DNA of 64,000 nt from Betaproteobacteria bacterium (GCA_031379415.1 JANNFE010000166.1:156-64155), one strand, 5' to 3'; positions 1 through 64,000 are shown, numbered from the stretch's first letter. Numbers and translations are program-made. Notes: generated from the sequence alone by a model not told the origin.

Positions 1-386
1 TCGACGACCTGGCGCTGGCGCAGAGCGACATGCAGAACCTGCTCAACAGCACCGACATCGCGACGCTGTTTCTCGACAATTCGCTCAACGTCAGGCGCTA
101 CACCGAGCAGATCGCGCGCATCATCCATTTGCGCGAAGGCGACGTCGGGCGGCCGCTGACCGACCTGACGAGTACCTTGCTCTACCCCGAGTTGAACGAA
201 GACGCGCGACTCAGTCTGCGCACACTGAGCTTCACGCAAAAGGAGGTCACCACCACCGACGGCCTCTGGTTCCAGGTGCGCATCAAGCCCTATCGCACAC
301 TGGCCGATGTCATTCAGGGCGTGGTCATCACATTTTTCGACATCACGGCCGCCAAACAACTGGAGTCGCGCTTGCGCAACCCCTAG
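1..386 (+). CDS. C-terminal end of CheB/CheR methyltransferase-PAS fusion protein (partial, starts upstream of window)
   Basis: NLLNSTDIATLFLD..L.VRRYT...GDVGRPL.D...W..VRIKPYRT..VIQGVVITFFDIT is the typical C-terminal PAS (PAS_10) segment of CheB/CheR fusions. Confidence 0.8.
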   Translation, partial: DDLALAQSDMQNLLNSTDIATLFLDNSLNVRRYTEQIARIIHLREGDVGRPLTDLTSTLLYPELNEDARLSLRTLSFTQKEVTTTDGLWFQVRIKPYRTLADVIQGVVITFFDITAAKQLESRLRNP

Positions 387-420
387 GCACGCGCCCACTC
401 TCGCCCCGAAAGGTCCTGCC

Positions 421-1002
421 ATGCTGACACCCGCCACCCCCACGCCCCTGCCCTTGCGCGAGCGCGCGGCAGCACGCCTGTCGTCGGGCCGAGTTGAAGG
501 CCACGCTCAGTTGGGCGGCGCCCTGGCCGTGCTGCATCAATTGGCCTCCTCACCCGCGACGGCCGCCGACGCGCTGGCCATGCTGCATGAGTTGCAGGTC
601 CACCAGATCGAAATCGAATTGCAGTCCGAGGAGTTGCGCAGTGCGCGCGCTGAACTGGAAGGGGCGCTGGCGCACCAGCTGGCCCGCATCGACGCGGCCC
701 CGGTGGGCCTGTTCACCGTCGACCCCGGCACCGTGGTGCATGAGGTGAACGCGCCGGGCGCACGGCTGCTGGGCCTTGGCGCAGACGAACTGCTGGGGCT
801 GGCGCTGACGCAGTTCCTGTCGGCCCAGGATGCCGACGCCCTGGCCACGCTGCTGTCGCTGGCCCGCGATCGCAGCAGCCATGAAGGCTGCGCGCTGCGC
901 CTGCAGCCGCCGGTCGGCGCGCCGGTGGCGGTGCGTGCCACGGCCGCGCGCCTGAGCGACGACGGCCAGTGCCAGCTGGCCCTGATGCGCGTAGCCGCGT
1001 AG
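421..1002 (+). CDS. PAS domain protein, usual partner of CheB/CheR fusions
   Basis: LHELQVHQIEIELQSEELR coiled-coil followed by D.APVGLFTVD..TVVHEVN PAS motif; ATG at 421 within ORF 307..1002. Confidence 0.75.
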   Translation: MLTPATPTPLPLRERAAARLSSGRVEGHAQLGGALAVLHQLASSPATAADALAMLHELQVHQIEIELQSEELRSARAELEGALAHQLARIDAAPVGLFTVDPGTVVHEVNAPGARLLGLGADELLGLALTQFLSAQDADALATLLSLARDRSSHEGCALRLQPPVGAPVAVRATAARLSDDGQCQLALMRVAA

Positions 1003-1018
1003 CCGCGTAGTCGGCTGA

Positions 1019-1567
1019 TCAGCTCTTGCCGAACTTCGCCTTGGCCGCTGTCATGCAGCTGGTCTTGGCGTCGCCGGCCATGGCGTCGCACTTCTCGGCC
1101 GCCACCTTGTAGTCGGCATCGACTTTGGTCTGCGTGGCATCGGTGCGTGCTTCGCTGACCTTCTTGACCATCTTGGCGTCGGCGGTGGCCTTGGCCTGCA
1201 CGGCCTTGGCTTCCTTCACGCACACGTCCTTGTCGTTGCCCTTGAGGTCATCGCACTTTTCCTTGGCCACGCCATAGGCCGCATCAGAGCGGACCAGTTG
1301 CAGCTTGGTGCCGTCGGCGGCCTTGCCGGTGTAGCGGAATTCCAGGTCGGCGAAGGCAATCATTTCCTTGCCTTTGGCTTCTGCGATGCAGATGTCCTTG
1401 GCGTTGGCTGTCATCGAAGCGCAGGCCGCCTTGGCTGTCTTGTAGTCGGCGCTGATGCGCGACTTCTCGGCGCTGTAGTCGGCCTTGGGCATGGTGGCGG
1501 CCTGGGCCGAGAAGCCCAGCGTGGCGATGGTGATGGCCAGCAGCGAGGCGTGGAGGCTTTGGGTCAT
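1019..1567 (-). CDS. Exported Lys/Ala-rich protein with three C-x10-C repeats, function unknown
   Basis: Signal peptide MTQSLHASLLAITIATLGFSAQA; repeats YKTAKAAC..KDIC, YGVAKEKC..KDVC, YKVAAEKC..KTSC; AAGGAA SD before ATG at 1567. Confidence 0.8.
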   Translation of the reverse strand: MTQSLHASLLAITIATLGFSAQAATMPKADYSAEKSRISADYKTAKAACASMTANAKDICIAEAKGKEMIAFADLEFRYTGKAADGTKLQLVRSDAAYGVAKEKCDDLKGNDKDVCVKEAKAVQAKATADAKMVKKVSEARTDATQTKVDADYKVAAEKCDAMAGDAKTSCMTAAKAKFGKS

Positions 1568-1629
1568 GGGGTGTTCCTTTCGGGTGGCGAGTAGAGAGCA
1601 ACAGTCTGCGGCGCGGGCTGAGCGCCGTC

Positions 1630-1645
1630 TGTGCGATGACATACA
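1630..1645. promoter_or_regulatory. CRP-like 16-bp box TGTGCG-ATGA-CATACA
   Basis: Matches the TGTGCG-N4-CGCACA pattern also seen at 4861, 5974 and 9676; 63 bp upstream of the 1567 start. Confidence 0.4.
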
Positions 1646-1649
1646 GCCC

Positions 1650-2831
1650 TCAGCGCGTGCCAACCACCTCGATCTCGACGCGACGGTCCGGCTGCAGGCA
1701 GGTGATGAGCTTGGGCGTCGGCTTGTTGCCGGTGCAGGTTCCCGGCTGCGTGGTCGGGCTGGTCTCGCCCTTGCCGACGGCGTTCACCTTGGCGGCCGCA
1801 AAGCCGCCCGCTGACACCAGGTAGTTCTTCACCGCCTCGGCGCGCTGCGCCGAGAGCTTCTGGTTGTAGGCCGGCGTGCCCAGGCGGTCGGTATGCCCTT
1901 CGACGGTGATGACCTCGAATTGCGCGCCCTGCAGTTCGGCGGCAAAACGGTCCAGCGCGGCGCGGCCTTCGGGCTTCACGGCCGACTGGTCGAAGCCGAA
2001 CAGCGACTCGGCCGAGAAGCTGACGCGCCGGCGTTCCGGCACCACGGCCTTGGGCACCGGCGGCGGTGCCACCACCACGGGTGGCGGCGGCGGTGGCGGG
2101 GGCGGCACCACCACCGGCTTGGGCGGCGGCGGGGGCGGGGGCGGCACATAGACCGGCGCCTGTGCGACACGCGGCGCCGGCGTGCGCCCGAACGGGAACA
2201 CCAGGCTGATCGAGTAGACGTCGACATCGCCACGGCGGCCCACGGCGTCGTTCACGCGGTAGCGCTCGGCTTCGCCGCGGATCAGGAAGGACGGGCTGAA
2301 CGCGTACTGCAGCCCGGCGCCGAGCTTGGGGTTGATCTGGCGCTTGCTCGGGTTCGGGTTGAGCACGGCCACCGCGCCGGTGCCGCTGAAGCTGTCGCGT
2401 GTCCGCGCTGCCTGCGCGCCGACGCGGCCGATGAGCGAAAAGCTCTCGCTCAGCGGCAGCGTGCCCACCAGGTCGAGGCTGCCGCCCTGCAGCTTGATCT
2501 GCCCGGCCAGCGTGCCGGCGGGCGTGGTGGTCGCATCGAAGCCGAACTTGCCAAGGTCGAAGGCGCCGAGTTCCAGCGCGAAGTTGCGGTTCAGCTGCAG
2601 GCCGCCGAACAGGCGCCACGCGGCGGCGCGCTGGTCACGCGCGAACGACGTGGTCGTCAGGCCCGCACCCAGCAGATTGGCCGCGATGCGTTCCTGGTCG
2701 ATGCGGGCGCGCGACTCGCCCAGCGACAGGCCGCCGTAGAAGTAGCTGCTTTCCTGGGCCAGCGCGCTGGACGCCAGCGCGGGCGCAAGCCCGGCGAGCA
2801 CCAGCAGGCGCAGCGTGGGTGTGAAGATCAT
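1650..2831 (-). CDS. OmpA family protein: N-terminal outer-membrane beta-barrel, Pro-rich linker, C-terminal peptidoglycan-binding domain
   Basis: Signal peptide MIFTPTLRLLVLAGLAPALASSALAQ; barrel motifs (FGGLQLNRNFALELG, GAGLQYAF); PPPP linker; LFGFDQS, VEGHTDRLG..YNQKLS.QRA, DRRVEIEV. Confidence 0.92.
   Translation of the reverse strand: MIFTPTLRLLVLAGLAPALASSALAQESSYFYGGLSLGESRARIDQERIAANLLGAGLTTTSFARDQRAAAWRLFGGLQLNRNFALELGAFDLGKFGFDATTTPAGTLAGQIKLQGGSLDLVGTLPLSESFSLIGRVGAQAARTRDSFSGTGAVAVLNPNPSKRQINPKLGAGLQYAFSPSFLIRGEAERYRVNDAVGRRGDVDVYSISLVFPFGRTPAPRVAQAPVYVPPPPPPPPKPVVVPPPPPPPPPVVVAPPPVPKAVVPERRRVSFSAESLFGFDQSAVKPEGRAALDRFAAELQGAQFEVITVEGHTDRLGTPAYNQKLSAQRAEAVKNYLVSAGGFAAAKVNAVGKGETSPTTQPGTCTGNKPTPKLITCLQPDRRVEIEVVGTR
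2058..2146. repeat. Low-complexity GGC/GGT repeat encoding the poly-Pro linker of OmpA
   Basis: ggcggcggtggcggggggcggc runs translate to PPPPPPPKPVVVPPPPPPPPPVVVAPPP on the minus strand. Confidence 0.8.
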
Positions 2832-2899
2832 GGTGGGCTTTCTGGCGGCGCGCCGTGGGGCGGCCGCGGGATGGGCTGCGGGGTGGGCTGCGGCGGCCT

Positions 2900-4783
2900 T
2901 CATGGCGCGACGATCGTGGTGTTGACCATCGTCACCGAAGCCGTCAGGCCGATGGCACGGCCGATCAGCGTGGTCTGCACGGTCTGGCCGGGGGTGGAGA
3001 AGGTCACGCCGGCCGGCGCGATGATGGTGCCGACCATGGTGCTGCCGTCTTCGACACGGCCGGCGCTGCCGACCTGCCAATAGACGTTGCGGGCCTGCGC
3101 GCCATTGATCAGCAGCACACGCCGCGGCGTGGCCGGCAGGCCGACGGTCAGTGCCGACGCGCTCTGGAACACCCACACCGCATTGGCGTCGCCTTGCGCG
3201 TCGAGCGTGAGGTTGCCACTGGTGACGGCGAAGGTGCCGCCGGCCGCGGTGTAGACACCTGGTGCCAGCACCAGGCCACCCAACTGGCCGGCGCCAGGGT
3301 CGCTGCCAGGGGGCAAGGCGGCCAGCGCGTTGTAGGCCGTCTGCGCATCGGCCCGTGCCTGCGTGGCCACCGCCAGGCTGGCCGTGGTGCCCGGTGCCGG
3401 CGGGCCGCAGCTGACGTTGCCGTTCACGACGCCGACGTTCAGCGGTGTCTCGGTGTAGACGTTGGCAGCATCGTGCAGGCCGGTCACCAGCGTGCAGGCG
3501 GCGGTGGTACCGATGTTGCCGCCGATCAACGTGTTGATGCCCTGGTTGGTGATGCCCGCGCCGCCACCGAAAGCGCCGAAGGAAGCTGCTGCGCCCAAGG
3601 GCACGGCGCCCACGCAAGCCTGCGTGCCGGTGCTGAAGCCCCATGTGCGCGGTGCGGCCAGCGCATTGCCGGCCAGGTCCCTGACGCCCGTGCTCACGGT
3701 GACGACGAAGCTGCGGCTGGCCATGAAGCCGGCGGCGGCCGTGGGCGTAAAGCTCGCCACCTGAGCCACGGCGTCGTAGCTCACGCTGCCGGCGACGGCC
3801 ACGCCGCCGTCGGTGACCGTGAAGGTCGTGGTCGTGATGGTGGCCGGGTCCATCGGCTCGCTGAAGGTGGCGCTGGCGCCCTTCGTCAGGCACTGGCCGG
3901 TGCTGGCGTCGGCGGGGCTGACGGCCGTCACCGTGGGCGGCGTGGTGTCACCGGCGGCGCCGGTGGTGAAGGTCCACACATGCGCGCCGGCCGCCGGCAG
4001 CAGCGCGGTATTGCCAGCCAGGCCATTGCCTGCCGGGTCGGCCGCAGCGGCCGTGATGGTGGCGCTGTAGACGTTGCCGCTGGCCAGCGTGGCCGGCGTG
4101 GTGGGCGTGAACAGCACCGTGCGCGAGGCCGCGCTGTAACTCACGGTGCCGACCACCGGCGTGCCCAGCGTCGTGTTGGTGACGGTGAAGCTGGTGGCGG
4201 TGAGCGTGGCCGCGTTCATGGCTTCGCTGAAGGTGGCGCTGATACGGGTGTTGGTGGCCACGCCGGCCGCAAGGGCTGCAGGCACGGTGAGCACCACCGT
4301 GGGCCGCGTGGTGTCGGCAGCGCTGGCCAGGCCGGTGACGAAGCTCCAGCTGTAGGCCGCCGCCAGCGCGATGCCGCCGCTGTCGCGCACGGTGGGGCTG
4401 ATGGTGGCCACGCAGTTGGTGGACGGCGGCAGCGCTGCGGCCGGTGTCAGCGTGGCCGTCTGCGTGGCGGCGTCGTAGCTGACGGCAGCCGTCACCGCGC
4501 TGGCGGCCGGGCAGGCCAGGGTGAAGCTGGTGCTGGTGATGGAGCTCGCCAGCATCGGCTTGCTGAAGGTGGCGCGCACGGTGGCGCGGGTGTCCACGCC
4601 GGTAACGGCGGGCGTGGCCGTGGCGGGCGAGGTGACGGTGACCGTGGGCACGCGGCCGACTTCGGGGCCGCCGAGCAAGGGGTCGAGATCGCCACTGCAG
4701 GCAGCGAGGACCAAGCCAGCGCACAGCGCGGCAAGGCGTGACCCGATGCGCAGTGCCGCCGGGTACGAACGGATCGGGTTCAT
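2900..4783 (-). CDS. Lipoprotein with three bacterial Ig-like (Big_5/SbsA-type) domains and a C-terminal DUF3494 ice-binding-like beta-solenoid
   Basis: Lipobox LAAC; three PTV..SP..ATFS.PM...F.L..VSY..FTP..W.F.TG repeats; DUF3494 motifs LG.A.SF..F.G.GITN, A.ADAQTAYN.L, L.PGVY, LTLDAQGDANAVWVFQ, L.NGAQA.NVYWQVG; AAGGAA SD. Confidence 0.88.
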   Translation of the reverse strand: MNPIRSYPAALRIGSRLAALCAGLVLAACSGDLDPLLGGPEVGRVPTVTVTSPATATPAVTGVDTRATVRATFSKPMLASSITSTSFTLACPAASAVTAAVSYDAATQTATLTPAAALPPSTNCVATISPTVRDSGGIALAAAYSWSFVTGLASAADTTRPTVVLTVPAALAAGVATNTRISATFSEAMNAATLTATSFTVTNTTLGTPVVGTVSYSAASRTVLFTPTTPATLASGNVYSATITAAAADPAGNGLAGNTALLPAAGAHVWTFTTGAAGDTTPPTVTAVSPADASTGQCLTKGASATFSEPMDPATITTTTFTVTDGGVAVAGSVSYDAVAQVASFTPTAAAGFMASRSFVVTVSTGVRDLAGNALAAPRTWGFSTGTQACVGAVPLGAAASFGAFGGGAGITNQGINTLIGGNIGTTAACTLVTGLHDAANVYTETPLNVGVVNGNVSCGPPAPGTTASLAVATQARADAQTAYNALAALPPGSDPGAGQLGGLVLAPGVYTAAGGTFAVTSGNLTLDAQGDANAVWVFQSASALTVGLPATPRRVLLINGAQARNVYWQVGSAGRVEDGSTMVGTIIAPAGVTFSTPGQTVQTTLIGRAIGLTASVTMVNTTIVAP

Positions 4784-4860
4784 GAGGTTTTCCTTGTGCC
4801 GCGCGGGGCGGGTCACTGTCCGTTGGAGCAACGGTTGTAGTGAGCGCCGGGCCGACTGTC

Positions 4861-4876
4861 GGTACGCTATCGCACC
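4861..4876. promoter_or_regulatory. CRP-like 16-bp box GGTACG-CTAT-CGCACC
   Basis: Near-palindrome of the same family as 1630, 5974 and 9676; 78 bp upstream of the DUF3494 gene start. Confidence 0.45.
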
Positions 4877-4993
4877 CACCGACACGCAGCCGCCCGTTGG
4901 CAAAGGGCGCTGCAGCCATCAGCACCCACCACCGCGGCGCCGCGGCGCCGCCGTCAGTACCGCCGGGCCCGCCAAAGGGCCCGCGTGGCGCGC

Positions 4994-5746
4994 TCAGCTC
5001 TTCTGGGGGTGCGTGCCGTCCACCACCTGCTGCAGACCCACCGGGTCGGTGATGCGGATCTGCCGGTTGCGCACGAACAGCAGGCCGTCGTGCTGGAACT
5101 TCGAGAAGGTGCGGCTCACCGTCTCCAGCGTCAGCCCCAGGTAGCTGCCGATCTCTTCGCGCGTCATGCGCAACAGCACCGACGACGCGCTAAAGCCACG
5201 CGCCTGCAGCCGGTGTGTCAGGTTCAGCAGGAAGGCGGCCAGCCGCTCTTCGGCGTACATGCTGCCCAGCAGCAGCATGACGCCCTGGTTGCGCACGATC
5301 TCCAGGCTCATGATGCGGTGGAATTGCGCCTGCAGCGAAGGCACCTGGTGGGTCAGGCTCTCCAGCGCTTCGAAGGGGATGACACAGACCTGCGAGTCTT
5401 CCAGCGCGACGGCGTCCACTTCGTGGCGGCGCGTGCCGATGCCGTCCAGGCCGATGAGTTCGCCGCCCATCTGGAAGCCGGTGACCTGGTCGCGGCCGTC
5501 CTTGGAGGCCACGCAGGTCTTGAAGAAGCCGGTCCACACGGCGTAGACACAATCGAAACGGTCACCGGCGCGATAGAGGGTCTCGCCGCGCTGCACGCGG
5601 CGCCGCGTGGCCACCATGCTCTTGTCGATGAACTCCAGCTCCATCTTGCTGAGGCCGACCGGCAGGCAGATCTCGCGCAGGTTGCAGGAGGAACACACCA
5701 CCTCGCACGAAGACAGGTGCAGGGGCTTGAAGACGGCGTTGTCCAT
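4994..5746 (-). CDS. fnr: O2-sensing FNR regulator with [4Fe-4S] cysteines
   Basis: N-terminal C-x3-C-x2-C-x5-C (CEVVCSSCNLREIC) as in E. coli FNR, internal QVCVIPF Cys, recognition helix LTLETVSR. Confidence 0.92.
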   Translation of the reverse strand: MDNAVFKPLHLSSCEVVCSSCNLREICLPVGLSKMELEFIDKSMVATRRRVQRGETLYRAGDRFDCVYAVWTGFFKTCVASKDGRDQVTGFQMGGELIGLDGIGTRRHEVDAVALEDSQVCVIPFEALESLTHQVPSLQAQFHRIMSLEIVRNQGVMLLLGSMYAEERLAAFLLNLTHRLQARGFSASSVLLRMTREEIGSYLGLTLETVSRTFSKFQHDGLLFVRNRQIRITDPVGLQQVVDGTHPQKS

Positions 5747-5849
5747 GGTGGGGCTGGCTCCGGGTGCGCCAGTGATGGTGGCGGTGCGCGAACAGGCGGA
5801 ACAACGACAGCGCTTCATCATAAGCCGCCGTTGCAGGCAGCCCGGCGCG

Positions 5850-5863
5850 CTGATCCAGATCAA
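5850..5863. promoter_or_regulatory. FNR box CTGAT-CCAG-ATCAA
   Basis: One mismatch to TTGAT-N4-ATCAA in the divergent fnr/dld intergenic region. Confidence 0.7.
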
Positions 5864-5973
5864 TCCGCGGCTGACCTGCGTGCATAGAGTGCTTCATCGG
5901 GTTGTGTTGTCGGCCGCTGTCGACTGTCTGCCCGGAAGCTGACAACACGCCCGGCCCGCGCGCGCACTGTCTC

Positions 5974-5989
5974 TGTTCGGCAACGCACG
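5974..5989. promoter_or_regulatory. CRP-like 16-bp box TGTTCG-GCAA-CGCACG
   Basis: Same motif family; 42 bp upstream of the dld ATG. Confidence 0.5.
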
Positions 5990-6031
5990 AAACCGGCAAC
6001 AGTGGCCCTGCACGGCCCCACAAGGAGACAC

Positions 6032-8859
<2,828 letters not shown>

Positions 8860-8872
<13 letters not shown>

Positions 8873-9618
8873 TCGGCGGCCAGCGCCAGGGCCCGGCTGC
8901 AAGCCTGCAGGGCGCGCAGGTCGGGAATGAGGATGACCCGTCGGCCGCGTTCACCAAAGCCGATGACGCCGCAGCGCACCAGCGCGGCCAGCGCCCGGCT
9001 CACCGATTCAAGCCGCATGCCCAGATGGTTGCCGATGTCGGCGCGTGTCAGCGGCAGGCGCACGCGGTCGGTTCGCTGGCCGCTGCCGGCCAGGGCCTCG
9101 GCCCAGCCGCACAGGAATTCGGCCACGCGTGCCGGCGCCGGCAAGGTGCAGCGCGACAGCATGGCGTCACGCCCGACGCGGATGGCGCGGCTCATCTCGT
9201 GCTGCACGCTGGCCGTGAGCGCGGCGCTGGACGTGCAGGCCGCCAGCAGGTCGTCGTGGCGCAGCGCCCAGACCTCGCCGACGTCCAGCGCCACGGCCTC
9301 GCAGCCGTAGCGGCCGGTGGCGATGCCGTCGAAGCCCAGCCAGTCACCGCGCACCTGCACACCCACCAGCTGCTGGCGGCCGTCGGCCGTGGTGTTGACG
9401 AGCTTGAAGGCGCCGGCATGGATGATGTAGAGCTGCACGAAGGGCAAACCGGCGCCGCACAGCACGTCGCCGGCGTGCACACGCTGCACGCGCACACGCA
9501 GCGCGCCGGCCAGCAGCCGCAGCATGTCACCGATGCGGTCGACGCCGAAGGCCGGCACGAAAGGCTCGCAAGGCGCCGCCGCGACGAGATGCAGTGCGAC
9601 AGCATTCGTTCGTGGCAT
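8860..9618 (-). CDS. Crp/Fnr family regulator lacking the N-terminal Fe-S cysteine cluster (FixK/DNR-like)
   Basis: cNMP-binding fold (G.FKLV..DGRQQLVG...GDWLGFDGI), HTH LTRADIGNHLGMRLESVSR; only one N-terminal Cys; alternative start at 9636. Confidence 0.85.
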
Positions 9619-9675
9619 GGATGTCCTTGGCTGCACGGGCGAAGCCGCATCTTGGGCGACACGCCGCAGCGAATC

Positions 9676-9691
9676 TGTGCGCCAACGAACA
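9676..9691. promoter_or_regulatory. CRP-like 16-bp box TGTGCG-CCAA-CGAACA
   Basis: Best match of the motif family; upstream of the second Crp/Fnr gene. Confidence 0.55.
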
Positions 9692-9719
9692 GACCCAGCA
9701 GTGGTGATTCAGCAGCGGT

Positions 9720-10328
9720 TCAGCGACGCTCGGGCAGCGCGAAGCGTGCGCGCTGCTCGGCGCGTTCGACGGCGGCTGCGAGCGCCGCGCGACGCACGTC
9801 ACCGGGCGCCAGCTGCGCCAGCAGGCGCTGCCAGTGGCGCGCCGCGGTGGCCGGATCCTGGCGCTCCCAGGCGGCGCTGCCGGCCAGGTCAAGCGCGCGC
9901 GCATGGTCGGGCGCGAGCGCGAGGGCCCGGCCCACCAGCGCTGCGGCTTCGCCGCGCAGCGTGCCGCCATCGGCCAGGCCGCGGGCCTCTGCATAGTCCA
10001 GCCACACCTCGGGGTCGCCGGCCACCCGGGGGCTGGCGGCCACGGCACGCTGGAAAGCCGCCGCCGCAGCCTGGTGGCGTTCGGCGCGCAGTTCCAGACG
10101 GGCCTTCAACACCAGGGCGCGCGCATCGTCGGGCTGGCGTCTCAGGTGCGCGTCGAGCCCCGCCAGGGCCTCAGGGCTGGCGGCGGCACCACCGTCGGCG
10201 GCGGCCTGCAGCAGCTCGGCGCTCAGCGCCAGGCGGTCGCCGCGTGCGGCATCGGGCTCACCCTGCAGGGCGTACAGGCCGCCGGCCGCGGCCAGCACAC
10301 CGGCAGCCAATGCAGCTTGCAGTCTCAC
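9720..10328 (-). CDS. CcmI/CycH/NrfG-like TPR protein for cytochrome c maturation
   Basis: N-terminal TM (AALAAGVLAAAGGLYALQG), TPR helices L..HL...PDDARA.VL.AR, W.DYAEA...G.L.GEA..L..RAL.L.P.H.RAL.LAG.AA.E; GTG start overlaps the nrfA stop (GTGA). Confidence 0.8.
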   Translation of the reverse strand: MRLQAALAAGVLAAAGGLYALQGEPDAARGDRLALSAELLQAAADGGAAASPEALAGLDAHLRRQPDDARALVLKARLELRAERHQAAAAAFQRAVAASPRVAGDPEVWLDYAEARGLADGGTLRGEAAALVGRALALAPDHARALDLAGSAAWERQDPATAARHWQRLLAQLAPGDVRRAALAAAVERAEQRARFALPERR

Positions 10329-11953
10329 TTGACCGGCCGCCGCTTGGCCATGGCGTCGTCCAGCAGCTTGATGCCGGCCTGCGCGGCCACCATGCTCTTG
10401 TTCAGCGATTCCTCGGCCTGCTGCGGGTTGTGGAAGTAGCTGCCGTTGGAGGCCGACCACCATTCCCAGTTGACATGCGCTTCCTGGTGGCGGCTGCGCA
10501 CCGCGTCGAGCTCGCCGCCGTCCACGCCCAGGTTCTGCGCCGCCTCGAACTTGTCGATCAGCCGCACCAGCCAGTACTCCGCCTTGCGCATCTTGCCGAC
10601 CCACTTGTTCTTCAGCGAGTCGATGCTGTAGACGGCCTGCTTCTCGGTCCAGCCCTTGTGGCAGGTGAGGCAGGTCTCCTGAATGTAGTGGCGCGGCGAG
10701 GTCTGCCAGTGCGAGGTGTAGGTCTTGCCGGTCTTGGCGTCCTTCATCTTCGGCATGTGGCAGCCGCTGCACTCCACGCCCTGCTTCTGGTGCGTGCTGT
10801 TGTAGAAGACCTCGGCGTCGGGGTGCTGGCCCTTCCACAGCATGGCGTCGGTGATGGCGTGCTTGAAGTCGCCGAACTTCAGGTCCTTGTAGTGCTGCTG
10901 CACCTGCGTCACGTCCTTCAGCGGGAAGTGGTTGGTGCGGCCGTCGGCCATGCCGATGGGCTGGCCGGTGGCGGTGTCGGTGCCGGGGTTGCAGTTGTAT
11001 TCCACATGGCACTGCGCGCACTGCAGCTTCACGTCGTAGCGGCTGAGCATGGCGATCTTGCGCGTGTAGCCGCGTTCGCCCATGTCCTTGACCTCGATCT
11101 TCGCGCCCTTCGGGTCCTGGTGCCACAGCGTGTCGGCCTCGGGGCGCGTCAACGCCTGGATCAGCGCGTCACGGATGATGCGCGGCCGCGCCGAGTGCGG
11201 GTCGTGGCAGAAAATGCAGTTCAACGAGTGGTTGGTGTCCTTGACGAACTCGTTGACCTTGGACAGCCGGCTCCATTTCGCCTTGGGCTCGGGGTCGCCC
11301 AGGTAGGCCCAGTCGAGGATGTGGTCGGCCGACTTGCACGACATGCACACCGGGTTGGCGGCCGCCGCGGTGCCGGGCTTGAAGGCCTTGTGCGGCTCGC
11401 CGGGGTACTGGTCGTCCAGCACGTCCCAGATCCTGAACTCGCCGCCCATGCGCGTCAGCCCGGCCTTGCCCTGGCGGTTCTGGAAGCGGCCGCCGAAGGC
11501 GCGGTCCACCACCACCTGGTCATACAGCGCGAAGGCGTGCGAGCGCGGCTCGTTGTGTTCGCGCGTGAAGCCGTGCGGGGCCAGCAGCTTGTCGAAGGCA
11601 CCGCCGGTGGCCACCGCCTTTTCCTTGTGCGCGGTCTTGTCGGTGTTCATCGTGTACAGCGTGCGGAACTGGTTCTCGTGGCAGCCGCCGCAGTTGCCGG
11701 AGTCGGTCTTCGTCGTCGGCCGGCCCTTGCCCTTGGGCTTGTGCGTGTCCAGGCCGCCGTGGCAGGCATCGCAACCCACGGTCTTGTGCGCGCTGCCGGC
11801 GTGGAAGGCCTTGACCTCCTGGTGGCAGTCGTAGCAGTCGGTGGCGTCGTAAGGCTTCGCCTTGTTCTGCGCGGCAGCCGGAGCGCCCGCCAGCAGCAGG
11901 GCGCAGGCGGCAAGCAGGCACGCCAGTGCCGTCCTCACGATGGGGTGGATCAT
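10325..11953 (-). CDS. nrfA: Octaheme cytochrome c nitrite reductase (ONR/TvNiR type, NrfA superfamily)
   Basis: Seven CxxCH (CYDCH, CDACH, CGGCH, CIFCH, CAQCH, CSGCH, CLTCH) plus catalytic CMSCK; EPRSH Arg, HVEYNC Tyr/Cys, KGQHPD His, HGS-equivalent SNGSYFHNP; signal peptide; AGGAG SD. Confidence 0.9.
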   Translation of the reverse strand: MIHPIVRTALACLLAACALLLAGAPAAAQNKAKPYDATDCYDCHQEVKAFHAGSAHKTVGCDACHGGLDTHKPKGKGRPTTKTDSGNCGGCHENQFRTLYTMNTDKTAHKEKAVATGGAFDKLLAPHGFTREHNEPRSHAFALYDQVVVDRAFGGRFQNRQGKAGLTRMGGEFRIWDVLDDQYPGEPHKAFKPGTAAAANPVCMSCKSADHILDWAYLGDPEPKAKWSRLSKVNEFVKDTNHSLNCIFCHDPHSARPRIIRDALIQALTRPEADTLWHQDPKGAKIEVKDMGERGYTRKIAMLSRYDVKLQCAQCHVEYNCNPGTDTATGQPIGMADGRTNHFPLKDVTQVQQHYKDLKFGDFKHAITDAMLWKGQHPDAEVFYNSTHQKQGVECSGCHMPKMKDAKTGKTYTSHWQTSPRHYIQETCLTCHKGWTEKQAVYSIDSLKNKWVGKMRKAEYWLVRLIDKFEAAQNLGVDGGELDAVRSRHQEAHVNWEWWSASNGSYFHNPQQAEESLNKSMVAAQAGIKLLDDAMAKRRPVK

Positions 11954-12066
11954 GGTCTTGTCTCCTCCAGGGCCGGCCAGTGCGCGCCACCCTGACGATG
12001 AAAGTGCAGGTCAGCCCGATGCTGCCCAAGCCTGGCGCCCGGGCGTCGCTGCAAGCTGAGCAGCGC

Positions 12067-12080
12067 TTGATGCATGTCAA
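12067..12080. promoter_or_regulatory. FNR box TTGAT-GCAT-GTCAA
   Basis: One mismatch to consensus, upstream of nrfA and overlapping the ccmF stop codon. Confidence 0.7.
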
Positions 12081-14014
12081 GCCGGCGATGTGTGACGGGC
12101 GGCCACGGGCTGCAGGCCGCGCCGCTGCGCGCGGCGGCCGGCCACGGCCAGCAGGCCGCCACCGGCCATCAGGGCGCAGCCGCCCCAGATCCAGCCCACC
12201 AGCGGCTTGTGCTGCAGGCGCAGCGTCCAGACGCCCTGGCCAAGGTCATCACCCAGCGTGACGTAGAGGTCGCCGAGCCAGCCGCTGGCGATGGCGGCTT
12301 CGGTCATGGCCAGTTGGGGCGTGGCGTAGTAGCGGCGCTTCTCGGGCTGCAGCGGCGGCAGGTGGCGGCCGTCGCGCGCCACGGCCACGGTGGCTCGGGT
12401 GGCCTGGTAGTTGGGCCCGGCATGCTGCATCACGCCTTGGAAGGTGAAGGCATGCCCGGCCAGCCAGGCGGTGTCGCCTGGGGCCATGCGCACGTCGGCT
12501 TCGCTCTGATGGCTGCGCACCCAGGTCACGCCCGTCACGAACACGGCCACACCCAGGTGGGCCAGCAGCATGCCCCACGCCCCCACGCCGCGGCGCGGCC
12601 GCTGGCGCACGGCCACGCCGGCCACCAACGCCACCCAGGCCGCCAGCGCCAGGCCCAGCGCCGTCATCGCTGACCCGCCAACGCCAGGCACCGCCAGCGC
12701 CACGCCCAGCACCACCGCCAGGGCCAGCGCCCAGCGCAGGCGTGTCCACAGCCCTGGCAGCGTCGCACCCTGCCACTGCGCCAGCGGTGCCGCGCCCATC
12801 AGAAACAGCACCGCCACCAGCAGCGGCACGATCACCGCTTCGAAGTAGGGCGGCCCCACCGACAGGCGGCCGAGACCCATCACTTCGAACAGCAGCGGGT
12901 ACAGCGTGCCCAGCAGCACGCTGGCTGCCGCCACCGACAGCAGCGCGGTGTGCACGAGCAGCAGCCGCTCGCGCAGGGCCGGTGCCGGCGCGCGGTGCGG
13001 TGACACGAGAGCCGGCGCTCGCAGCGCGAAGAGCACCAGCGCCGCACCCACCACCAGTGCCAGGAGAACCAGGATCAGCACGCCGCGCCGCGGGTCCAGT
13101 GCAAAGGCGTGCACCGAGCTGAGCACGCCAGAGCGCACGAGGAAGGTGCCCAGCAGCGACAGCGCGAAGCAGCCGATCGCCAGCAGCACCGCCCAAACCG
13201 AGAAGGCGCCGCGGCGCGCGCTCACGGCCAAGGCGTGCACGAGCGCCGTACCCACCAGCCACGGCATGAAGGCGGCGTTTTCCACCGGGTCCCAGAACCA
13301 CCAGCCGCCCCAGCCCAGTTCACCGTAGGCCCACCAGCTGCCCAGCGCCACGCCCGCGGTGAGGCAACACCAGGCCAGCGTGGCCCAGGGCCGCGCCGCC
13401 ACGGCCCAGCCGCGGCCGGCAGCGCCGCCCAGCAAGGCGGCCATCGCGAAGGCAAAGACCACGCCGAAGCCGACATACCCCATGTAGAGCAGCGGCGGGT
13501 GCAGGACCATGCCGGGGTCCTGCAGCAGCGGGTTGAGGTCGCGCCCCTGCGCCGGCACCGGAAAGACACGCAGGAAGGGGTTGGACGCCACCAGCACGAA
13601 GCTCAGGAAGCCCGCCGCCAGCAGACCCAGCACGCCCAGCACGCGGGCGCGCATCACCGTGTCGAGGCCCGCGTTCCAGCGCAGCAAGGCCAGGGTCCAC
13701 GCCGACTGCAGCACGGCCCACAGCAGCAGCGAGCCTTCGTGCGAACCCCAGCTGGCCGCGAAGCGATAGGCCACCGGCAGCTGCGAGTTGGAGTTCTCGG
13801 CCACGTTGCGCACCGAGAAGTCGTTGTGCAGGAAAGCCAGCACCAGGCTGGCCCACGCCAGCAGCACGCACAGCGCCTGCGCGGCGGCCAGCGGCGTGGC
13901 CATCGCCATCCAATCCGCGCGGCCACGGCTGGCGCCGGCCAAGGCCAGCGTGCCCTGGCACAGCGCCAGCAGCGCGGCCAGGATGAGGACGAAGTGACCT
14001 GCCTCGGCAATCAT
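12077..14014 (-). CDS. ccmF: Heme lyase CcmF/NrfE family
   Basis: WGSHEGSLLLW, GRDLNPLLQDPGMVLHPP.LY.GY, WWD motif WGGWWFWDPVEN, GTFLVRSGVL.SVHAFA, LL.H.G; start MIAEAGHF at 14014. Confidence 0.92.
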   Translation of the reverse strand: MIAEAGHFVLILAALLALCQGTLALAGASRGRADWMAMATPLAAAQALCVLLAWASLVLAFLHNDFSVRNVAENSNSQLPVAYRFAASWGSHEGSLLLWAVLQSAWTLALLRWNAGLDTVMRARVLGVLGLLAAGFLSFVLVASNPFLRVFPVPAQGRDLNPLLQDPGMVLHPPLLYMGYVGFGVVFAFAMAALLGGAAGRGWAVAARPWATLAWCCLTAGVALGSWWAYGELGWGGWWFWDPVENAAFMPWLVGTALVHALAVSARRGAFSVWAVLLAIGCFALSLLGTFLVRSGVLSSVHAFALDPRRGVLILVLLALVVGAALVLFALRAPALVSPHRAPAPALRERLLLVHTALLSVAAASVLLGTLYPLLFEVMGLGRLSVGPPYFEAVIVPLLVAVLFLMGAAPLAQWQGATLPGLWTRLRWALALAVVLGVALAVPGVGGSAMTALGLALAAWVALVAGVAVRQRPRRGVGAWGMLLAHLGVAVFVTGVTWVRSHQSEADVRMAPGDTAWLAGHAFTFQGVMQHAGPNYQATRATVAVARDGRHLPPLQPEKRRYYATPQLAMTEAAIASGWLGDLYVTLGDDLGQGVWTLRLQHKPLVGWIWGGCALMAGGGLLAVAGRRAQRRGLQPVAARHTSPA

Positions 14015-14113
14015 GCCGGCAGGGTGGAAAGCTTCATGTCCTTGCTCCTGAAGCGGGCGCCTTCGCTTCGCAAGGCCGCAGGCGGACAATGCACATGCAT
14101 CCCGCGGTGTGAT

Positions 14114-14127
14114 TTGACTCACGTCAA
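14114..14127. promoter_or_regulatory. FNR-type box TTGAC-TCAC-GTCAA
   Basis: Perfect palindromic arms in the divergent ccmF/hemerythrin intergenic region. Confidence 0.72.
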
Positions 14128-14179
14128 CGCAGCGCCCCTCTGTGGCCGAAGAATCACAGCCCGACCTCCATCACCCACC

Positions 14180-14665
14180 ATGGCCAACACCAAGTTGCCT
14201 GCCACCCGCCCGCCGCACGCGGCGCGCCCTGCCCTGCCTTCGGCGCACACGCTGGACAAGACACACCACGAGGTGCTGCACCACCTGGAGCAACTGGCCG
14301 CGCTCGTGGCGCAGCTGGACGAAGCCGGCAGCACCGAGCCGCTGCGCGCGCTGGCCGCCGACATCTGCCGCTACTTCGACGGCCCGGCCCGCACCCACCA
14401 CGAAGCCGAGGAGCAGCGCCTGTTCCCGCGTCTGCAGGACCACCCCGACACCACGCTGGTGGACCATGTGCGCCGCCTGCAGCAGGAGCATGGCTGGCTG
14501 GAAGACGAGTGGCTGGAACTCGGCCCGCAGCTGCAGGCCGTGGCGCGCGGCTTCACCTGGGCCGATGCCGAAGCGCTGCGCCTGGCGGTGCCGGCCTTCA
14601 CGCAGCTCTACCGCGAGCACATTGCGCTGGAAGAGGCCATCGTCTACCCCGCCGGCAAGGCCTGA
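14180..14665 (+). CDS. Hemerythrin-like (HHE) domain protein
   Basis: H..(THHEV), HH..EE..LFP.L, L.QEH, Y.EHI.LEE..VYP diiron-binding pattern; ATG at 14180. Confidence 0.85.
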   Translation: MANTKLPATRPPHAARPALPSAHTLDKTHHEVLHHLEQLAALVAQLDEAGSTEPLRALAADICRYFDGPARTHHEAEEQRLFPRLQDHPDTTLVDHVRRLQQEHGWLEDEWLELGPQLQAVARGFTWADAEALRLAVPAFTQLYREHIALEEAIVYPAGKA

Positions 14666-16647
14666 GCCACCAGCTCGGCGATGTCGCGTGACTGTGCGCT
14701 GGCGCCTTCGATGGCGCCCAGGCCGTCGGCCATCATCACCGCGCAATAGGGGCAGGCGGTGGCGATGATGGCCGGTGCAGCCGTCAGCGCCTGCTGCACA
14801 CGGGCCACGTTGATGCGCGTGCCGATGTTCTCTTCCAGCCACATGCGCCCGCCGCCGGCGCCGCAGCACATGGCCTTCTCGCGCGACAGCGCGAACTCCA
14901 GCGGCGCGTCGCTGCACAAGCGCTGCAGCACGGCGCGCGGCGCGTCGAACTCGCCGTTGTGGCGGCCCAGATAACAGGGGTCGTGAAAGATCACGCGCTG
15001 CAACCGCCGCTGAACCTGGATGCGACCCTGCGCCATGAGCTCGGCGATGAGCTGCGTGTGGTGCAACACCTCGTAGTGGCCGCCGAACTCGGGGTACTCG
15101 TTGCGCAGCGTGTTGAAGGCATGCGGGTCGCAGGTGACGATGCGCTTCACGCCCAGCTCGTTCAAGGTCTGCACCAGGCCGCCCGCCAATTGCTGGAACA
15201 GCAGCTCGTTGCCCAGCCGCCGCACACATTCGCCGGTAGAACCTTCACGCGGCCCCAGCACGCCGAAGCGCAGCCCGGCGTGCTGCAGGATGCTGACGAA
15301 GGCGCGCGCGATCTTCTGGCCGCGCGGGTCGAAGGACATCGCCGAGCCGACGTAGAACAGCAGCTCCAGGCCCTCGGCATCGGCCTTCGTGCGCACCACC
15401 GGCACGCCCAGGCCTTGCGCCCAGTCGCCGCGCTGCGATGACTGCAGGCCCCAGGGGTTGCCCTGGGCTTCGTAGGCCTCGAAGAGCTTCTTCAGCTCGT
15501 GCGGAAACTGGCCCTCGATCATCACCTGGTGCTGGCGCAGGCGGAAGAACTTGTCCAGGTGCTCCAGCTCGATGGGGCAGGCCGCTTCGCAATAGCCGCA
15601 GGTGGTGCAGGCCCACAAGGTCTCGGGCGCGATGACCGTGCCCACCAGCGCCGGCAACTCGCCCTGGGGATCGTGCGCGACGATGCGTGCGCGCTCGGCC
15701 AGCAGGTGGTGCTTCAGGCTGTCGTTGACCATCTTCAGCGACAGCGGCTTGCCCGTCAGGTGCGTGGGGCAGGCGTCCTTGCAGCGGCCGCACTCGGTGC
15801 AGGTGAAGGCGTCCAGGCCCTCCTTCCAGTTCAGGTCGAGCGCGGTGCGCGCACCGGCGCGCATCTCGGCCTCGTCGGTGGCGGCCATGAGCTGCTCGAT
15901 ATCGACACGCGGCACCCGGTGGGCCGGCCGGCCGCGCCGGAAGAAGAGCGCCGGCAGGGCGGTGACGATGTGGAAGTGCTCGCCTGCCGGCAGCAGCACC
16001 AGGAAGCTGAACACGGTGAGCATCTGCAGCCAGTAGGCCAGCACCATGCCGGTGGCCTGCGCGCCCGGCGACAACCCCTGCAGCGCCTGCGCCACCGCCG
16101 CACCGGCAAAGGCCCAGTCGCGTTCATGCGCGATGCCCGGCACGCTGCCGGCCCGCTGCAGGAAGCGCAGGCCGTCGAAGGCCAGGTCGGTGAGCATGAT
16201 GGCCAGGATCAGGCCCAGCACCCCCAGCGCCTCGCGGTTGCGCTCCAGCCGCGCCGGGTGCTGCACCAAACGGCGGTGCAGGGCGTAGAGCACGGCGGCC
16301 GTGACGGCCAGCTCCACGGCATCCTTGAAGGCCGCGAAGGGCCCACCGAAGGCCGGCGGGAAGACGAAGTCGACATCCCAGCCGATGGCGATGAGCTGGA
16401 TCTTGCGCAGCAGCAGTGACAGGAAGCCGATGAAGATCACCGTGTGCATGAGCCCCGGCCGCCACTCGCGCCGCAGCATGCGCTGCTGCAACAGGCCGTT
16501 GAGCAGCACGCTCTGCAGGCGCGCGCCCGGGTGGTCGGTGCGCTGCACCGGCTGCAGCGCACGCACGATGCCCAGCTTGCGCCAGGCCAGGGCGCAAAAG
16601 CCCGCCAGGGCCAGCAGCATCAGCAGCGTGAGCGCGGCGGGTCCCAT
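14644..16647 (-). CDS. Membrane-bound Fe-S oxidoreductase, FadF/heterodisulfide reductase (HdrE/D)-like
   Basis: NarI-like TM part (G.MH..IF.GF, H...A), CTECGRCKDACP and CTTCGYCEAACP clusters, C-terminal CCG domain (HDPCYLGR, MCCGAGGG, TACPYC). Confidence 0.85.
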   Translation of the reverse strand: MGPAALTLLMLLALAGFCALAWRKLGIVRALQPVQRTDHPGARLQSVLLNGLLQQRMLRREWRPGLMHTVIFIGFLSLLLRKIQLIAIGWDVDFVFPPAFGGPFAAFKDAVELAVTAAVLYALHRRLVQHPARLERNREALGVLGLILAIMLTDLAFDGLRFLQRAGSVPGIAHERDWAFAGAAVAQALQGLSPGAQATGMVLAYWLQMLTVFSFLVLLPAGEHFHIVTALPALFFRRGRPAHRVPRVDIEQLMAATDEAEMRAGARTALDLNWKEGLDAFTCTECGRCKDACPTHLTGKPLSLKMVNDSLKHHLLAERARIVAHDPQGELPALVGTVIAPETLWACTTCGYCEAACPIELEHLDKFFRLRQHQVMIEGQFPHELKKLFEAYEAQGNPWGLQSSQRGDWAQGLGVPVVRTKADAEGLELLFYVGSAMSFDPRGQKIARAFVSILQHAGLRFGVLGPREGSTGECVRRLGNELLFQQLAGGLVQTLNELGVKRIVTCDPHAFNTLRNEYPEFGGHYEVLHHTQLIAELMAQGRIQVQRRLQRVIFHDPCYLGRHNGEFDAPRAVLQRLCSDAPLEFALSREKAMCCGAGGGRMWLEENIGTRINVARVQQALTAAPAIIATACPYCAVMMADGLGAIEGASAQSRDIAELVAQALPAG

Positions 16648-16665
16648 GGCCGGCGACCGCGCGCT

Positions 16666-17655
16666 TCAGTACCGGCCGTGCGTCTTGTAGACGTAGTTGG
16701 CCAGCTCGGTGGCCTGCACCGACAGCCGCTTCTGCACCTGGTGAACGGCACGCACGATGGCGCACATCACGCGGTAGAGGATGCGCGGCTCGGTGTCGAG
16801 CAGGCTCTCGAGCCGATCGCGTTCCAGCAGCAGCACGCGTGCGTCGGTGGTGGCCACGAGCGAGGCATAACGCGGCGCGCCATCGAGGAAGCCGAGCTCG
16901 TGTGCCAGGTCACCCGCCACCAGCGTGGCCAGCAGGCTCTCTTCCGGCTGGCCGCGCGACTTCACCACACCCAGCGTGCCTTCCAGCACCACATACAGGC
17001 GCTGGTCGGCCGTGCCTTCCAGCGCCAGCAGGTGGCCGGCGGGCAGCACCTGCAACTGCATCAGGCCGGCCAGCGTGGCCGCCTGCTCGGGCGTGAGCTG
17101 CTCGGCCAGGCGGCAGCCGCGCACGGCGTCGAGCAGGGCGGTGTCAGGGGTGGGCATGGCAGTCTCCCTTGGAGTGATGGGTCTGGGCGCGGCTGCGGCC
17201 ACCGCCACCGGCAGCTTGCGGTCGCAGGGCAGCAGCGTCTCTTCGGCGCGCCGGATGAAGGACGCCACGATGGCGCGCGACACCGCTTCCACCGCCGGCA
17301 GCGCCAGGCGGTCGAGCAGGCCGTCGGCCATCTCGTAGGCCATCTCGAAAGTGATCTTGCAGCCCTGGTCGCCCAGCTGGCGCAACTGCCAGTCGCCCTG
17401 GAAGCGCTTGAACGGCCCTTCCACCAGACGCACCTGCAGCCATTCGGGCCGGCGCTTGGGGTTGCGCGTGGAAAAGGCGAAACGCAGCTGGTGGTAGCTG
17501 AAGTCCAGCCGCGCGGCCACCCACTCGTCGCTGCGCTCCAGGATGCGCGCGCCGCTGCAGAAGGGCAGGAAATGCGGGTAGTGCTCGGCGCCCTCGATGA
17601 GGTCGAACATGTCCTCCGCCGAGTAGGGCACGAGCAGACTGCGCTTGAACTCCAA
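16666..17655 (-). CDS. In-frame fusion of Coq10/RatA-type START domain and a cNMP-binding domain
   Basis: TTG start with AAGGAG SD; RS.LVPYSAE.MFDL....E.YP.FLP.C and GPFK...G.W START motifs; second half LYVVLEG.L.V...G.L..E.GFLDG.PR.A cNMP motif; a second SD plus ATG at 17157. Confidence 0.75.
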   Translation of the reverse strand: MEFKRSLLVPYSAEDMFDLIEGAEHYPHFLPFCSGARILERSDEWVAARLDFSYHQLRFAFSTRNPKRRPEWLQVRLVEGPFKRFQGDWQLRQLGDQGCKITFEMAYEMADGLLDRLALPAVEAVSRAIVASFIRRAEETLLPCDRKLPVAVAAAAPRPITPRETAMPTPDTALLDAVRGCRLAEQLTPEQAATLAGLMQLQVLPAGHLLALEGTADQRLYVVLEGTLGVVKSRGQPEESLLATLVAGDLAHELGFLDGAPRYASLVATTDARVLLLERDRLESLLDTEPRILYRVMCAIVRAVHQVQKRLSVQATELANYVYKTHGRY

Positions 17656-17736
17656 GCCTCACTCCTTGCAGCGCCAGGCCAGGCGACCACGGCGCCCGGT
17701 GTGTGCGCATGATCGGAGCGGCGCGCTGGGCGCAGG

Positions 17737-17750
17737 ACGATCTGGATCAA
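17737..17750. promoter_or_regulatory. FNR-like box ACGAT-CTGG-ATCAA
   Basis: One perfect half-site in a divergent intergenic region. Confidence 0.35.
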
Positions 17751-17790
17751 GCTCCTCGCAGCGTGCGCAGGCCCGCATGGCGCCACGACC

Positions 17791-17804
17791 TTGACATGGA
17801 TCAG
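17791..17804. promoter_or_regulatory. FNR box TTGAC-ATGG-ATCAG
   Basis: Two mismatches; in the divergent region between the Coq10-cNMP gene and the HyaE-like gene. Confidence 0.55.
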
Positions 17805-17867
17805 CCGGCCTGCGGGCAGCCCGCTCAGACTGCACGTCCACCCAGGCCACCGTCGAAAGGATGCGCG

Positions 17868-18299
17868 ATCAGCACGCCCGATCTGCCATCCGACCTGCAC
17901 CCGCTGCTGGCGCGGCTGGTGGCGGAAACCGGCGCCTCGGTGCTGGACGCCGAGGCCTTCGACGCCTGGGCGGCGCGGCCCGGTCCCGCCATGGCCTTGT
18001 TCGCCGAGGACGCCGACCGCTACAAGGAAGCGCTGGACCTCGCGGCCATCGTGCCCGAACTGCACGCCACCGCCGGCATGCGCTTCCGTGTCGCGCTGCT
18101 GCGGCCCGCCGCCGCGCACGTGCTGGCCGCACGCTACGGCTTCGAACGCTGGCCGGCCTTCGTCATCCTGCGCGACGGCCACTACCTCGGCGCCGTGAAC
18201 GCCTTCCGTGACCGCGGCGCCTACGTAGGCGAACTGCAGCGCCTGCTGAACGCAGCGGCCGGTACGAGCAGCCGGGCTGATGCAGGTCAAGGTCGATAG
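17868..18299 (+). CDS. HyaE/HupG-like thioredoxin-fold chaperone (start codon uncertain)
   Basis: HPLLARLV...G..VLD...FD.W.A..G.A.ALF.ED..RYKE.LDLA.IVPEL, A.RYGF.RWPA.V.LRDG.YLG pattern of HyaE; the best-placed in-frame start behind the AAAGGA SD is ATC at 17868. Confidence 0.7.
   Translation: MSTPDLPSDLHPLLARLVAETGASVLDAEAFDAWAARPGPAMALFAEDADRYKEALDLAAIVPELHATAGMRFRVALLRPAAAHVLAARYGFERWPAFVILRDGHYLGAVNAFRDRGAYVGELQRLLNAAAGTSSRADAGQGR
18277..18290. promoter_or_regulatory. FNR box CTGAT-GCAG-GTCAA
   Basis: Two mismatches; about 100 bp upstream of the monoheme cytochrome gene. Confidence 0.55.
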
Positions 18300-18391
18300 C
18301 GCACGGGCTCACCAGAATGCCTGCAGTTCCGCCAAGGGTTGGTCCATGACGATCCCGTGCCGGCCCAAGTCCGACAGCAGGAGGATCCCTG

Positions 18392-18697
18392 ATGAAACTG
18401 CATACCGCCCTTGCCCTTGCCTCGCTGCTGCTCGCCGGCCCCGTTCTCGCCGGCCCTGCCGAAGACATCGTGGCCAAGGAAAAGTGCAGCAAGTGCCACA
18501 CCGCCAGCACCACCAAGAAGGGGCCCTCGTGGGCTTCGGTGGCCGAGAAGTACAAGGGCAAGGCCGACGCGCCCGACAAGCTCGTCACCTACCTGAAGGT
18601 CGGCGGCAAGCAGAGCGACGGCGACGAACACAAGAAGGTCGAGGCCAGCGACGCTGACCTGAAGGCCATCGTGGCCATCGTGCTGTCGTCCAAGTAG
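18392..18697 (+). CDS. mtoD: Periplasmic class I monoheme cytochrome c, MtoD-like (predicted bis-His)
   Basis: Signal peptide, CSKCH, GPSW..VAEKYKGKADA..KL, DG.EHK; no Met in the mature chain; AGGAGG SD. Confidence 0.75.
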   Translation: MKLHTALALASLLLAGPVLAGPAEDIVAKEKCSKCHTASTTKKGPSWASVAEKYKGKADAPDKLVTYLKVGGKQSDGDEHKKVEASDADLKAIVAIVLSSK

Positions 18698-18734
18698 GCC
18701 TGCGGCCTGGCGCCGCACCCGCGGAAGCATCAGG

Positions 18735-19358
18735 ATGAACGAGCCGCAGAACCCAGGTGCCCTGCGCCGCTTCATGCGCTGGCTGTTCACGCCGTCGGCG
18801 CGCTGGTCGCTGTTCACGCTGTTGCTGGTGGGTGGCGTGGCTGGCGCGGTGGCGGTCATCGGCACGCAGGTGGCGGTGCATATCACCGGCACCGACGAGT
18901 TCTGCGGCAACGCCTGCCACTCGCACGCCAAGTTCGTGTTCCCTGAGCACAAGACCTCGGCGCACTACAACAACCGCACCGGCGTGCGTGCCCTCTGCGT
19001 GGACTGCCACCTGCCGCACACCTACCCGGCCAAGCTCTTTGCCAAGGCCAAGGCCGGCATCAAGGACGGGCTGGCCGAGCTGCGCGGCACCATCGCCACG
19101 CAGGAGAAGTTCGAGCGTGAGCGCTGGCGCATGGCCAACATCGTGTGGGACGAGATGAAGGAGAACAACTCCGCCAACTGCCGCAGCTGCCACGACCCCG
19201 CCGCCTGGGACGCCAAGAAGCAGAGCGAAGACGCCACCAAGGCGCACAGGAAGTTCAGCGCGGGCAAGGCCACGTGCATCGAGTGCCACACCGGCGTGGC
19301 CCACAAGGAACCCGAAGAACCCAAGGCGCCTGCCATGGCAGCGTCTGCACCGGGCTGA
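18735..19358 (+). CDS. napC: NapC/NirT/CymA family tetraheme quinol dehydrogenase
   Basis: N-terminal TM, T.TDEFCGNACH, H..NRTGVRA.CVDCHLPH, NSANCRSCH, TCIECH.GVAH. Confidence 0.9.
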   Translation: MNEPQNPGALRRFMRWLFTPSARWSLFTLLLVGGVAGAVAVIGTQVAVHITGTDEFCGNACHSHAKFVFPEHKTSAHYNNRTGVRALCVDCHLPHTYPAKLFAKAKAGIKDGLAELRGTIATQEKFERERWRMANIVWDEMKENNSANCRSCHDPAAWDAKKQSEDATKAHRKFSAGKATCIECHTGVAHKEPEEPKAPAMAASAPG

Positions 19359-19489
19359 GTGCACCGCGAAGCGCAGGTCCGCCGTGCCTGCAGGGGACCG
19401 GTGGCGCAGCCATCTGCAGATCTTCTTGTGTCAGCACGTGTTGCGCGTTATTTTTGTGATTGGTGACTTCCCTTGGCCCACCAGCAACA

Positions 19490-19503
19490 CTGATGTGAAT
19501 CAA
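19490..19503. promoter_or_regulatory. FNR box CTGAT-GTGA-ATCAA
   Basis: One mismatch; in an AT-rich promoter patch upstream of mtrC. Confidence 0.7.
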
Positions 19504-19624
19504 CTTTTGCAGCAGGCTCGCTTGTAGATTGGCCTGCCGAAGACGAGACGTCCCGCGGGAATGCGTGCACCGCATCACCGCCGAAGCGCGCCGCGTCGGG
19601 CCGCACACATCGAGGAGAACATTC

Positions 19625-22402
19625 ATGAAGCAACGCCGCTGGATGGGATGTATCGCCTCGGGCCTGATGGCCGCCGTGCTGGCGGCCTGCGGCGGCAGCG
19701 GCGACACCGGCCCCGCCGGGCCCAACGGGCCTGCCGGCCCGGCCGGACCTGCCGGACCTGCGGGCCCGTCAGGACCTGCGGGCCCCGCAGGCCCTTCCGG
19801 TTCCGGCGGCGGCGCGACATTCGCCGTGGGCAGCAATGCGCTCACCAACACCAGCGCCATCACCGCCAATGCGGCGGCCTGGTCGGCGCTGGAGCCCGTG
19901 GTCACCATCACCAGCGTCACCATCACCGACAAGCCGGTGGTCAACTTCATGGTCAAGGACGGCTTCGGCCGCGCCGTCACCGGCCTGGGCAATACCAGCA
20001 AGTCGGCCACGGCGACGGCGGCCAGTCTGCCCAACCTGGCCTTCGCGCTGGCCAAGCTGCTGCCCGGCAGCAACGGCAGCCCCAGCAAGTGGGTGAGCTA
20101 CATCGTCACCACGGTGCCCAGCACCACCACGGCAGCGGCTCCCACGCGGCCCAGCACCGACAGCACGGGCACGCTGGTGGACAACGGCGACGGCAGCTAC
20201 CGCTACACCTTCTACCGCGACATCACGCAGGTCAAGACGCAGGTCGACGGCATGACGGTGAGCGGCACCAACAACAAGGCCGATCTCGGCGATCTCAGCT
20301 ACAACGCCAACCTCACGCACCGCTTGACGCTGCAGCTGTCCGGCAACGCACCCGCCACGGGCAGCAACACGCCCACCGGCGCCGCCTCGGCCGTGGCCGC
20401 GGTGCCGATGAAGAAGCCGGTGGACGTGATCTACGACTTCATCCCCTCCGCGGGCCGCGCGGTGACCAGCGCCGATGCCCAGCGCGACATCGTGGCCAAC
20501 GCCAAGTGCGAGGAATGCCACCGCAAGCTGGGCGGCATACCGGGCCTGAGCGAGGAGGCGGCCGCTGCCGGCTTCCACGGCGGCAGCCGCAACAACGTGC
20601 AGTACTGCACCGTCTGCCACACCGAGCAGCGCCGCTATGGCCGCGCCGAAGCCACGGCCACCACCAACGGTGCCATCAAGACCTTCACGAGCAGCTCCTA
20701 CGTGCTGGACAACCGCACCATCGGCGACCTGCCCAACTACATCCACAAGGTGCACGCCGGCCCGCTGCTGGCCCACAAGAACTACGACTACGGCGGCGTG
20801 GGCTTCAACGAGACCACCTATCCGCAGGACCTGCGCAACTGCACCAAGTGCCACGACGGCTCCACCACGTCCACTGCGAAGACGCTGCAGGGCGACAACT
20901 GGAAGAATGCGCCCAGCGCCAAGGCCTGCGGCTCCTGCCACGACGGCATCAACTTCGCCACCGGCACCGGCGTGCGCATGGCCGACGCCGTCAAGGGTCT
21001 GACCACCAGCGCCTTCGCCCACCCGGCCGGCCCGCAGGCCGACGACGCGCTGTGCGCGCTGTGCCACAAGCCCGACGTCATCGACGTCACCCACCTGCCG
21101 GTGACGCCGCCCAACCTGGCCAGTGCGCTGCACGTGGCCGGCGGCAACGCCAACAGCAACGCGGCCTGGATCGCTTCCAACGTGGCGCGCCTGCCCGCGG
21201 GTGCCATCGTCGTCACCTACGACGTGAAGACCGTCTCGCGCAACGCCGGCAAGCAGCCGGTGATGGTCTTCCGCATGCTGCAGAACGGCGCGCGCAAGGA
21301 CCTCAACGCCAACACCGCGGCAGAGCTGTGGGACGGCTACACCGGCGCGCCGAGCGTGTACTTCGTGTTCGCGGTGCCGCAGGACGGCATCGTCGCACCG
21401 GCCGACTTCAACGCCACCGCCTCGGTCTACCTGAAGACACTGTGGAAAGGCACGGGCACCGGCACCGCCGCCGGCACGCTGACCGGCCCCGACGCCGACG
21501 GCTACTACACCGCCACGCTGACCGGCGTGCAGGTGCCCGACAGCGCGAAGATGCTGACCGGCGGTCTGGGCTACTCCTACAACGTATCGAGCGCCCTGCC
21601 ACTGACGCAGACCAACCTGGCCGACTACCCCCTCACCGCCACCACGGTGCCCGGGCAGAGCAACCCGACCGGCGGCCTGATCGTCATTGCGCCCAACGTG
21701 CAGAAGGTGGCCACCGGCTACACGGGCCGGCGCGCCATCGTCACCGACGCCCGCTGCAACGCCTGCCACCAGGAGCTGGGCGCCTTCACCGAGGAAGCGT
21801 TCCATGGCGGCCAGCGCAACGACGCCACCACCTGCAGCTGGTGCCACACGCCCAACCGCGCCAGCAGCGGCTGGTCGGCCGACTCCACCAGCTTCATCCA
21901 CGCCACGCACGCGGCGGCCAAGCGCACGGTGGACTACAACTGGCATGCCGTGTCGGCCACCGAGGGCTTCTGGAAGATCGGCTACCCCGGCATCCTGAAC
22001 CAGTGCGAAACCTGCCACCTGCCGGGCACCTACGACTTCAGCGCCACGGCGTCGGCGGCAGCCATGGACAACCGGCCCTACCGCACGGTAGCCAGCGGCA
22101 CCTTGAGTCCATCGGTGTCGACCTCGCCCTACGTCAACACCGGCGTGAACTACGGCAGCGGCTACAGCTTCAATGCGGGCACCGGCGTCATTGCCGATGC
22201 CGCCGCCACGACGCTGGTGACCTCGCCCACGGCCACGGCCTGCTTCGCCTGCCACGACAGCAACCAAGCGGTGTCGCACTACAGGATCAACGGTGGTTCG
22301 ATCTACGCACCGCGCAGCACGGCGCTCGGCACCACCGAGACCTGCATGGTCTGCCACGGCCCCGGGCGCGTGGCCGAGATCAAGGCCTCGCACGCGAAGT
22401 GA
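19625..22402 (+). CDS. mtrC: OmcA/MtrC family decaheme outer-membrane lipoprotein cytochrome
   Basis: Lipobox LAAC; ten CxxCH in two groups of five separated by beta domains (GTLVDNGDGSY.YTF, RDIVA..KC, YPQD.RNCTKCH, RR.IV...RCNACH); GAGGAG SD. Confidence 0.92.
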   Translation: MKQRRWMGCIASGLMAAVLAACGGSGDTGPAGPNGPAGPAGPAGPAGPSGPAGPAGPSGSGGGATFAVGSNALTNTSAITANAAAWSALEPVVTITSVTITDKPVVNFMVKDGFGRAVTGLGNTSKSATATAASLPNLAFALAKLLPGSNGSPSKWVSYIVTTVPSTTTAAAPTRPSTDSTGTLVDNGDGSYRYTFYRDITQVKTQVDGMTVSGTNNKADLGDLSYNANLTHRLTLQLSGNAPATGSNTPTGAASAVAAVPMKKPVDVIYDFIPSAGRAVTSADAQRDIVANAKCEECHRKLGGIPGLSEEAAAAGFHGGSRNNVQYCTVCHTEQRRYGRAEATATTNGAIKTFTSSSYVLDNRTIGDLPNYIHKVHAGPLLAHKNYDYGGVGFNETTYPQDLRNCTKCHDGSTTSTAKTLQGDNWKNAPSAKACGSCHDGINFATGTGVRMADAVKGLTTSAFAHPAGPQADDALCALCHKPDVIDVTHLPVTPPNLASALHVAGGNANSNAAWIASNVARLPAGAIVVTYDVKTVSRNAGKQPVMVFRMLQNGARKDLNANTAAELWDGYTGAPSVYFVFAVPQDGIVAPADFNATASVYLKTLWKGTGTGTAAGTLTGPDADGYYTATLTGVQVPDSAKMLTGGLGYSYNVSSALPLTQTNLADYPLTATTVPGQSNPTGGLIVIAPNVQKVATGYTGRRAIVTDARCNACHQELGAFTEEAFHGGQRNDATTCSWCHTPNRASSGWSADSTSFIHATHAAAKRTVDYNWHAVSATEGFWKIGYPGILNQCETCHLPGTYDFSATASAAAMDNRPYRTVASGTLSPSVSTSPYVNTGVNYGSGYSFNAGTGVIADAAATTLVTSPTATACFACHDSNQAVSHYRINGGSIYAPRSTALGTTETCMVCHGPGRVAEIKASHAK
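19699..19800 (+). repeat. 9-bp-period repeat encoding collagen-like Gly-X-Y linker (GDT GPA GPN GPA GPA GPA GPA GPS GPA GPA GPS)
   Basis: ggccccgccgggcccaacgggcctgccggcccggccggacctgcc... directly after the lipidated Cys of MtrC. Confidence 0.85.
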
Positions 22403-22404
22403 CG

Positions 22405-22707
22405 ATGCGACACCGGCGCTTCTATGGACTGGCCCTGACATGGCTTGCCTTTGCAGCCGCGCAGGGCGCGGCCTGGGCTGCCCCGCAGGCATCAGCGACG
22501 CTGGTCGACATCAACAGCGCCAGCCGCCAGCAACTGCAGACGCTGCCCGGCGTCGGCGCGGCCGAGGCCGCCCGCATGGTTGCCGGCCGGCCCTACCTGA
22601 GCAAGGCTGAACTGGTGACCCGGCGGGTGCTGGCCACCGGGCCCTACCTGTCGCTGAAGAACCGTATCGTGGCCCTGCAGCCGGCTGCACCCCCGCGGCG
22701 GAAGTGA
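22405..22707 (+). CDS. Exported ComEA-like helix-hairpin-helix protein
   Basis: Signal peptide; LVDINSAS..QLQTLPGVG.A.A.R.VA.RPY.SK.ELV.R.VL HhH motif; 2 bp after the mtrC stop, stop abuts the mtrA ATG. Confidence 0.85.
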   Translation: MRHRRFYGLALTWLAFAAAQGAAWAAPQASATLVDINSASRQQLQTLPGVGAAEAARMVAGRPYLSKAELVTRRVLATGPYLSLKNRIVALQPAAPPRRK

Positions 22708-23667
22708 ATGGACATCCGCCATGCCTTCTGTGTCGGTCTGGTGCTGCTGGGCAGCCTGGCGGGATGCACACCCGCCGCGGCGCAGACCCCGGCCGCCGAC
22801 AGCGGCCCCGGCACTGAATACAGTGAGAAAGGTGCCGACACCTGCCTGGAGTGCCACGACGACGAGACGCCGGGCTACTCAGGCTCGGCCCTCTTCAAGG
22901 GCCGCCACGCCCACCGCGCCGACCCGCGTGCGCCCTTCGGCGCGGGCGGCCTGCAGTGCGAGGCCTGCCACGGCCCCGGCGGCCGCCACGCCGCCAAAGG
23001 CAGCAAGAAGAAGCTGACCATCAACAGCCTGAAGGCCGACTCCTTCCTGCCCGTGGCCGCGCGCAACCAGAGTTGCCTGGCCTGCCACCAGAACCAGGCC
23101 CGCAGCGCCTGGCACGCGGGTGCGCATGAACGCGGCAAGCTGGCCTGCACCGACTGCCACAAGATGCACGTGGAGAGCGACGCCGTACTCGTCAAGGCCA
23201 GCGAAGCCGCCGTGTGCTTTGCCTGCCACAAGCAGCAGCGCGCCGACTTCCACAAGACCTCGTCGCACCCGGTGCAGGGCGGCCGCATGAGCTGCAGCGA
23301 CTGCCACAACGCCCATGGCACGGTGGCCGCGGCCAGCCTGGTCAAGCCGACGCTGAACCAGACCTGCACCACCTGCCACGCCGACAAACGCGGCCCCAAG
23401 CTGTGGGAGCACGCGCCGGTGGCCGAAGACTGCGCGCTGTGCCACACGCCGCATGGTTCGGTGCGCCAGGCCATGCTCACCAAGAGCCCGCCGCAGCTGT
23501 GCCAGCAGTGCCACACGGCAGCGGGCCATCCTTCGGTGGCGCGCGGCGGCAACTCGCTGCCGGGTGGCAGCGGCAGCGCCATCTTTGCCGTGGCCGGCGG
23601 CTGCAGCAACTGCCACTCGGCGGTGCACGGCTCCAACCATCCCTCGGGCGCCAAGCTCATGCGCTGA
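22708..23667 (+). CDS. mtrA: DmsE/MtrA/MtoA family periplasmic decaheme cytochrome
   Basis: Ten CxxCH; YS.KGADTCL.CHD, LQCEACHGPG..H, S.HPV..G.MSCSDCHN.HG, KRGP.LWEHAPV.EDC..CH.PHGS, HGSNHPSG. Confidence 0.93.
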   Translation: MDIRHAFCVGLVLLGSLAGCTPAAAQTPAADSGPGTEYSEKGADTCLECHDDETPGYSGSALFKGRHAHRADPRAPFGAGGLQCEACHGPGGRHAAKGSKKKLTINSLKADSFLPVAARNQSCLACHQNQARSAWHAGAHERGKLACTDCHKMHVESDAVLVKASEAAVCFACHKQQRADFHKTSSHPVQGGRMSCSDCHNAHGTVAAASLVKPTLNQTCTTCHADKRGPKLWEHAPVAEDCALCHTPHGSVRQAMLTKSPPQLCQQCHTAAGHPSVARGGNSLPGGSGSAIFAVAGGCSNCHSAVHGSNHPSGAKLMR

Positions 23668-23696
23668 AGCGCAGCACCCCGCACCCGGACGCCACC

Positions 23697-25790
23697 ATGA
23701 GCCACACCACGCCCTTGCTGATCTTGGCCGCCTGCGGACTGTTGTCCGCAGCCGCCACGCAGGCCGTGGCAGCCGCGGACACCTCGAAGTGGACCTGCTC
23801 GGCCTGCCCCTACGAGAAGGCCGGTGTCAGCGGCAGTGTCGAAGCCGGCGCGGGTGCGGTGACGGGCGAGCGCGCGCGCTACGGTGCCGATAACGGCCTG
23901 AACGGCAAGCGCGGGTTCGGGGTGCTGGGTGGCACGCTGCGCTACCGAGATGGCACGGACCTCTACGGCAGTGGGGTGGCCGAGGACATCGGCCTCGACA
24001 TGCGGGCGCTGGCCGCCGAACTGGGGCGCGAAGGCAGCTGGCGCTTGAACCTCGGCGTCAGCCAGTGGCCGCATCAGCTGGAAGGCGCCGGCCGTTCGCC
24101 CTTCATCGGCGCCGGCAGCGGCGTGCAGACCCTGCCCTTCCCAGCCGCTGCATCACCGGCGCAGATGCCGCTGGCGAGCAGCCTGCAGCCGGTGGACCTG
24201 GGCACGCAGCGCACGCGCAGCGAATTGTCGGCACTGTGGATCGTCGGCCCCGAATGGACGCACCGCGTGAGCCTGCGCCATGACGTGCGCGACGGCACGC
24301 AGCGCCTGGGTGCTTCCTTCTTCTCCACCAGCAGCCTGCTGGCCGCGCCGGTGGACCAGACCACCGACCAGCTGGAACTGTCCACCAGCTACGCCGGCCG
24401 CGGCATCAACGCCACGCTGGCCTACCAAGCGTCGATCTTTCGCAACGCCGAAGGCTCGGTGACCTGGTCCAACCCCTACAACCCCGTGGTGGCCGGCGCC
24501 AGCCGCGGGCAGCTGGCGCTGGCACCGTCCAACCAGTTCCACCAGCTGATGGCCAGCGGAGGCATCGAACTCGCGCCGCGCATGCGGCTGAGCGGCGACG
24601 TGGCCATCGGCCGCATGACGCAGGACGAAGCCTTCCTGGCGCCGACGCTCAACCCGACGCTGGCCGCCGCGGCCAGCGCGGCCATGCCGGCAGCTTCGCT
24701 CGACGGCCGCGCCGACACTTTCAACGCCAGCGTGCAGCTGTCGGCCGCACCGGCCGAGGGCCTGCGCCTGAACGCCAGCGTGGCGCGCAACGTGCGCGAC
24801 AACCAGACCACCAGCCGGCTGTACCCGGCGCTGTCGACCGACACGTTCCTGGACCCTGGCGCGCGGCGCGCACCGGCTTTCAGCTTCAAGCAGAACCGCT
24901 TCAAGGCCGGTGCCGACTACCGCATCGGCCGCACCGCCACCGTGGCTGCAGGCGTGGAGCGCGACGAGCGCATCCGTTCCTGGCAGGACGTGGTGTCGAC
25001 GCGCGAGACCACGCTGTGGGCACGCGGCAGCGTGCAGCCCACGGAAGAACTGGCGCTGTCGCTGAAAGTCTCGCGTGCCGAGCGTGACCCCAGCAGCTAC
25101 GGCAGCGCCACCTGGGTCACGTCGCCGCAGAACCCGCTGCTGCGCAAGTTCAACCTGGCCGAGCGCAACCGCGAGACGGCCGCGCTGCGCGCCGACCTCA
25201 CGCTGAGCGAGGCGCTCAGCATCGGCCTGCACGTCGACCTGTCGCGCGACACCTTCCCCGACGCCGTGCTCGGCATGACGCTGGCGCGCAACCTGAGTGG
25301 TGGCGCCGACATCGCCTACACCGTGTCGGAGCAGACCCAGCTGCATGCCTTTGCGCAGGCCGAGCGCATGCGCTCGATGCAGGCCGGCAGCGAAGCCTTT
25401 GGCGCGCCCGACTGGTGGAGCCGCAGCCACGACACCGCGCACGTGCTGGGCTTCGGCGTCAAGCACAGCGCGCTGAAGGGGCGGCTCGAAGTTGGCGGTG
25501 ATGTCGTGATGTCGCGCTCGCGCGCCAACGTTGGCGTGGTTACCCGGGTGGCCGAAACACCCTACCCCACCGCCACGCAGCAGCGCGACAGCCTGCGACT
25601 GCACGCCACCTGGAAGCTGAAGGACGGCATGTCCATCGTCGGCCGCTACGCCTTCGAACGCCAGGCGCAGGCCGACTGGCGGCTCGACGGCCTACAGCCC
25701 GACACGCTGGTCAACCTGCTGGCCCTGGGTGAGACGCCGCCCAACTACCGCGTCAACGTCTTCAGCGTGGCGCTGCGCTACAGCTTCTGA
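23697..25790 (+). CDS. mtrB: MtrB/PioB family beta-barrel porin
   Basis: Signal peptide, N-terminal W.CSAC motif, P.D.TT, LAP.NQFHQ, G...QDE.FL, NPLLRKFNLA.R.R, C-terminal YSF. Confidence 0.92.
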   Translation: MSHTTPLLILAACGLLSAAATQAVAAADTSKWTCSACPYEKAGVSGSVEAGAGAVTGERARYGADNGLNGKRGFGVLGGTLRYRDGTDLYGSGVAEDIGLDMRALAAELGREGSWRLNLGVSQWPHQLEGAGRSPFIGAGSGVQTLPFPAAASPAQMPLASSLQPVDLGTQRTRSELSALWIVGPEWTHRVSLRHDVRDGTQRLGASFFSTSSLLAAPVDQTTDQLELSTSYAGRGINATLAYQASIFRNAEGSVTWSNPYNPVVAGASRGQLALAPSNQFHQLMASGGIELAPRMRLSGDVAIGRMTQDEAFLAPTLNPTLAAAASAAMPAASLDGRADTFNASVQLSAAPAEGLRLNASVARNVRDNQTTSRLYPALSTDTFLDPGARRAPAFSFKQNRFKAGADYRIGRTATVAAGVERDERIRSWQDVVSTRETTLWARGSVQPTEELALSLKVSRAERDPSSYGSATWVTSPQNPLLRKFNLAERNRETAALRADLTLSEALSIGLHVDLSRDTFPDAVLGMTLARNLSGGADIAYTVSEQTQLHAFAQAERMRSMQAGSEAFGAPDWWSRSHDTAHVLGFGVKHSALKGRLEVGGDVVMSRSRANVGVVTRVAETPYPTATQQRDSLRLHATWKLKDGMSIVGRYAFERQAQADWRLDGLQPDTLVNLLALGETPPNYRVNVFSVALRYSF

Positions 25791-25830
25791 GCCCCAGGCC
25801 CCAGGGCAGATACGCCCTGTTCGGGGCTGC

Positions 25831-25844
25831 TTGATCCACCGCAA
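25831..25844. promoter_or_regulatory. FNR-like box TTGAT-CCAC-CGCAA upstream of nuoA
   Basis: Perfect left half-site, two mismatches on the right; follows a CAGGGC-N6-GCCCTG hairpin after the mtrB stop. Confidence 0.45.
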
Positions 25845-25938
25845 CACCGCAAGGCCCGCCTCGCGTTCTGATGCGTCCCGACGAGGGCGACATCGGTGCC
25901 GTGCGCAGCCCCTCGAGTGATCACCACCGGCCCGTGCG

Positions 25939-26304
25939 ATGAATGCCTACGCGATCTTCCTGCTCTACCTGCTGCTCATCCTGGGCGTGGTGGCGCTCGT
26001 GCTGGCGCTCAACCGCGTGCTGGGCCCCAAACCCGTGGCCACGGCAACGAAGCTGGAGCCCTTCGAATGCGGCGCCACGCCGGTGAGCACGCTCAACGTG
26101 AAGGCCGTGCCCATCAAGTACTACGCGGTGGCCATCGTCTTCGTGCTCTTCGACCTGGAGACGGTCTTCCTCTTCATCTGGGCGCTGGCGGCACAGCCGC
26201 TCACCGGCTTCATGCTGGGCACGCTGTTCGCCTTCCTGTTCCTGCTGGTGCTGATCCTGCTGGTCGTCTACAAGGCGCGGCTGCTCGAGGCGGTGACCGA
26301 ATGA
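25939..26304 (+). CDS. nuoA: NADH-quinone oxidoreductase subunit A
   Basis: K.EPFECG, KYY.VAI.F.LFD.E..FL..W. Confidence 0.92.
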   Translation: MNAYAIFLLYLLLILGVVALVLALNRVLGPKPVATATKLEPFECGATPVSTLNVKAVPIKYYAVAIVFVLFDLETVFLFIWALAAQPLTGFMLGTLFAFLFLLVLILLVVYKARLLEAVTE

Positions 26305-26825
26305 GCAGCTACGGCCGCAGCATCCCCATCGTGCCCGCCGACCACACGAAGGACGGCGCCTTCGAGATACTCACCACGCGCAAGGACGAACTCATCGGCT
26401 GGGCGCGCAAGTTCTCGATCTTTCCCTACCCCTTCGTCACGGCCTGCTGCGCCATGGAGTTCATGGCCGTCAGCGCCACGCCCTACGACACCGACCGCTT
26501 CGGCGCCGCCCTGCCCCGCTTCAGCCCGCGCCAGGCCGACCTGCTGATGGTGGTGGGCACCGTCACGCACAAGCAGGCGCCCATCCTGCTGAAGGTGTAC
26601 GAACAGATGTGCGAGCCCAAGTGGGTGATGGCCTTCGGCGTCTGTGCCAGCAGCGGCGGCTTCTACCAGAACTACGCGGCGCTGCCGGGCATCGACCGCA
26701 TCATTCCGGTGGACGTGTATGTCCCGGGCTGCCCACCGCGGCCCGAGATGGTGATCGACGGGATCATGCAGCTGCAGGACAAGATCGCGCGCGCCAGCCA
26801 CGTCATCCTGACGAAGACCTTCTGA
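26301..26825 (+). CDS. nuoB: NADH-quinone oxidoreductase subunit B
   Basis: ACCAMEF, SPRQADL..V.GT, G.CASSGG, VDVYVPGCPPRPE (cluster N2 ligands). Confidence 0.95.
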   Translation: MSSYGRSIPIVPADHTKDGAFEILTTRKDELIGWARKFSIFPYPFVTACCAMEFMAVSATPYDTDRFGAALPRFSPRQADLLMVVGTVTHKQAPILLKVYEQMCEPKWVMAFGVCASSGGFYQNYAALPGIDRIIPVDVYVPGCPPRPEMVIDGIMQLQDKIARASHVILTKTF

Positions 26826-26827
26826 GC

Positions 26828-27301
26828 ATGGCGGCCGACATCTTCGACACCTTGCAGGACACGCTCTCGCCGCTGGCTGGGCCGGGTGTCGTGCAGCATG
26901 GCGTGCTCGTGTTCCAGCCGCCGGCGGCCGAGTTGCTGCCCGTGGTGCGCCGGCTGAAGGACCTCTACGCCTTCGACATCTTCCTCGACGTCACCGCCAT
27001 CGACTGGCCCGCCGATGCGCTGCGCTTCGAGGTCGTGCACCACTTCTACAGCAGCATGCACAAGCAACGTGTGCGCCTGAAGACGCGGGTGGCCGAAGCC
27101 GACCCCTGCGTCGATACGCTCATCACGCTCTACCGCTCGGCCGCCTACATGGAGCGCGAGTGCCACGACATGTACGGCATCGTCTTCCGCGGCAATGCCG
27201 ACCTGCGCCCCATCCTGCTCTACGAAGGCTTCGTCGGCCACCCGCTGCGCAAGGACTACCCCAAGCAGGCCGAGCAGCCGCTCGTGCCCTACCGGAACTG
27301 A
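26828..27301 (+). CDS. nuoC: NADH-quinone oxidoreductase subunit C
   Basis: DVTAIDW, RFEVV.H, ERE.HDMYGI.F.G..DLRPILL...F.GHPLRKDYP. Confidence 0.93.
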   Translation: MAADIFDTLQDTLSPLAGPGVVQHGVLVFQPPAAELLPVVRRLKDLYAFDIFLDVTAIDWPADALRFEVVHHFYSSMHKQRVRLKTRVAEADPCVDTLITLYRSAAYMERECHDMYGIVFRGNADLRPILLYEGFVGHPLRKDYPKQAEQPLVPYRN

Positions 27302-27305
27302 CGCC

Positions 27306-28544
27306 GTGGACGCGCGCACCCGCCCCATTGCCAACCCCGTGCTCAGCAGCCTGCAGACGCCGCTGCACGAAGACTCGGTCATCGTCAGCATCGGCCCTTC
27401 GCACCCGGCCACGCACGGCACGGTGCAGATCTTCGTCGAGCTGGACGGCGAACGCGTGTTGCGCAGCGACGTGCATTGCGGCTACCTGCACCGCGGCTTC
27501 GAGAAGGAGTGCGAGGACCACACCTGGCACAACCTCATTCCCTATGTCGACCGCCTGAACTACGTCTCGGCACTGGTCAATGACTTCGCCTACTGCGGCG
27601 CCGTGGAGACGCTGATGGGGGTGCAGATCACGCCGCGCTGCACGCTGCTGCGCACGCTGCTGTCGGAGTACTCGCGCCTGGTGGACCACCTGACCTGCAC
27701 CGCGGCCGGCCTGATGGAGCTGGGCGCGATGACGGCCTTCCTGTATCTCGTGATGATTCGCGACTACATGTACGAGCACCTGGCCGCGCTCACCGGCGCG
27801 CGGGTCACCTACACCTACGGCCGCATCGGCGGCCTGGCGCGCGACCTGCCCGAAGGCTGGCTGGTGCGCATGGAAGAGATCCTGGTCCAGTACGAGGACT
27901 TCATCGCCCGCGTGCACACGCTGGTGGACCGCAACCGCATCTTCGTCGACCGCATGCGCAAGACTGGCGCCATCAGCACCGCCGACGCGCTGAACCTGGG
28001 CTGCACCGGCCCCATCCTGCGCAGCACCGGCGTGCCGCGCGACCTGCGCAAGGACACTCCCTACCTGGCCTATGCCGAGCTCGACTTCGAGGTGCCGGTG
28101 GGCATCCAGGGCGACAACTACGATCGCTACTTCGTGCGCATGCGCGAGATGGACGAGTCGGTCTACATGATGCGGCAACTGGCCGAAATGCTGCAGCAGC
28201 CGCAGCACCAGGGGCCCATCAACGTGGACGACAGGCGCTGCACTTTTCCCGAAAAGGCGCTGATCTACACGCAGATCGAGTCGCTCATCAACCACTTCAA
28301 GCTGGTGATGGAAGGCCCGGTGGTGCCGGCCGGAGACGCCTACGTGGCGCACGAGGCGCCCAACGGCGAGCTGGGCTTCTACATCGTCAGCACCGGCAGC
28401 GGCACGCCGCACAAGGTGCACGTGCGCTCACCCAGCTTCGTGCACATGGGCGCAGCCTCGCGCATGCTGGACGGCGGCCAGCTCGCAGACATCGTGCCCA
28501 CCTTCGGCTCGATCAACATGATCGGCGGGGAGTGTGATCGGTGA
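27306..28544 (+). CDS. nuoD: NADH-quinone oxidoreductase subunit D
   Basis: GPSHPATHG, GYLHRGFEK, DRLNY, IGGL..DLP, GP.LRSTGV..DLRK, EAPNGELG.Y, G.CDR; no NiFe CxxC motifs. Confidence 0.93.
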   Translation: MDARTRPIANPVLSSLQTPLHEDSVIVSIGPSHPATHGTVQIFVELDGERVLRSDVHCGYLHRGFEKECEDHTWHNLIPYVDRLNYVSALVNDFAYCGAVETLMGVQITPRCTLLRTLLSEYSRLVDHLTCTAAGLMELGAMTAFLYLVMIRDYMYEHLAALTGARVTYTYGRIGGLARDLPEGWLVRMEEILVQYEDFIARVHTLVDRNRIFVDRMRKTGAISTADALNLGCTGPILRSTGVPRDLRKDTPYLAYAELDFEVPVGIQGDNYDRYFVRMREMDESVYMMRQLAEMLQQPQHQGPINVDDRRCTFPEKALIYTQIESLINHFKLVMEGPVVPAGDAYVAHEAPNGELGFYIVSTGSGTPHKVHVRSPSFVHMGAASRMLDGGQLADIVPTFGSINMIGGECDR

Positions 28545-29008
28545 AGCATCTCGTCGGCGAACTCGACACCCTGCGCCGGCGCTACCCGCCGGGCAGCGAC
28601 TCGTCGATGGTCATCCCCTGCCTGCACCGCATCCAGGAAGACCGCGGCTTCGTGGCCGACAGCGACATCACCGAGCTGCAGGCCTACCTGGGTGTGCCGC
28701 GCATCCAGATCGAGGAGGTGCTGGCGCACTACTCGATGTTCCGCCGTGCGCCCATCGGCCGCTGGCACCTGCAGGTCTGCCGCAACGTGAGCTGCTCAAT
28801 GCGCGGCGCCGAGGGCGTCATCGATCATTTGTGCGAACGCCTGGGCATAGCGCCCGGCCAGACCACGCCCGACGGCCGCTTCACGCTGGGCACCGTCGAA
28901 TGCCTGGGTTCCTGCGGCACGGCGCCGGTGGTGATGGTCAATCAGGCCTACCACGAGAACATGAGCGCACCGAAGCTCGACGCCCTCATCGCGGAGCTGC
29001 GCAAGTGA
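28541..29008 (+). CDS. nuoE: NADH-quinone oxidoreductase subunit E
   Basis: L.RIQE..GFV, QVCRNVSC..RG, ECLGSC..APV.MVN (cluster N1a). Confidence 0.93.
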   Translation: MKHLVGELDTLRRRYPPGSDSSMVIPCLHRIQEDRGFVADSDITELQAYLGVPRIQIEEVLAHYSMFRRAPIGRWHLQVCRNVSCSMRGAEGVIDHLCERLGIAPGQTTPDGRFTLGTVECLGSCGTAPVVMVNQAYHENMSAPKLDALIAELRK

Positions 29009-30321
29009 CGGGCCGCAAGCTCATCATGAACTTCCCGGTCACGGCCACGTCGCACGGGCTGGCCGACGTGCAGGCGCGCGGCGGCTACCAGACGCTGGCA
29101 AAGGTGCTGCGCGACATGCGGCCCGAGCAGGTGACCAAGGAAGTGGCGTCCAGCGGCATCCTGGGCCACGGCGGCGCGGCCTTCCCGGCCGGGCGCAAGT
29201 GGGGCGTGATCAAGCTCAACGATCAGCAGCCGCACTACCTGTGCGCCAACGCCGACGAAGGCGAGCCCGGCACGTTCAAGGACCGCTGGATCCTGGAGCA
29301 CGCGCCGCACCTGCTCATCGAGTCCATGCTCATCGCGGCCTACGCGCTGCAGGTGCGCCACGCCTTCGTCTACATGCGCGGCGAGTTCGACCTGCCCTAT
29401 CGGCGCCTGCAGGCCGCCATCGAGGAGGCCTACTCCGCCGGGCTGCTGGGCGACAACATCCTCGACACCGGCTTTGCCTGCGACCTGGTGATCTATCGCG
29501 GCGCCGGCTCCTATGTCTGCGGCGAGGCTTCTGCGCTCATCACGTCCATCGAAGGCAAGAAGGGCTACCCGCGCAACCGGCCGCCACGGCTGACGGTGCG
29601 CGGCCTCTACCAGAAGCCCACCGTCATCAACAACGTCGAGACCCTGGCCAATGTGGCAGGCATCGTGGCCATGGGCGGCGAGGCCTTCAGGCAGATCGGT
29701 GCGCCCAAGAGCCCGGGCACGCAACTGGTCTCGGTCTCGGGCCACATCCAGCGGCCCGGCGTCTACGAAGTCGAATACGGCACCCCGCTGGCGAAGTTCC
29801 TGGACGAGGACTGCGGCGGCGGCCTGGACGGCGTGCCCATCAAGTGCATCGTGCCCGGCGGCATCTCGACCAAGGTGCTCACCGCGGCCGAGTTGCAGCA
29901 CGTCACCTACGACCACGCCAGCCTCGCGGCCGCAGGCTCTGGCGTGGGCTCGGGCGGCATGATCGTCATCGGTGAGGGCACCTGCATGGTCCGCCTGTTG
30001 CAGGTGATGCTGCGCTTCTATCACCACGAAAGCTGCGGCCAGTGCACGCCCTGCCGCGAGGGCATGGGCTGGATGCACCGCATCATCGACCGCATCGTCG
30101 GCGGCCAGGGCCAGCCCGGCGACATCCAGATGCTGGAGCGCATTTCGCGCGCCAACGACGGCACCACCATCTGCGGCATGGGCGACGCCGCGGGTTACGC
30201 CACGCTCGGCATCCTGGCCAAGTACCGCCGCGAGTTCGAGCACTTCATCCAGCACAAGCACTCGCTGATGCAGGGCCGCCTGGACCTCACCGCTGCCCTG
30301 CCGGAGGCCGCCCATGCCTGA
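29005..30321 (+). CDS. nuoF: NADH(P)H-quinone oxidoreductase subunit F with altered nucleotide pocket
   Basis: GHGGAAFP.G.KW, NADEGEPGTFKDR, GAGSYVCGEASAL, NNVETL, ESCGQCTPCREG, TICGMG; GTG start overlaps the nuoE stop (alternative ATG 29026). Confidence 0.93.
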   Translation: MTGRKLIMNFPVTATSHGLADVQARGGYQTLAKVLRDMRPEQVTKEVASSGILGHGGAAFPAGRKWGVIKLNDQQPHYLCANADEGEPGTFKDRWILEHAPHLLIESMLIAAYALQVRHAFVYMRGEFDLPYRRLQAAIEEAYSAGLLGDNILDTGFACDLVIYRGAGSYVCGEASALITSIEGKKGYPRNRPPRLTVRGLYQKPTVINNVETLANVAGIVAMGGEAFRQIGAPKSPGTQLVSVSGHIQRPGVYEVEYGTPLAKFLDEDCGGGLDGVPIKCIVPGGISTKVLTAAELQHVTYDHASLAAAGSGVGSGGMIVIGEGTCMVRLLQVMLRFYHHESCGQCTPCREGMGWMHRIIDRIVGGQGQPGDIQMLERISRANDGTTICGMGDAAGYATLGILAKYRREFEHFIQHKHSLMQGRLDLTAALPEAAHA

Positions 30322-31768
30322 GATCTTCATCGACGGCCGGCCGCTGATGGCCGAGGACAACCAGACCGTGATGCAGGCGGCGCGCGCACACGGCATCGAG
30401 ATCCCCGCCTTCTGCTGGCACCCTGCGCTGTCGGTGCCGGGCAACTGCCGCATCTGCGTGGTGGAAGTGGAAGCTGATGGCAGTGGCTGGGTCGACATCG
30501 CCTGCAACATGCCGGTGACGCCCGGCATGCGCGTGCTGACCGACTCGCCCAGGGTGCGCCAGCGCCGCCAGGAGACGATGCAGTTCATCACGCTGAACCA
30601 CCCGGTGGACTGCGGCATCTGCGACAAGGCCGGCGAATGCACGCTGCAGGACCATCACTACGCCTACAACGGCGAGGCCTCGATCTCGCGCGAGCCCAAG
30701 GTCCACGCCACCAAGCACTTCGACCTGTCGTCGCGCATCGTGCTCGACAACGAGCGCTGCATCCTGTGCACGCGCTGCGTGCGCTTCACGCGCGAGGTCT
30801 CCAAGACCCACGCTCTGGGCGTCATCTCCCGCGGCGACCACTCGCTCATCCGGCCCACGGAAGACGGCGCTTTCGAGCACGACGCCTATTCCGACAACGT
30901 CATCGACCTCTGCCCAGTGGGCGCGCTGCTGTCCAAGGCCACGCTGCACCGCACGCGCGTGTGGTACCTGAAGGCCACGCCCTCGGTGTGCCCGGGCTGC
31001 GAGCGCGGCTGCGCGGTGCAGGTGTGGCACCGCCGGCCCGAATGGAAGCTGAAGGCCGTGGCCCTGGCCGCCAACACGCGCATCGAACGCGTCACGCCGC
31101 GCGACGACCCCGCGATCAACGGGCCGTGGATCTGCAACAAGGGCCGCGACCTGGCCAGCTTCTACGGCCGCGCCCGCGCCGAAACGCCAATGCTGCGCGG
31201 CCGGCCCACCGACCTGGACAGCGCGCTGGAGCGTGCCCGCGAGCTCATCGCCGCGGCGCAGCGACCGGTGGCGCTGGTGTCGAACTGGGCCTCGAACGAG
31301 GAACTGGCCGCCTTCAAGCAGGCGCTGGGCGGCCGCTTCACGAGCTGGGTCAAGACCGACTGCGAAGTCGCGCGTGGCGAGGTGGTGGCCGACGAACTGC
31401 TCATCCGCGCCGACAAGAACCCGAACACCGCCGGCGCCCGGGCCCTGTTCCCCGAACTGCCGGAGGACGCGAGCCACGCCTTTCCCCTCGACACCGATCT
31501 CGTGCTGGTGTGGGGCGAAGGTTTCCCCTTCGCCGAGCTACCGCCCCAGGCGAGCGTGATCCTGCTGAACGCCTGGCTGCAACCCGAAAACCAGCAGGCC
31601 GAGGTCTTCCTGCCCATCAGCACCATGCTCGAGCGGCGCGGCCACTACACCAACTTCGAAGGCGTGCTCAGCGCCTTCGAGCCCTGCTTCCCCGTGCCCG
31701 CCGAAGTGGCCCACGCCGCAGACATCTTTGCTGCGCTGGCCGTGCACGCCGAGGTCGCCCTGCCATGA
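30314..31768 (+). CDS. nuoG: NADH-quinone oxidoreductase subunit G, short form (484 aa)
   Basis: N1b (FCWHP.LS..GNCRICVV..AC), N5 (HP.DC.ICDKAGEC.LQD), N4 (RCILCTRCVRF..CPVGAL), N7-type CPGCERGC..CNKGR; C-terminal domain reduced. Confidence 0.9.
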   Translation: MPEIFIDGRPLMAEDNQTVMQAARAHGIEIPAFCWHPALSVPGNCRICVVEVEADGSGWVDIACNMPVTPGMRVLTDSPRVRQRRQETMQFITLNHPVDCGICDKAGECTLQDHHYAYNGEASISREPKVHATKHFDLSSRIVLDNERCILCTRCVRFTREVSKTHALGVISRGDHSLIRPTEDGAFEHDAYSDNVIDLCPVGALLSKATLHRTRVWYLKATPSVCPGCERGCAVQVWHRRPEWKLKAVALAANTRIERVTPRDDPAINGPWICNKGRDLASFYGRARAETPMLRGRPTDLDSALERARELIAAAQRPVALVSNWASNEELAAFKQALGGRFTSWVKTDCEVARGEVVADELLIRADKNPNTAGARALFPELPEDASHAFPLDTDLVLVWGEGFPFAELPPQASVILLNAWLQPENQQAEVFLPISTMLERRGHYTNFEGVLSAFEPCFPVPAEVAHAADIFAALAVHAEVALP

Positions 31769-32913
31769 AGCAGGACCTGGTCGTCGCCCTGGTCTTCATG
31801 CTCTACGCCGTGGGCATGCTGATGAGCTTCGGCACCGTGCTGACCTGGGTCGAACGCAAGCAGGCGGCGGTGATGTCCGACCGCATCGGCGCCAACCGTG
31901 CCTACATCCGGCTGCCGTACACGCAGATCAAGCTCGTGTGGTGGGGCCTCTTCCACGGCATCGCCGACGGCATCAAGATGCTGGTGAAGGAAGACTTCCA
32001 CCCGCGCACCCACGACGCCGTGGCCTATGCCGTGGCGCCCTGGGTGGTGTTCACGCCGGTGCTGCTGGTCTTTGCCGTGCTGCCCTTCGGCGGCCAGATC
32101 GACCCCGGCCGCCTGTTCCCGGCGCTGGCCGACTGGTTCGGCGGCAAGACCTACCCGATGCAGATCGCGTCGCTCGACGCCGGGCTGCTCATCGTCTTCG
32201 CGTTCAGCGGCATGACCATCATCGGCGCCATGCTGGCCGGCTGGTCGTCGGACAACAAGTTCTCGCTGCTCGGCGGCCTGCGCGCCGGCTCGCAGATGAT
32301 CAGCTACGAGCTGGTGATGGGCCTCACGGTGCTGGGCCTGATCCTGGTCTACGGCACCGTCGACCTGGGGGCCATGGTGCGCCAGCAGTCGGGCACGGTG
32401 TGGGGCTTCCTGCCGGCCTGGGGCGTGGTCTACCAGCCCTTCGCGGCCGTGCTGTTCATGACCGCGGCTATCGCCGAGAACAAGCGCATCCCCTTCGACC
32501 TGCCCGAAGCCGAAAGCGAGCTCATTGCCGGCTACTACACCGAATACAGCGCCATGAAGATGGGCCTCTTCATGTTCGCCGAGTTCATCGAGATCGCGAT
32601 CATCGGCGCGCTCTTCACCACGCTCTTCCTGGGCGGCTACAACCTGCCCTACATGAACGACAGCGGCTTCGCCTTCCCCGGCGGCGCCACGCTGGCCATG
32701 AGCCACGGCGCGGTGGTGGTGACGCAGCTGGTGGTGTTCCTGCTCAAGGTGATGCTGGTCTGCAGCTTCCAGATCCTGGTGCGCTGGACGCTGCCGCGCT
32801 TCCGCTACGACCAGGTGCTGAGCTTCGCCTGGAAGTTCATGCTGCCGCTGGCGCTGGCCAACCTGGCCCTCACCGCGGTGCTGCTGTGGTTGCACCAGGG
32901 AGCACCGTCATGA
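31765..32913 (+). CDS. nuoH: NADH-quinone oxidoreductase subunit H
   Basis: ERK......DRIG.NR, IADGIKM..KED, GW.S.NK.S.LG.LR..SQ.ISYE, AE.KR.PFDLPEAE.EL..GY.TEYS, RW.LPR.RYDQ. Confidence 0.95.
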   Translation: MKQDLVVALVFMLYAVGMLMSFGTVLTWVERKQAAVMSDRIGANRAYIRLPYTQIKLVWWGLFHGIADGIKMLVKEDFHPRTHDAVAYAVAPWVVFTPVLLVFAVLPFGGQIDPGRLFPALADWFGGKTYPMQIASLDAGLLIVFAFSGMTIIGAMLAGWSSDNKFSLLGGLRAGSQMISYELVMGLTVLGLILVYGTVDLGAMVRQQSGTVWGFLPAWGVVYQPFAAVLFMTAAIAENKRIPFDLPEAESELIAGYYTEYSAMKMGLFMFAEFIEIAIIGALFTTLFLGGYNLPYMNDSGFAFPGGATLAMSHGAVVVTQLVVFLLKVMLVCSFQILVRWTLPRFRYDQVLSFAWKFMLPLALANLALTAVLLWLHQGAPS

Positions 32914-33485
32914 CAGTGCGCTACAAGCGCAAGGTCTACTGGAACGAGCCCGAACTGCAGGGCTGGGACCGCGCCTACCTGCCCGAGATCCTGCGTGGGC
33001 TTGCTCTCACCAGCGGCATCTTCCTGCGCAACATGGGCCGCTGGATGAGTGGCCGCAAGGGCGCGCTCACCACCTACTACCCGGAAGAGACGCGCTGGGA
33101 CTACGCGCCCGCCAACCGCGGCAAGCACGTGCTGACGCAGCGCCCCGACGGCAAGCCGCAGTGCGTGGCGTGCAACCTGTGCGCCACGGTCTGCCCGGCG
33201 AAGGTCATCGAGATCGAAGCCGGCTACGACCCCGGCGACACCGCGCACCCCAAGTTCCCCATCCGCTTCGAGATCGACTACTCGCGCTGCGTGTTCTGCG
33301 GTCTGTGCGTCGAGGCCTGCCCCGAAGACGCCATCCGCATGGCCAAGGAGACGCCGGGCCTCACCTCGGATGACCGCCACCAGATGTGGCTGACGATGGA
33401 AGAGATGCTGACCTGGCAGCCGCAGCACGACGTGGCCAAGCCCTATCCGCCGGCACCCGCGGCCAGGCATGAGGCCGCCCCATGA
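32910..33485 (+). CDS. nuoI: NADH-quinone oxidoreductase subunit I
   Basis: T.YYPEE, CVACNLCATVCP, FEIDYSRCVFCGLCVEACP.DAI. Confidence 0.95.
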   Translation: MTVRYKRKVYWNEPELQGWDRAYLPEILRGLALTSGIFLRNMGRWMSGRKGALTTYYPEETRWDYAPANRGKHVLTQRPDGKPQCVACNLCATVCPAKVIEIEAGYDPGDTAHPKFPIRFEIDYSRCVFCGLCVEACPEDAIRMAKETPGLTSDDRHQMWLTMEEMLTWQPQHDVAKPYPPAPAARHEAAP

Positions 33486-34021
33486 TCGACGCGCTGCTGC
33501 TCAACCTGGAAACGCTGCTGCTGCTGGCCTTCAGCGCCGGTGCCTTGCTGTGCGCCACGCTGATGATGGTGCTGCGCCAGCCCATGCGCTTGGCCATGTC
33601 GCTCATTGCCTGCATGTTCTTCCTGGCCGGCATCTACGGCCTGCTGGGCGTGCACTTCATCGCCGCCTTCCAGGTGCTGATCTACGTTGGCGCGGTGATG
33701 GTCTTCATGGTCTACGTGATCATGCTGCTGGAGGTGCGCGAGCACACCGGCGTCCGCTACTCCGCGCTGCTGGTGCCAGGCGTGATCGGCTTCTTCCTAC
33801 TGCTGGGCGCCATCGTCGGCAGCATTTGGCAGGCGCTGCCATCACCCACGGTGGACATCGGCAGCGCCAGCTTCGGCATTGGCGCCTTCTCGGTGGCTTT
33901 CCTGCGCGACCACTGGCTGCACTTCGAGCTGACCTCGGTGCTGCTGCTGGCCGCGGTGGTGGCGGCGCTGGCGGTCATCAAGGTCAGCCGCGCCGCCGAC
34001 CTGCGGCGGCGACATGGATAG
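33482..34021 (+). CDS. nuoJ: NADH-quinone oxidoreductase subunit J
   Basis: P...A.SL, F.AA.QVLIY.GA.MV...YVIMLL, FE..S.LLL.A.V.A. Confidence 0.92.
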   Translation: MIDALLLNLETLLLLAFSAGALLCATLMMVLRQPMRLAMSLIACMFFLAGIYGLLGVHFIAAFQVLIYVGAVMVFMVYVIMLLEVREHTGVRYSALLVPGVIGFFLLLGAIVGSIWQALPSPTVDIGSASFGIGAFSVAFLRDHWLHFELTSVLLLAAVVAALAVIKVSRAADLRRRHG

Positions 34022-34316
34022 GACGCAGCTGCTGCTGGGCGTGGCCGTGGCGCTGTTCGCTCTGGGCCTGCTGGGCGTCATCGTGCGCCGCAACGTGCTG
34101 GTGATGCTGATGTGCATGGAACTCATGCTCAACGGCGTCAACCTGAGCCTCGTCACCTTCGCGCAGCAGCATGGCAACGCCGCGGGCGCGGTGCTGGTGT
34201 TCCTGGTTTTCGTGGTGGCCACGGCCGAGATCGCGCTGGCCATTCCCATCGTGCTGCTGCTGGCGCGCCGCAAGGCCACGCTCGACGTGGCGCAGTTCGA
34301 CGAGCTGAAGGGCTGA
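34014..34316 (+). CDS. nuoK: NADH-quinone oxidoreductase subunit K
   Basis: G..RRNVL..LM..ELMLN.VNL, VA.AE.A.A. Confidence 0.93.
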   Translation: MDRTQLLLGVAVALFALGLLGVIVRRNVLVMLMCMELMLNGVNLSLVTFAQQHGNAAGAVLVFLVFVVATAEIALAIPIVLLLARRKATLDVAQFDELKG

Positions 34317-34320
34317 CGGT

Positions 34321-36214
34321 GTGAGCATGGTGCCGCATGCGCTGACGCTCATCGTGCTGCTGCCGCTGCTGGGCTTCGTGCTCAACGGCGTGTTCGCCAC
34401 CCGGCTGGGCGGCAACGTGGCGGGCAAGGCCTTCGTCACGGTGGTGGGCTGCGGGCTGCCGCTGGCCGCCTTCGCGCTCACCGTGCAGACGGTCATGGCG
34501 CTGCAGGCCGGCGCTTGGGCGCCTCTCATCGAGCCCGTCTACCGCTGGGCACTGATCGGCGGCAGCGCCTTCGAGATCAGCTTCTACTTCGACCGCCTGA
34601 GCGCGGTGATGGCGCTCATCGTCACCGGCGTGGGCTCGGCCATCCACGTCTATTCCGTCGGCTACATGGCCCACGACAAGAGCTACGGCCGCTTCTTCGC
34701 CTACCTCAACCTGTTCCTCTTCTTCATGCTGTTGCTGGTGCTGGGGCGTTCGCTGCTGGTGCTCTTCGTCGGCTGGGAAGGCGTGGGGCTGGCGAGCTAC
34801 CTGCTCATCGGCTTCTGGTTCGACGACGGGGCCAATGCGCGCGCCGGCAAGAAGGCCTTCGTCACCAACCGCGTGGGCGACGCCGGCTTCCTGCTGGGCA
34901 TGTTCCTGCTCTACCAGGCCACAGGCACGCTGGACATGGACCGCATCAACGCCGCCTTCACCGGCGCCAGCGCGCCGGCGGTGTCGGCCAGCCTGGTGGG
35001 TGTGCTGCTGTTCATCGGCGCGACGGGCAAGTCGGCACAGATTCCGCTGCACGTCTGGCTGCCCGACGCCATGGCCGGCCCGACGCCGGTGTCGGCGCTG
35101 ATCCACGCCGCCACCATCGTCCCCGCCGGCGTGTACCTGGTGGCGCGTTTGTCGGGCGTCTACCTGCAGGCGCCCGAAGCCTCGATGCTGATCGCCATCG
35201 TCGGCGCAGCCACCGCCTTCTTCGCCGCCACCGTGGCGCTGGTACAGACCGACATCAAGAAGGTGCTGGCCTACAGCACGGTGTCGCAGCTGGGCTTCAT
35301 GTTCCTGGCGCTCGGCGTCGGTGCCTACGGCGTGGCGGTGTTCCACCTCATGACGCATGCCTTCTTCAAGGCCTGCCTGTTCCTGGGCGCCGGCAGCGTG
35401 ATCCACGCGCTGGGCGGCGAGCAGGACCTGCGCAAGATGGGCGGCCTGGCGCGCCGCATCCCCATCACCTTCGTCACCTTCGCGGTGGCCACGGCGGCCA
35501 TTGCCGGGCTGCCGCCGCTGGCCGGCTTCTTCTCCAAGGACGAGATCCTGTGGTTCGCCTTCGCCAGCGAGCGCGGTTCGCCGCTGCTGTGGTTCGTCGC
35601 TGCGGCCACGGCGCTGATGACGGCCTTCTACATGTTCCGGCTGCTGTGGCTGGCCTTCCTGGGCACGTCCCGCATGACGCTTGAGGTCGAACAACACGTG
35701 CACGAATCACCCTGGAGCATGACTGGCGTGTTGTGCCTGCTGGCACTGCTGTCGGCGGTGGGCGGTTTCATCGCCGTGCCGCACTTCCTGGAGCCGCAGT
35801 GGCCGCTGCCGCCGGTGCACGCGCACCTGCACGCTTTCGAGACGCCGCTGCTGGTGTTCTCGGTGCTGCTGGCGCTGGCCGGGCTGGCCACGGCCTGGTG
35901 GATGTTCGGCGGCAAGCCGGGCCGCGCCGACGCCCTGCAGCAGCGCTTTGCCGGCGCGCACCGCGTGTTGCTCGCCAAGTACCAGGTCGACGAGCTCTAC
36001 GAAGCCACCATCGGCCGGCCGCTGGTGTGGCTGTCCGACCGCATCTTCCTGCGCATCGGTGACCGCATGCTGCTCGACGGCACGCTCAACGGCCTGGGCG
36101 CCCTGGGCCGCCTGGGCGGGCGCCTGCTCGGCGCCGTGCAGACCGGCAACCTGCAGCTCTACCTGTGGTTCGTGCTGGCGGGCCTGGCGGGCGCCGTGCT
36201 GTGGAGCTGGCCGC

Positions 36215-36222
<8 letters not shown>
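34321..36222 (+). CDS. nuoL: NADH-quinone oxidoreductase subunit L
   Basis: D.LS..M, YS.GYM.HD..Y.RFF.YLNLF, GWEGVGL.SY.LIGFW, KAF..NR.GD, GKSAQ.PL..WLPDAMAGPTPVSALIHAAT, DIKKVLAYST.SQLG, H..THAFFKA.LF. Confidence 0.95.
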
Positions 36223-37761
<1,539 letters not shown>

Positions 37762-37765
<4 letters not shown>

Positions 37766-39168
37766 ACGGCCAGACCGTCTTCACCGCCATGCTGCCCGAG
37801 CACCTGCTGCTGCTGGGCATTGTGGTGATGCTGGTGCTGGACCTGCTGGACCGCGGGCCGCGCTACGCGCTGGCGGTGGCCCTGGTCTCGGTGGGCGCTG
37901 CAGCCGTGGCCGCCGCGGGCCTGGCGCTGTCGGGCTTCAGCGCCGCGCCGTTTGCCGGCCAGTTCTCGGTCGACCCCGCCGGCCTGATGGCCAAGGCCAT
38001 GGTGCTGGCGCTGGCGCTGCCGGTGCTGCTGATGTCGCGCGACGACTTCGGGCCCCAGGTCGGCGCCGGCATGGGCAGCGAGTTCACCGCCCTGCTGCTG
38101 TCGGCCCTGTACGGCGTGTGCCTGGTGCAGTCGGCCGACAGCTTCCTGACCCTGTTCCTGGGCATCGAGCTGATGTCGCTGCCCGTCTACGTGCTGGTGC
38201 TGCTGGCGCAGCGCCGGCCGCAGAGCGCCGAGGCGGCACTCAAGTACCTGGTGCTGGGCGGTGCGGCCAGCGCCATGCTGCTGATGGGCGCTTCGCTGAT
38301 TTACGGTGCCACCGGATCGCTGGCCACCGCCACCTTTGCCAGCGCCGTGAGTTCGCCCGACCCGCTGCTGCGCGCCGCCGTGGTGCTGGTGATCGGGGCC
38401 TTCTTCGTGAAGGCCGCCATCGTGCCCTTCCACGCCTGGGCGCCCGACGCCTACGAAGCCGCCAGCGTGCCCGTCACCGCCTTCATGGCCGTGGTGGTGA
38501 AGGCCGGCGTGCTGCTGGCCGCGGTGCGCCTGTTCGGCAACGCGGTGATCGCCACGCCGGTGCTGGAACTGCTGGCCGTGCTGCCACTGGCCAGCATCGT
38601 GTGGGGCAACCTGGCGGCCATGCGACAGGACAGCCTGCGGCGTTTGCTGGCCTACAGCTCCATCGCGCATGCCGGCTACCTGTTCTTCGCGCTGCTCGGC
38701 GCGCCAGCCGGGCGCCTGGCATCGGTGGCCTTCTACCTGCTGGCCTATGGCCTGCTGAACCTGCTGGCGCTGGCCGCGCTGCCCAGTGCTGCCGACGACA
38801 CGCAGCGCGACAAGCTGGAGCACCTGCGCGGCCTCTACCAGCGCTCGCCGGCCGCCGCCGTGATGATCGCCATCGCCATGCTCTCGCTGGCCGGCATTCC
38901 GCCACTGCCAGGCTTCGTGGCCAAGTTCCTGATCTTCAGCAACGTCGTTGCCGCCGGTCACGTGACGCTGGCCGTGCTGGGCCTGGTGGGCAGCTTCCTG
39001 GGCATCTACTTCTACCTGCGCGTGATCCAGCTGATGTTCATGAGCCCGCAGGCCGCCGCTGCCGAAACAGGCCCCGTGCGGGGGCTGGCGCTGGGTGCCT
39101 GCGTGGCCTGCCTGGCGCTCACCGCGCTGGTGGCGGTGTTCCCGGGCTGGGTGCTGGCGCGCTTCTGA
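37762..39168 (+). CDS. nuoN: NADH-quinone oxidoreductase subunit N
   Basis: F.G.ELMSLP.Y.L, EAALKY..LG, K....PFH.W.PDAYE.A, N..A..Q....R.LAYSSIAH.GY, SLAGIPP..GF..K. Confidence 0.94.
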
Positions 39169-39183
39169 GGCTTGCGACCTGAT

Positions 39184-39684
39184 TCAGGTCCCGGCGCGCC
39201 TGGCCTCTGGCGAGTACAGGTCCAGCAGCTGCACGCGCGTGGCACGCAGCCGCTCCGACACCACGCCCATCAGCCGCAGCATGAAGACCAGGCCGAACTC
39301 GGGCGCGGCCTTGAAGCTGGCCAGCAGCTGTTCACCTTCGAAGGCCAGCGCGGTGACGGGTTCCAGCGCGCGCGCCTGGAAGTGCTTGCCGGCATGCGGC
39401 AGCAGCGCCGACCAGTCGAAGGCGTCGCCGGCATAGACCGTCTGCACCCGCAGCACCTGGCCGGGGACTTCGAGCTCCAGCGCCACCATGCCTACACCCA
39501 GCAGGTAGAACACCGAGTAGTCGTCGCCCTCGTGGAAGATGATCTGCCCGGCATCGAAGTGCACCTGCTGCGCCATCTCGGCCAGGCGGGCCACGTGTTC
39601 CGGCTGGAACTCGGCCACGAAGGGGTGCTGTTGCAGCACGGGCAGGAGCGTGGGCAGGAGCGTGGGCAAGAGCGTGGGCGTCAT
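39184..39684 (-). CDS. Stand-alone cyclic-nucleotide-binding (Crp-type effector) domain protein
   Basis: F.AGQ.IF.EG.....FYL...G.V.LE, G..F.WSAL, F.A.A; no HTH. Confidence 0.82.
   Translation of the reverse strand: MTPTLLPTLLPTLLPVLQQHPFVAEFQPEHVARLAEMAQQVHFDAGQIIFHEGDDYSVFYLLGVGMVALELEVPGQVLRVQTVYAGDAFDWSALLPHAGKHFQARALEPVTALAFEGEQLLASFKAAPEFGLVFMLRLMGVVSERLRATRVQLLDLYSPEARRAGT
39640..39679. repeat. 3 x 12-bp tandem repeat GGGCA(G/A)GAGCGT (encodes TLLP x3)
   Basis: Direct reading at the 5' end of the cNMP gene: MTPTLLPTLLPTLLPV. Confidence 0.85.
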
Positions 39685-39738
39685 GGCAGGGCTCCCGAAG
39701 GCGGTCGGGCGATTCTGCGGCGCAGGCGGGCGCGCGGC

Positions 39739-39752
39739 TTGACCTTGCGCAA
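39739..39752. promoter_or_regulatory. FNR-like box TTGAC-CTTG-CGCAA
   Basis: Identical 14-mer also at 42988; 54 bp upstream of the cNMP gene. Confidence 0.5.
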
Positions 39753-39759
39753 GGCGCCG

Positions 39760-41106
39760 TCAGCCCGCCGCGGCCACCACGCGCTGCAGCTTGCCGCTGC
39801 GGCCCAGCGGCAGTGCAGCGGCCACGCGCGTGGTGATGTGCAGGCCCACCACGCCCTGCTGTCGCGCGAAGTCGACCAGCAGCTCGCGGCACCGCTCGCG
39901 CACGGCCGGCGTGTGCGGCACGCCGGGGCCCAGCGTCAGGCACCAGCGCTGCGCGGCCTGCTGGCGCAGCTGGAAATCGAAGACACCGGCGCCGTCTTCC
40001 AGCACCGTGGTCAGCGCCAGCGGCAGCAGCATCAGCGGCCGGCCGTCGCGGCCGGGCGCCACCAGCACGTCGTCGCGGCGCCCCTGCACCTGCAGCGTGG
40101 GCAGCGGCGAGCCGCAGGGGCAGCGCACGACGTCGAAGGCGATGCGGTCGCCGATGTCGAAGCGGATCAGCGGCTGCACATGGTTGGCCAGGTTGGTGAG
40201 CAGCGTGGTGTGCGAGACCTGGCCCGCCGGCAGCGGCCGGTGCCGCGCGTCCACCGCTTCCAGGATCACCCAGTCGCTGTTCACGTGCAGGCGCTGCTGC
40301 GCACATTCCCAGGCGATGGGCAGGAACTCCGAAGCGCCGTAGCTGTTGCGCACCGTGCAGCCGAAGGCGCGCTCGATGTGCGTGCGCATGGCCGGCGTCA
40401 GTGTCTCGCCGCCGGTCCACAGCTCGGTCGGGCGGATGTGCAGCGTGCCGCGCTGCTGTTCTTCGGCCAGCAGCACCGCCGCCGTGGGGTAGGTGGCCAG
40501 CACGCTGGGCGCCCAGGCGTTGAGCTGCTCCACCAGGGCCGGCGTCGGCTGCAGGATCGAGAAGCTGCGCAAGCCGTGGGCCAGCCAGGGGTTGAGCACG
40601 CGCAGGCGCTGCACCGTCACCTGGCTGGCAAAGTGGCCGCCGACGGCGCCGACGAAGGCATAACGCTCGAACAGGCCGAAAGGATCGAACAGCCGGGCCC
40701 ATGGCCGCGTGCTGCTGCGTCGTGTGGCCTCCAGCGCGTCGTACACGGCCATGGCCTGCGGATCCTGCACGAAGATGCCGGGCTGCCCGGTGCTGCCGGA
40801 ACTTTCCCAGACGTGGTGACGGCCGAGGAAGCGGTCGCCGATGCGCTGCGCATCGGCGCAGAAGGCGCGCAGTGCCGGCAGCGTGACCTCAGGGTCGGCC
40901 AGGTGGTCGGCGAAGTGGGCCATCAGCTGCGGCTTGCCGCTCACCGGCAGCGCCGACAGGGGCGTGGCGCCGGGGTCGCGGCCGGCCAGCAGGCGGCGGT
41001 AATGCGGCGTGCATTGCGCCGCCGTCAGCAGATCTGCCAGCCGCTGCGCCTGCCGGTCTGCGATGCCCTGGGGCGTCGCGTGGCTTGCCTCGGCGATGTC
41101 GAGCAT
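39760..41106 (-). CDS. Phenylacetate-CoA ligase (PaaK)-like adenylate-forming enzyme
   Basis: L..LP...K..LM..F, ESSGSTGQP, YPT, GGE.L, YG.SE, LTNL.N..QPLIR.D.GD, C.CGSP, GR.DD, SGK. Confidence 0.85.
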   Translation of the reverse strand: MLDIAEASHATPQGIADRQAQRLADLLTAAQCTPHYRRLLAGRDPGATPLSALPVSGKPQLMAHFADHLADPEVTLPALRAFCADAQRIGDRFLGRHHVWESSGSTGQPGIFVQDPQAMAVYDALEATRRSSTRPWARLFDPFGLFERYAFVGAVGGHFASQVTVQRLRVLNPWLAHGLRSFSILQPTPALVEQLNAWAPSVLATYPTAAVLLAEEQQRGTLHIRPTELWTGGETLTPAMRTHIERAFGCTVRNSYGASEFLPIAWECAQQRLHVNSDWVILEAVDARHRPLPAGQVSHTTLLTNLANHVQPLIRFDIGDRIAFDVVRCPCGSPLPTLQVQGRRDDVLVAPGRDGRPLMLLPLALTTVLEDGAGVFDFQLRQQAAQRWCLTLGPGVPHTPAVRERCRELLVDFARQQGVVGLHITTRVAAALPLGRSGKLQRVVAAAG

Positions 41107-41123
41107 GACCGCGGCCAGCGCCT

Positions 41124-42899
41124 TCAGTCGGTGTAGCACTGGCGCACGTAGGCGCCCGGCGCCGCACCCAGCCCCAACACCGCCGACACCGCCGGCAACC
41201 GCCGGCCGCGCCGCAGCGGCGACGAGTGCGCCGCCAGCCAGCGCTGCCAGGCCGGCCACCACGAGCCTTCGTGGCGCGCTGCGGCGGCCTGCCATTCGTC
41301 GGAGCTGCTCCACGGCCCCTGCGCTGGCCGCAGGGCGATGCGATAGCTGCGCCCGGCATGCCCCGGCTCGCTGACGATGCCGGCGTTGTGGCCACCGCTG
41401 GCCAGCACGAAGGTGATCTCGGCGTCGCACAGGCGGTGCAGCTGGTAGACCGAGGGCCAGGGCGAGACATGGTCGCGCTCGGTGCCGACCAGGAAGACGG
41501 GCCTGCGGATGTCGCCCAGCGACACCGCACGACCGTCGACGCGGTAGCTGCCGATGGCGAGCTGGTTCTCCAGGTACAGCGTCTGCAGGTATTCGCGGTG
41601 CATGCGCGCCGGCATGCGCGTGGTGTCGGCGTTCCAGGCCATCAGGTCGTTCGGCTGCTCACGTTCGCCCAGCAGGACCTCGCGCATGCGCCGCGTCCAC
41701 ACCAGGTCGCGCGAGTGCAGGAACTGGAAGGAACCGGCCATCTGCCGGCCCGTCAGGTAACCGGGGCCGCGCGTCACCTCGTCCAGGAAGTGGAGCTGGC
41801 TCTCGTCGATGAAGAGGCCCAGCTCGCCGGGCTGCGAGAAGTCGGTCTGCGCGGCCAGCAGCGTCAGCGTGGCCAGCGGCGGCAGGCCGTCGGCGCTGGC
41901 GTCACCGGCGAGCGCCGCTGCGGCGATGGCCAGCAGCGTGCCACCCAGGCAGTAGCCCATCGCGTGCACCGGGCGGCTTCGACCATCATCCAGCCTGCCG
42001 ATGGCACGCAGGGCGTCGAACACGCCCAGGCGCAGGTAGTCATCCATCGTCAGCTCGCGGTCCTCGGCGCCGGGGTTGCGCCACGACAGCATGTACACGG
42101 TGTGGCCCTGGCGCACGAGGTAGCGCACCAGGCTGTTGTGCGGCGACAGGTCGAGGATGTAGTACTTCATGATCCACGACGGCACGATGAACACCGGCTC
42201 GGGATGCACTTTCGCCGTCTGCGCGTCGTAGCGTATGAGCTCGACGAGGTGGTTGCGGTACACCACCTGCCCGGGTGTCACCGCCACGTCGCGCCCGACC
42301 TCGAAGTGCGGCGCCGGCCCTTGGTCGGCCACGTCGGGCAGCCCGGCCACGTCGGCCAGCCAGTGGCGTGCGCCGCGCAGCAGGTGCGTGCCGCCCGAAG
42401 CCACGGCGTCGTTCAGCGCCACCGGATTGGTGGGCAGCCAGTTGGCCGGCGCCGCCATGCCCAGCCACTGGCGCGCAAAGAACTGCGTCAGCGCGGCGTG
42501 GTGCGCGGTCATGCCGGGCACGCTGGCAGCTTCGCGCCAGTAGGCCTCGCTGTTCCTGAAGCCGCGGCGCACCAGGTTCCAGGGCCACTCGGCCCAGGCC
42601 GGATCGCGGAAGCGCGGGTCGTCGTCGACGGCGCCGCTCGGTGCCTCGTCGTGGCCGGCGCCGGGACGCCACATGTCGGTGGCCAACTGCCGGGCCCGCG
42701 CCGCCAATGCCAGCTGGCGGCCAGGCGACAGCGCCAGGTGCCAGCCCCAGTCGGCCCAGGCCAGCGCCAGCGACACCGGCGACAGCCCGCCGGTCCACTG
42801 CGCCGCCTGGGCATGCAGCAGGCGGTCGAGCCGGTCGGTGAGCGCTTCGGCGACGGCAGACGCTTCCCCGGCAGGCAGGCGGACAGTTCTTGGTTTCAT
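41124..42899 (-). CDS. phaC: Polyhydroxyalkanoate synthase (class I-like, with PhbC_N domain)
   Basis: T.GLSP.SL.LA..DW..HL..SPG.Q, DDPRF.DP.W..WP, F.VGRDVAVTPG.VV, P.WIMKYYILDL, lipase box GYCLGG, D(H), SGGHNAG. Confidence 0.92.
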   Translation of the reverse strand: MKPRTVRLPAGEASAVAEALTDRLDRLLHAQAAQWTGGLSPVSLALAWADWGWHLALSPGRQLALAARARQLATDMWRPGAGHDEAPSGAVDDDPRFRDPAWAEWPWNLVRRGFRNSEAYWREAASVPGMTAHHAALTQFFARQWLGMAAPANWLPTNPVALNDAVASGGTHLLRGARHWLADVAGLPDVADQGPAPHFEVGRDVAVTPGQVVYRNHLVELIRYDAQTAKVHPEPVFIVPSWIMKYYILDLSPHNSLVRYLVRQGHTVYMLSWRNPGAEDRELTMDDYLRLGVFDALRAIGRLDDGRSRPVHAMGYCLGGTLLAIAAAALAGDASADGLPPLATLTLLAAQTDFSQPGELGLFIDESQLHFLDEVTRGPGYLTGRQMAGSFQFLHSRDLVWTRRMREVLLGEREQPNDLMAWNADTTRMPARMHREYLQTLYLENQLAIGSYRVDGRAVSLGDIRRPVFLVGTERDHVSPWPSVYQLHRLCDAEITFVLASGGHNAGIVSEPGHAGRSYRIALRPAQGPWSSSDEWQAAAARHEGSWWPAWQRWLAAHSSPLRRGRRLPAVSAVLGLGAAPGAYVRQCYTD

Positions 42900-42987
42900 G
42901 GCAGCTACCTCGTCCGCTGGCCGGGCCCGATCGCACAGGCGAGCGGCGGCATGAATGCCATCTTGTGGCGCCGCGCGGCGGCCCGAG

Positions 42988-43001
42988 TTGACCTTGCGCA
43001 A
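42988..43001. promoter_or_regulatory. FNR-like box TTGAC-CTTG-CGCAA
   Basis: In the divergent phaC/cfa intergenic region; identical to the 39739 site. Confidence 0.5.
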
Positions 43002-43055
43002 CGCCGCGCGCACGCTGCGCCTTATGTTGGCGGCTCTGCAAGGAGATGCGCGGCC

Positions 43056-44306
43056 ATGCCTGCACTCACCGCATTGCTCGACACCCGGCTGGCGCAGCTG
43101 CCGCGCAGCCTGTCGCTGGTCTGGCCCGGCGGGCACCTCGGCGCCGCTGCGGGCGCCGTGCGCCTGACGCTGCGCCACCGCCGCGCCCTGGCCTGGCTGG
43201 CGCGCGGGCGCATCGGCGCCCTGGCCGACGCCTACGTCAACGGCGAGCTCGAGATCGACGGCGAGATGCGCGACGTGATGGCCGTGGCTGCCGCGCTGGT
43301 GGGCGACCCCGTGGCCCTGGGCTCGGCCACCACCTGGCCGCGCTGGCTGCAGACCTGGCGCTCGCGCTGGTTGCACGCGAGCCGGCGCGACGCCGAGCAG
43401 GTGCGCTTCCACTACGACGTCGGCGACCGCTTCTACGCGCTGTGGCTGGACCCGCGGCGCGTCTACTCCTGCGCCTACTGGGCCAGCGAGGCGCTGACGC
43501 TGGCGCAGGCCCAGGAAGCCAAGCTCGAACACGTCTGCCGCAAGCTGCGGCTGGCGCCGGGGCTGCGCCTGCTGGACATCGGCTGCGGCTGGGGCGCGCT
43601 GCTGCTGTGGGCCGCCGAACATCATGGCGTGAACGCGGTCGGCATCACGCTGTCGCGCAACCAGCACGCGCACGTGAGCCGGCTGATCGAGGAACGCGGC
43701 CTCGGTGGCCGCGTGGAAGTACGACTGGCCGACTACCGCGAGCTGCCGCCCGGGGGCGACTTCGACGCCATCGCCTCCATCGGCATGTTCGAGCATGTGG
43801 GCCGCGCAAGGCTGCCGGCCTACTTTGCCGGCCTGCATGGCCTGCTGAAGCCGGGCGGCCTGGTGCTGAACCACGGCATCACGGCTGGTGGCCTGCACAA
43901 CCGCCAGCTGGGTGCGGGCATGGGCGACTTCATCGAGAAGCACATCTTCCCCGGCGGTGAGCTGGAGCACGTGTCCTGCGTCACCGAAAGCCTGGCGCGC
44001 GGCGGCCTGGAACTGCTGGACAGCGAGAACCTGCGCCCGCACTACGCGCGCACGCTGTGGGCCTGGTCAGGCGCACTGGAGCGCCAGCTGGCGGCAGCGC
44101 GCGCGCTCACCAGCGAACGCACGGTGCGCGCCTACCGCCTGTACCTGGCCGGCTGCGCGATGTGCTTCGAACAGGGCTGGCTGTCGCTGCACCAGCTGCT
44201 GGCCAGCCGGCCGGACGCGATAGGCGACCATGGACAGATGCGCGGGGCGCAGTCGGTGTATCCATTCAGGCGCGGGTACATGTACGGCTCGTGTCGGGTG
44301 GGGTAG
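43056..44306 (+). CDS. cfa: Cyclopropane-fatty-acyl-phospholipid synthase family methyltransferase
   Basis: HYDVG..FY.LWLD.R.VYSCAY, LAQAQ.AKL..VCRKL.L.PG.RLLDIGCGWG, S.GMFEHVG, IFP.GEL, ENLR.HYA.TL..W; AAGGAG SD. Confidence 0.9.
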   Translation: MPALTALLDTRLAQLPRSLSLVWPGGHLGAAAGAVRLTLRHRRALAWLARGRIGALADAYVNGELEIDGEMRDVMAVAAALVGDPVALGSATTWPRWLQTWRSRWLHASRRDAEQVRFHYDVGDRFYALWLDPRRVYSCAYWASEALTLAQAQEAKLEHVCRKLRLAPGLRLLDIGCGWGALLLWAAEHHGVNAVGITLSRNQHAHVSRLIEERGLGGRVEVRLADYRELPPGGDFDAIASIGMFEHVGRARLPAYFAGLHGLLKPGGLVLNHGITAGGLHNRQLGAGMGDFIEKHIFPGGELEHVSCVTESLARGGLELLDSENLRPHYARTLWAWSGALERQLAAARALTSERTVRAYRLYLAGCAMCFEQGWLSLHQLLASRPDAIGDHGQMRGAQSVYPFRRGYMYGSCRVG

Positions 44307-44377
44307 GCGTGCTGCGCACCACCATGAAGGCCGCACAGGCGCCCGCTCACGCCCCGGCGAGGGCGGCGCTCGTCCCG

Positions 44378-45289
44378 TCAGCCGGTGATGATCGGTCGCA
44401 GCGTCTCAATCTCGCTGACGATGAAGTCGAAGAAGGCCGACACGCGCGGTGTCTGGCGCAGTTCCGGCGTCGTCAGCAGGCGCCAGATGCGGGTGAGCTC
44501 CGGCACCGGCCCGATCACCTGCACCAGGTCCGGTTCGGCGTCGCCCAGCGCGACGGGCAAGGGTGCGACGCCGACACCGGCCTTGACCGAGTAGACGAGC
44601 CCCAGCACGCTGTTGCTGCGCGCGGCGAAACGGGCCTCGGGCGCCACCTTCTGCATCCAGGCGGCGATGCGGTGGCGGGCCATGGTGTCGTCGAAGCCGA
44701 CCAGCGCGTGCCGCGCCAGGTCCTCGATCTGCTCGGGCCGGCCGTGAGCCTGGATGTAGCCCTGGCTCGCGTAGATGGCCCAGATGGAGTCGCCGATCTT
44801 GCGGCCCACGAGTTCACCGTCATCGGTGTCACCGGAACGCAGCGCCACGTCGGCCTCGCCCTTCGTGAGATCGACATACTTGTCGCTCATGACGAAATGC
44901 ACCTCCAGGGCCGGATGGCGCGCGCGGAAACGGTCCAGCAAGCCCGACCGCGTGATGCGCAAGACGATGGGTTCGGGGCATGTGACGCGGATGACGCCGG
45001 CCACGGCGGCAGCCGCCGTGGCCACCTGCTGTTCGAACGCCGTCACGGCCTGTTCCACGCGCTGGGCGTGCGGCAGCAGGGCCTGCCCGAACTCGGTCAG
45101 CCGGTAGCCGCTGGGCAGGCGCTGCACCAGCGCCTGGCCGATGCGCCGTTCCAGTTCGGCCAGCCGCCGCTGCACGGTGGACTGGTCGACACCCAAGGCG
45201 CGGCCAGCGGCCAGCGTGCTGCCATGGCGTGCAACGGCCAGCAGGTGCTTGAGGTCGTCCCAGTCGAAGCCGTGGGGGGTATGCGCCAT
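44378..45289 (-). CDS. LysR family transcriptional regulator
   Basis: DWDDL..LLAVAR.GS..AA.R.LGVDQSTV.RR..ELE, G.IRVT.P, DL..GEADVALR. Confidence 0.93.
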   Translation of the reverse strand: MAHTPHGFDWDDLKHLLAVARHGSTLAAGRALGVDQSTVQRRLAELERRIGQALVQRLPSGYRLTEFGQALLPHAQRVEQAVTAFEQQVATAAAAVAGVIRVTCPEPIVLRITRSGLLDRFRARHPALEVHFVMSDKYVDLTKGEADVALRSGDTDDGELVGRKIGDSIWAIYASQGYIQAHGRPEQIEDLARHALVGFDDTMARHRIAAWMQKVAPEARFAARSNSVLGLVYSVKAGVGVAPLPVALGDAEPDLVQVIGPVPELTRIWRLLTTPELRQTPRVSAFFDFIVSEIETLRPIITG

Positions 45290-45351
45290 TGCGGCCCCAT
45301 TCTGCAGTCTTGCGCCTTACGGCGCGCGGCCTGGCCACCTAGGCTCAGCCC

Positions 45352-46227
45352 ATGAACACATCCATCACCCCAGCGCAGGCCTTCAAGTCCGCCATGCGCG
45401 CCCAGTGGGACACGGCAGCGCCGGGTTGGAACGCCCACACCGCGGACATCCGGGCCTGGCTGAGGCGGCCGACCGAAGCCATGTGCCTGATGGCCGGTGT
45501 GACCGCGGGCTCGCGTGTGCTCGACGTGGCCGCCGGGGCGGGCGACCAGACGCTGACCGTGGCCGAACTGGTGGGGCCGCGCGGCCATGTGCTGGCCACC
45601 GACCTGTCGCCCGCCATCGTGGCGCTGGCACAGCAGAACGCGGCCCGCGCCGGCTTCAGCCAGGTCCAGACGCGGGTCGCCGATGGTGAAGACCTGGGCG
45701 TCGCCGAGGCCTCGTTTGATGCCGCGATCTGCCGCCTGGGGCTGATGTTCTTCGCCGATCCCTTGCAGGGCTTGCGCGAGATGCACCGTGCGCTGCGGCC
45801 CGGCGGCGGCCTGTGCACGATGGTGTTCTCACGCCCCGAGAAGAACCCGTGCCTGACGATCCTGATGTCGACGGCGCTCCGGCATGCCGGCCTGCCGGCC
45901 CGCGACCCTGCCCTGCCCGGTGGCCTGCTCAGCCTGGGCCAGCCGGGGCGCATCGACGGGCTCTTCAGGGACGCCGGCTTCCACGACGTGGCCACTACGG
46001 CGATCGAGGCCGTGTTCCGCGCGCCGTCGGTCGATCACTACCTCGCCTTCGTGCGCAGCTCGGCCGGCCCCGTCATGGACATCCTCGGGCGTCTCGACGC
46101 GGCCGTGGCCGAAGCGGCCTGGTCCGAGATACGGGAGCGCCTGGACACCTACACGCGCCCCGCAGGCTGGGAAGGCCCCAACGAGTTGTTGCTGACGGCC
46201 GGACGGCGGCCCCGGGAGCCGTCATGA
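45352..46227 (+). CDS. Class I SAM-dependent methyltransferase (UbiE-like)
   Basis: GSRVLDVAAGAGD, V.A.DLS, DGE.L....SFD...CRLGLMFF.DP. Confidence 0.88.
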   Translation: MNTSITPAQAFKSAMRAQWDTAAPGWNAHTADIRAWLRRPTEAMCLMAGVTAGSRVLDVAAGAGDQTLTVAELVGPRGHVLATDLSPAIVALAQQNAARAGFSQVQTRVADGEDLGVAEASFDAAICRLGLMFFADPLQGLREMHRALRPGGGLCTMVFSRPEKNPCLTILMSTALRHAGLPARDPALPGGLLSLGQPGRIDGLFRDAGFHDVATTAIEAVFRAPSVDHYLAFVRSSAGPVMDILGRLDAAVAEAAWSEIRERLDTYTRPAGWEGPNELLLTAGRRPREPS

Positions 46228-47258
46228 AGCATGCGATGCACGATGAGCGCACGGCGCAGCGCCGGCAGCTCTTGCGCGCCGCAGCTGCAGGGCTCGCCGG
46301 CGGGGCCGCCCTGCTCTTCGGCCGCGCAGCCGCCGCGGCCACCGGGGCCAGCGGGGCCAGCAGCGACGTGATGCGCCTGTTGTGCAGCGGGCCGGCCGGC
46401 AGCATTCCCGACCTCATCGCCCGCGCCGTTGGCGACCAGTTGTTCAGCAGCAGCGGCCGGCGTGCCGTGATCGACAACCGGCCCGGTGCTGCCGGGCAGA
46501 TCAGTGTCGGCGCCTTGAAGGCGGCCCCGGCCGATGGGGCAACCCTGCTGCTGGCACAGGGCGCCATCGCCACGGTCTATCCCGCGCTCTACGCCAGGCT
46601 GGCTTACGACCCCGCCGTCGACCTGCAGCCGGTGTCACTGGCCGGCGAGATGACGCTCGCTCTGGCGGTGGGCCCGGCGGTGCCGGCCGAGGTCACGACG
46701 CTGGCCGACTTCATCGCCTGGCTGCGCAAGCATCCCGGCAGCGCCAACATCGGCTCGCCGGGCACCGGCACCCTGCCTCATCTTCTGGAGGCCATGCTGT
46801 TCCGCGAGGCCGGAGTCGCATGGCAGCACGTGGCCTACTCCGGCGGCCCGCCGGCGGTGACCGACCTGCTGGGTGGCCAGATTGCCGCCTTGGCGCTGCC
46901 CGAGGGCCTGCTGCGGCAGCACCACGCCAGCCGGCGCGTGCGCGTGCTGGCGACCTCGGGATCGGTGCGCAGCGCCTACCTGCCCGAGGTGCCTTCGTTC
47001 GCCGAGCAGGGACACCCCGAGCTCGTGGTCAAGGAATGGTTCGCCTTCTTTGCTTCGGGCCGCGTGCCGAAGGCCGCCGTCGCCGCGGCCTCGTCGCTGC
47101 TGCAGGACGCCATCGCGCGGCCCGAGCTGGCGGCCATCTTTGCGCTGGCCGGCATGACGCCCGCGTCGAGTTCGCCCGCCGCGCTGGCGGCCCGCATCGC
47201 CCGTGAACAGCCCTACTGGCAGGCGGTGCTGCGCAGTCATCACATCCAGGCCGACTGA
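46224..47258 (+). CDS. Bug/TctC tripartite tricarboxylate transporter substrate-binding protein with Tat-like signal
   Basis: RRQLL signal; G..G..D..AR, V.DNRPGA.G.I, APADG.TLL, N.GSPG.G..PHL, HV.Y.GG.PA.TDLLGGQI, R.LA.SG..RS..LP.VP.F.E.G. Confidence 0.88.
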   Translation: MKHAMHDERTAQRRQLLRAAAAGLAGGAALLFGRAAAAATGASGASSDVMRLLCSGPAGSIPDLIARAVGDQLFSSSGRRAVIDNRPGAAGQISVGALKAAPADGATLLLAQGAIATVYPALYARLAYDPAVDLQPVSLAGEMTLALAVGPAVPAEVTTLADFIAWLRKHPGSANIGSPGTGTLPHLLEAMLFREAGVAWQHVAYSGGPPAVTDLLGGQIAALALPEGLLRQHHASRRVRVLATSGSVRSAYLPEVPSFAEQGHPELVVKEWFAFFASGRVPKAAVAAASSLLQDAIARPELAAIFALAGMTPASSSPAALAARIAREQPYWQAVLRSHHIQAD

Positions 47259-47280
47259 AGCGCTCGGGACAGGGCCTTCA

Positions 47281-47718
47281 TCACCCTTCGGCGGCAGCCG
47301 GCTGCAGTGCGGCGGAGGGAACTTCGTTCACGGCGGTGCTCGGCGCCGTCTTGTGCAACTGCCCGCGCACCGACGCACCCACATCCATCTGCAGATGCTC
47401 GTAGTGGATGACGCCGGTGACCTGCGCGTTCGACTTCAGCTCGAGGAAGTGCTCGATGTGCAGCTCGCCGACGATGGTGCCGTTGATGACGGCGTCACCG
47501 CAGCTGACATGGCCCTCGATGCGGCCCTTGTCCGACAGCACCAGCAAGGCACGCGCCGGGCCCGTGCCGGCGCGGCCGATGACCTTGCCCTTGATGCGGC
47601 CGTCGATGCGGATGCCGTGCGTGAAGCAGATGTCGCCAGTGATCTCGACGTCCTCGGCGATCAGGCTGGACAGCTTGTTCACGTCGATGAAAGGCGCCTT
47701 CTTGGGCTTGGCGAACAT
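47281..47718 (-). CDS. Bactofilin (polymer-forming cytoskeletal protein)
   Basis: SLIA...I.GDI.F..G.RIDG.I.G.V, G.I.G.V....VI.GT.VG, ELK..A.V.G.I.Y..L.M..GA.V.G.L. Confidence 0.9.
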   Translation of the reverse strand: MFAKPKKAPFIDVNKLSSLIAEDVEITGDICFTHGIRIDGRIKGKVIGRAGTGPARALLVLSDKGRIEGHVSCGDAVINGTIVGELHIEHFLELKSNAQVTGVIHYEHLQMDVGASVRGQLHKTAPSTAVNEVPSAALQPAAAEG

Positions 47719-47746
47719 GGTGGGGGCTCGTGGGGGTGCAGGTTGG

Positions 47747-48100
47747 CTAGCGCGCGGTGTCGCGGCCCTTGCGGAAGAAGGTCACTTCGTCCAGGCAGGT
47801 GCGCAAGCGCTGGTTGAGGCCGTCGATCTGGTGCTCCAGTTCACGGCCGTGGGCTTCGGACATCTGCAGCTGCAGGCGCGTCTGGGCCAGCGCCTGCTCG
47901 GCCTGGTGCAAGTCCTTCATCGGCGCGGCGTCCTGGCGCCACGGCGCCTGCTGGCCGCGCCAGTAGACGTGGCTGCCGGCAGCGCCGACGAGCAGCGCCA
48001 CCACCAGGGCCGCAGCGTGCACCCACCGACGCCGACGCCGGCCCCCGGGTTCCAGCACCAGCTGCACGCGGGCAAGGTCTTGCGCGCGGGTCGGCCACAC
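47747..48100 (-). CDS. Single-TM coiled-coil hypothetical protein between M23 peptidase and bactofilin
   Basis: GTG start with GAGAAG SD, TM WVHAAALVVALLVGAAG, heptads ending EV.FF. Confidence 0.65.
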   Translation of the reverse strand: MWPTRAQDLARVQLVLEPGGRRRRRWVHAAALVVALLVGAAGSHVYWRGQQAPWRQDAAPMKDLHQAEQALAQTRLQLQMSEAHGRELEHQIDGLNQRLRTCLDEVTFFRKGRDTAR

Positions 48101-48104
48101 CTTC

Positions 48105-48977
48105 TCAAAGGCCGGCGAGGTAGCGCCGCGGGTCGACGGCCTCACCGTGGCGCAGCACCTCGAAGTGCAGGTGCGCGCCGGTGGAGCGGCCGGTGGAGCC
48201 GACAGCGGCAATGGTGTCGCCGGGCGCCACCAGATCGCCGGTCTTGACCCACAACGCCGAGGCGTGCGCGTAGCGCGTGATGAGGCCCTGGCCATGGTCG
48301 ATCTCGACCACCTGGCCGTAGTCGGGCCTGAGGCCGGCGAAGGCCACGGTGCCGCCCGCGGCAGCGCGGATGGCCGTGCCCGGTGCGGCGGCGAAGTCGA
48401 GCCCGGCGTGAAAGGCCCGGCGGCCGGTGAAGGGGTCGTCGCGGTTGCCGAAGACCGACACCAGGTCGGCATCGGCCAGCGGCAGCCGCGTCGGCAGGCG
48501 CATCAGCGCCAGGTTGTGCAGCGAGGCCGCGTCGCCGACGCGCTCGATCTGCTGCTCCAGGCTGGCCAGGCGCGCCTGCAGCGCACCCAGCCCATCGGCT
48601 TCCTGCCGCGGTGGCAGCACGGGCCCGCCGCTGTCGGCGCGCGTGCCACGTGCAGCACGCACGGCCGGCAAGGGCCGGGCTGCATCGCCCTGCAGCAGGC
48701 CGATGCGCTGGCTCAGCTGGCCGGCCTGGCTCTCCAGCTTGAACAGGCGGCCGGACAAAGCGCCCAGCTGCTCGACCGCGAAGGGCCGCGCCGACAGCGA
48801 GGCCGGGTTCGGCGCCAGCACCGGCGCCACACGCTGCGAGGCCCAGAAGCCCAGGCTGCCACCGGCCAGCAGCAAAGCCAGCGCGGCCACGACGCCGGCC
48901 CCGAGCACGACCCGCAGCGGCAGCGTGCGGACGCGCGATGAACTGGACGGGCCAGCGGCAATCATGACGAACGACAT
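48105..48977 (-). CDS. M23 family metallopeptidase with N-terminal TM and coiled coil
   Basis: S.FG.R.DPF.G....HAGLD, A.A.G.V, YG..V.IDH..G..TRYAH, G.TGRSTG.HLHFEV. Confidence 0.92.
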   Translation of the reverse strand: MSFVMIAAGPSSSSRVRTLPLRVVLGAGVVAALALLLAGGSLGFWASQRVAPVLAPNPASLSARPFAVEQLGALSGRLFKLESQAGQLSQRIGLLQGDAARPLPAVRAARGTRADSGGPVLPPRQEADGLGALQARLASLEQQIERVGDAASLHNLALMRLPTRLPLADADLVSVFGNRDDPFTGRRAFHAGLDFAAAPGTAIRAAAGGTVAFAGLRPDYGQVVEIDHGQGLITRYAHASALWVKTGDLVAPGDTIAAVGSTGRSTGAHLHFEVLRHGEAVDPRRYLAGL

Positions 48978-49163
48978 CGGGGCACCTCGGCAATGGTCTC
49001 GGTTCAGGCACGCAGCGAAAGGGAGAGAAGGTGGCCCCGGCCCTTGAACCCTGGCGCCCGCATGCTAGGGGCGGGCGCAGCCTGTGGCTGTGTGGAGGCG
49101 CAACGGAGTGTGTGTCGGCCGACACCGACAATGCGCCCACGCACCCACTCCGGAGACCCCCGC

Positions 49164-49400
49164 GTGAAGCCCTACGACATCGAAGTGCAGCGCCTGAAGT
49201 CGATGAAACACGACAAGGGGCTGATCGAGATCAGCATCGATGCCCTGGTGATGTCCCGCGTGGTGCGCGACGACGCCTCCGCCACCAGTTGCCTGCGCCT
49301 GCCCGTGGAACACGCGCGCACCTTGCTGATCCTGCTGAAGCAGCAGTTTGCCGAACTCGACAAGTTGCAACCGCGCAGCCGCCGCTCAGGCCGGTGCTGA
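49164..49400 (+). CDS. Small hypothetical protein
   Basis: GGAG SD then GTG; KPYDIEVQRLKSM...LL.LLKQQFAELDK.Q.RSRR; codon pattern consistent with coding. Confidence 0.6.
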   Translation: MKPYDIEVQRLKSMKHDKGLIEISIDALVMSRVVRDDASATSCLRLPVEHARTLLILLKQQFAELDKLQPRSRRSGRC

Positions 49401-49413
49401 TGCGGCAGCGCCG

Positions 49414-50937
49414 CTAGCGCCAGCGCGCGGCGATGGCGGGCAGGTCCGGCGCCTGGTCGGTGTCGATGCGCATCGCGGCTTCGTCGGGCGCCAGGGGCTC
49501 GTCGATGCCGAGCTGGAAGTCCAGCACCGACAGATCGGCTTCCGAGGCGTCGTCGCCGCGCTGCTGGCGCGCCTGGATGCGCTGGCGCAGGGTGGCTATG
49601 GCGGCCTGGCAATCGAGGATGAGAAAGGGCACGCCAGCCTCTAGTGCCAGGCCGCGCATCTGCGCGCGTTCGCTGCGCCGCAGGCAGGCCGCGTCGATGA
49701 TCACCGGGTGCCCGGCGGCCAGCAGCCCGCGCGCCAGTTCGGCCAGACGGCCGTAGGTGCGCGTGTTGGCGTCCTGTCCGTAGATGCCACCCGCCACGTG
49801 CGCGCCCGAAGCCTGCAGGGCCGACAAGCCGTGCAGCCGCTTGCGCTCGACATCCGAGCGCAGCCGCACCGCACCGGTGAGTTCCAGCAAGCCCTGGGTG
49901 ACGAAGGTCTTGCCCGAACCGGACAAGCCATGCGTCACCAGCAGGCGCGGTGGCGCGGGCTGGAAGGCGACCCGGCGCGCCAGCGCAAGGTAGTGCTCGG
50001 CTGCAGACCCCGCAGCCGCACCCTGCGCAGCCTCGATGCGCGCCACCATCGCCCGCACCAGCGCGCGGTGCACGAGGTAGGGCCGCAACACCGGCACGCC
50101 GGCATGGTCGCCACTGGCGTCGAGCCAGGCGTTGACGAAGCGCCAGGCCAGCGCCGGCCGGCCATGAGCCAGCAGGTCCATGGTCATGAAGGCGATGTCG
50201 CTCTGCATGTCGATCCAGCGCAGCGCGGGGTCGAATTCCAGGCAGTCGAAGGCCGTGACACCATCGTCCAGCACCACGGCATTGCGCAGATGCAGGTCAC
50301 CATGGCATTCGCGCACGGCACCGTCCTGCTGGCGCCGCTGCCACAGCGGGCGCAGCGCAGGCACCACGCCGTCGAACCCGCGCTGCAGGTCGGCCACATC
50401 CGCACCGCGCTGCTGCAGGCGGCGCAGCACGGCGCGGGTCTCTTCGGCCACCTCGTCGGCACTGCCCCAGCGGCTGCCTGGCGGCGCTACGGGCGCGTCG
50501 CGGTGCACGGCCGCCACGCGTGCGGCCAGGGCGTCCAGATGCGCCGGCTGCAGCGTGCCGTCGGTCAGTTTCTCGCTCAGCAGCGCGCGGGGCGGGAAGC
50601 GGCGCATCTTCAGCGCAAACTCGATGGCCGGGCCTTCGCCGCCGATTCGTGGCGCGTCCACGCTGCCGGTGATGGCCACGACCTCGAGGTAGATCGAAGG
50701 CGCCCAGGGCCGGTTGAGTCTGAGTTCCTCGTCGCAGAAATGGCGCCGCGCGGCCAGCTTGGAGAAGTCCAGGAAGCCCAGATTGACCGGCTTCTTGATC
50801 TTCCAGGCGGTGTCGCCCACCAGCAGCACCCAGGAGATGTGGGTCTCGATGCGCTGCACGCTGGCGCCGCCCCACTGCGCCTGCAGCGCATCCACCAGCG
50901 CGCCACCCGGCTCTTCGATCAGCATGCGCTCGAGCAT
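49414..50937 (-). CDS. Bifunctional aminoglycoside-phosphotransferase-like / AAA_33 kinase protein
   Basis: ETHISWV.L.G..A.KIKKPV..GFLDFS, RECHGDLHL.N, FDC.EF...LRWID..D.AF..MDL, Walker A GLSGSGKT, LRSD.ERKRL; start 50937 or 50925. Confidence 0.88.
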   Translation of the reverse strand: MLERMLIEEPGGALVDALQAQWGGASVQRIETHISWVLLVGDTAWKIKKPVNLGFLDFSKLAARRHFCDEELRLNRPWAPSIYLEVVAITGSVDAPRIGGEGPAIEFALKMRRFPPRALLSEKLTDGTLQPAHLDALAARVAAVHRDAPVAPPGSRWGSADEVAEETRAVLRRLQQRGADVADLQRGFDGVVPALRPLWQRRQQDGAVRECHGDLHLRNAVVLDDGVTAFDCLEFDPALRWIDMQSDIAFMTMDLLAHGRPALAWRFVNAWLDASGDHAGVPVLRPYLVHRALVRAMVARIEAAQGAAAGSAAEHYLALARRVAFQPAPPRLLVTHGLSGSGKTFVTQGLLELTGAVRLRSDVERKRLHGLSALQASGAHVAGGIYGQDANTRTYGRLAELARGLLAAGHPVIIDAACLRRSERAQMRGLALEAGVPFLILDCQAAIATLRQRIQARQQRGDDASEADLSVLDFQLGIDEPLAPDEAAMRIDTDQAPDLPAIAARWR

Positions 50938-50971
50938 GGCACGGCGCCCGAACGCACCGTTGAGCACAGGT

Positions 50972-50985
50972 TTCATCCAGATCAA
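50972..50985. promoter_or_regulatory. FNR box TTCAT-CCAG-ATCAA
   Basis: One mismatch; in the divergent kinase/korC intergenic region. Confidence 0.6.
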
Positions 50986-51094
50986 GGCCAGCCGCAATTG
51001 AGGGTCAGTGCGCAGCCCGTGGCGCCTGCCCTGTGCTTAGACTCGCGCGACACCCGCACGCCAGCCCAGGACGAATGCGGGGCAGGAGACGACA

Positions 51095-52936
51095 TTGCAG
51101 CTGACCAACACAGCGGGCGCGGCCTACTTTCACCAGGTCGTCGATTGCCAATGGGCCTGCCCGGCCCACACCCCGGTGCCGGAGTACATCCGGCTCATCG
51201 GCCAGGGGCGTTACGACGACGCCTACATGATCAACTGGGTGTCCAACGTCTTTCCCGGCGTGTTGGGCCGAACGTGTGACCGGCCCTGTGAACCGGCCTG
51301 CCGGCGCGTGCGTGTCGAAGAGAACAACGGCGCGACGGCGGAACCGGTCGCCATCTGCCGCCTGAAGCGCGTGGCCGCCGACCACAAGAGCGACGTGCGG
51401 GCACGCATGCCCGAGCTCATGCCGGCCAATGGCAGGCGCGTGGCCTGCGTCGGCGCCGGGCCGTCTTCGCTGACGGTGGCGCGCGACCTCGCGCCGCTGG
51501 GCTACGAGGTCACGGTGTTCGACGGCGAAGCCCAGGCCGGCGGCTTCATCCGCACGCAGATCCCGCGCTTCCGGCTGCCCGAATCGGTCATCGACGAGGA
51601 AACCGGCTACATCCTCGACCTGGGTGTGAAGTTCCGCGGCGGCGAACGTGTCGACTCGATGAAGGCACTGCTGGCCCAGGGCTACGATGCCATCTTCGTC
51701 GGCTGCGGTGCGCCGCGCGGGCGCGACCTGCAGGTCCCCGGCCGCCAGGAGGCGGCGGCCAACATCCACATCGGCATCGACTGGCTGGCCTCGGTGTCCT
51801 TCGGCCACATCACGAGCGTCGGCCGGCGCGTCATCGTGCTGGGTGGTGGCAACACGGCAATGGACTGCTGCCGCTCTGCGCGCCGGCTGGGCGGCCAGCA
51901 GGTGTCGGTGATCGTGCGCAGCGGCTTCGACGAGATGAAGGCCTCGCCCTGGGAGAAGGAAGACGCGCTGCACGAAGGCATCCCCATCCTCAACTTCCAC
52001 GTGCCCAGGCGCTTCGAGCACGAAGGCGGCAGGCTCACCGGCATGAGCTTCGAGATCGTGCGCGCCGAGGTCGACACCCAAGGCCTGCGCCAGCTGGTGC
52101 CCACGGGCGAACCCGATGTGCTCGTGCCCTGCGACACCGTGCTGGTGGCCGTGGGCCAGGAGAACGCCTTCCCCTGGATCGAGGCCGACTGCGGCATCGC
52201 CTTCGACCAGTCGGGCCTGCCAGTGCTGGATGCCGGCACGCACCAGGCGACGCTGCCGCAGGTCTTCTTCGGCGGTGATGCGGCCTTCGGCCCGAAGAAC
52301 ATCATCACCGCGGTGGCCCACGGCCACGAGGCCGCGGTGTCCATCGACCGCCTGCTGAATCGCGAGGACGTGAAGCGCCGTCCGGCGCCGTTTGCCAACC
52401 TGATGTCGCAGAAGATGGGCATCCACGAGTGGAGCTACGACAACGACGTGTCGAACGACGTGCGCTCCAAGGTGCCCTGGGCGGCGGCCGAGAAGGCGCT
52501 GGCCAGCATCCGCGTCGAGGTGGAACTCGGCTTCGACGCCGCGACCGCCTTCAAGGAAGCGCAGCGCTGCCTGAACTGCGACGTGCAGACGGTGTTCAAC
52601 CGCGACACCTGCATCGAGTGCGACGCCTGCGTCGACATCTGCCCCATGGACTGCATCACCTTCACCGAAGGCGGCGAAGAGGCCGAGTTGCGCACGCGCC
52701 TGAAGGCCCCGGCGCGCCACGCCTACCAGGCCCTGTATGTCAGCACCGACCTGAAGAGCGGCCGCGTCATGGTCAAGGACGAGGATGTCTGCCTGCACTG
52801 CGGCCTGTGCGCCGAGCGCTGCCCCACCGGCGCCTGGGACATGCAGAAGTTCCTGCTGCACACCACGCAGGCCGGGCCGCTCTGCCGCGACAAGGCAGCC
52901 GGGCACGGCAGCGCACTCAGCAGGGAGCTGGCATGA
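51095..52936 (+). CDS. GltD/NfnB-like flavo-Fe-S NADP(H) oxidoreductase with C-terminal 2x[4Fe-4S] ferredoxin (KorC-like)
   Basis: TTG start with AGGAG SD; CQ.ACPAH, GRTC.RPCE.AC.R, VG.GP..L..A, GGGNTAMD..R.ARRLG, FFGGD..FGP..I..A, CIECDACVDICP, CLHCGLCAERCP. Confidence 0.85.
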   Translation: MQLTNTAGAAYFHQVVDCQWACPAHTPVPEYIRLIGQGRYDDAYMINWVSNVFPGVLGRTCDRPCEPACRRVRVEENNGATAEPVAICRLKRVAADHKSDVRARMPELMPANGRRVACVGAGPSSLTVARDLAPLGYEVTVFDGEAQAGGFIRTQIPRFRLPESVIDEETGYILDLGVKFRGGERVDSMKALLAQGYDAIFVGCGAPRGRDLQVPGRQEAAANIHIGIDWLASVSFGHITSVGRRVIVLGGGNTAMDCCRSARRLGGQQVSVIVRSGFDEMKASPWEKEDALHEGIPILNFHVPRRFEHEGGRLTGMSFEIVRAEVDTQGLRQLVPTGEPDVLVPCDTVLVAVGQENAFPWIEADCGIAFDQSGLPVLDAGTHQATLPQVFFGGDAAFGPKNIITAVAHGHEAAVSIDRLLNREDVKRRPAPFANLMSQKMGIHEWSYDNDVSNDVRSKVPWAAAEKALASIRVEVELGFDAATAFKEAQRCLNCDVQTVFNRDTCIECDACVDICPMDCITFTEGGEEAELRTRLKAPARHAYQALYVSTDLKSGRVMVKDEDVCLHCGLCAERCPTGAWDMQKFLLHTTQAGPLCRDKAAGHGSALSRELA

Positions 52937-54756
52937 AACGCATCGAGGGCGTCAACGACTTCGTCATCAAGTTCGCCAACGTCAACGGCTCGGGTTCGGC
53001 CTCGGCCAACGAACTCTTCGCCAAGGCCATCCTGCGCATGGGCGTGCCGGTGAGCCCGCGCAACATCTTTCCCAGCAACATCCAGGGCATGCCCACCTGG
53101 TACGAAGCGCGGGTGTGCGAGCAGGGCTACCACGGCCGCCGCGGCGGCGTGGACATGATGGTGGCCATGAACCCGCAGACCTGGGCGGCCGACCTGGCCG
53201 AGATCGAGCCCGGCGGCTACCTCTTCTACGACAGCACGCGGCCGATGCCGGCATCGGCCTTCAGGCCCGATGTCAACGTCATCGGCGTGCCGCTGACAGC
53301 GATCACCAACGCCGCCTACACCGACGCGCGCCAGCGCCAGCTGTTCAAGAACATCATCTATGTCGGCGCGCTGTCGGTGCTGCTGGATGTCGACGCCGAG
53401 GTCTTCGAGAAGCTCTTCGCCGAGCAGTACAAGGGCAAGGAAAGGCTGCTCGACAGCAACCTCCAGGCCTTGCATCTGGGCCGCGACCACGTGAAGCAGC
53501 ACCTGCAGGCGCCGCTGGGCATCCGCGTGCGGCGCGCCGACAAGGTGGGTGAGCAGATCTTCACCGACGGCAACAGCGCCATCGCGCTGGGTTGCCTCTA
53601 CGGCGGCGCCACGGTGGCGGCGTGGTATCCGATCACGCCCTCGTCGTCGGTGCCCGAGGCCTTCCAGAAGTACTGCGAGAAGTTCCGCGTCGACCCGGCG
53701 ACGGGACAGAACCGCTACGCCATCGTGCAGGCCGAGGACGAGCTGGCCAGCATCGGCATGGTGGTGGGCGCGGGCTGGAACGGCGCGCGCGCCTTCACGG
53801 CCACCTCGGGCCCCGGCATCAGCCTGATGCAGGAATTCATCGGCCTGGCCTACTTTGCGGAAATCCCGGTGACCATCGTCGACGTGCAGCGCGGCGGGCC
53901 TTCCACCGGCATGCCCACGCGCACGCAGCAGAGCGACCTGACGATCTGCGCCTACGCCTCGCACGGCGACACCAAGCATGTGCTGCTGCTGCCGCAGGAC
54001 CCGCATGAATGCTTCGAGTTCGCCGCCGCCTCGCTGGACCTCGCCGACCGCCTGCAGACGCCGGTGTTCCTGATGACCGACCTGGACATCGGCATGAACC
54101 AGCGCCTGTGCAAGCCCTTCGTGTGGGACGACGCGCGCGGCTTCGACCGCGGCAAGGTCATGAGCGCCGAGGAACTGGAGGCGGGCAAGGACTTCGGCCG
54201 CTACAAGGACGTGGACGGCGACGGCATCCCCTGGCGCACCCTGCCCGGCACGCACCCCACCAAGGGCAGCTTCTTCACGCGCGGCACCACGCGCGACCCC
54301 TATGCGCGCTACAGCGAGCGCGGGCCCGACTACATCTACAACATGGAAAGGCTGCTGAAGAAGTTCAAGACCGCGGCCACGCTGGTGCCGCAGCCACTGC
54401 AGCGCCGGGCCGCCGAGGCCACGCGCTTTGGCGTCATCTACTTCGGCAGCACCACGCCGGCCATGCGCGAGGCGCTCGACGTGCTGGAAGCTGAAGACAT
54501 CCACGTCGACGCGCTGCGCCTGCGCGCCTTCCCCTTCCCCGACAGCGTGGCCGCCTTCATCAACGCGCACGAGCATGTCTTCGTGGTGGAGCAGAACCGC
54601 GACGGCCAGATGCAGCAGATGCTGGTCAACGAGCTGCAGATCGCCCCGGCGCGCCTGCAGCGCGTGCTGCACTACGACGGCACGCCGATCACGGCACGCT
54701 TCATCGCCGGCGCCATCCGCAAGAGCCTGGCTAACCGCGTGAAGGAAACGGCATGA
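52933..54756 (+). CDS. korA: 2-oxoacid:acceptor oxidoreductase alpha subunit (gamma-alpha fusion)
   Basis: N.NGSGS.SAN, FPSNIQG.PT, GN.A.A.G...GG.T..AWYPITPS, QAEDE.ASI....GA.WNG.R.FT.TSGPG.SLM.E, .VQR.GPSTG.PTR.QQ.D. Confidence 0.9.
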   Translation: MKRIEGVNDFVIKFANVNGSGSASANELFAKAILRMGVPVSPRNIFPSNIQGMPTWYEARVCEQGYHGRRGGVDMMVAMNPQTWAADLAEIEPGGYLFYDSTRPMPASAFRPDVNVIGVPLTAITNAAYTDARQRQLFKNIIYVGALSVLLDVDAEVFEKLFAEQYKGKERLLDSNLQALHLGRDHVKQHLQAPLGIRVRRADKVGEQIFTDGNSAIALGCLYGGATVAAWYPITPSSSVPEAFQKYCEKFRVDPATGQNRYAIVQAEDELASIGMVVGAGWNGARAFTATSGPGISLMQEFIGLAYFAEIPVTIVDVQRGGPSTGMPTRTQQSDLTICAYASHGDTKHVLLLPQDPHECFEFAAASLDLADRLQTPVFLMTDLDIGMNQRLCKPFVWDDARGFDRGKVMSAEELEAGKDFGRYKDVDGDGIPWRTLPGTHPTKGSFFTRGTTRDPYARYSERGPDYIYNMERLLKKFKTAATLVPQPLQRRAAEATRFGVIYFGSTTPAMREALDVLEAEDIHVDALRLRAFPFPDSVAAFINAHEHVFVVEQNRDGQMQQMLVNELQIAPARLQRVLHYDGTPITARFIAGAIRKSLANRVKETA

Positions 54757-55808
54757 CCTACATCACCAAGCCGCGGCTGCACCACCCCACGCTGCAGACC
54801 AACAAGGTCGGCTACACGCGGCGCGACTACGAAGGCCGCATCAGCACGCTGTGCGCCGGCTGCGGCCACGACAGCATCTCGGCGGCCATCATCCAGGCGG
54901 CCTGGGAACTGGACATCGAACCGCACCGCGTGGCCAAGCTCTCGGGCATCGGCTGCAGCTCCAAGACGCCCGACTACTTCCTGGGTGCCAGCCACGGCTT
55001 CAACACCGTGCACGGCCGCATGCCGAGCGTGCTGACCGGCGCCAACCTGGCCAACCGCTCGCTCATCTACCTGGGTGTCAGCGGCGACGGCGACAGCGCC
55101 AGCATCGGCCTGGGCCAGTTCGCCAACGCCATGCGGCGCGGCGTGCGCATGGCCTACATCGTCGAGAACAACGGCGTCTACGGCCTCACCAAGGGCCAGT
55201 TCAGCGCCACCGCCGACCGCGGCAGCAAGAGCAAGAAGGGCGTGGTCAACAGCGACAGCCCGGTCGACCTGGTGGGCATCGCTTTGCAGCTCGGTGCCAC
55301 GTTTGTTGCGCGCAGCTTCTCGGGCGACAAGGCGCAGCTGGTGCCGCTGATCAAGGGCGCGCTGGCCCTTGGCGGCGCCGCCTTCATCGACGTCATCAGC
55401 CCCTGCGTGACCTTCAACAATCACGGCGGCAGCACCAAGAGCTATGACTACATCCGCCAGCACAACGAAGCGGTGAGCCGCGTCGACTTCATGACGCCGG
55501 GCGAAGAGATCACCGCCGACTACGCCGCGGGCGAAGTCATCGACGTGCCGCAGCACGGTGGTGAGTTCCTGCGCCTGCGCAAGCTGCACGCCGACTACGA
55601 CCCCACCGACCGCTACGCCGCGCTGGCCTACATGAACGAACATGCCAAACATGGCGAAGTGGTCACCGGGCTGCTGTATCTTGACCCGCTCGCCACCGAC
55701 CTGCACACCGCGATGAACACCTGCGCCGCGCCGCTGGCCAGCCTGGCCGAACGGCAGTTGTGCCCGGGCAGCAGCGCGCTGCAGAAGATCAACGCCTCGC
55801 TGCGCTGA
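54753..55808 (+). CDS. korB: 2-oxoacid:ferredoxin oxidoreductase beta subunit
   Basis: LCAGCGHD, SGIGCSS, HGR, TPP motif GDGDSASIG, NNG.YGLTKGQ.S.T, SPCVTFN. Confidence 0.92.
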   Translation: MTYITKPRLHHPTLQTNKVGYTRRDYEGRISTLCAGCGHDSISAAIIQAAWELDIEPHRVAKLSGIGCSSKTPDYFLGASHGFNTVHGRMPSVLTGANLANRSLIYLGVSGDGDSASIGLGQFANAMRRGVRMAYIVENNGVYGLTKGQFSATADRGSKSKKGVVNSDSPVDLVGIALQLGATFVARSFSGDKAQLVPLIKGALALGGAAFIDVISPCVTFNNHGGSTKSYDYIRQHNEAVSRVDFMTPGEEITADYAAGEVIDVPQHGGEFLRLRKLHADYDPTDRYAALAYMNEHAKHGEVVTGLLYLDPLATDLHTAMNTCAAPLASLAERQLCPGSSALQKINASLR

Positions 55809-55819
55809 AGGAGTTAGCC

Positions 55820-56256
55820 ATGCCCGAACGTTCGGTCTTCCAGGCCATGTCGCGCCGCCACGTCATCAGCCTGGGCCCGCAAGCCACGGTGCACGAGGCG
55901 GCCTGCGTCATGACGCGCGCCAACTGCGGCAGCGTGCTCATCATCGACACCACCAGCACGCTGCTCGGCATCCTGACCGAGCGCGATCTCATGACGCGCG
56001 TGCTGGCCAAGGCACTGGATCCGGCCACCACGCTGGTGACCCGGGTGATGACGCCGCACCCGCACTGCATCGGCCCCGAGTTCAAGGTGGCCGACGCCGT
56101 GCTCATCATGATCGAGCGCGGCTTCCGACACCTGCCGGTGGTGGCCGAAGGCGGCCGCATCCTGGGCGTGTTCTCGGCGCGCGACGCGCTGCCGCGCGAA
56201 TTGAACACCGCCGTCACGCTGGCCGAGTTCAACGAGCAGGTGAACGACGCGCTGGG

Positions 56257-56260
<4 letters not shown>
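55820..56260 (+). CDS. Tandem CBS domain protein
   Basis: V.EAA..M......S.LI, LLGILTERDL..RV.A, V..VMT..P, RHLPVV....G.LGV.S.RD; AAGGAG SD. Confidence 0.9.
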
Positions 56261-58859
<2,599 letters not shown>

Positions 58860-58863
<4 letters not shown>

Positions 58864-61800
58864 GCCGCCTGAGCCCGCCGCCGCAGCAGCGCGTAGACCG
58901 CCGGCACCACCAGCAGCGACAGCAGCGGTGCCGTGACCATGCCGCCGAGCATGGGCGCGGCGATGCGGCTCATGACCTCTGAACCGGTGCCGCTGCCCCA
59001 GACGATGGGCACCAGGCCGGCCAGGATCACCGCCACCGTCATGGCCTTGGGCCGCACGCGCAGCACGGCGCCTTCGCGGATGGCGTCGTCCACCAGGGCG
59101 GGGCTGTGCACGGCGCCCGCGTTCAGCCGGTCCTGCAGTGCGTGTTTCAGGTAGATGAGCATGACGACCCCGAACTCCGCGCTGACCCCGGCCAGCGCGA
59201 TGAAGCCCACGCCGGTGGCGATGGACAGGTGGTAACCCAGTGCGTAGAGGAACCACACGCCGCCGGTCAGCGCGAAGGGCAGCGTGGCCATGATCAGCAC
59301 GGCCTCGTCGACCCGGCGGAAGGTCAGGTAGAGCAGCACGAAGATGATGCCCAGGGTGGCCGGCACCACCACCTGCAGCCGCGCGTTGGCGCGCTCCATG
59401 AACTCGAACTGGCCCGAGTAGGCGATGCTCACGCCAGGCTCCAGCTTCACGCCTGCGGCCACAGCGCGTTTCAGGTCGGCGGCCACCGCGGCCAGGTCGC
59501 GCCCGCGCACGTCCACGTAGACCCAGCTCGCCAGGCGCGCGTTCTCGCTCTTCAGCATCGGCGGGCCTTCGCTCAGCGTGATGGCGGCCACCGTGCCCAG
59601 CGTGATCTGCGCGCCCAGCGGCGTGACGAAGGGCAGCTCGCGCAGCTTCTGCGGCGTGTCGCGCAGTTCACGCGGGTAGCGCAGGTTGATGGGGAAACGC
59701 GCCAGCCCCTCGACGGTTTCACCGGCCATCTGGCCGCCCACCGCGCCGGCCACAATGGCCTGCACGTCGGCGATGTTCAGGCCGTAGCGCGCCGCGGCGG
59801 CGCGGTCGATCTGCACGTCGACGTAGCGCCCGCCGGTGAACCGTTCGGCCAGCGACGAACTGACGCCCGGTACGCCCTTCGCCACCTGTTCCACGGCGGC
59901 GGCCACGCGGTCCAGGGCCCGCAGGTCGGTGCCCGAGACCTTCACGCCGATGGGGCTCTTGATGCCGGTGGCCAGCATGTCGATGCGGTTGCGGATGGGC
60001 GGTACCCAGATGTTGGCCAGGCCAGGGATCTTCACCGCGGCGTCGAGCTCCTCCACCAGCTTCTCAGGCGTCATGCCGGGCCGCCACTGCTCGCGCGGCT
60101 TCAGCTGGATGGTGGTCTCGAACATCTCCATCGGCGCCGGGTCGGTGGCCGTCTCGGCGCGGCCGGCCTTGCCGAAGACACGCGCCACTTCGGGCACCGT
60201 CTTGATCATGCGGTCGGTCTGCTGCAGCAGTTCACCCGCCTTGGCGGCCGACAGGCCCGGCAGCGCCGTGGGCATGTAGAGCAGGTCGCCTTCGTCCAGC
60301 GCCGGCAGGAACTCGCCGCCCAGGTGCAGCAGCGGCCAGGCCGTGGTGGCCAGCAGCAGCACCGCCACGCCCAGCGTGGCCTTGGGGAAGCGCAGCACAC
60401 CGTCGAGCACCGGCCGGTAGGCCTTGATCAGCACGCGGCTGATGGGGTTGCGGCTTTCGTCGGGAATGCGGCCGCGGACCCAGTAGCCCATCAGCACAGG
60501 CACCAGCGTGGCCGACAGCAGCGCCGCCGCCGCCATCGCATAGGTCTTGGTGTAGGCCAGCGGCCCGAAGAGCCGCCCTTCCTGGGCCTGCAGCGTGAAC
60601 ACCGGTATGAAGCTCAGCGTGATGATGAGCAGGCTGAAGAAGAGCGCCGGGCCCACTTCCACTGCGGCTGCGGTGACCACGCGCCAGTGCTCGTCGCCTT
60701 GCAGCTGCTGATCAGGATGCGCGTGCTGCCAGGCTTCCATCTTCTTGTGCGCGTTTTCGATCATCACCACCGCCGCATCCACCATCGCCCCGATGGCGAT
60801 GGCGATGCCGCCCAGCGACATGATGTTGGCGTTGATGCCCTGCAGGTGCATCACCCCGAAGGCCGCGCCCACGCCCAGCGGCAGCGAGACGATGGCCACC
60901 AGCGACGAGCGCAGGTGCCACAGGAAGAGCACGCAGACCAGCGCCACCACGGCAAATTCTTCCAGCAGCTTGATGGCCAGGTTGCGCACCGCACGTTCGA
61001 TGAGCTGGCTGCGGTCGTAGGTGGTGATCAGCTCCACGCCGGCCGGCAAGCTTTTCTGCAGCTCCGCCAGCCGCGCCTTCACGGCGGTGATGGCGGCCTG
61101 CGCGTCGGCACCCGAGCGCAGGATGATGACGCCGCCCGTCACTTCGCCCTGCCCGTCCAGTTCGGCGATGCCGCGGCGCATCTCAGGGCCGGTCTGCACG
61201 AAGGCCACGTCGGCGAGCCGCACGGGCACGCCGTCGCGCGACTTCAGCGGGATGGCGCGAAAGTCGTCCAGCGTCCGGAGGTAGCCGCTGGCGCGCACCA
61301 TGTATTCGGCCTCGGCCAGTTCCAGCACCGAGCCGCCGGCCTCCTGGTTGGCCGCCATCAGCGCCATGCGCACCTGCTCGAAGGTGATGCCGTAGGCGGC
61401 CAGCTTCTGGGGGTCGGCCACCACCTGGTACTGCTTCACCATGCCGCCGACCGTGGCCACCTCGGCCACGCCGGGCACGCTCTTCAGTTCGTACTTCAGG
61501 AACCAGTCCTGCAAGGCGCGCAGCTGCGACAGGTCCTGCCGGCCGGTCTTGTCGACCAGCGCGTACTGGAAGATCCAACCCACGCCGGTGGCGTCGGGGC
61601 CGAGCGCGGTCTTCGCCGTGGCCGGCAGCCGACCCTGCACCTGGTTGAGGTACTCGAGCACGCGCGAACGCGCCCAGTAGAGGTCGGTGCCGTCCTCGAA
61701 CAGCACGTAGACGAAGCTGTCGCCGAAGAAGGAATAGCCGCGCACCGTCTTCGCGCCGGGCACCGAGAGCATGGTGGTGGCAAGCGGATACGTCACCTGG

Positions 61801-61988
61801 TTCTCGACGATCTGCGGCGCCTGCCCGGGCAGCGTGGTGCGGATGATGACCTGCACGTCCGACAGGTCCGGCAGCGCGTCGATGGGCGTGGCGCGCACCG
61901 CCCACACGCCCCAGGCGGCGATGAACAGCGTGCACAGCAGCACCAGTAAGCGGTTGGCCACCGAGGCGCGAATGAGCGCGGCGATCAC
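58860..61988 (-). CDS. cusA: CusA family Cu(I)/Ag(I) RND efflux pump
   Basis: [42 protein letters not shown]; Met triad [21 protein letters not shown]. Confidence 0.95.
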
Positions 61989-63229
61989 TTACCCATCTCC
62001 ATGGCCGGCGCCGAGGCGGCAGGCGATGAAGTACGACCCACCACGCCGCCCAGGCTGGCCTCGGAGTCGATGAGGAACTGCCCCGAAGCCACCACCTGCT
62101 GGCCTTCCTGCAGGCCCTGGGTGATGACCATCCGGCCGCCCGCTTCGCGGCCGAGCTGCACATTCACCGGACGGTAGCGCCCGCCCTCGTCGACCACGAA
62201 GACCAGCGCGCGCTGCCCGGTGCGGATGACGGCTTCGCTGGGCACCAGCAGCGCCTCTTCGGCCGGTGCGCCCAGCGAGGCCACGCCGGCCATGCCGGCC
62301 TTCAGGCGCGCGCCGGGGTTGGGCAGTTCGATGCGCGCGCGCAAGGTCCGCGTCTCGCGGCTGATGTCGGGCAGCACGGCTGCGATGCGGCCCTGCAGCG
62401 GCGTGCCGGGGTAGGCGGTGAGCGTCACGGCCACCGTGCGCCCCACTGCAAGCTGCCCGGCTTGCGCTTCGGGCACCGCCACTTCCAGCCACATCGTGGC
62501 CAGGCCGTTGATGCGCGCCAGCGTCGCGCCCATGGGCAAGGACATGCCGGCCCGCACGCCCAGCTCCATGATCACGCCGCCCACCGGGCTGGTGATGGCC
62601 AGCAGCGGCTGCGCGCGGCCCTGGCGTTCGACATCGGCGATCAGCGCTTCGGGCATGCCCAGCAGCACCAGCCGCTGGCGCGCCGCGGCCGCAAGGCCGG
62701 CTTCGCTGCTGCGCAGCGCCAGGTACTCCATCTGCGCGCCGGCCCATTCGGGTACGCGCAGCTCGGCCAGCAGCGCACCCGCGCCCACCACGTCGCCCAC
62801 GGCGTGTGGCATCACGCGTTCGACAAAGCCGGCCGTGCGCGTCTGCACCACCACCACGTCGCGCTCGTTGAAGCCGATGGTGCCCACGGCCTCGAAGCTG
62901 CTGGCCACACGCTCGCGTGTTACGACCGCCAAGCGCAGGCCCAGGCTCTGCGCCACGCGCGGGTCCACGGCCACACCACCGCTGGACATCTGATCGGCGT
63001 ACTTGGGCACGAGGTCCATGTCCATGAAAGGCGAGCGGCCGGGTTTGTCGAAACGCGCCTCGGGCTTCATGGGGTCGTACCAATACAAGGCCTTGCGTTC
63101 GGCCTCGACAGGCGCCGAGACGGCCACGGCGGCGTGTTCCGCGCCAGCGTTCAGGCGCCCCAGGCCGTAGCCGGCGGCCACCGCGGCCGCCAGCGCCAGG
63201 GCGGCGATCAAGAGGGTTCGGGTGTTCAT
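61985..63229 (-). CDS. cusB: CusB family membrane fusion protein
   Basis: [25 protein letters not shown] Met-rich metal site, [27 protein letters not shown]. Confidence 0.93.
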
Positions 63230-64000
63230 GGACGTGTCTCCGTGGAGAGAAAGCTCAGCCTGGCCAACAGCGCGGCCATGCGGGCTTCGAGTTCGATGGC
63301 GCGCAGCGCCAGTTCGACCTGCTCGCGCCGCGCCGTCAGCACCGCGGCGAGCTCGCCGCGACCGGCCTCGTAGGCGGCCATCGCCAGGCTCACGCGCTGG
63401 CGCGCCAGCGGCGCCGCGCTGTCCTGCAGGCGTTGCCGCTTGTGCGCCAGTTCGTCGGCCTCGGCGCGCTGCAGGTCCAGCTCTTCGCGGCGGCGGCGCA
63501 TGAAGTCCTCGCGTTCGGCGGCGATGCGCTCGGCGTCCTTGCGGCGTGCCGTGATCTGCGGGTTCTGGCGCTGCTCACGCCACAGCGGCAGCTCGAAGCT
63601 GATGGCGAAGCTCACCATGTCGCCATAGGCCGAGTTGCGCTTGGCGTAGCCGACCTGCCAGCCCCAGTCGCCGCGGGCCATGGCCATCGCCTCGGCGATG
63701 TCGGCCTGGGCCATTTGCGCCATCGGTGCGTAGACCTGGGCGTCGGTGTGCTGCGCCAGGTCGACCGCGGGTGGCGCAAAGGTCGGCGGGCCGCCGGACA
63801 GCGGCCAGGTTGCGGCGTCCCCCAGCCAGCGCAGCAGCGAGGCCATGGCCTTGGCGCGTTCGCGCTGCAGCTCGTCGCGGCGGTCGGCCAGCATCAGCGT
63901 GTCCTGCGCCGCCATGGTGGCATCGGCCGGCATGGCCTTGCCGCTGGCGATGCGCGCATCGAGCGTGCTGCGCAGCAGCTGGTTTTCGTCTTCCAGCGCC
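63226..64000 (-). CDS. cusC: TolC/CusC family outer-membrane efflux protein (3' part, start beyond window)
   Basis: DWGWQVGY.KR...YGDMVS..IS.ELPLW...RQ, A..AYEAG.G.L..VL.AR helical repeats; first gene of the cus operon. Confidence 0.8.
   Translation of the reverse strand, partial: ALEDENQLLRSTLDARIASGKAMPADATMAAQDTLMLADRRDELQRERAKAMASLLRWLGDAATWPLSGGPPTFAPPAVDLAQHTDAQVYAPMAQMAQADIAEAMAMARGDWGWQVGYAKRNSAYGDMVSFAISFELPLWREQRQNPQITARRKDAERIAAEREDFMRRRREELDLQRAEADELAHKRQRLQDSAAPLARQRVSLAMAAYEAGRGELAAVLTARREQVELALRAIELEARMAALLARLSFLSTETRP

What the first reader, a model, noticed from the sequence alone, without database searches (positions are those of the whole stretch)
51095..55808. Three-subunit 2-oxoacid:NADP+ oxidoreductase-like operon with a built-in ferredoxin
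Seen: a GltD/NfnB-like flavoprotein with the NADP-type GGGNTAMD..R motif and a C-terminal 2x[4Fe-4S] domain is coupled (ATGA overlaps) to OFOR alpha and beta; an FNR box lies upstream; no free ferredoxin gene is in the window. Known: Azoarcus evansii has a three-subunit 2-oxoglutarate:NADP+ oxidoreductase (KorABC), and NfnB-type flavoproteins can bifurcate electrons. Inference: this replaces the NAD-dependent dehydrogenase under anoxia and supplies NADPH to the Glu183Ala-type complex I. Substrate (2-oxoglutarate vs pyruvate) is not determined from sequence.
Basis: partly seen in the sequence, partly recalled or inferred. Interest (0 to 1): 0.6.

Follow-up and report, generated by a model that had tools for sequence, protein, structure and literature searches.

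The report
Known NADP-linked 2-oxoglutarate oxidoreductase operon
Three coupled genes encode a common, already described type of low-oxygen enzyme that most likely oxidises 2-oxoglutarate and passes the electrons to NADP+, and the proposed special partnership with the neighbouring NADPH-type complex I is not supported by genome comparisons.

Summary
Observation confirmed. A GltD-like Fe-S flavoprotein with a C-terminal 2[4Fe-4S] domain (51095-52936) overlaps OFOR alpha, which overlaps beta (ATGA junctions). An FNR box lies at -71.5 from an inferred start, a spacing kept in relatives. The operon is common (98/300 family genomes; order kept in 19/20 loci; 67-71% identical to the Aromatoleum EbN1 copy) and matches the design of the Azoarcus evansii 2-oxoglutarate:NADP+ oxidoreductase. 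The scan has found it before on other DNA.

Corrections:
(1) Substrate can be narrowed: beta Lys71 is the 2-oxoglutarate-enabling residue, so a pyruvate-only enzyme is unlikely.
(2) Bifurcation is unlikely: the flavoprotein has the Lys of non-bifurcating StnC where NfnB has Glu, and no NfnA was found.
(3) A dedicated link to GEAS complex I is not supported. 97/98 operon-bearing family genomes lack it, the within-genus association is not significant (7/11 vs 31/61, p=0.52), and the two were within 10 kb in 0/80 loci. A raw enrichment (60/80) exists but is confounded.

What does sit next to GEAS nuo, in 25/59 loci, is a pyruvate-type oxidoreductase operon (13 of the porCAB type carry a different GltD-like flavoprotein; this genome has that operon on C7), often with malic enzyme.

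The parts
50972..50985 (.). FNR/FixK-type box TTCATCCAGATCAA, centred at -71.5 from the inferred transcription start (class I activator spacing)
   Evidence: best box at -70.5 to -72.5 in this locus and 7 of 11 relatives (0-3 mismatches; perfect consensus in L005)
51038..51043 (+). Conserved -10-like hexamer TAGACT (start site inferred near 51050)
   Evidence: Present upstream of the gene in all 12 loci examined, 47-99 nt before the start codon region
51095..52936 (+). Fe-S flavoprotein subunit (KorC-type; called KGOR-alpha in PMC10134865), 613 aa, 66.7 kDa. GltD/StnC-like FAD-NADP(H) module with two predicted clusters (C18, C22, C61, C65, C69, K91 plus C492/C495 from the C-terminal RCLNC motif) and a 2[4Fe-4S] ferredoxin domain (C506/509/512/516, C566/569/572/576)
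   Evidence: cluster assignment inferred from alignment
52933..54756 (+). 2-oxoacid oxidoreductase alpha subunit (gamma-alpha fusion), 607 aa; YPITP 232-236, Arg320
   Evidence: TIGR03710 above cut-off; best solved relative is PDB 6n2n
54753..55808 (+). 2-oxoacid oxidoreductase beta subunit, 351 aa; TPP motif GDGD, [4Fe-4S] ligands C34/C37/C68/C218, specificity residues Lys71 and Leu145
55820..56260 (+). CBS-domain protein 11 nt after korB, probably co-transcribed; optional, not a core part
   Evidence: adjacent in only 2 of 20 other loci

Best explanation
The operon encodes a three-subunit 2-oxoglutarate:NADP+ oxidoreductase (possibly also active on other small 2-oxoacids) of the Azoarcus evansii KGOR type, switched on by an FNR-family activator when oxygen is low. 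Inferred path: TPP in alpha/beta decarboxylates the 2-oxoacid and forms acyl-CoA. Electrons pass one at a time from the beta [4Fe-4S] cluster to the flavoprotein's own 2[4Fe-4S] domain, then through its two GltD-type clusters to FAD, which gives a hydride to NADP+. No free ferredoxin and no bifurcation are needed. It keeps the TCA cycle running when the lipoate/NAD complex is down or inhibited by NADH, and feeds the general NADPH pool. The GEAS complex I is at most one optional consumer of that pool. Shown here: gene content, order, motifs, promoter geometry, distribution. Modelled: docking of the ferredoxin domain. Inferred: substrate, coenzyme, direction, regulation, physiological role.
For: Order flavoprotein-alpha-beta is kept in 19 of 20 loci at 50-88% identity across many families. 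The same three genes are in Aromatoleum aromaticum EbN1 at 67/68/71%. PMC10134865 groups the A. evansii KGOR flavoprotein with NsoC-type proteins; the best PDB matches here are that kind of module (9bov, 9n5u, 8oh5). NADP pocket: Arg275 invariant, no acidic residue at that strand end, whereas the genome's own GltD has QFELMP. Substrate: beta Lys71 aligns with S. tokodaii Lys49, whose K49I change abolishes 2-oxoglutarate activity (PMC5020499), and with Arg63 of PDB 6n2n; it is invariant in 20 sequences. Complex model: ipSAE 0.64 vs best control 0.35 (mark reached by 58 of 80 solved and 2 of 110 mismatched pairs; runs agree in at least 87% of contacts; partner pLDDT at least 74). The C512/C576 cluster region sits on beta residues 34-44 beside the cluster ligands, and the beta N-terminus 2-14 wraps the domain. 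This pass may come from likeness to solved PFOR/ferredoxin-domain structures. FNR box spacing is conserved. sucA and aceE are present in the genome.
Against: No activity was measured. The A. evansii paper (PMC225024) and sequences could not be retrieved, so orthology to the purified enzyme rests on the EbN1 copy and on a secondary paper. Lys at this position also occurs in the S. tokodaii enzymes, which use both pyruvate and 2-oxoglutarate. The second Arg of the usual YRR motif is Ser276 here. Three or four of 11 relatives have no good FNR box at that spacing. One genome (L121) has the flavoprotein without alpha/beta beside it.
Confidence: 0.72

Rival explanations
1. One reading: the enzyme is the dedicated NADPH source for the GEAS (Glu183Ala-type) second complex I, forming an anoxic 2-oxoacid to NADPH to quinone respiratory module.
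For: The flavoprotein gene was found in 60 of 80 GEAS-NuoF genomes against 98/300 in the family and 31/61 in non-GEAS members of the genus (p=0.004 for the latter, kin not independent). The two lie within 21 kb here, in a region with several FNR boxes.
Against: 97 of 98 operon-bearing family genomes lack this NuoF. Within the genus 7/11 vs 31/61, p=0.52. The operon was not found in G399, G420, G422 and G436 (94-100% complete), which carry GEAS NuoF. It lies within 10 kb of the GEAS nuoF in 0 of 80 loci. Of 60 genomes with both, 4 share a contig, all at least 70 kb apart; in single-contig G498 the two genes are 900 kb apart.
Confidence: 0.12
2. Broad-specificity or pyruvate-preferring 2-oxoacid:NADP+ oxidoreductase that stands in for pyruvate dehydrogenase.
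For: S. tokodaii enzymes with the same Lys/Leu pair use both substrates, and StOFOR2 prefers pyruvate (PMC5020499). The Bradyrhizobium alpha/beta pair Blr6743/6744 is annotated for either substrate (PMC8585493).
Against: A strict PFOR has Ile/Asn at these two positions (PMC5020499). The genome has a separate PorCAB-type operon with its own flavoprotein beside lactate-use genes on C7. Closest solved alpha subunit is 6n2n, from memory a 2-oxoglutarate enzyme.
Confidence: 0.12
3. An electron-bifurcating or reductive (CO2-fixing, electron-sink) enzyme in this purple phototroph, using the ferredoxin domain to exchange electrons with free ferredoxin.
For: The genome has photosynthetic reaction-centre genes and free ferredoxins. 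The Arg equivalent to NfnB R201 is kept (R158 or Lys). OFOR chemistry is reversible.
Against: Lys91 aligns with StnC K170, not the NfnB Glu; StnC does not bifurcate although it also keeps that Arg (PMC10482914). No NfnA-type [2Fe-2S] domain (PF10418) was found in the 97%-complete genome. From general knowledge NADPH (about -320 mV) cannot drive carboxylation of succinyl-CoA (about -500 mV) alone. No nifD or benzoyl-CoA reductase was found as a low-potential sink.
Confidence: 0.04

Closest known systems
2-oxoglutarate:NADP+ oxidoreductase (KGOR, KorABC) of Azoarcus (Aromatoleum) evansii, Ebenau-Jehle, Boll and Fuchs 2003, J Bacteriol 185:6119 (PMC225024; citation confirmed in reference lists, text not readable here)
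   Same: Three subunits: an NsoC/GltD-type Fe-S flavoprotein plus OFOR alpha and beta. Predicted masses 66.7/67.1/37.5 kDa fit the roughly 63/62/37 kDa I recall for the purified enzyme (from memory, unverified).
   Different: There it serves benzoyl-CoA reduction; no benzoyl-CoA reductase was found in this genome. Direct sequence comparison could not be made.
Aromatoleum aromaticum EbN1 plasmid 2 genes EBN1_RS21825/21830/21835 (NC_006824.1)
   Same: Same order and overlaps, 67/68/71% identity, all key residues shared.
   Different: Plasmid-borne, behind acyl-CoA dehydrogenase genes, preceded by a CBS gene that did not match the window's CBS protein; annotated only generically.
StnC N-terminal module (Sporomusa ovata, PDB 8oh5; PMC10482914) and NfnA of BfuABC-type NfnABC (9bov, 9n5u)
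   Same: FAD/NADPH module with Lys at the proximal cluster and a C-terminal RCLxC motif; best sequence and fold matches.
   Different: Those are fused to NuoG/FdhF-like domains and work with a HydBC-like bifurcating module; here the module ends in a small ferredoxin domain and works with an OFOR.
NfnB/NfnL of NfnAB (PDB 5jca, 4ylf)
   Same: Same fold and GGGNTAMD motif.
   Different: Glu ligand replaced by Lys, N-terminal CxxC missing, extra ferredoxin domain, no NfnA partner found.
Two-subunit 2-oxoacid:ferredoxin oxidoreductases (S. tokodaii 5b46/5b48; PDB 6n2n)
   Same: Alpha/beta architecture, YPITP, catalytic Arg, basic residue at beta 71.
   Different: They use free ferredoxin and have no flavoprotein subunit.

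Membership tests
KGOR-type 2-oxoglutarate:NADP+ oxidoreductase (KorABC) | Co-encoded GltD-like Fe-S flavoprotein, OFOR alpha and OFOR beta | tested here: met
   order kept in 19/20 loci and in EbN1
KGOR-type 2-oxoglutarate:NADP+ oxidoreductase (KorABC) | NADP-type nucleotide pocket in the flavoprotein | tested here: met
   GGGNTAMD plus invariant Arg275 and no acidic residue; aligns with NADPH-binding StnC and NfnL. Sequence level only.
KGOR-type 2-oxoglutarate:NADP+ oxidoreductase (KorABC) | 2-oxoglutarate as preferred substrate | tested here: inconclusive
   Beta Lys71/Leu145 allow 2-oxoglutarate and argue against a pyruvate-only enzyme but not against a broad one
KGOR-type 2-oxoglutarate:NADP+ oxidoreductase (KorABC) | Orthology to the purified A. 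evansii proteins | not testable with these tools
   Paper and sequences not retrievable; the same-genus EbN1 copy is 67-71% identical
KGOR-type 2-oxoglutarate:NADP+ oxidoreductase (KorABC) | Stable three-subunit complex with measured NADP+ reduction | not testable with these tools
   Only a supportive model (ipSAE 0.64 vs 0.35 control)
OFOR alpha/beta (TIGR03710 / TIGR02177) | Family score, YPITP, Arg, TPP motif, four Cys ligands | tested here: met
   Alpha 585 bits vs cut-off 483. Beta 189 bits is below the TIGR02177 cut-off of 262, but all motifs are present
Electron-bifurcating NfnAB | Glu ligand at the FAD-proximal [4Fe-4S] cluster | tested here: not met
   Lys91, invariant in 21 sequences, aligns with StnC K170
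Electron-bifurcating NfnAB | NfnA partner (FAD, [2Fe-2S], NAD site) | tested here: not met
   PF10418 not found in the 97%-complete genome; control genomes ring
Dedicated partner of GEAS-type complex I | Co-occurrence and linkage with GEAS NuoF beyond lineage background | tested here: not met
   Within-genus p=0.52; 1/98 in the family; 0/80 linked loci. Raw cross-lineage enrichment 60/80 is confounded; a small genus sample limits power.
FNR/FixK regulon | TTGAT-N4-ATCAA box at an activating position | tested here: met
   -71.5 from the inferred start, same spacing in 7 of 11 relatives; regulation itself not tested

The most novel reading that the evidence does not exclude
In these betaproteobacteria a second complex I with an NADPH-type pocket is fed by NADP-linked 2-oxoacid oxidoreductases, giving an anoxic NADPH-based respiratory route. 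This KorABC-type enzyme and the pyruvate-type PorCAB-flavoprotein (plus malic enzyme) would be interchangeable donors. Support: at least one of the two flavoprotein clades in 73/80 GEAS genomes and in 10/11 vs 33/61 within the genus (p=0.04, post hoc, kin not independent); a pyruvate-type OFOR directly upstream of the GEAS nuo operon in 25/59 loci.
Probability: 0.25. Interest if true: 0.6.

Novelty: new member of a known kind. Interest (0 to 1): 0.22.

Why it matters
The enzyme type was purified in 2003 and this operon is one of thousands of copies (8000 homologues scored, the best 120 at least 80% identical; one third of family genomes sampled), so the locus itself is ordinary. It is still poorly annotated ('glutamate synthase', 'formate dehydrogenase beta'), and it means many facultative proteobacteria may make NADPH at the 2-oxoglutarate step under low oxygen, which metabolic models omit. 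The useful new lead is a redirection: if the GEAS complex I really oxidises NADPH, its most likely dedicated donors are the pyruvate-type oxidoreductase and malic enzyme encoded right beside it in many genomes, not this operon.

Tried and rejected
Reading the A. evansii paper by DOI, PMC id and PMID failed, as did the Chen et al. 2019 OGOR structure paper. Literature searches for korABC/KGOR/EbN1 KorA2 gave nothing usable.

First AlphaFold run with a near-identical alignment was useless (pLDDT 43). The second (pLDDT 67) resolved the FAD/NADP core but not the cluster regions, so cluster ligation is from alignment only.

Rejected:
- Bifurcation (Lys ligand, no NfnA).
- Role in aromatic ring reduction or nitrogen fixation (bcrA, nifD not found).
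- 'No free ferredoxin' as evidence (three exist elsewhere in the genome).
- The raw 60/80 vs 98/300 test (p=8e-12) as proof of coupling, because the GEAS genomes come from lineages with higher background, are related, and were chosen by similarity.

Two genus members first counted as alternative-NuoF (G395, G445) have GEES and were removed from the strict test. The CBS gene is not a core part. That the FNR box serves the divergent kinase-like gene instead cannot be excluded, but the box is kept in relatives that lack that neighbour.

Full report
OBSERVATION. The three ORFs are as described: 51095-52936 (613 aa, TTG start), 52933-54756 (607 aa), 54753-55808 (351 aa), joined by ATGA overlaps. 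The first has Fer4_20, Pyr_redox_2 and Fer4_7 domains. The second passes TIGR03710 (2-oxoacid:acceptor oxidoreductase alpha). The third is a TPP/[4Fe-4S] beta subunit. The FNR-like box is at 50972-50985; the window has four one-mismatch sites against 0.15 expected. A TAGACT -10-like hexamer at 51038 is conserved in all 12 loci compared. It puts the box at -71.5 from the inferred start, and 7 of 11 relatives have their best box at -70.5 to -72.5, one a perfect consensus. From general knowledge this is a class I FNR/CRP activation position. No free ferredoxin gene was found in the window, but three small ferredoxins are on other contigs.

HOST. The genome (5.16 Mb, 69% GC, 97% complete) belongs to the genus that contains MAGs titled Rubrivivax (G406 = L015). 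It has reaction-centre genes, sucA, aceE and pntB; nifD, benzoyl-CoA reductase A and an NfnA-type domain were not found.

DISTRIBUTION. The flavoprotein is very common: 8000 homologues were scored and the best 120 are at least 80% identical. It is in 98/300 family genomes, 38/72 genus genomes and 11/200 class genomes. In 19 of 20 diverse loci it is followed by alpha and beta in the same order. Aromatoleum aromaticum EbN1 plasmid 2 has the same three genes at 67/68/71% identity. The purified precedent is the 2-oxoglutarate:NADP+ oxidoreductase of Azoarcus evansii (Ebenau-Jehle et al. 2003). I could confirm its citation but not read it. PMC10134865 places its flavoprotein subunit with NsoC homologues, apart from GltD and NfnB.

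FLAVOPROTEIN. Best matches by sequence and fold are the N-terminal NADPH modules of 9bov, 9n5u and StnC (8oh5), ahead of NfnL. Lys91 aligns with StnC K170. PMC10482914 shows that this Lys replaces the NfnB Glu at the FAD-proximal cluster and that StnC does not bifurcate. Lys91 is invariant in 21 orthologues, and no NfnA partner was found, so bifurcation is unlikely. The NADP pocket is supported by invariant Arg275 after GGGNTAMD with no acidic residue at that strand end; the genome's own GltD has QFELMP there. The N-terminal CxxC of GltD is missing, and an invariant RCLNC at 491-495 probably supplies those ligands (inferred).

SUBSTRATE. Beta Lys71 and Leu145 align with Lys49 and Leu123 of S. 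tokodaii OFOR1; K49I abolishes 2-oxoglutarate activity, and strict PFOR has Ile/Asn there (PMC5020499). Lys71 is invariant and matches Arg63 of 6n2n, whose alpha chain is the best solved relative. The enzyme is therefore 2-oxoglutarate-competent; broad specificity is not excluded.

BUILT-IN FERREDOXIN. A model of alpha 1-420, beta and flavoprotein 430-600 scored 0.64 against a best control of 0.35 (mark reached by 58/80 solved and 2/110 mismatched pairs; at least 87% contact agreement; partner pLDDT at least 74). It places the C512/C576 cluster region on beta 34-44, at the beta cluster ligands, with the conserved beta N-terminus wrapping the domain. This fits a fixed electron wire, but may reflect likeness to solved PFOR structures and does not show binding.

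LINK TO GEAS COMPLEX I. The window NuoF has YVCGEASAL; the canonical NuoF on C214 has YICGEETAL. Tests:
(a) Family: 1 of 300 genomes has this NuoF, so 97 of 98 operon carriers lack it.
(b) The 80 closest GEAS-NuoF genomes (all GEAS): 60 have the flavoprotein. This is above the family and genus backgrounds, but these genomes are related and come from other lineages.
(c) Within the genus: 7/11 vs 31/61, p=0.52. The operon was not found in four GEAS genomes of 94-100% completeness.
(d) Linkage: within 10 kb in 0/80 loci; on one contig in 4/60 genomes, all at least 70 kb apart.
The 21 kb distance here is best read as shared residence in a low-oxygen gene region. A dedicated partnership is not supported, though a shared-ecology enrichment is real.

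WHAT IS LINKED INSTEAD. In 25 of 59 GEAS loci with at least 5 kb of upstream sequence, a pyruvate-type OFOR lies directly before nuoA. Fifteen are porCAB-type (13 with a different GltD-like ferredoxin flavoprotein, about 30% identical to this one) and ten are NifJ-type; 17 have malic enzyme upstream. This genome has the porCAB-flavoprotein operon on C7 beside lactate-use genes. Three of the four genus GEAS genomes without the window's operon carry it on the nuo contig. Either clade is present in 73/80 GEAS genomes (looser threshold) and in 10/11 vs 33/61 in the genus (p=0.04, post hoc).

MECHANISM AND VERDICT. Most likely (0.72): an FNR-induced, non-bifurcating 2-oxoglutarate:NADP+ oxidoreductase, with electrons going TPP, beta cluster, ferredoxin domain, two GltD-type clusters, FAD, NADP+. 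It backs up the NAD-dependent SucAB complex under low oxygen and feeds the general NADPH pool. It is a new member of a known, widespread kind, and earlier scan notes report the same operon type in other genomes. Interest 0.22. The residual novel reading, an NADPH-based respiratory route with interchangeable OFOR donors, has probability about 0.25 and belongs mainly to the complex I and the pyruvate-type operon.

Noticed in passing
G000 contig C7, L109:2193-6694 (- strand): Second OFOR operon, porC-porA-porB plus a 544-aa PRK12771-like GltD/ferredoxin flavoprotein, downstream of an L-lactate permease-like gene and lutABC-like genes: candidate lactate to pyruvate to acetyl-CoA + NADPH route.
   Followed up: partly
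L027, L036, L041, L051, L053, L057, L058, L064, L067, L069, L075, L077, L093: about 200-6800, upstream of nuoA: porCAB + GltD-like flavoprotein + malic enzyme sit directly in front of the GEAS-type nuo operon; NifJ-type PFOR takes that place in ten other loci. Strongest genomic hint so far for an NADPH-fed complex I.
   Followed up: partly
L130 (G395) and L131 (G445): Another NuoF type, 57-58% identical to the window's, with YVCGEESS rather than GEAS.
   Followed up: no
L121 (G498:C1:1889185-1891017): Orphan copy of the flavoprotein with no alpha/beta neighbours, between a CoA-transferase-like gene and chemotaxis genes, in a single-contig genome.
   Followed up: no
window 49414-50997 (- strand): Divergent gene with a C-terminal AAA_33 domain and a phosphotransferase-like N-terminal part; the longest ORF call overlaps the FNR box, so the true start is probably near 50928-50940.
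   Followed up: no
window 5850-5863, 12067-12080, 19490-19503: Three more FNR-like boxes, in front of an Fnr-like gene / FAD-linked oxidase, a cytochrome c gene and the Mtr cluster; two Fnr/Crp-family genes at 4994-5863 and 8860-9636.
   Followed up: no
L095 (NC_006824.1:4389-9594): The EbN1 copy is on a conjugative plasmid next to trb genes, a possible route of horizontal spread; three Variovorax secondary replicons also carry the flavoprotein gene.
   Followed up: no
L126:5361-6003 (G185): About 640 bp separate the flavoprotein from alpha in this genome, breaking the usual coupling.
   Followed up: no
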